Of a stretch of DNA of 64,000 nucleotides, positions 1 through 64,000 are shown one piece after another. The notes beneath the pieces are model-generated. The model saw nothing but the letters and a program-made list of their open reading frames with translations. It was not told the origin of the DNA and made no database searches. This DNA comes from Eledone cirrhosa (Eukaryota), in NCBI GenBank assembly GCA_964016885.1, contig OZ024741.1, forward strand, positions 153,512,001-153,576,000, written 5' to 3'. Position 1 is the first letter of the stretch. Every line of letters starts with the position of its first letter. Made by a program: the position numbers and the translations under genes.

Positions 1-69
1 CCATGCAAGCGTGGAAGATGGACGTTAAACGATGATGATGATGATGATGATGGCATATACATATATATA

Positions 70-216
70 CATGGTGGCTGCCAACTCGTTTTCGAGTACG
101 GCCACTACTTTATATCCATGTAGGAGAACCCTTACCGATGCGCTGAACGAGTGTGACTTTTTAGTCCAACCAGCGACTTGAAAACTCTGGTACAAACGCT
201 ACACTTGTGATAATCA
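70..216 (-). mobile_element. 3' end of an RTE-clade LINE (C-terminal C2H2 knuckle and short 3' UTR)
   Basis: Minus strand DYHKCSVCTRVFKSLVGLKSHTRSAHR*, then a short UTR ending in (TA)n. 5'-truncated. Confidence 0.6.
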
Positions 217-457
217 TTGAGACATAGTGCTGGGCCTATGGTACCATGTGACAAGTGCAGAGAGATCTCCAGATATAAAGCAATGCCTACATACATACAC
301 ATATAAACAGATATTGGTGATGATGATGATGTATATATCTGTACATAGATACACACATATATATATACATACATACATATACACACACATACACACACAT
401 ACATACATGTATATATACACATCTATACATACGCATGTACATATATATATATATATC

Positions 458-1108
458 GGACTCGGCGCAATTAACGGATCTTGTGGGGCTTTTTATTAAC
501 AATACTTTACATAGGAAAATACTGGAGATGACCGGTGGTTTATATCGTGACAATATGTTATTACTTATTGAAAATAATAATAATTGTGAAGTAAATAGGA
601 AAAGAAAAGAAATTATACAATTTTTTAAAAGCGTTAATCTTCAAGTAGAAGTAGAGAATAATTATAAAATAGTTAATTTTTTAGATGTAACTTTAAACCT
701 TAACACTGGTCTTTATTATCCATTTCATAAAATAAATGAGAATTTAAACTACGTTAACATTAATTCCAATCACCCCAGATCCGTTAAAAACACTATTGTA
801 AATTCTGTGCAGCAACGTATTTCTAGAATTTCAGCGAATAAAAATATATTTGAAGATAAGGCACAATATTGTAACGAAGCGTTAGGTAGATCAGGCTATA
901 GTAATGAAATTAAATACATTGACAATAAGGATGTGCCAATTAACCATAACTATAAATATAATTATAATAGGAAACCTTGCACTAACTCGAAAATCAAAAG
1001 AAAAAATAGAACTAGAAATATATTATGGTTCGCTCCCCCTTTCTCATTAAGTATTAAAACTCCTATAGCTAAATTATTCTTTAAAGCTCTAGATAAGTGC
1101 TTTCCCAT
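458..1108 (+). mobile_element. Penelope-like element (PLE) reverse transcriptase fragment
   Basis: DSAQLTDLVGL...GGLYRDN (degenerate YRDD)...NFLDVTLNLNTG...YVNINSNHP...RNILWFAPPFS, typical of the PLE RT/thumb region. Related to the fragments at 55010 and 60870. Confidence 0.75.
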
Positions 1109-1545
1109 CCTGTACATCACATTTCTTTCTTTCTTCCAGTCACTTCTGTGCGCCAGTGTACTTCTCCTTGTCCTCCTCTTTCAATCTTTTCTATATTTCA
1201 TCTGCCTGTCACCCACCTTGTGGATTGTCTCTGTTGACCACTGGCAGAAGGTCTCCGTCCTCTGAGGCATTTTTGGCCATCACTGTCATCATCATCATCA
1301 TCATCTTCGTTTAACGTCTATCTTCCACACTAGCATGGGTTAGCATTTAGCAGTTTTAACAGCAGTTCAAGCGATGAGTTTTCTTATTTCTATTTGTATT
1401 CAAATACACTCTTGGTTCGTCTCGATCAGAGACATTTTTTGTATGTGTATGTATATGTGTGTGTGTGCTATTAAGTTAGACATGACCTGGGCCAATACTG
1501 GCCAAAACCTATCAAAGTTATATATATATTATATAAAGGACTTCA

Positions 1546-1811
1546 TTTTCGAATTTTGATTTACAAATGTTTTATTCTCATTAGGACTTATCAAAATCAA
1601 TCATTTTATCAAGTCACCTCAACACATTCATCTTTTTAAACACATATATATATATATATATATATGTGTGTGTATATATGTATATATAAGTATGTATATG
1701 TGTATATATATATATACATATATATGTGTTTAAAAAGATGACTCTTGATAAAATGATTGATTTTGATAAGTCCTAATGAGAATGAAACATTTGTAAATCA
1801 AAATTTGAAAA
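1546..1811. repeat. Foldback hairpin: about 90-100 bp inverted arms around a TA/TG microsatellite
   Basis: ttttgatttacaaatgttttattctcattaggacttatcaaaatcaatcattttatcaag is mirrored by cttgataaaatgattgattttgataagtcctaatgagaatgaaacatttgtaaatcaaaa. Confidence 0.9.
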
Positions 1812-1943
1812 AAAAAATTTATAAGGAAGTATATGTAGCCTTATGTACAGTTTATTATTATAAGTTACCATATTTTGAACTGGTATAACTTCACTTACTT
1901 CTTTCCAGTTTTAATATTCAAAAACAAAGTCCTTTATATAATA

Positions 1944-2345
1944 CTAGCAGATATACCCGGTGTTGCTCAGGTATTAAATAGCAGTTGTGTATACCATTTA
2001 TGTCAATACTTCAGTGCTACTTCGAAAACTAACTTTTACAAAATCATCAGCTTTTTCCAAAAGAGGGTTCCTGCCCCCAGGGGTCCCCTATTCAATATGT
2101 GCCAATTCTGAGAGTTCACATTCATCTGTAGGACAAACGTAGCCCATGTGTCAAGATTTGTGAAAATCGGTTGCGAACTCCAGAAGTTATGACGTTTTGT
2201 TGCATTGCACTGCAGTTCTTCAGTCGACTCCAAGGAAGTGGTTAAAGGAGGTTATCTGCCGGGAGGCCCTATAATCAATATCTGTAAAAATGAAAGTGCC
2301 CATGACCATCCGGTATACATAAGTAACCTTGTTTGGTGAAAATAC
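1944..2345 (-). mobile_element. Helitron-like non-autonomous element remnant (3' end at about 1944)
   Basis: The minus strand ends acctgagcaacaccgggtatatctgCTAG|t, a degenerate subterminal hairpin followed by CTAG. Confidence 0.5.
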
Positions 2346-3050
2346 TGTAGAAATGCATAAGGTTTATACACGCGCGCGCTCATGGGGGGGGGGGGGGTAT
2401 TATTTGTGTGTGCGTATGTATGTCTGTCGGGGCATACGTATGTACTGGCCTAAATCTTCACTATTTACTTTTACTATTTTAATAACCTCTGTCATTTTTT
2501 GTTTTCAATTTTATTTACATCATTCTTAAACTCCGGGGCTGGAAATCATTCTGTTATGTTAAATAGAATATTAGTCTAACGACTCCATTTATACCATAAA
2601 CTTGGTCTTGTCTTTACATGAAATTGTTCTTCACGCTCCACATAACGACGTATTATCCTCGCTTTTTTTCCGTTCATTGCCAGGGAACGTCTTCACGAAC
2701 CAAAATATCGTCTTCCTGTTTTCGTTCGGTTGGAACGTTTCTCGAAATATTTACTTCTGCGTTCACAGGTTACTCTCAGTTCAATTTGAATGGGAAATTC
2801 CTGTTTCATCGATTTTCTCTGTAACCATGGAAGCTTGTACCCTCCTCGGGTCATTCTACATAACTGTGTAAATTTTCACTGCATTCCACCAAGCTGTTTC
2901 GATGTTTATCCGACTACACTTACTTACTTAAATATACAACGTCCGACCACTTCCAATTTATATAGTATATATATATATAACTTTGATAGGTTTTGGCCAG
3001 TATTGGCCCAGGTGATGTCTAACTTAATAGCACACACACGCGCACACACA

Positions 3051-3090
<40 letters not shown>

Positions 3091-3215
3091 TATACAAAAG
3101 AATGTTGTCTCTGATCGAGACGAACCAAGAGTGTATTTGAATACAAATAAGAAAACTCATCGCTTGAACTGCTGTTAAAACTGCTAAATATATATGTGTA
3201 TATATATATATATAT

Positions 3216-3360
3216 GGAGGCACATGGCTTAGTGGTTAGAGCATTGGCCCTGCAATCGAAAGGTTGTGAGTTCAATTCTCAGACCGGGTGATGTGTTGTT
3301 TCCTTGAGCAAGACACTTTATTTCATATTGTCCAGTTTACTCGGCTGTGGAAATGAGATG
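3216..3360 (+). mobile_element. tRNA-derived SINE
   Basis: A box TGGCTTAGTGG, B box GTTCAATTC and a ccttgagcaagacactt core. Related copies at about 8860, 12046-12256 (-), 12745, 19676 and 35265. Confidence 0.75.
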
Positions 3361-3389
3361 ATAGGGACTGGGGTCCCTATCATTCCACT

Positions 3390-3560
3390 GCAAAGTGGTC
3401 GTGGAGGTGCCACGGCAAAAAAGCACCCAGCACTCACTGTAAATGAGGTTGGTGTTAGGAAGGGCATCCAGCTGTAGAAATCAAGCCAGAATCAGTTCTA
3501 GTCCCACCTTTGCAAGCAGGGAAAAAGCGGACGTAAAATGAAATGATGATGATGATGATA
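3390..3560 (+). mobile_element. SINE body with RTE-type (GAT)n tail
   Basis: ggtgccac..aaaagcaccc..tggtgttaggaagggcatccagctgtagaaa..ggacgtaaaa(tga)n. Many copies, e.g. 1-52, 1285-1345 (-), 5630-5900, 6240-6380, 14470-14610, 25680-25980 and 33420-33825. Confidence 0.7.
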
Positions 3561-4479
3561 TATGTATGTATATGTGTATATATAAGCAGGGAAAAGTGGA
3601 CGTAAAATGATGATGATGATGATGATGTATGTATATGTGTATATATATATATGTATGTATGTATATGTGTATATATATATATGTATGTATATGTGTATAT
3701 ATGTGTATATATATATGTATGTATATGTGTATATATATATATATGTGTATATATATATGTATGTATATGTGTATATATATATATGTGTACATATATATGT
3801 ATGTATATGTGTATATATATATGTATGTATATGTGTATATATATATGTATGTATATGTGTATATATATATGTATGTATATGTGTATATATATATGTATGT
3901 ATATGTGTATATATATATGTATGTATATGTGTATATATATATGTATGTATATGTGTATATATATATGTATGTATATGTGTATATATATATGTATGTATAT
4001 GTGTATATATATATGTATGTATATGTGTATATATGTATGTATATGTGTATATATATATGTATGTATATGTGTATATATATATGTATGTATATGTGTATAT
4101 ATATATGTATATGTGTATATATGTATGTATATGTGTATATATGTATGTATATGTGTATATATGTATGTATATGTGTATATATGTATGTATATGTGTATAT
4201 ATGTATGTATATGTGTATATATGTATGTATGTGTGTATATATATGTATGTATGTGTATGTGTGTATATATATATGTATGTGTGTATGTGTGTATATATAT
4301 ATGTATGTGTGTATGTGTGTATATATATATGTATGTGTGTATGTGTGTATATATATATGTATGTGTGTATATATATATGTATGTATGTGTGTGTGTATAT
4401 ATATATGTATGTATGTGTGTGTGTATATATATATGTATGTATGTGTGTGTGTATATATATATGTATGTATGTGTGTGTG

Positions 4480-4510
<31 letters not shown>

Positions 4511-4750
4511 ATATATATATATATATGTATGTGTGTGTATATATATATATATGTATGTGTGTGTGTATATATGTATGTATGTGTGTGTATATATATGTGT
4601 ATGTATGTGTGAGTATATATATGTATGTGTGTATATGTGTGTGTGTATATATATATATATATATGTGTGTGTGCATGTGTATATATGTGCATGTGTGTAT
4701 ATGTATATATGTATACATTTATGTGTGTGTGTGTATATATAAATATATAT
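3560..4750. repeat. Compound (TA)/(TG)/(TATG) microsatellite with a 24-bp higher-order unit
   Basis: Directly visible. The unit gtgtatatatatatgtatgtatat repeats around 3800-4020. Confidence 0.95.
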
Positions 4751-4751
4751 A

Positions 4752-4845
4752 CAGGGTGTTCCAAAAAATGTATACACGCTTTGAATACCTGTATAAGCAT
4801 TATTTATTAGAATGCTATTGAAGTGTATATACATTTTGGGGGGAC

Positions 4846-4852
<7 letters not shown>
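4752..4852. mobile_element. Tc1/mariner-type MITE
   Basis: TA|CAGGGTGTTCCAAAAAATGTATACAC ... GTGTATATACATTTTGGGGGGACATATGTG|TA, with imperfect TIRs. Confidence 0.55.
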
Positions 4853-4891
<39 letters not shown>

Positions 4892-5396
4892 GTGTATATA
4901 GAGATAGCAACATGAATGGACCTGTTATTTTTCTTTTAAAAAAATTGTTTTTCCGTTTCCACCCTGCCTGTCTCCTCAATCTTTCTATTTCTTCTTTAAT
5001 TTCTCATTCTTTCTTCTGATGAAGGATTAGTGTCCAAAATGTTGGCACTCTCTTCCTGCTATTTCAGGCGTTAAACTAATATATTCCTTCCATTTACTAT
5101 GCATTTCTTTGGTTTATTTTTTGTTATTTCTGTTTACCTTTTACATACAATCTGTATATATATTGTTATACTTTGGGAGGGTCATTCTGCCAATAAAAAC
5201 ACATGCACCTGTTGGTTTTTTCTTCAATTTACTATAAATTTCCGGTTAGTTGGTTGGTTTATATATTGTCAAAGCTCTTTCATCACACATTCTGTGACTT
5301 CCTTAGTGACTGGGTTTTTATTTTGCCTTTGTTCTGTCCTACATCATCTTGTTTTTGTGCCTTGTTTGTTATATATATATAAAATATATATATTTG

Positions 5397-5600
5397 AAGG
5401 ATGACAGCTGCATAAAAAGGTGCAGAGCACTAGAAGTTGATGGAAACCGCGGAGTGGGGAGACCCAAGATGACTTGGGATGAGGTGATAAAAGCCGACCT
5501 TACCCAACTACACCTCTCAAAGTCAATGACACACGACCGTGACTTCTGGCGTCACGCAGTAATACAGGGTACTCGACCTCCCATGGGTACATGCTGAAGC
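5397..5600 (+). mobile_element. RTE-clade LINE C-terminal fragment
   Basis: DDSCIKRCRALEVDGNRGVGRPKMTWDEVIKADL..DRDFWR contains the GxRxxGRPxxTW motif. Confidence 0.75.
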
Positions 5601-6377
5601 ATATAAACAATATGCCCCCCCCCCCCCACCGCAAGGTGGTCGTGGAGGTGCCACGGCAAAAAAGCACCCAGCCCACACTGTAAAGTGGACGTGTAGGCGC
5701 CACGAAAAAGCACCCAGCACTCACTGTAAATGAGGTTGGTGTTAGGAAGGGCATCCAGCTGTAGAAATCAAGCCAGATCAGTTCCTGTATGAGCAAGGCA
5801 TGGTCAGCCGACCAGACACTGCCCACAACAGGACAACCCGTCTAACCCATGCTAGCGTGGAAGAACGGACGTAAAACGGTGATGATGATGATGATGATGA
5901 AAATATATTAAACTTCTGCCAAAATCTCATTTTGGGAGATAACAAGCCAAAATCGGCTAAAGAAAGATCACTTTAACTTATATAATACCCCAACCATGGT
6001 TTCTAAAACTCAAGATACATCAGGAGATCCAAGACATTGGAATAACCAATATTGGAAGAATTTAAGTTTCGTCATTGGGAGGTGAATTTTAATAATAATT
6101 TTGGTACTTGTCTGGGTGGAAGATGGACATTAAACGTTGCTGATGATCATATTTTTGTCTTTTCATTGAGATGCTTATGTATTAGAGGCAGTTAACTTTA
6201 TAGAGTTATAAATTGATATATGTGTGTGTGTGTGTGTACATATTGGTGTTATGAAGGGCATCCAGCTGTAGAAATCAAGCCAGAATCAGTTCTATATGAG
6301 GAAGATATCATCACCTGACCTGGCATTGCTCATCACATTGCTAACATGGAATAATGGACGTTAAACGGTGACGATGA

Positions 6378-6443
<66 letters not shown>

Positions 6444-7269
6444 TTGAAACTTCTGTGTAAGAGTGTGCAAATCCCTAGCAGGAATAGAAAGCCATGTTCA
6501 TGCTGCTCGTGCTTAAGTATCAAAAACGTGTATATATATATGTGTGGGTGAATATATATAATATATATATATATATGTATGTATGGTCCCGTAGCTCCTG
6601 ATAGTTGTAGGGGCGCTGTATTGACATACGGCGTTTCATGTGCATTTTAAGCCTGGCGGAGCCCATCCCTCTCCAGACCTGAGTATAGCTGATTTCTTCT
6701 AGAGAGGGGAAGAATCGACTGGTACTTTTTTTATCAACCTCAAAAGGATGAAAGTTGACCTCGGCAGGATTTGAACTCAGAAAGCCAGAACGAATACCAT
6801 AAAGCATTCTACCCAACGTTCTAACAATTCGCCGCCTTATGTATATATGTATATACCAACCCCCTATTTTATGTCTGAGAAATGGGCAAAGCTCCAAACC
6901 CTAGGTATAAGCCGAGGCAGATTAACACATTGTTTAGATGATGTGGTTTTGTAAATTCCCGGGTGTGGAGAAAATATTTATGAAGTTTTTAATATTTTGT
7001 TATCTAAAATGTCTGTGTTGTTTAGAGTATAGTTATTGTTTCACAACTCCATTACATAATTATCTTTTACCAATTACCAACCATTTTGAAGGCCATAATC
7101 TTTCAAAACACTTTAAAAAAACAACAATAGGAATAACTAATTTCACCTCCAAAGTGAAACCAATGTACAAGAGTAATTCAAAAATTATCTGCACTTTTAT
7201 CATAACCCTATCTTTAGGTTTGTCACACTGTCTTCTGTTTATGTGTGATTATAGTTGGTACTATTGTGA

Positions 7270-7299
7270 TCACGTGATCAATGTTTGAGCTTGATCACA

Positions 7300-7336
<37 letters not shown>

Positions 7337-8072
7337 CTGTTACAGTATAAATATGGCCTCTTCACTAGCAGTGTGCACCAGGATGTTTCCTCTCAATAAT
7401 CTGTCTTTTGAATTCTGGGTCTTTGTGATGGACCTACATTTGATCTCCTGTGATTATTCTGCTCAAAAATTCTTCACCTTAATTGTTGTAGTGGTCAAAT
7501 ACACATAGGCAGGCCTCAACACATTTGTGCTCTGCGGTAAAGCTTTCTTGGCACCCATCCCGTACAGATTGTATGGAAGCCAAGCTCGTTGTGGATGATT
7601 TGATAGGCAGAACCTTGATTAATCTGCAGAGAACATGCTACCTCATGGAAGGTAACTTGCCGGTTTGCCCTTACCATCTCTCAAGCTTGCTGAATCTTTT
7701 CGTTAGTGGTGTAGGTTATTGGACATCATGTTCCTCCTTTGTGCGTCATACTTGTCCAGCCACTTTTAAACATACTTCTACATGGTAGTGCACTGTTGCA
7801 GTATTGTGTTAAAAGCCTCCAATGAATTTCAGCCCCTAACACACCTTCTGACCAGAGCAATCGGATCACTACTCTTTGTTCTTTGTGCACACTGCTAGTG
7901 GAGCAGCCATGTTTATGCTGTAACTGCAATAAGAAAACTGGTGCGATCAAGCTGAAATTTCAATCATATGACCACAATAGTACCAACTATAAGCTTGCAT
8001 ATGCAGAAAGCAGTGTGACAAACCTAAAGATATGTTATGGTGAAAGTGCGGATACTTTTTTACTTACTATCA
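7270..8072 (-). mobile_element. Degenerate mariner transposon (transposase remnant)
   Basis: Minus strand EQRVVIRLLWSEGVLGAEIHWRL (HTH), WVPRKL, and RIITGDQ..VHHKDPEFKRQ (first catalytic D). A TIR-like aaagtgcggatacttttt lies near 8043-8072. Confidence 0.75.
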
Positions 8073-8241
8073 TAATATTCACCTCTAAAGGGAATGTATT
8101 TTAGCATGTCATTTACATAAAATTTGAAGTTGGTGAAAATCAAATATAAGCTTGATTCTCTCTCCCACCGTCCCATTTTACCGTGGTGTTTTTTGTTTTT
8201 GTTTTTTGTCATATATTTCTAGGCTCATATACTAATATATG

Positions 8242-8283
<42 letters not shown>

Positions 8284-9288
8284 ACTTTGTGTGTATATAT
8301 ATATATATGTACTTTGTGTGTGTATATATAATGTATATGAAAGTTTGTTTATCTTTATGCCACATCATTTCTCATTGTGGCATTAAATTTCAGGATCCAT
8401 TCCAGAATATTCCATAAACAAAAATATCTGGTATAAACAGGATGATGGAAAAATAACTAGAAATTCTCATGGAGTGAGAGTGGGGCAGTTAGGAAATAAT
8501 ATTCTAAATAAAATAGAACATTTTCATTTCTGAAATGGCAAATTGAAAAATTTGTTGTTTCTCCTCCCTTCTCTCTTTAGTCTCTCTTTCTGTCTCCCTA
8601 TCCTCACTCTTCATTGTTTATGCACAGTTTCATATAAATTCATATATATGCATAATGTGTTTGTGCTTGCGTTTATGGGAAATGTACAATTTTTGAATTC
8701 ATACATCCACACCCACATGTGGATCAATAATTTGACCCTGTCTGTCACTGAAACTGCATTTGTAAATTGGTGTGTAGGTAAACAACTTTATAGAATCTAT
8801 AACTCAAGTTATGTAATGTTAAAAGAAAGTTTCTGCCATATTGAGCATGTGTGTGTGTGTTTGGCTTTGTGGTTAAGAAGTTTGCTTTGCAACCATGTGG
8901 TTTTAGGTTCAATCTCACTGTAGTACCTTGGGCAAGTGTCTTTAAGATGACACCTCTTGAGCAACTGATGGCATTTTTTGCATCCTGCATAAACATACTG
9001 CAATACCGTGGTTTGATGGGTAAAAATATGTTAATTTTGTATCATGTATAAAAATAATCATTGCTATCATGAAGAGCATCCAACTGTACAGAACTGCCTC
9101 ACAAAAGTCTCAGCTAACCCATGACAGCATGAAAAAGCAGACGAAAAATGATGACATATTTTATGTGTTTGTGTGTGTCTGAATATATATATATAAAGGA
9201 CAAGTTGCTAGATCTTCATTTTGTGTTTTCATATAAGTATTGTTTTATATCTATTTACAATAATGGATTTCTATTTTCCTTCCTTCAG

Positions 9289-9473
9289 GGACTGGTGAGT
9301 CTGGAAAGAGTACATTTATCAAGCAGATGAGAATTATCCATGGTGCTGGGTACTCTGAAGAAGACAGAAAAGGCTTTGAAAAAATTGTTTACCAAAATAT
9401 ATTTTCAGCCATACAGACTCTTATAGCTGCAATGGAGACATTGTGTCTAGAATATAAGACTTCTGGCAATAAT
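9289..9473 (+). CDS. GNAQ: G-protein alpha-q subunit, coding exon 2 (P-loop/G1 and start of helical domain)
   Basis: Polypyrimidine tract and ttcag acceptor, then (G)[61 protein letters not shown], then gtaagt donor. GTGESGKS is the Gq-class P-loop. The 185-nt length equals vertebrate GNAQ exon 2. Confidence 0.97.
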
Positions 9474-9529
9474 GTAAGTATACATTAACCCTTAACATCT
9501 TGAAAGGATTTAGCAGAAAATATCTTTAA

Positions 9530-9745
9530 CCCTTTAGCATTTACATAGCTCTATATTTACTATTGTATTTTTGTGGTAAAGACTTTATCTTACATAATTA
9601 TCTTGCATAATATCAAATCTGAGATTTTGTTATTTATTTTGAGAACAATACCTTAATATCAGTATGAGAGGCCAGTTATGGCCAGTTTGAACCGATATCA
9701 GTGAAAGAATTCTGGATCGATATGGCCGGTTTAAATGCTAAAGGG
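9530..9745. mobile_element. TTAA-type (piggyBac/Kolobok-like) MITE
   Basis: ttaa|CCCTTTAGCATTTA ... TAAATGCTAAAGGG terminal inverted repeats. Confidence 0.65.
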
Positions 9746-10358
9746 TTTTTAAAAAATGAGTTTTATTAATTCAAATGTTTTTAATATCTTTACTGGTAGA
9801 CAGATCATTGTGAAAATTTGCTGTACCAGAATAAACTCTTTAATTTTTAATGTGATGCAGTTGAGGTAGTTTTTTTATACTTTTCAAGAATGTCTTAGGT
9901 TGTAATTTAACTTGGTAATTCACAGCAAACATATTCTGTTTAGTAGACAAGGATTAACCGTAGTCCTGATTTTCTTTTAATTTCCCCTCTCAACACACCT
10001 TTAACATATTCTAAGAACAAACCTGTATACAGCCACTTGATCTGCTAGATATATCAGTGAAATCTCCCTCCTATTACATCCTACAATCTTAAAAAAAAAG
10101 AACAGTATATTGGACAATACAGCCCTAGATATACTTAAATTTGATCAGAAGGTTGGTCATTCTTGAATTATCTTAGATTAAGTTCAAGAAATTGATATTA
10201 CTTTAGCAGGAAATCCCATTTGCCCTTTAATTTGGGTCTAATTTGTATCTTTCCAAATATATGTATAACCATTGCTAACATGGAAAACAAATGTTAAATG
10301 GTGGCAATTTATTTGTTTTACAAGGTTTTTGATATGAAATCGTGTGTTGAAACAAATA

Positions 10359-11300
10359 GTTATATTTGGGGAGGGTCATGTTGTCCTAATATTGCCAAAA
10401 ATAAAAATAAAACACACTCACTGTTTGGTTTGGTTTTCACTTCAGTTCAGTATATCTTCACCTTGGAGCTAGTCGATTTAGAAAGGCCCTAAGAACAACC
10501 TGTTTAAATATTAAAGTGGTAGAAAAGCCAGGAACTACCATAAAATCCCTGATCAGTAAAATTTACCCCATTAAGAAAGCCTGCTGTACAAATAGGAAAT
10601 GTATAATATCTAGAGTAAGTTCACAAATAAATTGTAAAACTAGAAACATAGTCTATAACATAAAATGTATAGAGGATACCTTCAGAAACATGATAACGAT
10701 GTATATAGGAGAGATGGCCCATAGCAGAGGAGAGAGAATAGATGCACACTGAAATGAACTAAAAGGACAAAAAGACTATTTAGTACTATATGAAGATGGC
10801 AAAATAGACAACATAGAAGTTAAAATAATATCTAAACATAGGAATGACTCGACACTTATACAAATTAGGGAGGCTACAGAAATAGAATTAAATAAACCTA
10901 TGCTGAACAGAAAACATTAATAGAATAGCAACAACTATACACAAACACACACTAGTGACCAAAGATAGAATATAAACATACGAACTCAAACACATGACAA
11001 ACAGAATACAGGCACACACAAACACATGCACAGAGACAACCAAAAAAGACATTATAGAAACACAATGGGAGGAAATCACTGAAGATGTCACAGAAAAATA
11101 TGTATGACGAAAAAACTTTGAGAATTTATATTTATAATTTCAACTGTTGGTCAATCAACGATAAACATTGATTGCCAACTAAATTATTTATAAAAATATA
11201 AAAATATACTGAACTGAAGCGAAAACCAAACCAAACAGTGAGTTTGTTTTATTATTATTTTTGGCAACATTAGGACAACATAACCCTCTCCAGATACAAC
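10359..11300 (+). mobile_element. Penelope-like element 3' part: GIY-YIG endonuclease remnant and pseudo-LTR, with an inverted copy of the terminus at the 5' side
   Basis: CCTNRKCII..CKTRNIVYNIKC..MYIGE..RIDAH..IREATEIELNKPMLN (GIY-YIG signature). 10359-10455 and 11204-11300 are about 97-bp inverted repeats. Confidence 0.75.
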
Positions 11301-11416
11301 AATAAATGTTAAGTGGTGATGATTGTTAGTGTTGGATGAAATATCATGAAATGTTTATTCCTTCTTTTTACATTTTAAGTTCAAATCCTGCTGTGGCTTA
11401 CTTTTGTAACTGACTT

Positions 11417-12365
11417 ACCGTGTTATATACTTGAATATAAGTTGTCGTTGTCCCCCCATTTTATGTCTGAAAAATGGGCAAAAATCCAAACCCCGTTTAT
11501 AAGCTGAGGCAGCTGATCAACAGATTTAGATGGTATGGTTTTGGAATTCTTATGAGTATAGAATATATTTATGAAGTTTAAATATTTTGATGTTTGAAAT
11601 GTTTTGCGTAACTCCATTGCGTACTGATTTTTGTACCATTCATCCATTTTATAGTTTCAACAAGTTTCTTAAATTTTTGTTTACTTCCAGCCACTCACAT
11701 GCTGGGAGTAGTTGAAAGCAAGAGATCGAATAAGAGAACTTTGTATAGGGATTTATAGAGTAAAAAAGGGAGGGAGAGACAGCAAGTGAGAGAGGGGGGG
11801 GGGGGGTTAGAGTGAGAAAAAGAGAAGGCAAGAGTGAGACAAGTCAGAAGTAAGATTGAAAGAAAATATTAAATCAGGGAAAAACTGCATGTATATGTGT
11901 GTGTGCACGGGATATTTATATATTAATTTGTTGGAAATATTTTCAGGGGAATGCTTAAATAACTGTAATAGCAATGTATTAAATGTAGAAAAAGTGTTTC
12001 ATAGTAAAATAATTGCTCAAGATATTTTAACACCTTATATGTAGAATAAGGAACGATCGACCTTCGTCAAATCGGACTGAGGAAACAATGTTTCCGTTGG
12101 TCTTTCTAATTGCTAATACTATCTATCGGTTGCAACTCCAGGTAGGAGCAACGTGAAAGTGTCTTGCTCAAGGACATAACGCATCGCCTGGTCCAGGAAT
12201 CGAACTCACAACCTCACGATTGCGAATCCAATTCTCTAACCACTCAGCCACATGCTTGTATGTAGAATTTGAAGTTGGTGAAAATCATCAAAATATTGAC
12301 CCCGAATATAAACCATTGATTTTTTTTTTTTTGTCATTTCTCAGCTTATATTTGAGTATATACAG
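11417..12365 (+). mobile_element. Non-autonomous Tc2/pogo-like DNA transposon with a nested SINE (12046-12256, minus strand)
   Basis: Ends TA|CCGTGTTATATACTTGAATATAAG and CTTATATTTGAGTATATACAG|TA. The nested SINE is flanked by the duplication ctt(a/g)tatgtagaat. Other copies at about 6850-7100 and 8100-8150 (split by the mariner) and 28460-29185 (inverted). Confidence 0.65.
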
Positions 12366-13009
12366 TAATTCATTGCCTTGTTTGACACCACCACATGACC
12401 CTTGGATGCCTTTAGCTGAGTTCATTCTATTGCCCAGTTTAACTCCACCACCTGGCCTTTGGATGTCTTTAGCAGTCTACTCTGTTGCTCGGTTTAACGG
12501 CACCATCTGATCTTTGGGTGCCTTTAGTGGAGTCCACTCTATTGTAAACATTAGGACTAGGTCTCCAATTTGAGAATATCTTCCTCCATCTCTCAGAGGC
12601 CCTGAAAAGGGTCATGGGCACTGTCCTCCTCTCACTGACTAAACAGTAAAAAAAGGTGTAGTTGTGGTGTAAACTGTAGTGTGAAATAAGGTGTCTGTAA
12701 CCGCCATACTTTACAGCCTTCAGTTCTTATATTTATATAGTTGTGGCTGTGTGGTTTAGAAGTTCACTTCTAAAGTATGTAGTTCTGGGTTCAGTCCCTC
12801 TGCTTGGCACTTTGGGCAAGTGCCTTCTGCTATTGCCTTGAACAAACCAATATCTTGTGAGGTGAATTTGGTAGGTTGAAACTTTGAAGTATTTATGTAT
12901 GTATGTGTGTGTGTTTGTGTATGTCTTCACTGTCAAAACACCCTTAACTCTGTACTGAAAAGCATGAATTGGTGTCAAGAAGGGCCATAGAAATTTTGCA
13001 TGATATAAG

Positions 13010-13421
13010 TAGAATCATAATTGTTTCTACTTTTGGCACAAGGCCAGCCATTACCCAGTGCATTACTGGTACTTTATTTTATCGACCCCGTAAGGATGAA
13101 AGGTAAAGTTAACCTCAACGGGATTTGAACTCAGACCGTAAAGGGGCGTAACTATGCTGGAAAGCATGGCGTCCAACCCTCTACCGATACTGCCAATTCA
13201 CCGCTATATAGTAGAATTTTAATTGTTTCTACTTTTGGCACAAGGCCAGCAATTACCCAGTGCATTACTGGTACTTTATTTTATCGACCTCGTAAGGATG
13301 AAAGGCAAAGTTAACCTCGGTGGGATTTGAACTCAGAATGGCAAGGGCCGTAACTCTTTGCTGCAAAGCATGGCGTCCGACTCTCTACCGATACTGCCAT
13401 CCACCGCCCTAGAATCATAAT
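13010..13421 (-). mobile_element. Tandem pair of tRNA-derived SINEs with a Deu/Nin-like central domain
   Basis: Two head-to-tail units of about 200 bp, minus strand gcctttcatccttacggggtcgataaaataaagtacc, flanked by tagaatcataat. A close copy lies at 54436-54625 (+). Older relatives at about 6600, 15385, 16550, 24000, 26100, 28050, 46730 and 49020. Confidence 0.7.
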
Positions 13422-13960
13422 GAAAGATGGACAGTTAACTATGAAAGAAATCAATATTCTTAATATACATTTTTTTCATTCCTTTCTTTCTTGTGCCCAC
13501 AAAGAAAGCATTAGTTTATTATAGGAACACTGTTAAAAAACACATGCATATATCAAATGTTTCAGTTATAGGTAATAATGATACATGTGGCCAATGTCAC
13601 CTTGGGTGGTAACCCTAATCTATTGCCCAGTTTAACACTACCATCTGGCCTTTGAGTGCTAGACTTAATATTGCCCAGTTTAACACCAACTAGACCATGG
13701 ATGACTTTAGTGGAGTCCTTTCTGTTACAAACATCCCGACCAGGGCCCCAGTTTTAGAGTAACTCCTTCCAACTAAAAAATCATGGGCACTGACCTTCCT
13801 TTCTTCCTGGCTAAACACTAACCCATGACTTCTTCCCACCATGATAAATGCAATTCCATATAAATGGTAACATTTCATTTTTTCCTTGAAGTTTCTCTGT
13901 ACTTTGTTTAGAATATCCTTCTGATTTGATATGTATTTTATTCTAAATTATAATTTTGTT

Positions 13961-14220
13961 TTAACCCTTTTGTTACCATATTTCTGGTGAAATACACTGC
14001 CTATGATTTTCAAATAATTTTTTAAATAATCGAGAATTTTGAGATATTTAGTAATATAACTTACTCATTACTTACCTGGTTTTGAAGCATAACTAAATAA
14101 ACGTTTTTACATAAAATTATAATGGAAGATTTTAGATAAATATAAACACTTTAAAACATACAATTTTGTACCATAGAACCAGGGACGATGTCAGTTGGTT
14201 TGATCTCAAAAGGATAAAAT
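13961..14220 (+). mobile_element. About 220-260 bp TTAA-CCC MITE family (representative copy)
   Basis: TTAACCCTTTTGTTACCATATTTCT...TCAAAAGG. Copies at about 15063, 17019, 21150, 46266 and 55853 (+), and 18590, 20530 and 22570 (-). Confidence 0.65.
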
Positions 14221-16251
14221 TTAATTTGAGGTTTTCAAAGGAAATTTTTCCTCTGTATTATTATCATCATATTTAGGGAATATCTGCTGTCTTGGCTGAT
14301 TGCTTTAATTTTCAGGAAATCCATTTTCTATTTGGATTATTTTATCTTACATATAAACTGAGCCATACTGACTGGTGATATCTCGTAATAGAAAATACCT
14401 GTCCATCAGTACAAACAGTGACAGAAATGATACAAGGTTAGGCTGACTGGCAAGATGCCATAATACAAAAGACCCACCTACCTGTACACACTGTAAAGTG
14501 ATGGTCATTGGTGTTAAGAAAAATATCCAGCCATAGAAACCATGTCAAAAATGGAGTGTATGAGCAAGATAGTTCACTCTGACCCTTCTGGTCTTAATCC
14601 ATGATGATGATAAACTGATGTTTCTAATTTTTATCAAACAAAACACAGTTAGTTGCCTCATAATCATTGTTTTTGTCCATTTTTCTCATACTGGCATGGG
14701 TTAGATGAAACTCTGTGAGGCTGTATTCTTCGGTTAAATGCCCCTCTTGGTTCCAACTTTTAGGTATTGATCCATAGCATGTTAAACCCTGGTGTTGTAG
14801 GGCATAAACAAACACTATTGCTAGCAGTATTAAATTTGAAGACAGTTTCCATCTACCAGTTTCATACCCAAAGTATTGATCACCTCAAGACTGTAGTAAA
14901 AGACACTTGTCCAAGATGCAACACAGTGAGATAGATCCTAAAACCATGTGATTGCAAAGTGAACTTGTTAGCCAAAAAGCATACTGTGCTTTTACACAAC
15001 AATATTACATAAAATTGGTTTGGTCACTTTTCTTTATCTTGACAAAGCTATTCTGTAATACTTTAACCCTTTCAGCACCATATTTCTAATGAAATACACT
15101 GTATTTGAATTATTTAACCCCTTTTATGCCTTGTTTCTGATGAGATATATTGCTTATGCTTTCAAATTAATTTTGAAAATCAAAAAATTTGGAGGGATTT
15201 AGTAATTGTAAGTTGGTGTTTGGAACACACCTGAACAAAATATTGTGAAATAAAATAATGATGGCCTAGTTTTAATATAATTCTAAGCATTCTTGATGTC
15301 AACAATATGTATTACAAGAGGTTCTATGAGATATTTGGTAGATTGACTTGAGACACATCATCAATATTTTTACATCCTCTTAGGGTAGTGGATTGGCAAA
15401 GTTGGTAGAGCATTGGATAAAGTGTTTCTCATTATGTTCTGGTTGTTTATGTTGAGTTTAAATCTCACTGAGGTCAACTTTGTCTTTTATTCTTTTGATA
15501 AGATAAAGTACCAGCAAAATGTTGGCTTGATATAATCAACTTTTTCCCCTCTCCACAAATTCCTGGCCTTGTACCTAAATTAGAAACCATTGTTTTACAT
15601 CTGTTTTCCATATTGGCATAGGTTGGATGAGCCATCATAGCTTGAGACTAAACTGGTCCAAGAACTACATCTTGTTCATATGTTCCATAATCATGTACAG
15701 AACTGTATATATGCCGGATGTATAGGCGGATTAGTTGATAACAAAGGGTCGCTCCTTTAGTTAAAGAACAAACTATAAAGCATATGTCAAACATATGATG
15801 CTACAGGCTGCATGTTGAACAATTGGTTGATAACTGTTAACAGAACCATTTGTTTAAGAAATTTTATTGTTGACAAACTATTCCACTCTTCACTCTTTGA
15901 TGTTTCTGTGTTGTGGCATTCATTCATTTTAAAGTAACAACAATTAACACTTCAGTGCTGGTGATAGAAAGTCAAAATGTTTACAAACAGTTCCAGCTCA
16001 TTCCATTCCTCCCTTCTCTATCTGCTCTTCTCTCTATCTCTCCTTCCTCTCATTAGATTTCCCTTTCCCAATATGATGTCAGGTGGGGGATGTGGCACAA
16101 ACAGGTGATTCACTAGAATTATGTTTGTTTACACTCCAATTGACAATGGTCCACTGGTATTTTCATTCTCCCAATACTGATACATTTTTACAGAATTGTT
16201 AATGAAGCCATAATAACCCTGAAAAACACAATCTGTGAATGACACTTCTTT

Positions 16252-16307
<56 letters not shown>

Positions 16308-17609
16308 GTGGTTGAAATTATTTCAGTTTTAAGAATTGGAATCAATAAAATGTTAATACTCTCCCCCTCATAATAGAACTCTGGCCCCTATCATTAAAAC
16401 ATCCAAGATATCTCCTGTGTGGTGCAGCCTCATAGGAAGCCAGCTGAACTAACACCCCCTAGTTAAAATATTTGAATACCTACATAATGGTCTTTTGTTT
16501 TTTTCTAAGTGTTATTTATAACATGTTTATATTGTTATTAACTAGCTTCAGACAGCAAATTAGAGCCATCAGAACGTTGGATAGAATGTTTTGCAGTATT
16601 CGTTTCAGCTCTCTGCACTCAAATCCCTCTGAGGTCAACTTTGCCTTTCATTTGTTAAAGATCGATATAAAAAAAAAAAGTACCAGTCCATTACTGGTGT
16701 CGATTCTTCTTCTATATCTTTTTATCACTCTCTTCCTTGGAAGAAATTGTTCAATCTGGAGAGGATGTGCTTCACCAGATTTTAAATGCCCAGGACATGT
16801 TCTATGTAACTACAGGACCCCTATGACTCCATCAGAAATTACAGGTCCATACATACATAACTAGTTTCACTTTCTATTCATTGTCTGTTACCCCTAATAT
16901 ACTGTTGAAGTTTTTTGTTAATAAACATCAATTAGTCATTGCTTTGTAAATTGACCCCACAATTTTCACCTGATCTACTTTTTAATTATTGGTATTACTG
17001 CTATTATCATTGTTTTGTTAACCCTTTCATTACCATATTTCTAATTAAATACTTTGTATTTTAATTAAGAATTTGGGAAGATTACTAAAATTATAATTTC
17101 ATTAAGATGGTATTTGTAGCATAACAAATGGTTCTTAAATTATAATTTTCCAAAGTAATTCTATATAAGTAGAAACCTTTTAAAAAGGGATTTTGTTTCA
17201 TAGATACAGAGGCAGTTTTGGGAGGTTTGATTTGTTTTTTCAACATCATTTTACATCAACTTTTTCATACTGGCATGGGTCAGGTGACTGTGGCTTGCTT
17301 AGATACATTCCAATTTGACATGGTTTCTACTGTTGGATGCCCTTTATAAGGCCAACTACTTTAGTGTATTAGGTATATTTTATTGTGGCACCAACACAAG
17401 AGAGGCTGTTTTGACCTTGATACAACTAAAAAGACCTCTCAACCCTTAAAAAGTTATATAAATTAACTAAAAATGTATTTCAATATTTAATGTGATGTAG
17501 TCATATTGCTGTTTTGTACTTTTTCAAGAATATTTTGCTAATGTGGTTTCGTGTGGTACAGGACATTGAGTTGAATATCATCATCATTATAAGTTTTGTC
17601 TTTTTACGT

Positions 17610-18060
17610 GCTGTCATGGGTTGGATGAACTTTTTGAGATGAACTCAAGCTGGATTTCTTTCCTGGGCCAACTCTTGTATTTTAGTAAGGTACTGATCAT
17701 TCCACATCTAACTGTTGAGTAGTGGGATCTCACTTTACATGAAATGTAAACAAATATCACCACCTGTGTTGTTGAAGGTGAAAAGAAGAGACAGCATGTA
17801 GACAGACGAGATGTAATGGGTGGACATGGAGGGTAAGACTTCATATGTGGCAGATTCAACAGTAAGAGTACTCAATAAATAAACTCTCTCACTTGAAGTG
17901 ATAGAAAGCTTTCACTATCTAGGAGTTGAGGTGGATGTACTGAAAGCATTAGCCAGAATGAGAAGAGGGTGGAAGTAGTTCAGCGAGCTGTTACCTCTTC
18001 TGACAACAAAGGACTTCTCTGTCAGGGTGAAGGGCAGATTATATGATGTATGAACATAAG
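17610..18060 (+). mobile_element. RTE-clade LINE RT remnant
   Basis: EVIESFHYLG..RRGWK*FSELLPLLTTKDFSVRVKGRLYDV, degenerate. Confidence 0.6.
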
Positions 18061-18763
18061 CAAGATGAGGTCACTCTGACCCATTTCCTCTCAGACTGTG
18101 ATAACCCATCCAATCCATGCCAGCGTGAAAAGCAGACATAAAATGATGATATGACAGACTTCTTTACAGTTTCTACCTACCAAATTCATTCACCAGGCAT
18201 TGGTTCATCCTGGGCTCCAGTAGAAGACACTTGCCCAAGGGGGCTACTCTGTAGAACTTTGACACACCATGCCTACACCTATGTCATTGGAATTATTCAA
18301 TAATAGGATCAAATTTTTTTTTTTTTTTTTTCTAATAATAAAATATATTTATTCACATTTACACAAAGTGAAAACTTTTGATGTTTTCTTTCATTAAATA
18401 TTTCTGACATACTCTGTAGTTGTACAATATATTTTTTTAGTTATTTACTTTTCAATTTTCCAGTTAATATATTAAATTAAAAAAAAGTTTGTCCTTGTTG
18501 ACATTGTTTCAACTGTTTTGATACTAACCCACCTGAGATCACCCCTAGTCTGTGAATCAAGTCCACTCCTTTTAGATTGTTTATATATAAATTTAAACTT
18601 TTTGTGTAATGTTCCAAACACCAGCTTAATAAAAGAACTTATTTTACTTAATTCTTCCAAATTCTTGATTATTTTCAAAATTAATTGAAACAGTATATTT
18701 CTTAAGAAATGTAGTAATGAAATTCAAATAAACTTAACATACTCACTCTTTATTATTTTGCAG

Positions 18764-18918
18764 GAAAATGCTGAATTCATAAATTCAATAGATGCAGATT
18801 CAGCTGACACATTTGACCAGTCACATGTTGATGCAATAAAGTCTCTCTGGACAGATGAAGGAATGCAAGAGTGTTATGATAGACGAAGAGAATATCAACT
18901 TACAGATTCAGCTAAATA
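18764..18918 (+). CDS. GNAQ: Gq alpha coding exon 3
   Basis: tttgcag|[51 protein letters not shown](Y)|gtaag. 155 nt, in phase with exons 2 and 4. Confidence 0.97.
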
Positions 18919-21611
18919 GTAAGAAATTTTACTTTTTAACATTTTAGTAATTGAATGGGTTTAGTGGGGTTTTCTGGCTGGATTGCTTTTCTATCACCAA
19001 CCACTTTACAGTGTGGACTGGGTGCATTTTATCATGACACCTGCACCAGAGAAGCTGTCTGCCGGGACTAAAGAGTCCTCTCTACCCTATATTAGTTTTA
19101 ACTCAGTAATTGCTCTCCTAAACAGGTTGCCTTCTCTACAGCATACAGAGTCCTCATCTATCACATGCAGTTGTTTCACTCTGTGGAGTGCAGGGCCATT
19201 GAGGTGTTCTCTGTGCATCTCAGACCTTCCATATATGTGGGCCAGGAGCAAAACAAACAAAACAAATTCAAAAGTGTGCCATTACAAAAATAAGTTGCTT
19301 GTCCCTGGTTTAGATATTATCCTCAGACTTCATCCAGTCTAATTCATATGAACTACAACAAGCTTTTTAAATCCATTTTCTCTGCTAATGCAGAAGTTAG
19401 CCTTGTTGGCCTCCCTGATAGGTTTCATACTCGTCATTTTGTGACTAGATACTTTTCCTGGAACTAACCCTTTTAGTTATCCCTTAGAACATGCAAGGAT
19501 AGGATTTCTATATGAAATGGTAACAGCAATGTTTGTGAACTGTATGTGTGGCTGACTACTGTTGGTTGGAAAAGTATAGTAGTAAATAGCAGGATTATGA
19601 CTGAGCTCTTTATTAGTAGTAATTGTTTGTCAAATCAGCTAAGGTAAGCCTTTCTCCTGCAAGCTATATCTACATGGTGAAGGCATGTGGCATAATCATT
19701 AAGGTGTTCAGCTCAAGTTCTTAACATTGTGAGTTCAATTCCCAGCAGTGCATTTTGTCCTTCAACAAGATACTATATTTCACATTGCTCTAATCAACTC
19801 AGCTGAATTTCTCTGCGAACAATGTTAAGGGTGCATGTCTTTGTGGAATGCTTGGCCATTTGCAAAGTAATTTCACAAGCAGGCTGTTCCATTAGTTGAA
19901 CAACTGGAACACTCATCATGGGAAATGACATGTACAACATCATCATACTGGTTGCTTAATTTTTATACTCTGATGAAACTTTAGTTTTATTATCAAATAA
20001 CTTTTATCCAACACAGAGAAAAAAATATTGGTGCTTTTTTTTTTTTGCTTTTTCTTTATTTTTCATTTGGGAATATTTTTTTATTAAATTATTTCCTTGT
20101 TAAAATGAAGTTTTCAACTTCTCAGTTAGAATTTTTCTTGCTATAAGATAGTTAACATTGACATTAATCTCTCCTGTCACAGAAGCTCCGAGAAGGCAGT
20201 AAGCGCTGCCCCTTTGTCCAGGCTTACCTAGTAAAAAAAAAAAACAAAGAACATTGTATAGTGCTTGATATAGGGTTTACACACACACAATTTATACCTT
20301 GTTGCAGCAATGAATAGAGACAAAGGATATCAAGTATATACAGAATCTTGGGAAAAAAATCAATAACTTCCATTTATCTATATTATTTCCAGCATGAAAA
20401 TCTCGTATATCTCAAGTATTTAATTTTCCTAGCATATTATGTATATCTAACCCAACAGATTTTATTTTATGCTGGTCTGATTATATTTATGATTTGTCTT
20501 TGATTGATCAATTAGTATTTCTGTGTAAGGTTGACTCTTTTGATACCAAACTGCCTGAAACTGCCCTTGGTTATTCAAAACAAAACTGTTTTAAAGTGTT
20601 TATATTTATAAGATATTCCAACATTTTATGTGAGATACATTATTAATGAGTAAAGTTAGTTATATTATTAAAGTCTTCCAAATTCTTGATTATTTTCAAA
20701 ATCATTTGAAAACCATAACTGTCTTTTGCTAGAAATATAATAATGAAAGGTTTAACCAATATCCCCTGACTACAAAACAGTTTGTGAAGTAGTAGAGGAA
20801 AGAAGTTTTCTTTTTTTTTCCATTTACTTAGAACAAAATGCTTAACTTTTTTTCGACTTTAACTATATTGTCTAAGGAATTTCATTTGACACTTTGCCCT
20901 CTATGATATACTATATTTCTGATCATTTTTATTATAATCAAGAATAATAATATGATTAACTTTGTCATTATCACTAGAGCGTCTGACAATATGCTTTGTG
21001 GCATATAGTTATGGTCCTTATGTTCTGAATTCAATTCCTGTCGAGGTTAGCTTTATGGGGTTGATAAAATAAAGTATCAGTAACGCAATAGGGTTGATTC
21101 TCGACTTCCCTTTAAATTGCTGGCCTTATGCCAAATGTAGAAACAATTATTAAGCTGGTCTTTAGAGCATAACTTAACATAAATTCTTTTGTAAAATTAT
21201 GATGGAAGGTTTTTAGATAAATAAACACTTCAAAACAGTTTGGTGTCGTAAAACTAGGAGCAGTTTCAGGTGCTGTGGTATAAAAAGGGTTTATGTTAGA
21301 GATACTAAAACTACCAAAATTTAAATTCTTATAAATGTGAATTATTTTTGGCCTAGATTTTTGTTTCAATCTATTTAGTTGGTAAAATAAATTGTGTAAG
21401 TGGTTGAGTATTCCACTGATATGTATGTACTCAGGGAAATTCAGTGAGACACAGTGTGTGACAAGGAGAGCCTTTTAAATTACAGGCATAGTCGTATCGA
21501 ACAGGCTTGCAAATAGTTTCTGGACGTCTTGGGGGAGAATAAAATACTAAGATCTCTACATTTTATGTAAACTAAATGAGAGCAACGTTGTCTTCTCCCT
21601 CTTTTAGTCAC

Positions 21612-21923
<312 letters not shown>

Positions 21924-22178
21924 TGCTCCCCCTCTCTATATAAATTGAGCTTGATGGATGGACGGACAGACAGATAGCGCTCTTATTATAATATAGATTT
22001 GTGGAGTGAAACAATGGAAATATGGAGGTCTGTATATTTTATGATATTTGTAGAGTGAAGCAATAGGAAAAGATGGGTGTCTAAGTCTTATGTAAATTTG
22101 TGGTATGAAACAATGAAAATAGTCTTGAATGTTTTACGAGTTAGTTAAGGATGTTCCTAACATTTCTTTCTTTTTCAG

Positions 22179-22307
22179 TTATCTAGATGATGTTGATCGT
22201 ATCCATGAACCTGGCTATATCCCCACATTACAAGATATTCTCCGAGTGCGAGTACCGACAACTGGTATTATAGAATACCCCTTTGATTTGGATAGTATAA
22301 TTTTTAG
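22179..22307 (+). CDS. GNAQ: Gq alpha coding exon 4 (switch I, catalytic Arg)
   Basis: tttttcag|[42 protein letters not shown](R)|gtgagt. 129 nt. Confidence 0.98.
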
Positions 22308-23711
22308 GTGAGTTGTTGATTGATGATATGGAAGCTATCATGTTTAACTGCAATTCTTTTTCTTCAGATCCATGTTGGGTGAGAATTTTTATGAAGTGAG
22401 GATTTGACATTCCCTGACTAATATGAAATTAATGAAATAGTTCTATGTCTAACCTTCAATGTTTTCATACTTTTCATTTTCTAAGTGCTAGGAAATATAA
22501 ACTTTTTAAGTTTAAAACTTATCAAATCTCACAGGCAGAAAACAGGTGAATGTTAGTTTTGAATATTTTATCCCTTCTGATACCAAGCAGCCTAGAACCA
22601 CTTCTAGTTCTACAATACAAAGCCATTTGTATTCATGTTTAAATTTAAACATTCCATCATAAGTTCATGTAAGAAAAATTTAAGTTTCAAACATTGGCTT
22701 AAAAACAAAAAAGTTATTTTACTAAATCCCTCTAAATTCTTGATTGTTTTTTTAATTAATTGAAAATCATTGGCAAAAATATGGTAACAAAAGAGTTTAA
22801 TGGTTTAATGGTTCTCTTGTTGCTTGGATTCAAAGATGGTGTCAGCCACTTTACCATGAATTAAGACTAGAATTTATTTGAGTTGAAGGAGCCTCGACAT
22901 AGCTGTTAAACCTGTGAGAAATTACAGCCAAATCTTCCTCAAATCATGTTCTTCATTTTAAAAAAGAGGAATGAAACATTAGATAATGTAGACAGGAGTA
23001 CACTATACTTCGGTGGCATTGTCATGGCTGGAATGCTTTTAATCATAGGTCTACTCAATCATGGCTAACAGGTGTCTAAATAAACATGTTGCTGTAATAT
23101 GTTATATATTTGATGATGATTTTACTTACTAATAGATTATTTCTTATTAGATAAAAGGTATATATATGATATCTGTTCTGTAGTTATAGTATATTGCTCT
23201 TCATCTCTGCCTTCAAATATATAATATAGTAAACTGTTGATCAGGCTTGAGACCATATGGTTGCAAAACAAACTTCTTATCCACACAGCCATGCCTGTGT
23301 CCCTATTTGTATTAATAACACTGATTGCATCTGCTAGTGACTATGGTAAAACTGGAACACAGCGCCAAGTTAATGAAAGCAAGTTGTACTTAATGATGAT
23401 TTAGGCTCAAGGCCAACAATTTTGGGAAGAAGACAGTCAATTAAATCAACCACAGAAATATGAAAGGTAAAGTTGACTTCAGTGGGTTGTGGAAAGAGCT
23501 GGAATAAATACTACATTTGTCTGATGCATGGGTTGGATGGGTCTTTTCCAGCACAGCATCCTTAAATATAAAATAACAATTTGTATGTTGTAGTATTGAT
23601 TTATCAAATACATAACATTGCAGAGTTCAATATTGAAATAGTTTTTGATAAGCTTAGTTTGAAAAAAGAAAATTTCTACATGGTTTTAAATTGTATTTGC
23701 TTCTTTTCTAG

Positions 23712-23841
23712 AATGGTTGATGTTGGTGGGCAGCGATCAGAGAGACGGAAGTGGATTCATTGCTTTGAAAATGTTACGTCCATCATGTTTTTAGTAGCCT
23801 TAAGTGAATATGATCAGGTCCTGGTGGAATCAGATAATGAG
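23712..23841 (+). CDS. GNAQ: Gq alpha coding exon 5 (G3 DVGGQ, switch II/III)
   Basis: ttttctag|[43 protein letters not shown]|gtatac. 130 nt. Confidence 0.98.
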
Positions 23842-24596
23842 GTATACTAAAAAGATATAAATTTGTCTTACATGTTTGTTAGTGTTTGTTTTCTAAGGTC
23901 TACTTCAAATAAGTAGTATTTAACTGGATTGCTGTACATTTTACTATAGCTTATATAATATGTTGTATGTATAGACCTGTAACTCTAGGAGTGCTATAGT
24001 GGATAGTGTTTCTTGGGCATTTTAAGCCAAGCAGAACCCATCCCCTCTCCAGGTCTAAGCACAGCCAGTTTCTTCAAAATAAAAAGAGTAAGAGTGATAG
24101 AGAGGGAGTGAGAAAAAAATGGAGGAAGAATCAGCTTTGAAAGGATAAAAGGCAAAGTTGATCTCTGTGGGATTTGAACTTAGAGGGCAGAGAGCCAGAA
24201 AGAATACTGCAATGCTTCTATCTGACATACTAATGACTCTGCCAATTAATCATCTAGGCATAATATAGGCTCATGCTGCCTTCTATCATAGTCCCAGTAA
24301 ATTGTTTTGATATTGATAAGAAAAAGAAAGTATTATTATTATTGAACTAGAATCAATTGAATTGATAGCTCCTGTAGTAATATAAAAAATACTTTACACA
24401 TGCACTAACATATGCATGCTCTGACTAACATCTTTTAGCTTCAGTCTGCTGTCAACACGTGTACCCACCTCAGTAGTACAAATAAAAACTATATAATTCT
24501 CACTTATTAATCTCTACATGGTAGGGTTTGAACCCATGCTTCAAGTTGCTTATCATTATTATTTTAATTTTTGTGTAAGGTCATACCTTTACATTG

Positions 24597-24912
24597 AAAT
24601 AGGCAAACAGCACAGCTCCCATGACTTTCGTAGACATTTTTTCACGCTCAGAGTTGCTGAAGCATGGAACAAACTGCCTGCGTCAGTTGTTAGCTGCCGA
24701 GACACTGCATCCTTTAAGACTCATGCTTCCCGAAATACGCCAAAACTACACCTGATGTACCCCTTCCATACACATGCACACGTGTGTATCGTGACTCGTG
24801 CACTGTTCATTTTCCTGATGTTTGTGCATTGCCCTATGTACTGTACATGCACTTTTTGATGAGTTGTGGTGCACCTGGGCACTGTACACAATATTTCATT
24901 ATTATTATTATA
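24597..24912 (+). mobile_element. CR1-group LINE 3' end (5'-truncated)
   Basis: RRHFFTLRVAEAWNKLPASVVSCRDTASFK is a CR1-like RT C-terminus, followed by a 3' UTR and an (ATT)n tail. Confidence 0.75.
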
Positions 24913-25277
24913 AGGGCCTATAGGTAATATGAGGTAAACCTAATCTGCCACATGGTTTAACACCATCACTTGTCCACTGTGTAAATTTAGCAGAGTCTAC
25001 TCTGTTGTCCAGTTTAACACCACCACTATCTGGTCATTGGGTACCTCCCAACAGTGAAGCAAACAAAAACCCTGTTTACTGTTTCCTAAAACTCCTTTTT
25101 AAATTGAGATATTTTCTGTTCATATCCACCATCCATAGATAAATAGTAAACATTTAGATTTTCAAAGTAATTATTCATTAGTTTTTGAGGATTTTAATTA
25201 TTAATCATTATTTTTTAGCAATACAAAAAAAATACATAAATTCTTTATGAATTGAAATGTTTTATTTTAAACTTTAG

Positions 25278-25478
<201 letters not shown>

Positions 25479-26589
25479 TAAAACAAAAAATATACCAAGT
25501 CCAAGTTGTTGTCAATAGATGAAAATTTTACTTCAAAGATATGACAGCTTCCATAGGGTTGGTAATCTACACAGTACATGCTATAAAATAGTTGGTAATA
25601 AGAAGGGCATTCAAAGGTTGCCAAACAAAGTATTGGGAGGACCCATCGGTTGGGTCAATGGCACATCATCTCTAGTGTTAGTGATCTACACAATATACAG
25701 ACCCAGTGCACTGTAAAATGGTTGGTGATAGAGAGGCCATCCAGCCATAGAAAGTTTGTCAAGCAAAGGGTTGGAAGGACTCTTCAGTTGTGTCAAAGAC
25801 ATAACAGCCTCTCTAGTGCTGTTGTCACAATAAAATGCCTTCGGCAGAGTATGGACCATATGTAAGATGTAGGCTTCCAGTCCATCTGAGTTGTCAGTAG
25901 CCCTGCTTGTGTACTGACTCGGCCGTTGAAGACTTGTCAACCCTTGATAGCATGGAAAACTGACATTAAATGGTGATTATCTGAGATTTTGTTTTTGTTT
26001 GCATTGTAAATGTGGTGTAATGAGAGTATGTATGAAGCCATAACACCTGATTAAGTCGGAGGAGTGTCGTTGTGACATACAACATGCTTTGGTCACTTTA
26101 AACCTGGCAGAGCACATTCCCTCTCAAAGTCTAAACACAACTTATTTCTTCCAGAGAAGAAAAGAGAGGAAATGAGAAAGAGATACAGAGGAAGGATTGA
26201 CCCCAGTACTCTTTTATTGCCCTCAAAAGGATAAATTGCAAAGTTGAACTTAGAGAGTGCAGTGACCCAGTGTGAATTCTGCAAAGCATTTTAGCCAATA
26301 TTCTAACAACTCTGCTAATTGGCCACGAACCATGAGTGCAATAGAATACATGATCAACTCTATTCATTACACTTCACTAACATATTTGCACGCATTTCAT
26401 ACTGTCTATATTGAGTTCATTTCTCAAATCCATGGATTTTTAGCTTGTTTCAACCATTTCATAACTATTAAGCTGTTTCTTTAAAAATATTTTTATTGTA
26501 TATTTAACTTTGCCTTGTTTTCCTGTAAAATGACTAATAAACTCTCTACTCCAATTAGAGATGGAGGGACCCAAAGGTTCCTCTAGCTT

Positions 26590-27760
26590 ATCATCATCGT
26601 TTTTACGTCTGCTTTTCCACGCTTGCATGGGTTAAACAGGTCCTTCTCAGCACGGCATCTTTTCACACATCGCGATGCTTTATCATCGCCCCTGTAAGTC
26701 CCAGTGATTTGAGGTCAGCTCTCACAACCTCTGCCCAGGTCTTTCATGGTTTACTTCTACCGCGACTTCCTTCCACTGGCATTTCACCCAACGATCATTG
26801 TCCATGCACATCACATGTTCAAACCAATGCAGTCTTCTCTCCAGCACACCACCTTGGATTCATCTTAAACCCAGCTTCTCCTTCAACTCGTCCAAGCTCT
26901 GCCTTTCTCTCACACTTACATTGCATGGCTGCTTCATTTCTCTCCAGTCTACGCATGTCCTCTGCAGTTACAGCCCATGTTTCATTACCATGCAACATCG
27001 CACTTTGCACACAGGTGTCATACAATTATCTTTTTGTATGAAGGGAGAAACCTTTTGTAGTCAACAGTGGGAGTAGCTCTCTGAACTTTTTCTATCCTAT
27101 CCGTATTCTATTATGCTCTCAAAGCACCCTCCGCCATTGCTAATTATGTTGCCTAGATAGCAGAAGCTATCAACTACTTCTATGGGTCCTTCCTGTGACT
27201 GGTAAGGCTTACATCATTGGCTATTTTCCCCAAACTGCATCTTGTCTAATTTGACTCTTTCTCTAATTAGTTACGCTACTACTCTTTCCGCCACTTTCAT
27301 AACTTGGTTAATTAGTTTTATTCCTCTATAGTTGCTCCTCTCTAGGGCATCACCTTTGCCCTTGTAGCAATTTACAATTGTACTACTGCAACAGCCATTG
27401 GGTATGATGCCATCCTGTATTACCTGATTGACTATACAGGTTACTAGTTTGACTCCTACTTCTGAATCTTTTAGCATCTCCGCAGGTATCTCTGATGGTC
27501 CTGCAGCTTTACCAATTTTCATCTCTGATTGATTTTTTAACCCTGTTGGGTAGGTAGGTGGTAGTTTCTCTTCCTCCTATTCATTCTCTACATTTGGAGC
27601 ATCAGTGGAACTAAATGCACCAGTGTCATTTCTAACACACTTTTCACCAACATCACAATTTACACTGACACGCTGCCTTGCAATGCGGAATACTTCATGT
27701 CTCAGGATGTTGGCAAACTTTCTTTCTTCAGCCTCTCTCCAAGCTGTGTATACTTGTTAT
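26590..27760 (-). mobile_element. RTE-clade LINE remnant (RT region and 3' tail)
   Basis: MKIGKAAGPSEIPAEMLK..YKGKGDALERSNYRGIKL and AMLHGNETWAVTAEDMRRLERNE, with a (GAT)n tail at about 26590-26600. Confidence 0.85.
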
Positions 27761-28459
27761 TTAAGATGGGAGCTATCAGAAGAATTTTTGCCTCTTGGTA
27801 TTGAGAATCCTAGCTATGCCAATGACTCTAAACCCCTTCAGTAGTACCAAAAATATTTATATATCTTCTGTTTTGTATGTCTGTTAGCTAAACAGTTGTA
27901 TGTTATTTTCTTTCTGAAAAGTAAAATAGAAATATTAGATGTGTACTCTGTCTGAAACCTCCTAAATCCTGATAAAAATGTTTGACCAACTTTCTACTAT
28001 TAAAATGTTAAATGCCTCACAACTATATAAAAAAAAACTTTCCATGATCAATTTTAAGCCAGAACAAATACCATAAGATATTCTGACATTCTAACAACTT
28101 TGCTAATCCATTGCCATGAACTTGTACCATATTTCATTAACCCCAAATGAATGAAAGACAGTTGACTTTGGTGAGATTTGGACTCAGAGCCCAGGGTACC
28201 TGAACAAATACTGTAAGATAATCTGATGCTCTAACGACTCTGCCAACCCACTTTCATATACTGATACTATATTTTATCAATGCGAAATGGATGAAAGGCA
28301 ATGTTGACTTCAGTAAGATTAAACAGAGAGCCTGAACAAATGATACAAGATATTTTGATAGTCTAACGACTGTCAGTTCCCCATGGTGTATTAAATACTG
28401 TGTATACTTGCATGTACGCCAAGAAATATGTGACAAAAAAATTATGGTAAATATTCAAG

Positions 28460-28632
28460 GTCAATATTTTGCCGATTTTTCACCAACTTCAACTCTACAT
28501 AAATAAGGTGCTAAAATAACTGGAGTGATTATTTTACAATGAAACACTTTTTTTTCTACATTTACTACATTGTCATTGGTATTATTTCCAACACATTTTT
28601 TATCATTATAACTTTTTAATACATAAATATTC

Positions 28633-28688
<56 letters not shown>

Positions 28689-29185
28689 CACGTACACACA
28701 TACATGCATGCATACGTGTCAACTGATTTGAAATCTCACTTGTATTTTATTTCTCTTGCTCCCTTCTCTCACTCTGCCTCTCCTCTCTCTCACTTGCTGT
28801 CTATCCCTCCCTCTTCTACTATATGAATCCCTATACAAAGTTCTCTTAGTCAGCTTTCAACTACTCCCAGCATGTGAGTGGCTGGAAGTAAACAAAACTT
28901 CAAGAAACTTATTGAAATTATATAAGATGAATGAAATGGTAAAAAAGCATTACATAATGGAGTTGTGAAACAAAACTATACTCTAAACGACACAAAACAT
29001 TTTAAACATCAAAATATTAAAACTTCTTAAATATATTCTATGCTCATGAGAATTTCAAAACCACACTATCTAAAAATAATGCGTTGATTAGCTGCCTCAG
29101 CTTATAAACAGGCTTTTGATTTTTGCCCATTTTTCAAGCATAAAATAGGGAAGTTTGCTTATATTTGAGTATTTGAGTATATAAG
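28460..29185 (-). mobile_element. Inverted copy of the Tc2/pogo-like element at 11417-12365
   Basis: Reverse-complement similarity across about 700 bp. FQLLPACEWLEVNK appears in ORF 11649-11831 (-) and ORF 28756-28968 (+). Confidence 0.8.
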
Positions 29186-29726
29186 ATATATACTCAAACA
29201 TCTGAAACCAAATTTTCTAAAGAATTCTTAACTTCTGTCTGTAAATATATTGTAACCCAGGAACATTTTAATTACATTTTAGTTTTATATTGAATTGGTT
29301 CATGTTTAGGTCGACCTTTGTATATGGTATTTAACCTCCCTATAACATTCTAAAAAATATATATGTGCAACATGTAATTGATGGATCTTTTTGTTTTCAC
29401 AGCTTCTTCATTCTCTTAGTTCTTGACTCTCTATTTCAATATTATTGATATAAGAAATATCAGTGACCTTGTGAACTGTAATAGAATTTAATCCTTCTCT
29501 GGCCATATTTGTATCAAGAATTATGATTTAGCGAAATATTTAACTACTGAAATCAAATAATCATCATGGTTTGACTGGTGGGCTGTCATGTTAGGAGTTT
29601 AAACAGTTCAAGTGACTACATCATGTTCAAAATTATATTTCAAGGGGTGGCTAAAGAGGAGAATAGATGTTTGTATTTCTTTTGTTTGTGTTTGTTTTTC
29701 CATGTGCACTTTTACTTATATTTATA

Positions 29727-30811
29727 CTAGCGACCTCCTGGCCTTCACCCTGGTCTGTACTATGCTCAAATCTATTCATAAGGCACCTATTGGCATCTAT
29801 AGTAATGCTCATTTTCCTTAAAAGGTATTTAAATATTGCAGAACATAATTAAAAAAATTTATTTAGACTATCTAAATACAGAAACAGCCTTCTTCTAGAT
29901 GGGGACTGACAACCTGCAGTATTTGACCTTGGGACATTTGGAATGAAAGAGAACATCTGTTGGTATTAGTGGTATTCTAGGTATATATACAATGTCTTGC
30001 TTACCATATCCAGTGAGGATTTTGGCTTCGATAATGTGAGGCTGTAGTTCAAATTACAACCATATGTGTCTCGTTGCACAGTCATGGCTAATCCAGGTTT
30101 CTGTGCCCTTACACAGTTCAAGGTTGTGTGGCAGCATACTGGACGGTTCCAGACTGTTAAGAAATTCAATGAGATAATGAACAGCTTTGTCTTTGTCAAT
30201 AGATTTATAGGTCTGGCTACCTCCAGGGATCATTTGTGAGAGTTTTTGTTGATGGCATTCAATGTGATGTTTTGAAGAGTAAGGATTGCTCTTTCACGCA
30301 GCCACTCCTCAGAATGGTGGATTTTGAAATCGGGGGAACACTTAAGTTTACAATGCTTTCCACAACAGCACAAAATGATCCTTCAGTATCAAGGGATTGC
30401 TTTTAATATTTAAATGGTTGAGAGGTGCTTATCTGTAATGCCACAGGTCCCGCTCCCTTCCTGCCTCTATTATTCCCACTGAAGAAATCTCCAAGGGTCC
30501 CCCTGCCCAATTCCATTTTCAGAGAGAAGGTGATTGTAAGCATGCTGAAAAGACCTGGAAAAAAATTTGATCCCTAGCAAGTGGTTTTCTATAAATATAA
30601 ACAGCTGAGAGGTGCTTATCTGTAATTCTGAGGGTCCCTCACACATACTGCCTTCGTTTTCAGAAAAAGGAGTCATTGGCAAGTGAATCAGATGTCAGAT
30701 CGGCCAAAAGCAAGTGAAAAAACTTAATAAAACCTCCTGAAGAAATCTCTGAGACTGGGAAAATACAAGGGTCAGCCCCTTGCAAACCCTCTCTACTGCT
30801 GATATATTAGT
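29727..30811 (-). mobile_element. Helitron deletion derivative with a PIF1-like helicase remnant
   Basis: Minus strand WLRERAIL, IEFLNSLEPSSMLPHNLEL and PHIIEAKILTGYGKQDIVYIPRIPLIPTDVLF. 3' end has a degenerate hairpin then CTAG|T at 29727. The 5' boundary is approximate. Confidence 0.8.
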
Positions 30812-31966
30812 TGTTTGAAGTTGGACATTTCGTCGGGCATATTTCATTTTTGTAGCACAAACATGGCAGCATCAGAACCATTGTTGATGTATTTGCACAT
30901 ATACTTTTTAGGTTCTTCCTTCCGCCACCATTCTATTATATATTTATATATTATAGCCATATGCACTTTTCTGCGGCCTGAAAATAAGGATGTAGCAGAA
31001 TATTATAATGTTCAATTTCATTTCATGGTTGAGATTGTTTAAAGCGTTTGCTATATAGCAGGGAAATGAAATGTTAAATGGTAATAGTGATGATCATTAT
31101 TCTTTCAGCATATTTTCAATAATGTTAACACAGTCAAAATATAAAAGCAAAGAGAAGGGAACTGATATTTTCTCATGAACAGAAGTGTTAGCACATTCAT
31201 TATTATCATCATCGTTTTTACATCTACTTTCCATACTGACATAAGTTGGATGGGTTGTCACATTCTGAGGTTAGACCAAGCAGGTGACCCATGACTTGCT
31301 CATTCATTTTGCTCACACATTCACTTCTTGTCATAAAAATAATAGATAACAGCCATTAAGAAAGAAGAGTTAGCAAGTGTTTATCAAAGAATAGTTTTCA
31401 AAAATGTTCTCAGTACTACCTATGTAGACTCGGGATAAATATAGTTGTTTTTTTTAAATAATGTATTTCATGATTTGTTAATTATGTTGGTTTCAACCTG
31501 GTAACTATAATATATATTACAGTAATATTAATAATACACATAGAACTAAGAATAATAAAGACCACCACCAATTGGTACCATAATGATATATGGCTGGACA
31601 ATATGGGAGAATGCTCTCCAATAGCTTTCAAAATAATCACAGAATTTCCAATTTTTACTTGTAAATATTATTTGTAGAAAACTCCAAGCTAAAGAGAATT
31701 TGTTGTAAGGTTTCAAAAGAATTTCAATAAGAGATCTCACTAAAACTGAACCAAGGGGCAACATTGGTGTATTAGAAACTTGGCTCGGAAAAATTTTAAT
31801 CATACAAGAGAAACATGGTAAAATATTGAAAACTTGCTTTATTTTCATGAAGGCTGTTTGGTAACTAATCTTATTTTCATCTAAAGATATGTTAGTGCCA
31901 TTCTAATACTTCACTGTCATATTTGTCATCTTTATCATCTAATTACTTCCCCAACTTTGATTTCAG

Positions 31967-32074
31967 GTCCAAAGAAAGATGCACAAGCTGCCAGAGAATT
32001 CATATTGCGAATGTTTGTTGATTTAAACCCAGATCCTGATAAAATTATATATAGTCATTTCACATGTGCAACAG
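31967..32074 (+). CDS. GNAQ: Gq alpha alternative exon 7A (canonical type: alpha4, beta6, TCAT)
   Basis: tgatttcag|(G)[35 protein letters not shown](D)|gtatgt. 108 nt, phase 1-1, no stops. Very close to standard Gq sequences. Confidence 0.95.
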
Positions 32075-32130
32075 GTATGTCTTGTTAACATTGTTTGTTT
32101 CACACACCATCTGTATTCGTCTGATTTCAG

Positions 32131-32238
32131 GGCCCAAGTGTGATTATAATGCTGCTCGAGAGTATATGATGGATTGCTATATGGACCTCAATGAAGATAA
32201 GGAAAAAATGCTTTATTACCATTATACTTGTGCAACAG
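32131..32238 (+). CDS. GNAQ: Gq alpha alternative exon 7B (divergent, probable photoreceptor type)
   Basis: tgatttcag|(G)PKCDYNAAREYMMDCYMDLNEDKEKMLYYHYTCAT(D)|gtatgt. 108 nt, phase 1-1, no stops, 19/36 residues identical to 7A. Resembles the squid retinal Gq segment (from memory). Confidence 0.93.
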
Positions 32239-34559
32239 GTATGTGAGACTAAGCACAGACAAAAATAGGAGAATAGTAGCAGTCAGCACAGTTGTCTCCC
32301 TTCGCTGTTCACCTAGCCAACTCTATGAAGTAGTTTTCCATGTCACATCTTATATCTTAATTGTGAAGAAATATGGCTGACGTTTCCACTCCTGGCTTTC
32401 CATCAACAGATTTGGTCTCCAAAATATATATTTCCCTTAGTAGTACAATATAATTATGGTATTTGAATTTAATGCTTTTTTAGATTTTAGTCACTGTAAC
32501 TTCAAAAATGCACAAATACTGCAAAAAAAGCCCCTTGTTGAAGTTTGTATAATTTAATCCTTAAATGTTTAGCTCTGGTATTTTGTAGTAACCTCCAAAC
32601 TTTTGTCGTTCTTTCCCAGCTGTTTAAATGTTTTTCTTTTAGAATTAAACCCCTTTAATTAGAAATTAGTTTTCAAAATGAAAAAAGTTCCCCTTATTTT
32701 GGTGCTTGCTTTTAATGTGAAAAAAAATTGGCGTTCTGCAAAAAAAAAAAATTATCAATGTTCATGTTGAAAACAATTGAATATTAACTTATAAATTCAT
32801 GATTGTGTAAGTGTTTTGCAAAAAAATTTTAAATTGTTAAGACTTGAATCAAGCTAATATAACTGCTTAATAGACAGTTGGTAGAATATATGACACGCGT
32901 GTGTATTGTATCACAGTTTTTAGAATAGGTACGCTGTATCTCTGTATCTTGCAAGAGGCAACTAAAAAGGTGCATGTCAGGATGGCGGCTGTGTGTGTGT
33001 AGGAAATAAACTGACCAGTTTATCTATTTTGCTATAGTGAAAAACTAAAACTTTAATCTGTTGATGTTCAACTGAACAAGCTTCAAACAAATTTGTGAAG
33101 GAAGAAAAATATCATACAAAATAGATGAACAAATCTGATATTGAAATACAAACAAATTAAGATTAACAGAAAAGCTTGATTTTTTTTTTTTTTTTTTTTT
33201 TTTCCCTCTCTAAATACCTTCTTTTTTTTTTTTGCTGTTTAGTCAGGGAAAGAACACTTAAGCTGTCTAATCCATGCATGCATGGAGAGCTGGATATATT
33301 TTACAACATAGTACTAAGCACAGCTCACTCTCTTCAGGCCACCTCTATGACATGTCAGTGCTCTTTCCCCTCACTTCCATTGTAAGCAACATGTAGCCTG
33401 ATATCTTTTTACATGACAAAACACACCCAGTCCACCCTACATGAGTCACAGTAGTACCACAACAAAAAGCATCCCATCCACTCTGTCTTGGGGTCATGAC
33501 TGGTACCTCAACAAAAAGAACCCAGTCTACCCTCTACAGTGGTCATACTGGTGCCACAAGAAACACATCCTGTCCACTCTGTAAGATGGTAGCATTGATT
33601 CCACAAAAAAGCACTCAGTCCACCCTGTAGAGTGCTGGTGCCAGGAGAAAATCACTCTGGTGCTTGGCATTAGGAAGGTTATCCAACTGTAAAAAACTGA
33701 GCCTAAAATGGAATGTATGAGCAAGATGTGGTTACTTAACCTGTCTAGTCTCATAATATGGCAGCCTGTCTAACTAATGCAAGTATGAAAAACATACATT
33801 AAACAGTGATGATAATGATGATGATTGGCATATAGATATTCATCATCATCAAGGTCCACTTACCCTTCTAGCAAGTGTTGGATGGGTTTTCACTGACCAA
33901 GTCAGTACTGATGTGGGGCTACAGACCCCACCCCCACCCCCAGACAGGCCAGGAGATCACATCACTTACATAGGGTTCCACATTCTCCCAGGTGCATTTT
34001 ATCATTGCACCACCACTAGAGAGCTTGTCATATCTTTGACACAACTGGAAGGGTCTCCTAACCCTTTGGTTGGGTGCCCTTCCTATACCCCAACCACCTT
34101 ACAGAGTGTACGGGGTGCATTTTCGTGACACCACTAGAGAGGTTGTTGGTCATAGTCCCACCTGAAGAGCACTCTCTGCTCTGTGGAGTTTGTATGGGGG
34201 ATGATAGGTGTATAGCAAGGTTATGAGTAAGGGGAAGGCATGACTGATAGTATAAGGGAAGAGGGTATGTAGTGGTGTGGTCAATAGTGTGCATGGGGGT
34301 GATGGAGAAATAGCTGGAGGAGGTGTACATGGGGTAGGGAGTAGCTAATAGGGTGCAATAGTGAGGATATTTAAGGGCTTTAGAGGGGGCGTAGTTAAGA
34401 AGTGGGGGTTGGGGAGCCTCATGGATGTGTCAGGTCACATTGTATGCTTTTGCCTGGGTCTTTATCATCACAGCTTAGCACCAGCTTAGTTTCTTGAGGT
34501 TGGTCTTCACTACTTTGTCCCTAGCCTTGCTGGGTCTGACTCTTCCACTGGGATTTCTT

Positions 34560-35200
34560 TGTGCAGATGTAGGCTGTGTACTAGAGGTGAGATGGAGGGA
34601 TGCCTCAGCATAGTTACAAGCCTGTCTGGGTAAGAAATGATGATGGGGTTTGATGATCTGCCAACCATCTAATCACCTACCAATTAGGCAAACAAAAGAG
34701 CTGGGTTGACTACTTACTGGTAAGACAAGATAGACAGACAGTTATAAATGCTAATACCTTCCCTGATGAAAAATGTGCTGCCCAACGCAAGTTAATTATT
34801 AGTGACATCAGAATAAACACGAGACGAAACAAAACACGCAAGAATATATGCTAACGGAGAGTATGGAAGTTAAAGAGCCTTTCTGTTAAATATTGGTTTA
34901 GAAAGGCTCTACGGGAGGCATATTAAGTGAGGGGAGATGAACTGGATACATTTGACATGGATCACAATTGGAAATTCTTACGAGACAACCTACTGCGAAC
35001 TACTGACTTGTGGCTGAAGCAAAGCACCAACTAGGCAGAGGGTGACCTGGTGGTGGAACAGTATAGTTGAAAGAGCCATTAATGAAAAAAAACTGGAAAA
35101 ATTAGGATAGCAAAGACCAGGTAGCCAAAAGTGAAGCTGCATGACAGGTATACATAGCTCAGAAACGGGATGAAAGAAGGTGGTTTGCAAATGTCTTGTG
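34560..35200 (+). mobile_element. RTE-clade LINE remnant (end of APE endonuclease and linker)
   Basis: VDYLLVR..NANTFPDEKCAAQRKLIISDI..RRVWKLK..RVTWWWN, degenerate. Confidence 0.6.
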
Positions 35201-35696
35201 ACATAAATAGCATTGAATATATTCTTATAAGGGGTAATTTTCTGTCCAAATTCCTTTTTTATGTATTATACTTAGTGGTTAGATCGTTGGACTTATGATC
35301 CTAATGTTGTGAGTTTGATTCTTGCTCCAGTCAGCTCAGCTGAAAATGAGTGCTAGCAGTAGCTGAGAGTTAACCTGTATTATTCTCAGTCACATATTGT
35401 TAATGAAGATGAGCCTCAAGACTTGGAGCAAACTTTAACTAATGATTTAGATCTGAATATTGTTTTGTTAATTGTCTAATTGTTTGTTGTTTTTATTGCA
35501 ATCTGTCTGTAGCCATTCTTTTGTTCTATGAATTGTTGCATCATTTAAACATAGTTGCTTTTTCAGATGAGGCTTCATTCCTGGTATTAACAGTATTGTA
35601 AGAACTCATTATTTTTTATTTTTTTCCCCCACCAACCATTATTTTTATTTTAACACAAGCAAGAAAATACTTTAATATATTTCTTTCTCATTGCAG

Positions 35697-35779
35697 ATAC
35701 TGAAAACATCAGATTCGTGTTTGCAGCCGTAAAGGACACTATCTTGCAATTAAATTTGAAGGAGTACAACTTGGTCTGA
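35697..35779 (+). CDS. GNAQ: Gq alpha terminal coding exon 8 (alpha5 helix and stop)
   Basis: ttgcag|(D)[29 protein letters not shown]. The C-terminus LKEYNLV is diagnostic of the Gq family. Confidence 0.98.
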
Positions 35780-36195
35780 TTGGCTGAAGTATGGGAGCGC
35801 TTCTTGCGCCAACAGGCTGACGATGCCCGGCCATCATGCCTACTGCTACTCCTCTTCAGCAGCGGCTTTTTGTAAAAGTGTCCTTGTCATTATTAATGAC
35901 TAAACGCATTTGAAAACTAAAATCAAAGGTCGTTGTTGTTGTAAACAACAATTTATATGCCAAACTTTAATTCCCCTGCCTCGCATTAACACTGAGGATA
36001 AAAAAAACACCAGGTTTGAGAGTGACTACGACGGACAAATGTTGTGGCTGAGATATTCTGGCCATTTCACAAAAGTGGCCCAACAAACTGGTTACGATGC
36101 TAAATAATGACATCAGTTTGGTGATATATTGGTTAGAATAAGTATTGGGAGGTAAATAATTACAGGCCTGTTAGTCCAATGTCGCTCCCTTTTTA

Positions 36196-36229
36196 CTCCT
36201 CTCTCTTTCTCTGTCTCTCTTTCTCTCTT

Positions 36230-36285
<56 letters not shown>

Positions 36286-36359
36286 GTTCTGTATGTTATT
36301 GTGTGGTGATTGCTTGGCAGTTCTTCACTGTTGACAAAAACTATACAGAAATATATAGC

Positions 36360-36425
<66 letters not shown>

Positions 36426-36572
36426 CAGTGTATGTGTGTGTGTATATAAGTGTAATTACGTGCATTTATTCAGGCATATACATATTTGTGTGTTTGTGTG
36501 CATGTGTGCGTGTGAATGTGCATATGCCTGCGTGTGTTTTATATATGTATATATGTATGTGTATATATATAA

Positions 36573-36619
<47 letters not shown>

Positions 36620-37110
36620 TATATGTATATATAAATATATATATGTGTGTGTGTAATGTATATGGGTGTCTGATTGAATGACTGTATGAGGGTATAGGAT
36701 GTATATACATATGTATATTAACTATATGCACAGTGTATATCTGTGTGGGGTTTCACATGCAGGCATACATATCCATCCAAACATACATGAAAGCAAATTT
36801 GAAAAAAAAAATGGAAAAAAAAAGTGGAAAACTCTCTTTAAAAAAAGCAAACCAACAAAAAAAAAACATGAAGAAAAAGAATCCAAAGTATGCAACTTGT
36901 TAAATTTACTTCAGTAGCATACTTTACTTATCTACTCTACTCTCTCTGGGGCATGCTTGATTGGTAGGTGGGTGGGGTGCTGTGGGGTAACATGGCTTTG
37001 TGTATCCTAGGGCTTGCTCAGCCAGCTCGGCCAGGCCAGCCAGCACCAAAAGTAGTTTACTAACATACCAGGCTATTTGGTTATTCATGAATATATATAC
37101 ATATATATAA

Positions 37111-37144
<34 letters not shown>

Positions 37145-37265
37145 ATGTGTATATATGTACGTATATATGTGTATGTATATATTTATGTATATATATATAT
37201 ATGCGTGTGTGTGTGTATATGTATCTATATATATGTATATATACACACACACACACACACACATA
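36196..37265. repeat. Cluster of (CT)n, (TA)n and (TG)n microsatellites downstream of the stop codon
   Basis: Visible at about 36196-36280, 36365-36655 and 37090-37265. Confidence 0.9.
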
Positions 37266-37861
37266 TAAAAGTAAACCAGTCACACCCTTGGTTTACCTTA
37301 GATAAAACAAAATTTCAGTAGTATATTTTTTGTTTGTCCATTTTTATTTTTTTAAATTCCTTCTTTGTCCTTTACTCTCCTCCTGACCCTCCACCTCCTC
37401 CCTTGGGTTACAATGTATGCCTATATATTAAAAAAAAACATCAATTTGGGATGATCCGAGCAAAACTTCATCTTGAATTGATTCATTAAGAATTTTTTTT
37501 TTTTTTTTTTTTTTTTTTTATGCAATCAATGACGAAAATTTAACAACTGAAAGTTGAAAAATTATCCTAGTTTGAAAAAAAGAAAAAAATTTTAAAAATA
37601 ATAAAAAAAAAAAAACTAATATAAAAGTTTTCAGAAAAAAAAAAATAATAAATGCACAAAACAGGGGATAGGTTTTTCCTCTGCCCCAACTTTAAAAACT
37701 TGTAATATTTGAAGACAAAAAAATATTTAGCTCTTTCTTATTTTTTAATTTAATTTTTCTTTGGCTATATAAATTCTAGCAAACTCTTGCAAGAACAAGC
37801 CAATTTGTTTTTTAGCCAGGGATTTAGAAGAAAAAAACTGTTTAAACTTTGTCTCTAATGT

Positions 37862-41603
<3,742 letters not shown>

Positions 41604-43614
41604 TACTTTTATTTATTATAGGCTAACTGGATCCTATAGGGGAATAGTCACATTGTGATAACTGAGCATGCAATGAAATGTATTGTGTGGGTGATAAAAT
41701 AATATTGTTAGATGAAGAAAATTAAAGATTATTAAATTTTTTTAATTTTTTTTTTTTTTTACATTTTTTCTTTCATTCTTGATTTCTATTCCCCCTTTCT
41801 CCAGAAAGCACCTTTTATATTGACCCTCTTTCTTTACTCTCAAAAATGAAAGACGCACACAGTTTACTGTGCTTTATCTACTTATAAAACAGGCAAGAGA
41901 CATCTTTTCCTTCCTTCCTCACTTCCTTTGTTTATTACTTTTTTGTTTCCAATAATAAAACTCTTACATTTCAATTTATTTTCACAAAATATTTTGAATT
42001 AACAACAAATAGAAAAGGAAACCTACATAATTTTCAAATGTTTACCTGAAAATTCTTGAATGATATTTTGCTATTAAAAACCTCCTTTCTATAAAATACA
42101 TCTGATGCCAAGCTTCGATGGTGCTAGGCTGAAGGTCATAATATAATACTTGTTTACTACTATTTTCAGTGCTTAGGTATCGTTAAACAATTCTTCTTCT
42201 ATCCAAATTTTCTTTTCTTTACCACCCCACCCTTCCTTGCCATCACTTCTGTAACTAATTTAATTTTATTATTTTTATTTTATTTTCTATCTTTCTGTCT
42301 CCTGCCTAATATCGTCTTATTACAGTTTATCAAGCGCTACACCCTATATACCCCTTTGAACACATGTAAACACTTGAGTATGCTATATGAAATGTACCCC
42401 CTGCTGTCAACTTGTAGTGTCAATGTTGCCAAAGTTGGAATAAATGAGGATTTCATATGAACTTAAAAAAGGAATTTTTTTTTTTTTTCCCGTATATTGT
42501 TCTTGTTAACCTCGATTGGAATTTGAAATCCTTCTCCCTTGGTGGTGTTTTTTTTTTTTTGTTTTGTTTTTTTTCTTGCCAAGGTTACTTTTGTTAACTT
42601 ACTTGTCTTTTGTTTTTGTTAATATTTTGTCTTGTTTTAATAACTTGTGTTTCTTGTCTCTCTTTTGAGTGGCAAGTCTGTCTTCATTGGCCTTTGCCTT
42701 TCTCTAATTTTAATAACCCATCTAAAAAAAAAAAACATATTTTATACTTCTGTCTAGTGGTGTATCTTAAACATTTTCATCAGCCACTTTGATATTGTAT
42801 TCTTCTTCTCCTTCTAACACGTTTCCTAAGTAGGGGCCATAAATTACTACATGACTGTTTGTAACATTAAGCACACTGTCCTTCCTCCTTCCCTCCCTTA
42901 CATCTCGCATCCAGCAAGTGATATGTAAAACAATCTCAACTCTGAGTATTTGGTTAAAGTCCTGGTGAGGGCAGCATTTCGTCCTCATTCTTTGAGTAAG
43001 ATATTTCTAGAAACCATGAATCTCAAATTTAAGATATCTAAATTATTTTTTGTTTCTAACCCTCTTAGTTTCTTATTTGCTCTAGTTTCATTTTTTTATT
43101 GCTGCGCTTTTTATTTTTCCCTCTGAATTATTTAACCCAATTAACCCCAGATCTGCTAGTTTTGTTTTTCATGCAGTAGAAGCTCAGCTCATTCCTCTCC
43201 CAGCCTAATTTTCTTTAATGTTAACAAAATATTCTTTCTTTCCCCCCGTTCACTTTCCTAATGACTCTGTTAAGGTTTCATTGATTTTTTTTTTTTTTTT
43301 CTCTTTTGATTTTTTTTTGATTTTATGTTAGTGACTGATTTGTATCGTTAATTTCACACTACTCATTGAGCAGACTTTTTAACGAGGTAAAATTCATGAC
43401 TTCAATGATGGGATAACCTGTATCGCACAAATGCCTCATGGCAAGATTATACAATGTTTGTGATAAAAGTCTAGATGAAATTATAGAGAAAGTACTCTAG
43501 TCTGTGCTAGTTCAAATGTTGCTTGTCTCTGAGATATAAACATGGAATTTGTAAAGAGTTTTATTTTAATTTATATTGTGAAACCAGGCACAAACTTGAC
43601 CCTGTGTGTGTGTG

Positions 43615-43646
<32 letters not shown>

Positions 43647-45444
43647 CGCGCGCGCTGTTTGTCAAATATTTCTTGTTGACAAACCTTTTTGATAGGGGAT
43701 GTTTAGGAGTCAACCACTGTCTCCATGATGACAATATTTTAAAGCTCATACCTAATATTCTCTCGCATACATTTTATATATATTATATATAATAAATACA
43801 CAGATACTCAAACACACACACACACTATTGCCAGCCTCTGATGCCATAAGTAAAAAATCCCAAGATGCCCTCAAATTCCATCCTCGGGATGTGAAAATTT
43901 AACTCCTTGCCAATAATTTGTCAGAAGCTTTAAGGAAAATATTTTCAAAAAATCTAATTCCCTTCCAAAATAGTTTAGTGCTAATCATGTTTGTATTTAA
44001 CTTGTTGACTTGACTTAGTGATGTATACTGTCTTAACAAGCTTGTCTAAATCTCATTTATAATCTTCTCCTTAAATACTTAACAAATAGCCTTTAACTGT
44101 AGCTATTAACTCTCTGTATTTTAATTAATCTTTTTATTTTATTGCTAGTGAAGGAAAAGTTGTCTAGATTGGTGGCCATTAAACTGATATACTGTTTTTT
44201 AAACTTTACAGTCTAAGATGAGTTTTTGTTATTTATAGTAGCTACAGCTCAGTTTGTTTTAACATGTTCTCAAATTAATTTTTTGTGTGTGAATGTGCAT
44301 GAGTGACGACGACTTGTAAATTGTATGCAAGTTACACAAATTGCATTTTTATTTTGAAGTGCAGTTCAGACAATCTGCACAATGTGTGCAAGTATGCAAC
44401 GTGAACAGTGGTCTTTTTTCTTAAACCTGCGATCACGTTGATAGGCTGACTTTGTCGGTCGTGTGTTTGTTGAATAAAGTTTTTTTTACTATTATTATTG
44501 AGGAAAAAAGTCTATAAAACGTACCCATGTGTGAAATGTAAATTAGCCCAGCTTATTGTTTGGGATGACGTATTTATCAGTAAATGAATGAATCTGATGT
44601 ACAAAGCAAAGTTTTCGTTTTTAGCTACAGCTTTTTATCAAATTCCCACTCCGCTGACTTTTCTTTCTTTTTTTAACTTATGTTAAATACCCACAAACTT
44701 TGTGTGCAAGCTGACCATTACATAGATAGGTCATCGTTCATATACGAAGTGGCCGACACAAATGCTTCTCCATGTGAAACTACCATACTACTCTGCTAAT
44801 ATATATTTGCAGAGCTTCTTAATATATTTTACATCGTTAAAAACATTTTTCAGAAAGCCTTTCTTAAAGATTAGACGAGACTGGGATAAACCATTTATAT
44901 TTTCATAAATTGTTATAAAATAAAATTTTTAATTAAATGACCAAAGAACAATGGTGAAACCACTTTGTTTTAAAGAAGTGTGTTGATGAATTGCCCAATT
45001 TGTAGTCAGCTTCTTCAGATTTCAGTTTGGGATTGGTGAAAACTGGAGTGAACTTTTAAAAAAAAAAAAAAAGGCTACCTTATTTTTTAATGTCCAGTCA
45101 TAGGCTAACCAGCTCATATTTCTGAAATATAGCATGAATATAAATTTTTTTTTTTATAAAGATTGGAATAATTAATGATATTTATTTCATCTACGCCCCA
45201 TTTCCTCCCCACAAAATGGAAAAAAAGCTTTAACCTCAAATTTTAATCCAGTTTAAACTGATCCTGTTAGGTTCCATAGACAAGGTTTATCTTTCTTCTT
45301 ACCCACCCATCCTAGTTCAACCAGTCAGAATTCTTCACATTACTGGAGTATGCATTTTGTCTTTCACTTCAAATTGCTTGCCTAAGTGGCTAGCTGCTGA
45401 ATGATGGCTGGTTATATATATATATATGTGTATGTATATATATA

Positions 45445-45506
<62 letters not shown>

Positions 45507-48500
45507 TATATATATAATATGCAGATTCTTAAACGGTCATAGATTTTGAACTGCTCTGTTCCTTAAAAAAAAAACCGGTGTTAGCTGGCTGCGTGCGTCA
45601 GTTAATCATACGCACATACACATATATACTTACATCTGCATACGCACAGATAAATACTTACCACACACACACACACACACACACACAGATATACATAATT
45701 GAGCTTGTCCGTGCTTGATTGTGATGGCAGATTCAAATGTTGAGTGTTTGAGTGTGGCTAAACCATTAGTGGTTTAGTCCATTTTCTGTGTCGCCACTCT
45801 GACATCCTGGTTAGGAATAGCAACATGCTTGTACTACTACTACTACTACTACTACTATTACAACTACTACTACAACTCAATACAGATCCATCCTGTAAAT
45901 CTCTCCAAATTTCTGTCTGTATAAAAATTATTAAAAACAATAAAAAATATCAAAAAAGATAACTGGAAAAAGCCCACTTAATATTTTTGTTGTTACCTTC
46001 TACTGTTAAAAATAGCCTCTGAACTTATGGCTGTGCCCTGCTGTACTCTAGTATTTAGTTGCAACCTATTTTGGCTGGTCATCAATATACTTAGTGCAGT
46101 CTTTTTTTGTTTATTTTTGTCTTTGTGTGACAGAGAGTTGTTTTTTTTTTCTTTCAGGTACAGCAATACTTTTAGACCTGGTTTCAATGTGACGTTTTTC
46201 TCTCATCTGAGACATTATAGTACCCTTTATTTTAAAAAAAGTGAATGCTTTAATTAAAGGGTTGCTTAACCCTTTTGTTACCCATCTTTCTGATGAAAGA
46301 GACTGCCTATGGTGGTTAAATAATTAAGAATTTGGAGGGATTTAGTAAAATAACAAACTTCCTCATTAAGCTGGTATTTGGAACATAAATGTTCTTATAT
46401 AAAATTATGATGGAATGTTTTTAGATAAATACAAAGACTTTAAAAACAAGCAGTTTTGTATGATAAAGAAACCAATCCATTCTGCTGTTGTCTACCTGTT
46501 TATTATTGTGTTACCATAACAAAAATGACCATATATCATTCTGTAAACAGTTGTTTCTTATATAGACTGTGAAGACTGAATATGGACTTGCTGACCTTCA
46601 TGCTGTTCTCAATAGAACTAGTGTAGGGATGTGAAACAGTCACAACAAAGAGTTGAAGTTGAATAGTTGGTTTAGTTAATCAGGAAACTACTGTCTTTCA
46701 ATTATGCCTAAATAGATACAGATAATATTAATTTCCAATTTAGACAACAGGCTAGCAAGGTTGATTAAATCAACTTCACTGGTATTATAGTTTACCAACC
46801 TTAGAAGGATGAAAGGCAAAGTTGACTTTGACAAGATTTGAACTCAGAATGTAAAGAGCCAGAACAAATACTTCAATGGCATTTTATCTGATGCTTTATG
46901 GATCTACACCCTTATAGACATTCAAAACAGACTATTAAGATAACTAGCTTTTTGTGTAATTATGGTTAAACATCTGTTATTAAAACATGTAGCTATATTA
47001 TAACAGGAAAATCAGTGGAATGGACCTCCATTGGTTTAGGTGGTGAGTGTTCCAGTTGTTTGGTCAATGGAGCAGTCTGGTCATGAAATTAGTTTGTCAC
47101 TTAGCATTCCACAAATATATGTACCCTTAACGTAATTCCCAGTGAGATTCAGTAGGACAAAGCTGCTCCTTTAATTTACATATAGAGTCCATCCACTGGG
47201 CTTCCAAATAGTTTCTGTGGTCCCAGTTTTACTAACAAGGTTATGTATGGTAAATGACACTTGTCCAAGATGCCACACATAAAACCCAGGACAATAATTG
47301 CAAAGTGAACAACCTAACCATTATGCTATAGTGCATCTGCAATCTAATGTAAAATAAAACAAAACTTCAGGACAAATACTTTTTAGGAAATGATGCATTA
47401 GGGAGTAATGAAGTGACACACTTTTCTTTCAGATGGCAAATTGTGTAACAGTTGAGTGAAATGTTGGCTTTTATGGCATGACTAGTGGACCAGTGCCATC
47501 AGTAATGATGGCAATACCGTTGAACAGATTTAATTTTTGGAGTCCAAGGTTTGCGTTTTGATAAATTAATAGCTTGCATAAGGGGATTAAGAGAACAATA
47601 TTTTAATAATTCATTTCTTGCAAATAATTACATAAATGTTCAGCAAGTACAAATGTCTGTTAAATGCATGAATAACTTTTGGAGAGATAAGGATTTAGAG
47701 GGACAAGAACTTGTGATTAGAAATTATATATATATATCTGCAAACAGATGGTATATTTATTGTTATGATTGATGGATAATGTAATGTGGAAGGGGTATTT
47801 TTGGACCTCCATCGTTTCTAACAATGAGTGCTCCAGTTGATTTGATTAATGAAACTGCCTACTCGTGAAATTAAAGTAAGGAGGTTCGGCGTAACACCTG
47901 GCCTCTTAAATTATAGGTACAACTCATTTTTGCCAGCTAAGTATATTGCTCAAAGACAACGCCCGGTCCAGGAATCGAAGGAACGCTTACAAATACATTA
48001 GTAGGTGTATGCGAGGGGAGACAACTATGGTGACAATCGGCTGGAAATGATTAGTGACAGTTACAAACTTGCATGAAGAAAAGTTGATTTAATTCGAAGT
48101 GCTAACATAGCATAGGCTTAACTCTTATGAAATGAGAGAAACTGTTCCTGTGTGGGCTAATGCCTAGACTGTAGAAGCTATTTTTTAAATTTTATATTTG
48201 ATAGAACAAAGTTACAAACGTCCGTTTTTTTCCCTGCAAAACAGCATGGACGGATCGTCACAGATCAATTCAATACTCAGTCGGAACCATTGACCTCTCA
48301 GATGGACTGGGAACTGCATCTTGCTTACATACATTTCCACACAAACTCTGCGGAGTGCGCCGGGTACTAGGGAGGGTTTTGACGTAACTAAAGAATCCTA
48401 GCCCTTTGTTTAGTAGTTTTTCTATGGTTGGATGTCCTTCCTATCACCAACACGAGAGAGGTTGTGATGCGACAAAGAACCCTCTATAGACAGAATCATA

Positions 48501-50116
48501 GTTATCTTCTGGTAATGACGCTATGATATCTGTAACGTGTGAAAATATTTTCAGTTAGATTACGTAAATACATTAAATTTAATTTTAACAATACTTTCTT
48601 CAAAAATCTAAAAGACAAAGGTTTGTCTCGCTAACTTCTACACATTTAATACAATATCTTTCTTCTTACGGATGAACCAGTCAAAAGTCAGCAGTTTCCA
48701 TTTTATTTGAAGATTTTAAAGAAGACAGCATCGGTTATCAACACTTTGTTCTTAAATGTTGGTGACGTACCAAAATAAATTAACGCCCTACGGGGTCCAT
48801 CGGAAAAAAACTTTAATTTAGATATTCAAAACAGAAAAGCCGCATGGTCTTGGTAGAAAACTACAAGTTTGTATGAACAATTCACTAACTTAACTTTTCT
48901 TGTAAATATTACAATGAAACTATAGAACCTACTGAAAATGTCACACTTCCCATATTTTCCACAGACGCTTTGTTCTATCCAATTTATGAACTGTTTGTGT
49001 TCATGTAAATATCTCAATAAGGTGGTGGATTGACAGAGTCGTTAAGGCGTCGAATAGAATGCTTTGCGGTATTCGCCCCACCTCTGTGTGCTCTGAGTTC
49101 AAATCCCGCCGTGGTCAACTTAGCCTTTCATCCTTTCGAGTTCGATAAAAATGTACCAGTCCTATACTGGTGTCGATTCTTCCTCTATAGAAAAAATAGG
49201 CTGTGTTCAGGCCTGGGGAGGGTTGGGCTCCGCCAGGTTTAAAAGTGCCCTTGACACGCCGTATGACAGTGCCTCTACAACTCCACAAGGAATTATGGGA
49301 TCTTTATCCTTAAATAGCTCAATAGCCAAAGTGAGACAAGCCATGACACCATTAAGTTGTATGTAAATTAAAGTATTTAAAAATAAAATGAGCTAAGGAG
49401 AATAACTCAACTGAGCCAATGGCATAATGTTAAGGAGTGATGTAGTGAATAATGAAGACTTAAAATTTTCAATTACTTTTCTGAATTGAAGAAAGAAAAT
49501 ATTTTAGCAGTTATTTTTAGCAACTATGAAGGAAATGGGGGAATAATTTCAAGAAACTAGGAATGTTTCACAAAATCATTTTATAGACTCGGGAGGAATA
49601 ATCTGATGTTTGCTAGGAGGGAGTGCAACAACTAGGGTTTTTCTTTTTTCTTTTTTACCTTCTCAGCGAAATAGAGTAAAATTCGTATATAGGCGTTCAG
49701 AGGACAAAATATTTACATTTTGTAAATGATTTACAAAGATTTCTAGACAGAAGTGATTTGCAATAATAATAAAATAAAGTAAGAGATATAACTCAAGTAT
49801 GCTAATGGCATGAGTTTTTTTTTTTTTTTTATAAGCTACAGAACGACGTACGCAAAAAATCTTAACTGAAATTTTCCTTTTATTTACAGAAAGAAGAATT
49901 AGCGGTACTTATCAGGGACTCTCAAAGAAAGGGGAGATAACTTAGTGTGATAAGATCGATGCTAACATTACACTTGTGGGGAGAGGAGTAAATCATTACC
50001 TTAATCTGGTAAGACAGCCCGGAATAAATTACAGCTGTAGAATGTGAATACAATCGTCATAAAACTTCTACTTCAATGATACGAATGCGATAAAAATGTC
50101 GAGACCTCCTTAAATA

Positions 50117-50311
50117 TAGGGTGAGCATAAAGTCTTTGAAACCACAAAATACTTTTTGTTTCATAGTTGTAATTTTCACTAACAAAATGTAGAAGAGAAA
50201 ATGTAAAACGTTCAGAAAAACTTTAAACTTTAAATTTATAAATTAAAACAATGAAAAAGTAAAATCTCAAATAGTATTTTATAATCAGGGAAAAACTTTA
50301 TGCCTATCCTG
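50117..50311. mobile_element. Tc1/mariner-type MITE
   Basis: TA|TAGGGTGAGCATAAAGTCTT ... AAAACTTTATGCCTATCCTG|TA. Confidence 0.55.
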
Positions 50312-50989
50312 TATATGAAAAGTTACTATAACAGTAGGTGCGTGTGTCTAAAATGGTTCTTTCAAGAAGAAATTATCTAGGAATTTATTGGCTTGTAATC
50401 GTAGAGTAATAGTGATTATCATAATGTATTCTTAAGCATGGGCGTGGGTATATGCCAAAGAAAACAACAACTAGGATAAATAAAATATTAACATATTAAT
50501 ATGCATAGAAATTAAGCGGTATAAATCATGCTGCTTTATTCTAAAAATATACAATTTTTTTTTTTACTATAAAGAATTGAGAGAAGCGACAACATATTAT
50601 CATAAACTTCAAATATGCCGACAAAAATAATCAGAAATAGTTGTCTTAAAATGTTAGTTCTTGTAAATAATATATTAAAAAGGAACGTATTTGGACACCC
50701 GCAGGAGTGAGCCCCGCCAGTTGGAATGACTATTTCAAGGCGTCTCTTTCGCTATACTCCGGGGTAATGCTTTCTCTATTCTATCTGCTGCGACCACGAT
50801 TAAAAATATAAGATATTTAATTGAAAGAAACGTTATTACGTAATTTCTGCACGATAGTTATTCGTTCGTTGATAAACAGCCCACAAAACAAATTTCCATT
50901 TCCGTATGACCTAAATTTCGTCAGAAGAATGGAAAGTTCTGACCAAATCTAGGCCATACGGTGTTAGATCTTATCTTACGGAGGTGAGC

Positions 50990-51790
50990 TAAACGAGATT
51001 TCTCAAAGTTCTTTATACCTTCGTGGCAGACAGTTCTCCATTTTTTTACGGTTGGCAATCATGGCTTCAAACGAAGAAAGAGGTACGTTGACAGACTTAA
51101 GATTGTACTTCAGATTGTCCTTATATCGGAGTAGTGGCCTGCCCACACTATGCGCACCATCCTGGAGCTGACTGTACAACAGTACTTTAGGTGGGCGGTC
51201 TTCAAACATCCATAGGACATGACCAGCCCATCTGAGTTGGGATTACATCAGAAATGACCAAATCCCACCAATGTTGCACCTTGCGAACAGTTCGGCATTG
51301 GAGACTCTGTCAGACAGTACATATCCACAGACAGAGTGAAGACAGCGTTTGTGGAAGACATCAAGCTAATGAATGTGGGTGCAGTAAAGTGTCGATGACG
51401 CTGAGCCATATAAATGTATTGTCAGTACCACTGCACGATAAGGGACAACTTTTGTTTTCAGGGACATACCTCTATCACTCCATAGGCGGTGATGTAGTTT
51501 GCCAAAAGCATGCGATTAACAATCTCAACATCCAGGGATGCAGAGCGGTTCACCTGGCTGTCAAGGTAAGTAAAGGGGCTCATATGCGTCAGATCCTTGT
51601 CATCAACAGTGATGGGTGCAAGAGGATGCTTTTGATCTCGCCGCGCCTGTTTAACGCCTCCTACATGCCTGGTGGGATGACTTTGGTTGATGTACCACCT
51701 CAGTCTTATTGATGCTAATTGTATGACCAAAAGCCTTACAGACAAGCGAAAGGCGGTCCATCAATTCCTGTTTGAGGGATGCTGGAACAA
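50990..51790 (-). mobile_element. RTE-clade LINE remnant (post-RT region)
   Basis: PFTYLDSQVNRSASLDVEIVNR and QLRWAGHV..DRPPKVLLYSQLQDGAHSVGRPLLRYKDNLK. Confidence 0.8.
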
Positions 51791-51793
51791 GTG

Positions 51794-51826
<33 letters not shown>

Positions 51827-53149
51827 GAAAGATTCAGGATGCCGGCGGCTGAGCTCCGGCCGTTTCGACCAAGTATCGAGTTCTCTAGTGGGTTATGGTT
51901 CACCTGGTATTTTACCACACCCTATGTGATATATATATATATATGCGTGATTGATTGACAAACTGATGTAGAGATAGCCGAACATGCAGATGAAAAAAAA
52001 AAATGATTTCTCACCGAACCTATAAATTTACGTATAATATACTCTATTGTTTGTATGTAAAGAGTACTAAGTTGAATAATGGTCTAACCAGTCTCAAAAA
52101 GTAACATTACATCTCTCCTTCTCTCTCTCTCTCTTTCTATATATATATATATATATATATTATAGTATAATATATATGGTGAAGCGAGGATATTTTAGAT
52201 GGCTTTAGTAGGAATCTACTCATAGTCAACTGTGTAAAAGTTATTCTATATATGTATTTATATAAACACACACGCGCGCGTGTGCACACACACAAACACA
52301 CATATATATATATGTAGTTATAGGTGAAAGATATGAGAAATATTTTTGTGGAAAAAATACAGAAAGTTAGACACAATCAGAAAACATATCCAACCAAAGA
52401 AAAAAATAGAATAATATCTTACAATAGAATAATATCTTACAATTGTTTCAGCGTTGCCACCGATCATTACACGGTCAAAATTCTAGAAGGGGGCGTAAAA
52501 CTTGGTACATGTGCAAAGAAAGTGGCAAAACCTCTTCAGAAACAAAAACAACCAGAAAATAATTTTTTTTTATTTTTTCCAATACGCTGAAAGGTCGAAC
52601 TCTATAAGGCAAGATGCATGCCACAGAGGTTACATTTCAATATGACGCGCTTAGATTCTAATTTATTACGATGAAAAAAAAAAAATGCCATATTACATCA
52701 TAAGGACACTAGTTGATCAATTTTTAAAGAAATGTGAAATTAATGTAACTGTTGAAGGGAGATAACTGGTACTAGACAGTGATTAGACATGCTATATAAA
52801 GAGTATGACGGACAGAAAAAATACATGGATAGATCGTCACACACACACACACACACAAATATTCATTGCCTTTTGCTTTACAACAATATCCCACGACCCA
52901 CTACCATTTTTCCTTCACTATTCTCTTCCGACTTCTCCCTTCTTGTCATCGCCGTCTCACCGCTCTATTTCTCTCTCACCCTGGTACCTCTAATTTCACC
53001 CCAACCCATCTTATTCTACTTTTACTCTTCCTGCTGCTTCTACACCTTATCCCCACACCCATCTCTCCATCATGCCCAATCTCACATCCTTCCGTTGCCA
53101 ACTCCATTCCACGCTCAAACGCTTTTCCACCCTTTTCTCCATTTGCATC

Positions 53150-54100
53150 CAATATTCCTTGCATCTCTCAAAAATCCCCTTCACCAAAAAATACGCTACG
53201 ACACTTCTCTAAGCCGTTGTCTCCACCAACACCTCATTCCCCGAGGTTTCCACCTCAACATCCACCCAGCCTCCTACTCAGCTCCCACCACTGAACCTAT
53301 CCTTACCCGCTCCTCTTACCATTCCATGCGGTCGACCCTCCCTTCCACCCTCTCCTGACCGAGATCTCCTCAAAGCCTATCTCCTTCTTTCCTCTATTTG
53401 CCATCCCATCCTCGCCCAATCCATTATCTAATTCCTCATCCACTTCAATTGCCTCCTCTTCAATTTTCTCACCTCCGCCAAGAAACATAAAACTTGTTTC
53501 ACTCCGTTCCGTCTGTCGTCAACACCCACCCACCTCACTTCTAGCCCTAACCAACTTCTTTCCCCACACTGACTCCGCACACGTCACACCTAACCACCAC
53601 AGTTCCTCCACCTTCACTACTTTCTCTCCCTCACGTACCTCCTATGCAGTTGTCTCCCTACTCCCAGACCTACTACTATCCGAAGCTGGACGCTCCCCCC
53701 TCGCCAGAAGTTTACGCTTCATACTCACCATATCCACTTGTGACAAGTTCCAAACATGTACTGAGGTTGAACCGTTCTTACGTCCTTTAAATCTACAAGA
53801 ATTCTTCCACGACACACTACCATCAGCCCAAACAGACTGTTTCACATGTGTCAGTTGCCGACAATCACAGTGGGCGCCGAACTCAGTGCGCAGGATTGAG
53901 GCCCTCCGACAGCTTCACAACACCCAATTTTACCAGCCTTTATCTTCTGACCCCACCCCCAGGCAACCAACAGCTCGTGTCCTCCACCATTCACCATCCC
54001 ATCTCCTTCTCCTCTCTCCTACCCCTTACTGCCACTAATTTCATAGTGCACACCCCTCGCACACCCACCATCTACTTCCTCCCCAAGATACATAAACATG
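53150..54100 (+). mobile_element. Neptune-type Penelope-like element, N-terminal/RT-upstream remnant
   Basis: LSRCLHQHLIPRGFHL, LARSLRFI..FLRPLNLQEFFHD and LPLTATNFIVHTPRTPTIYFLPKIHK (PLE LPKIHK motif). C-rich composition. Confidence 0.7.
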
Positions 54101-55009
54101 AATAAATAAAATAGATAAATAAATAAACAAACAAAACACACACAAACTCGGATATAACGCTTTGCATCCCAAGTACACAGCTCACAAAAACAAGATGGTG
54201 TAGAACAGAACAAAGGAGAGACATAAAATAACAACAAAGGTAGTAACTCAGGAGATCACAGAATGTGTGACGAAAGAGCTTTGACAGTCAACAACTAAAC
54301 AATCATCTGGTTATTAAACTAACCGACTGGAAGTATAAACTGAAGTAAAAACATATATATATAAATATATATATTACCATTGCTTCTGGTTTTATTGCTT
54401 GTAGATTCTGCCCAATGCCAACCAAAGTTCCCAAGGAAACTGTTGGTAGTATCGGTAGAGGGTCGGATGCCATGCTTTGCAGCAAAGAGTTACGGCCCCT
54501 TATGGTCTGAGTTCAAATCCCGCCAAGGTTAACTTTCCCTTTCATCCTTACGGGGTCGATAAAATAAAGTACCAGTAATACACTGGGATAATTGCTGGTC
54601 TTGTGCCAAAAGTAGAAACAATTATTCATGTGTGTGTGAATTTAGTTATACTCTATCACCACTGATTCTTCTTTTCACAAATATCATTTCTTTTGATTTC
54701 TATTAATTCCTTAGGGAATTGTTTGACCAACTGCTTTTGTTAATTGCTTTATTTATTTGTCTGTTTTTTGTTTGTTTTTTTAATTTGTTTTCTTTTTATA
54801 TGACTTCAGATTTTTTCTTTGAACGTAAAGTTTTGATAATTATCAATAGTTTAAATAACATTTTAATCAATATTTTATATTTAGATTTTTTAAAACTTTA
54901 TTTTGACTTTATGATAAATTTTAGACTTTTTAGAACTAAAAAAAATAATAACTTGCAATATTTTATCCAAATAAGTTTTTTTCCTGCCATTTGAAACTTT
55001 CATAGACTT

Positions 55010-55395
55010 TTAAGACTCTTTAGCAAAAAATTGCCCTAATAATAAGTAAACACCAACAAGATCAGTGACTTGTGCCGAGTTACTAGAACCCATAGTAATA
55101 TCAAAGTTGTTAGGTCGGCTAGTTCGAGTCCACAACGAACAGTCAAATTCTATAATAGTAAGCCTACCTGCAATAATGATATCTATCTGATTCTTAGTAA
55201 GATTAGTGAAGCTCTTAGCAAATATTAGGGCCTTGTTTAAAATAATAGGAGATATAGGGGAATAATAATTATCAATATCAAATTGTAAAAACTTAAAGCT
55301 ATTTTTATTACTAATACTGGTGAACCAATTAATAACTTTATCTGTGTTAGCCCAAAACATAAGGCCAATTTTACTTTTCAATTTAGGTATAATTC
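55010..55395 (-). mobile_element. Penelope-like RT fragment
   Basis: VINWFTSISNKNSFKFLQFDIDNYY..FDITMGSSNSAQVTDLVG. Confidence 0.8.
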
Positions 55396-56629
55396 ATCTA
55401 ATGGAAGACTTGATATTCACTGCGGGAATATATTTGATCATAGATCATTCCAGTAAGAGTTGATCTCATGCTAAACAAGCGGTACAATTTATAGCTAAAT
55501 GGAGTGGAATTTTGAGATGTAATGTTGCAAGATATAAATTATTGGTTTTTCAGTTGGCTGTCTAGTATTCCGCGACCTTGACCATCCACGACTTTAATCT
55601 AGACCAGCTGACATAGATTTTACTGATCAATGTTGACTGATATATCTGGTCAGTCAATAACAATCACTCAATGTACGTTTATGTTGTTGTTTAGCTAAGG
55701 TCTTGATCTAATCCAGTTGTAACCTCTCCGTCTTTTTATGTGATACAGGGGGAGCCCTAGATAGTTCAATTGATAGAAGCACTCTAACATAGATTTGAAA
55801 ACAGCAGCAGAACAGTCAAATTGATGTGTATTTTAGTCGCGCAGGACTTTGCTAACCCCTTTGTGGCTGTATTTCTAATGACATACACACTATTTTAATT
55901 AAAAGAATTTTGAGGGATTTACTAAAATTATTATTTCATTACTAAGATAGTACCTTAACATATGGTTCTTATATAAAATTATGCTGGAAGATTTTTATTT
56001 CAATAGGAACCTTTTAAAAATGGTTGGTTTTGTTTCATAGAACCAGAACCAGTTTGGTATCAAAAAGGTTAAATGTTTGAGAATATAGCCAGGAGGGTTG
56101 TTTTTTTACATCTTGCTGATCTGTCTTATATCGACATACGTATAGAACAGAGTATGATGTGGCAGACAATATGAAACTGAATGAACCGACAATAAAATAA
56201 CACTGAAAGATACATGGTTTTCCACCAAATTCTTAATTTGTAAATTTTTATTTTGTTTTTTGCTAGTTGCTATGTAGTTTCAACATTTGACAAAACTATA
56301 GTTTAGTCCCCTCCACACACACACACACACACACACACTATAGTTATGACCAATATTCTGTGTATATTATGTTATGATCATTGTAGGCCTGCAGTTTCGA
56401 TCATGAGTGTAGGCCACCTACAATTAAATGCTGTAAATCGCCAACCAAGATAGACTTGTTTAAATTTTATTTCAGAGAAAGATGTATGATTTGTGAGTTG
56501 AGGTCGATAGCTTTCGATTGCATTAGTCACGGGAGGTACCATGAATTGAACCAAAGTTGCTATCATTTGCCTCCTTTCGCTTCACATCGTCTGCTATCCT
56601 AATACGATAGTGAAATGTCACTGGGTACA

Positions 56630-57165
56630 TTGATAAAAGTAGACAATGGGGAGGAAGGAGAAATAATTGTGATAGAAATCCTTAGAAGACGAAAGAGAAG
56701 GGGTAGAGTAAAAACACGAAACACTATAGATAGCGAGTTAAAAGCATAAGAGATGTGAGGGAAAAGAATGGATAAAAGAAAGAAAAATGAAATTAAGATA
56801 GGATGAGAAAAAGTGAAAGTAGAGAGCAAAAGAAAAAAGAGAGATAATAAAACACATTTACGAGATACGGGAGTGAATGAGTAAATAGGGGATAAAGAGG
56901 AGGAGAAAGGAAAGGGGAAAAGAATATAGTTAATGAGTAGTGAAAGGAGGAGGGGTAAATAAGAGAATAAGCAGAGAAAGAGAAAGGGGGAAATAGTATA
57001 TGAAACAAGTAGTACAAGAGGGAAGAAGTAAATAGGAGAAAAAGAGGAGGTAGTAAATAAGTAGTTTGAGAAAAGTGAGAGTATATAGAAGAATAAAGGA
57101 GCGGAGAAAGAGAATGAGGAACAGCATAGTTAATAAGGGGGGATGAAGGAGAGAAACCATCTAAA
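56630..57165. repeat. Purine-rich (G/A) low-complexity tract
   Basis: Strongly A/G-biased + strand with no coding signal. Confidence 0.75.
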
Positions 57166-57574
57166 ATGACGTCATTGCTGATAAACATAATCCGCAACAG
57201 TAGAGAAAGAAATAAAAGTGGTCCTTTTGATATAATTATCCAAATATTAACTTTAAAATTAACTGGATAGAGCATAATCGGAATGATATTTTCAATTTGA
57301 ATATATCTCGGAGTAAAATAAAAGGAGAGTAAAGTGAATTTGAAGTGTCAACACCCTCTTTGTTTTTAATATCGGCTTTACAGTTTTGCAGGATTTATAG
57401 ACTATTCTTTAGAAGGATGGAGGCTATTTACTTCCTCAAGAAATTGACATGTAATTGACTGAGCATTCCACACATACGTGTACCTTTAATGTATTTCTCG
57501 GGCGGAATCAGTGCGGTGTTTGAATCAAGCTGGTGTTTGAGTTACATTTTGGCACACTTCAACCCCCCCCCCCC

Positions 57575-57613
<39 letters not shown>

Positions 57614-57639
57614 ACTTTTTTTCTTCTTTCTTCTTCTTC

Positions 57640-59600
57640 ACACACGCACGCGCGCAATCAAGACGTCCATTCTTACACTAATCAAGCCCTTCGCAAACCC
57701 GCAGCCGTCACCACATCACCATCCACTTTCAAGATGCCAGCCAGTGTTTCAGCTCGAATGACAAAATGTTAACACCCACGTTGCTGAACAGCGCACCAAT
57801 CCCAAATCGTCCACCCCAACCCCTACCAGCACATGCGCTACTATCAACAGGCGGAAGAGAGGCCAGAACTGTTCAACATGCGACAGTTTCCATCACCTCT
57901 CTTGGGTCGGCCTGACATGTAAAACCTCGAACAGACTCCCAACATGGAGATGCAGCAGCTGCCTCTTCTCTCCTGCTCAGCAGTAGTGTTCAGACGACAC
58001 AGTATGACTGTCCGACGACCAGCCCTCACTAGTCAATATCGCTCGGTTCGGTTGGCTTCGTAAGATCCCCTCAAGATCCTGAAAACAGACCGGGTGTCAG
58101 TGACCAATGCCCTCGCAGCCTCATTCTGCAAAGCCTTGGACTCCGATCGACACAGCGATTGGGAGTGATTGTTTTATTTCGCTCCACTCGCCCTCGGTCT
58201 CCCCAACTCTGGTGCTGATCGAGGCGGTTTGTCGACAGTAGTCCTGGTTAAGACCGACATCTCGACCTTCGGGCAGATGTCCGTATCCAGTGTATCTGAG
58301 CGGGCCACGCTCCACACAATCGAGTGCCCGCGGTACTCCACTCCTGATGCTAGCTCAATGCGTTTAAGCGACCTCGTAAACGCCAAACCTATCGAGGGTG
58401 ATATCTTAGCTGCTGTTAGAGTAGTCGCCTCCGACGACACCGTCCACCGAGGAGGTTTTTGCTACTCTAGACTCAAACATCCTGAGCCTCCTTCAGACCT
58501 CAGACACATACACCCACCTGACCCTCAACCACTTTACGTGTCCTCCGAGGAGGACATCATCTCTGCCCTGAGATCTATCCCTGTCAGCAGCAGCAGAGGC
58601 GCTGAAGGTCTCCGACCCAACCACCTCAAAGACTTGGTGTCCCCACTTATTACCGAAGCCGAGCGCCGACTGCTGAGAGCTATCGTAGCCCTCACCAACA
58701 GATTTATTCACGGCGCCCTGAACCCTTATTCCCGAGGCCTCTTCTTTTCGGCCCACCTCACCGCTCTCAAGAAGAAAAACGGTGGAGTACGCCTCGTCAC
58801 AGTGGGAAACGTCATCCGGAGGCTCGCAGGCAAGAATATCTGCAAGTTTGTTGCACCTGAATTAGGCGAGGAACTCAGCCCGGTGCAATTCATCAACAAC
58901 TAGACAATTCATCAACAACTGTCCCCCTGAGCCTGTGCCGAGTGATTCTAGGCATCTCATCGTCAAGCTTGACATGAGAAACGCCTTCAACTATCTGCGC
59001 TGCAACCACATGAACGAGCTTGCCTGAACCGTGCCTCGTCCGCCTACCCATTGGCATACCTGTCTTACTGGTCCCCGAACATTCTCATTACTGTGGACAA
59101 CATCATATGATCCTCAACTGGCGTCCAACAAGGTGATCCATTGGACCCCTCCTTTTCGCTCTCAGAGTGGACAGCGTTGCACGGAGTATTACCTTTCCTC
59201 TTAACATCAGATACCTGGAGGATGCGACGATAGGCGGTCCTGCAGAGAACATCTGTTAGGATCTTCAATCAGTAGTTCTCGCTTTGGCGAGGATCGACTT
59301 CGAGATCAACTCGTCCAAGTCAGAAGTCATGAACGTCAATTATGACGCACAGTGCTTCGCGCCCTCCGTCTCGGACGTGCGATGATCACTCCATCAGGTG
59401 CAAGTGACCCCTAAGGAAAAGGTTCTTATCCTCAGTTCGCCGATCCTCCCGCCTGAGTGGCGCCCACTCAGCACTCTTTCTGTTGAAGAACTGCTTCGCC
59501 GTGCCGAAGCTATTATACACCTTCCGCAGTGCCCCTTGCTACAGTCAAGCATCTCTCCTCACAGATCTCGACATCTGCATCCGACGGGCTGCTAAGGAGA
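57640..59600 (+). mobile_element. Decayed CRE-clade-like non-LTR retrotransposon (RT, with an N-terminal PHD-like finger)
   Basis: GC-rich island. SRGAEGLRPNHLKDL, LTALKKKNGGVRLVTVGNVIRRLAGK, VKLDMRNAFN, TGVQQGDPL and YLED. Contains frameshifts and a small tandem duplication at 58886-58920. Confidence 0.7.
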
Positions 59601-59619
59601 GTTGTCACAGATAGACTTT

Positions 59620-60560
59620 TTTAACCGTTGTTCTTGAAGAGATAAATTATAGATGCATCTCTGAAGTCTTGAGCTACATGTTCGACCAACCAGATTTCCA
59701 GAAATAGCTGAAGCTTACAAACCAACATATTTGAAAACTTCAGATGGGATACCATCTTTGTCAGGGGCTTTATTGAATGACAGTTGCTTGATAGCGACTT
59801 ATATTTCATTCAAGTTTAGATCGAATGCCAATTCGAGTATCTCTGGCCTTTGTGGAATAGATGATATTATATCTTCATATACGTTTGACTCGGCATCTAG
59901 GACTATTTTCAAAGTGTTTTTCAATCATATGGTTGAACCATCAGGAGATAGAACCGGATTTGACCTGCTCTCCCTCGGAGTATACACTGCCTTCAAATTA
60001 TTATAAAAGGCGCTTGAGCCCTTTTTATCAACAGCATCTTGTAGTTCAGCTGCTTTAGCTTCCCACCAGACATCCTTCATCTTTCTAAATGAGGACTGTG
60101 CCAGCTGATTACAATATTTAAAGACTTTCTCTTTAATTATTGAGTTTGTATCTCCAATCCAAAGCCTATGTAGGTTGTGCATCTTGCTGATAATGTTCTG
60201 GACGTTTAAGTTGTTTTCATCTAACCAGTCCTGGTGTTTTCTCGTCTTTGAGCGTTTTCCAGGAAGCCTCAATGTCACCAGAAATCTGGACAGATTTGAG
60301 GGATGAGTCAAGTTTTGCAGAAAGTTCCAGCCTTCTAGCAATGGATTCAAAGAACCTACATCAACCTTGGGTGAGATAGGATGCTATTGAAGACGCCTTT
60401 TTGGAGGAAGATTGAATGAAACCTTACTATACAGTGCATGATCCGAGAGATATCAAGAAGAGTGAAAAGATTGAGTGATTTAGAAATCCTTTAGGTCACG
60501 TCTTTGTGTGATGAAATAGTTAATCATGTGCCAATCCTTGGATCTAGGATGCATTCGTGT
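59620..60560 (-). mobile_element. RTE-clade LINE remnant (APE end, linker, start of RT)
   Basis: RKHQDWLDENN, RKMKDVWWEAKAAELQ, NKAPDKDGIPSEVFK and QDFRDASIIYLFKN. Confidence 0.8.
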
Positions 60561-60869
60561 TGTCTTATGGTTTGCAGGTTGTTGAAAAAAAATATATTAG
60601 TGATGTTAAAATCAGATTCTTTGCAGAATGTTCTAAGCTATGTTTAGCAACTAACTGTATTTACAGCTATTTTCTGCGCCTGAGTGTTTTTACATTTTCT
60701 ATGAACATCATAATTTCTCAGCGCTTCGAAAGTTCAAACTTTGCATACGATTTTGTTCTCATTTCAAAGCCGTTTCATTTAGTTTTTTATTTAGAGTAAT
60801 TGTTATCAGAGGCCAGTCAGCCGCCATCTGAAAAATATGGAGTTAACGTAGAATAGATGTTCGCCTGGT

Positions 60870-61325
60870 TTATGAAAAGGTTAATATAGACTGGACGAGG
60901 TTTAAATTTACATCAAAAAAGTTCATAGCTTTATTATTAGTGTCTATAGTTATTGTTAAGTTATACTCCCTAAAGAATGTATGTAAAGGTTTTTTTTACT
61001 TAGCTCAAGATTTCTACTATTTCTACTAATAGTGAAGAGGGCATCATCACGATATAAGCCTTCTTCAAAAGATGGAAAAATACCTTTAAGTTTATTTAGT
61101 AAGAAAATACCTACTAAATCGGTGACTTGAACTGAATTACTTGAACCCATAGTAATATCGCAATTACTAGGGCGGTTTTACGGGTCCAAAGACAGCTATC
61201 AAATTCAATTATGGTCTTGCTATCTATTGGTATTATATTAATTTCTGTCCTGTTAAATTGCTAGCACTTTTACTCATAATTAAGGCCCTGTTTAAGAGAT
61301 TATGGGAGATAGAGGAGTAATAAGA
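60870..61325 (-). mobile_element. Penelope-like RT fragment
   Basis: MGSSNSVQVTDLVGIFLL..GLYRDDAL (catalytic YRDD), with NFFDVNLN downstream. Confidence 0.8.
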
Positions 61326-61358
61326 AGTTAGGTGATTATAATGGAAGTTTCCATTATA

Positions 61359-61397
<39 letters not shown>

Positions 61398-61492
61398 TGA
61401 TTATAATGGAAACTTCCACTACTACTTTTGGTAAGGTGAGAGAATGCACGTTAAAATCCTCAACTCGTAAGGAATTTAAAACACCTCATTTT

Positions 61493-61570
<78 letters not shown>

Positions 61571-61692
61571 AAAATGAGGTTTTTTTAAATAAAAAAAAAC
61601 GAGATGTCCTACACGGGTGAAAGAACTGTGAAACCGGTAAGGAAATAAATGTTCTTAAAAAGAGTCCAGTTGCATTTTCGATTTCTTTGCCT

Positions 61693-61783
<91 letters not shown>

Positions 61784-62649
61784 TCTGTGATACTGAGACC
61801 AATAATCATGGGAGTACACAATACATGGGGAGAAGCAGAATGAGTATAGAGTTATGTAAAATCCCGACCACCGCACCAATCGGTTTCGGCTTGTATGTTC
61901 AGTGAGCCTTTACGAGGGTGTAGTAATATTTGTAGGGTGTGAAAAAATAGGTCACCAGTCTTGGTAGTACTTTGGTAGTAAACTAGTCTGATGAAGAAAT
62001 TGGGGTAGGGGCAGAGAATGATAAGTGTATGTATATATGTATGTATATACCATTTATTTTAGGTTGTTTACCAATGGGTAGAACTTGTGATTCCGGTTAG
62101 TAAACGATGATGCAATAAATCAAAATACTGAACGTTATGCAAATCATCAATCGTAGATGTAGCGACCCATGGCTGGTGCAGGAATGGAGTTAAATATTCG
62201 GAGATGGTTTACCGCTACAATAACACCGAATTGGCAGGCCATCCTCGAATCAAATCGGTTCTCTGTTTTCTATTCTCTGTTTTTGTTGGCCGTAATCATG
62301 TTATCTTATATAACTAATTCTACAATTAACACCTGATGAAATCGCCTAAGTCTTACATCATGATCGGATGATGAAACTGAGCCATTAAAATATGTATAGT
62401 GTTTTCGCGGAATTATAATTCTAAAGAAAGTTTCCAGTCCGGCCTTCTGTTGTTTTTAACGAATATGTATAATATATATGTGTATGTGTGTGTGTGTGTG
62501 CGTGTATGTATGTATATGTGTATATACATATATATATATATATATGTGTGTGTGTATATATATATTTGTATGTGTATACATATACATATATATATATGTG
62601 TATACATATACATATATATATATATGTGTGTGTGTATATATATATATAT

Positions 62650-64000
62650 AACTTTGAATAACTTTGAAATGTTTTGGCCAGTATTGGCCCAGGCCATGTC
62701 TAACTTAATAGCACCACCTGGCGAAGTCTTTCAATTCAGGATTTGGGCACCATGGCCCATTCGAGAAGAGAATTACTGTTTGCGGAGACATATCCGGGTG
62801 TGGGTGGTTTGTCCGGGATTACTTGGAGGAATTTGTCCAAAGACTTCTTGAATTTTGTGTGGTCAGTTTCTGTTTTGACGTGTCCTGGTGTGATGTTGAA
62901 GAGAGCAGGGCCGATTGAGGTGAAATAATTGTGCCGTATTGTTGTTATGAGTTGCGATTTAGATTTTTGAATGGGACGGATAGCACGGGGCCCAAGCCTT
63001 GGGTGTATCTTGAAGGCGATGCCAACATCATTTGGGCAGTGATGATGGAACATTTTCCACATCATGCAGATAATATAACGCTCACGGCGACGTTGGAGTG
63101 AGTAAAGTTTCAGGTTTTCCAATCGACCCCAGTAGTCAAGGTCTGACATGCCATCTATCTTTTTCGTGATTGCCCTTTGAGGAGCTTCAAGTTTCATGAT
63201 ACTTTGTTTCGTGTGGGGAGACCACAGTGGACAACAGTATTCAAGGTGTGGTCGGGCGAAAGTAGAGAAGAGAAGGATAATGGTGCGGGAATCTCTCGAC
63301 TGGAAGGTTCTGAGGATCCAGGAACACATTCTGCGGGCCATGTCAACTTTGCTGCTTATATGCGTGGTCCAGCTTATGTTGCTGTCCACGGTTACTCCCA
63401 AGTCTCTGATGTTGTTAGATGCCACGAGAGTTTCCCCGGAGGGAAGGGAGTACGGGAGTTTCAGAGCATCCTCTTTTCCAAAGTGGATCAGTTCGAATTT
63501 GTCTTCGTTCAGTAACATGTTGTTCTTTTCTGCCCATTGGGTAACAGCCAGTAGGTCTGACTGAAGGCTTATCCGGTCATCCACGCCATTGATGACCTTT
63601 TGGAGCTTGGAATCATCAGCGAAAATTTTAATGTTGCTGTGTTTGATGATGTCAGTGATGTCATTAATATAGATGATGAAGAGAAGTGGGCCCAACACAG
63701 TGCCTTGTGGGACTCCACTACTGACTTTGGCTGGGCTTGATTTGACTCCCTCAACTACAACATGTTGGGTTCTGTTTGACAGGAAGCTCTTGATCCACTG
63801 CAGCAGCTTTCCAGTGACACCAATATTGGACAGCTTTCTCAGTAGAATGTTATGATCAACCCTGTCAAAGGCCTTGCTGAAATCAAGGTAGATAACATCA
63901 GTGTTGGAACCCTCTCCCAAGGCTCTCAAAATGTCATCAAAGTGATGCAGTAGTTGCGTCAGGCAATCCCTTCCATTACGGAATCCATGCTGGTTGGAGT
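62650..64000 (-). mobile_element. CR1-group LINE, 3' portion with an uninterrupted RT ORF (continues beyond the window)
   Basis: Open frame from the window end to the stop at 62736: QHGFR, YLDFSKAFDRVDH, SGVPQGTVLGPLLF, FADD, RDLGV, RPHLEYC and LYSLQRRRER. Short 3' UTR with a (TTCAAAGTTA)2 tail running into (TA)n. Confidence 0.92.

Follow-up and report, generated by a model that had tools for sequence, protein, structure and literature searches.

Closely similar systems have been described in arthropods. Two insect studies describe alternative splicing of Gq-alpha residues 291-326, with a derived variant that is specific to the head or eye (PMC4553527, PMC5765363). The first also describes three alternative cassettes, an additional variant lacking residues 291-326, and a phototransduction form that is head-specific (PMC4553527). 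The arthropod eye forms (Drosophila dGq exon 7A, Lygus LhGaq4, Anopheles Agq1) involve the same gene and the same 36-residue cassette (291-326) as the cephalopod locus analysed here. In vertebrates, the mutually exclusive exons 7-8 of GNAO1 reflect a local exon duplication, and their isoforms differ in the receptor-contacting C-terminal region; the survey in question describes the matching GNAO exons as required for receptor coupling (Lokits et al. 2018, PMC5896119). It deals with deuterostomes, where the duplications concern a different gene or different exons, such as exon 4 of GNAQ/11 and exon 5 of amphioxus preGNAQ, and the words Octopus, Mollusca and Lophotrochozoa do not occur in its main text (PMC5896119). 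A steric type of mutual exclusion is described for OGDH exons 4a/4b, in which the branch point has to lie no more than about 50 nt from the upstream donor (PMC7969005).

The squid visual Gq-alpha is known from protein and cDNA records, and here we describe a genomic exon layout for it. No description of exon-level splicing of cephalopod Gq was found in the literature searched, whose coverage was thin for subscription papers, including older squid Gq work; Kingston et al. 2015 (J Exp Biol) may already describe both Doryteuthis forms. In RefSeq both already appear, uncommented, under the names isoform X1 and isoform X2. Both isoforms are thus already deposited and the insect exon switch has long been known; what the analysis confirms is a real, conserved cephalopod pair. 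Overall, we consider it likely that the two tandem copies of exon 7 are used exclusively, that the spacer between them blocks their joining, that the second copy (7B) is likely enriched in photoreceptors, and that it would couple differently to rhodopsin or phospholipase C.

A Gq-alpha gene with a tandem exon 7

We found a Gq-alpha gene in the window, which is the whole 64-kb stretch of DNA that was analysed, with coding exons 2-8 all in one frame (Table 1). The best matches of the gene product are Gq/G11, placing it in the Gq-alpha subfamily; of 313 residues compared with a Gq record of Octopus, 2 differ, which marks the source as an octopus-type coleoid. The junctions given by an earlier note on this DNA (25473, 31967, 32074, 32131, 32238 and 35697) are correct and, as it stated, either exon completes the protein: the reading frame is free of stops up to the terminal stop with 7A or with 7B. 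Including both exons, or neither, also preserves the frame. The 7A-7B intron measures 56 nt, compared with 1.4-9.3 kb for the other six introns in the window.

Table 1. Features of the Gq-alpha gene (positions in the window unless stated otherwise)
Feature	Position	Strand	Remarks
Coding exon 1	G000:C2:153463447		~48.6 kb upstream of the window
Coding exon 2	9289..9473	+	
Coding exon 3	18764..18918	+	
Coding exon 4	22179..22307	+	One copy here; duplicated in arthropods
Coding exon 5	23712..23841	+	
Coding exon 6	25320..25473	+	Upstream partner of 7A or 7B; loose contig ends before 31966 match its 3' bases
Exon 7A, conserved general form, residues 291-326	31967..32074	+	Open frame; transcript joints to exons 6 and 8
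GT-AG spacer intron, 56 nt	32075..32130	+	Likely too short for splicing; same length retained in a relative's contig
Exon 7B, the derived copy, corresponding to squid visual Gq	32131..32238	+	Open frame; squid record matches
Exon 8, coding part (alpha5 helix and stop)	35697..35779	+	Single copy, common to both isoforms

Exons 7A and 7B are both 108 nt long, open, and bounded by AG and GT. Our recount confirmed the composition reported earlier for these two intact exons: 19/36 residues are identical (63/108 nt), lysine plus arginine against aspartate plus glutamate number 5/5 in 7A and 4/7 in 7B (net charge 0 versus -3), and 7B has three Cys and six Tyr where 7A has one of each. The common acceptor and donor contexts (10 and 16 nt), which had also been noted, each occur twice in the 64-kb window, only at 7A and 7B. 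The two copies stand in tandem, are equal in length and phase, are homologous and have intact splice sites, as homologous mutually exclusive exons do. A search of the genome with the 7B peptide gave two matches, exons 7A and 7B themselves. Among the 18 codons for shared residues (first codon excluded), eight differ synonymously, indicating that the duplication is old.

We also considered a second Gq gene and rejected it after inspecting four places outside this locus. The full-length Gq query gave 25 G-alpha matches in the genome; the nine at this locus form one gene, and the 16 elsewhere have 40-70% identity. Four of the other places were inspected: three belong to other G-alpha subfamilies, and one is a stop-ridden exon-5 copy. 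With these four places inspected, the locus appears from its sequence to be the sole intact Gq-alpha gene found in the genome. A degenerate Gq exon 5 with two stops lies ~200 kb downstream of the window (L008:4846-4947; G000:C2 about 153775846); the 10 kb inspected there contain no further exon of Gq. In the intron between 7B and exon 8, repeat-derived stretches (33400-35400) attract many unrelated contigs, and a 49-nt tandem unit occupies 33454-33583.

General and squid visual forms from one gene

Comparison with human G11 (residues 291-326) gave an identity of 31/36 for 7A and 18/36 for 7B. We found that 7A is a single sequence in all 11 coleoid records, with no variable column, and that 7B comprises nine sequences among 14 coleoid records, with 11/36 columns variable. 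Sixteen differences between the two forms are fixed across the coleoid records. The likeness of 7A to G11 and its single coleoid sequence support the proposal that it is the ordinary form. The match of 7B to squid Gq, proposed in the earlier note, is supported as well. The 7B encoded here differs at 3-4 of 36 residues from six squid-type records, including AAM77353, named 'visual iGq-alpha protein', Loligo P38412 and Euprymna ACB05682, and the squid visual Gq-alpha records (these three and AKI33347) all carry exon 7B. Exon 7B is present in octopods and decapods alike. No chain with 7B was found among the best 60 of 138 matches in PDB.

Same-species pairs of proteins locate the difference between the isoforms. 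Over 353 residues, the Doryteuthis pealeii proteins AKI33347 (7B) and AKI33348 (7A) show 16 differences, none of them outside 294-322, and in the model pairs of Octopus bimaculoides, O. sinensis and O. vulgaris the differences are confined to the exon 7 stretch. Full-length 7B records exist in three Octopus species. P0012 (Logan, 7A) and Euprymna P0008 (7B), and likewise P0009/P0011 and P0013, show no differences outside exon 7, a variable Glu aside. Since the same-species pairs differ only in exon 7, squid and octopus each make the two isoforms from a single gene. The genomic layout together with these pairs supports the view that one locus encodes both isoforms, and indicates that the squid visual Gq is a splice form of the general Gq gene. 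Use of each exon alone is seen for 7A in transcript joints and for 7B in the protein pairs of relatives. The Argonauta gene model places 7A and then 7B in one protein, which is most likely a prediction artefact.

The variable Glu lies at the exon 5/6 junction of squid-type Gq records (353 versus 354 aa; P0004 versus P0007), and its presence varies in both 7A and 7B forms, even within one species. Intron 5 (23842-25319) contains no candidate for an AG-GAR-GT microexon, and the extra Glu may be a decapod-only alternative splice site.

Exon 7B is predicted to make a photoreceptor-enriched isoform. This predicted enrichment is drawn from one record name and from the reported retinal origin of the other squid 7B records, P38412 and ACB05682 reportedly deriving from eye tissue. 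The Octopus vulgaris cDNA BAA93638 is 7A-type and was reportedly cloned in a study of octopus photoreceptors, which would place 7A in the eye as well. A cluster of differences in this cDNA has no counterpart in the genome and looks like cloning errors. That a reportedly eye-derived octopus cDNA carries 7A, that one record name says 'visual', and that the tissues of the sequencing runs are coded would all suit an alternative in which 7B is a general neural or sensory isoform, equally exclusive and conserved, which was cloned from eyes by sampling. We regard this as improbable, because every one of the four squid records that bear a name in the first two clusters carries 7B, because 7B is rare among assembled transcripts, and because the insect counterpart is eye- or head-specific in the studies cited above. 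Among the Logan proteins, 7A-type sequences were found on 50 contigs and 7B-type sequences on 3; although this is a count of assemblies and not of expression, it is as expected for a restricted 7B form.

Transcripts and the probable exclusive splicing of 7A and 7B

We aligned 4 of 24 public runs to 29750-35900, using assembled contigs, which drop rare forms, from coded tissues and with RNA status guessed. Exon 7A was joined to exons 6 and 8 in all four runs. A GT-AG joint from 7A to exon 8 was seen in X22, X1 and X9, and in broken pieces in X6; exon-6 letters formed loose ends before 7A in X1, X6 and X9, and the X22 contig also extends upstream. Among the junctions singled out earlier for counting, those of 7A with exons 6 and 8 were thereby recovered, while the joints listed for these four runs of contigs, which carry no tissue label, included neither a spliced 7B joint nor 7A>7B (32074>32131). 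In run X6, from another organism, an unspliced contig takes in the end of 7A, the spacer and 7B, at a depth of 80 versus about 2440. It has 17 other letters and no gaps relative to the window; of the changes listed, 10 are in the spacer and five in 7B, four of the latter synonymous. These data indicate that 7A is the common form, that 7B is under coding constraint in the relative, and that the length of the spacer has been kept.

The missing 7B joints, together with a 7B piece in X22 that is an unspliced contig of depth 2.4, could point to a decaying or silent duplicate in Eledone cirrhosa. This is highly improbable given the open frame and intact splice sites, the 3-4 differences from squid 7B, the mainly synonymous change in the relative, and the full-length 7B records of three Octopus species.

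Two minor observations concern these contigs. Records P0005, P0006, P0144, P0145 and P0175 read through the 7A or 7B donor (32075-32265), and no alpha5 helix would be present in their products. The X6 contig terminates at 32265 with 13 A, beside a genomic A-rich patch, so that such contigs likely arise by internal priming on RNA that is still unspliced. In runs X1 and X9, from other organisms, 7A (31966-32071) shows no nucleotide difference over 106 nt, and exon 8 with the UTR shows 6-7 over 198. The lower change in 7A than in exon 8 or 7B suggests constraint by splicing signals, at p 0.06-0.10, which is not significant.

We propose that coleoid Gq-alpha transcripts would carry 7A or 7B, one each, and that the 56-nt spacer would block 7A-7B joining. 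Since co-inclusion and double skipping both stay in frame, the spacer likely enforces exclusivity; nonsense-mediated decay is ruled out as a filter, as both wrong forms are in frame. RNA structure was rejected as the device, because the predicted fold of the region is no more stable than that of shuffled sequences (z +1.55). Exclusivity is probably steric, since a branch point 18-40 nt before the 7B acceptor, a position we assume, would fall 16-38 nt from the 7A donor. For joint U1 and U2 loading, the steric limit cited is near 50 nt from donor to branch point, a limit from vertebrate work that may not be that of cephalopods (PMC7969005). In OGDH a distant branch point brings about exclusion, whereas here the whole intron is 56 nt and the branch point is predicted.

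Flies splice introns near 60 nt. If the 56-nt intron can likewise be spliced, as short introns are in some invertebrates, exclusivity would depend on RNA-binding repressors or RNA pairing, or co-inclusion would occur. The Argonauta model with both exons would fit this, and arthropod exons with spacers of about 155-210 nt (three genomic ORFs) nevertheless splice exclusively. We consider a non-steric basis unlikely, because the X6 contig retains a spacer of the same length unspliced, no 7A>7B joint is among the joints listed, and the folding score gives RNA pairing no support. It is likely that 7A would be the default exon and that a photoreceptor splicing factor would switch the transcript to 7B.

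Predicted function and the arthropod comparison

In G-alpha, exon 7 spans helix alpha4, strand beta6, the loop that joins them and the TCAT motif, and alpha5 is the main receptor contact. The alpha5 C-terminus is encoded by exon 8 and is identical in both isoforms. An AlphaFold model of the 7B isoform has a helix at 296-310, a strand at 319-323 and a helix at 328-349; with a mean pLDDT of 55.7, too poor for other use, it served only to place these elements. With alpha5 unchanged, the 16 fixed changes, which lie in alpha4, beta6 and the loop between them, would somewhat more probably than not alter receptor-driven GDP release or effector activation. Because the changes reach the TCAT motif, receptor coupling and nucleotide exchange are favoured over the effector side, so that receptor coupling and GDP release would be our first choice and phospholipase C activation the second. 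The term 'rhodopsin-tuned', used in the earlier note, is one predicted option, since alpha5 is shared and residue 303 is tied to the phospholipase C interface in the fly. There, V303D in the eye-specific exon 7A is reported to cause blindness, the site being assigned to the phospholipase C interface, and a V303I swap is functional (PMC5765363). We found Ile at position 303 in 7A and Met in all 7B.

The functional fly V303I swap, the many conservative changes (I>M, F>Y, D>E) and the variability of 7B at 11/36 columns would also agree with a 7B that is eye-enriched but functionally equal to 7A, the duplication serving expression or splicing control while the sequence drifted. This is rather unlikely, because 16 differences are fixed where 7A and human G11 differ at 5/36, because the 7B stem is long (1.27 per column) and its inner branches are short, and because F307Y and I317M are held in common with the derived exon of arthropods. 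The 7A/7B pair is a natural alpha4-beta6 surface swap on an identical background, useful for questions of G protein-rhodopsin tuning.

The exon switch also bears on dermal light sensing in cephalopods, the case for which draws in part on the presence of Gq transcripts and protein in skin (PMC4564192); single-cell atlases list Gq at gene level (PMC12240821). No Gq row was found in the parts searched of the chromatophore proteome supplements of PMC6397165. If both proteins come from one gene with a common C-terminus, evidence of Gq in skin stays ambiguous as long as it does not show which exon is used, and one junction count on existing data would resolve general from visual Gq.

The parallel with eye-specific splicing in Drosophila, drawn in the earlier note, stands as far as the same exon is spliced, but it is looser than claimed, as insects have three cassettes and the derived copy comes first. 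Arthropods and coleoids alike have one conserved and one derived copy of exon 7 with the same cassette boundaries. The derived copy is first in 33/33 clean double-exon arthropod models and second here and in Argonauta; two further arthropod models hold intron letters between the copies (all among 120 listed of 1444 matches). Insects swap three cassettes, whereas the octopus gene has one, and no duplicated exon 4 or exon 8 was found in 9001-40000 of the window. The arthropod spacer, with the derived copy first, measures about 155-210 nt in three genomic ORFs versus 56 nt here. Public databases contain numerous arthropod Gq models, 389 or 432 aa long (P0022-P0059), that include both copies of exon 7, or both of exon 4 and of exon 7, and these double-exon models are most likely annotation artefacts.

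To compare the derived copies, 18 of the 33 arthropod models were used, with near-duplicates and one with a deletion excluded. F307Y occurs in 9/9 coleoid and 18/18 arthropod derived copies, and I317M in 9/9 and 12/18. On average, 7B is identical to the arthropod derived exon at 16.9/36 residues versus 18.4-19.0/36 for conserved forms. In a tree of the 36 columns, 7B and the arthropod derived copies form separate well-supported groups whose mutual placement is ambiguous, and the long 7B stem (1.27 per column) is followed by short branches within 7B. The AU test on these columns rejected neither the grouping of 7B with the arthropod derived copies (p 0.51) nor that of 7B with 7A (p 0.27). The cephalopod switch would work like the arthropod eye-specific Gq splice and may or may not descend from the same duplication. 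The reversed order and the absence of exon 4 and exon 8 cassettes modestly favour an independent origin. We tentatively suggest, at slightly less than even chances, that the 108-nt Gq exon was duplicated independently in the two groups, with the order of the copies reversed, and that in cephalopods as in arthropods the spare copy became the G protein of the eye, F307 and I317 changing in parallel. If true, the same splicing switch arose by convergence in camera eyes and in compound eyes. Transcripts joining exon 6 to 7B would in that case identify genuine phototransducing cells in skin, as the earlier note proposed, and also in suckers and light organs, where counts per gene and antibodies to the C-terminus could not separate them from ordinary Gq cells.

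To look for 7B outside coleoids, a five-sequence 7B profile was run against 1.84 billion representatives and gave 298 matches (150 listed); one of the 159 scored records had 13/17 diagnostic residues, the next having 5. The 50% clustering hides isoforms and Nautilus and gastropods are absent from the set, so absence outside coleoids is not established by this search. No 7B-like exon was found in 12 Mytilus cluster members, and none of 595 pattern matches in metagenome contigs was confirmed as 7B. Rotifer-type sequences, classed by likeness, have an intron after TCAT and cnidarian-type sequences have none, which suggests that the exon-7 cassette would be a protostome unit open to repeated duplication. 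A 47-residue ORF, P0298, holds another derived exon-7 sequence, which has F307Y and F322Y in common with 7B.
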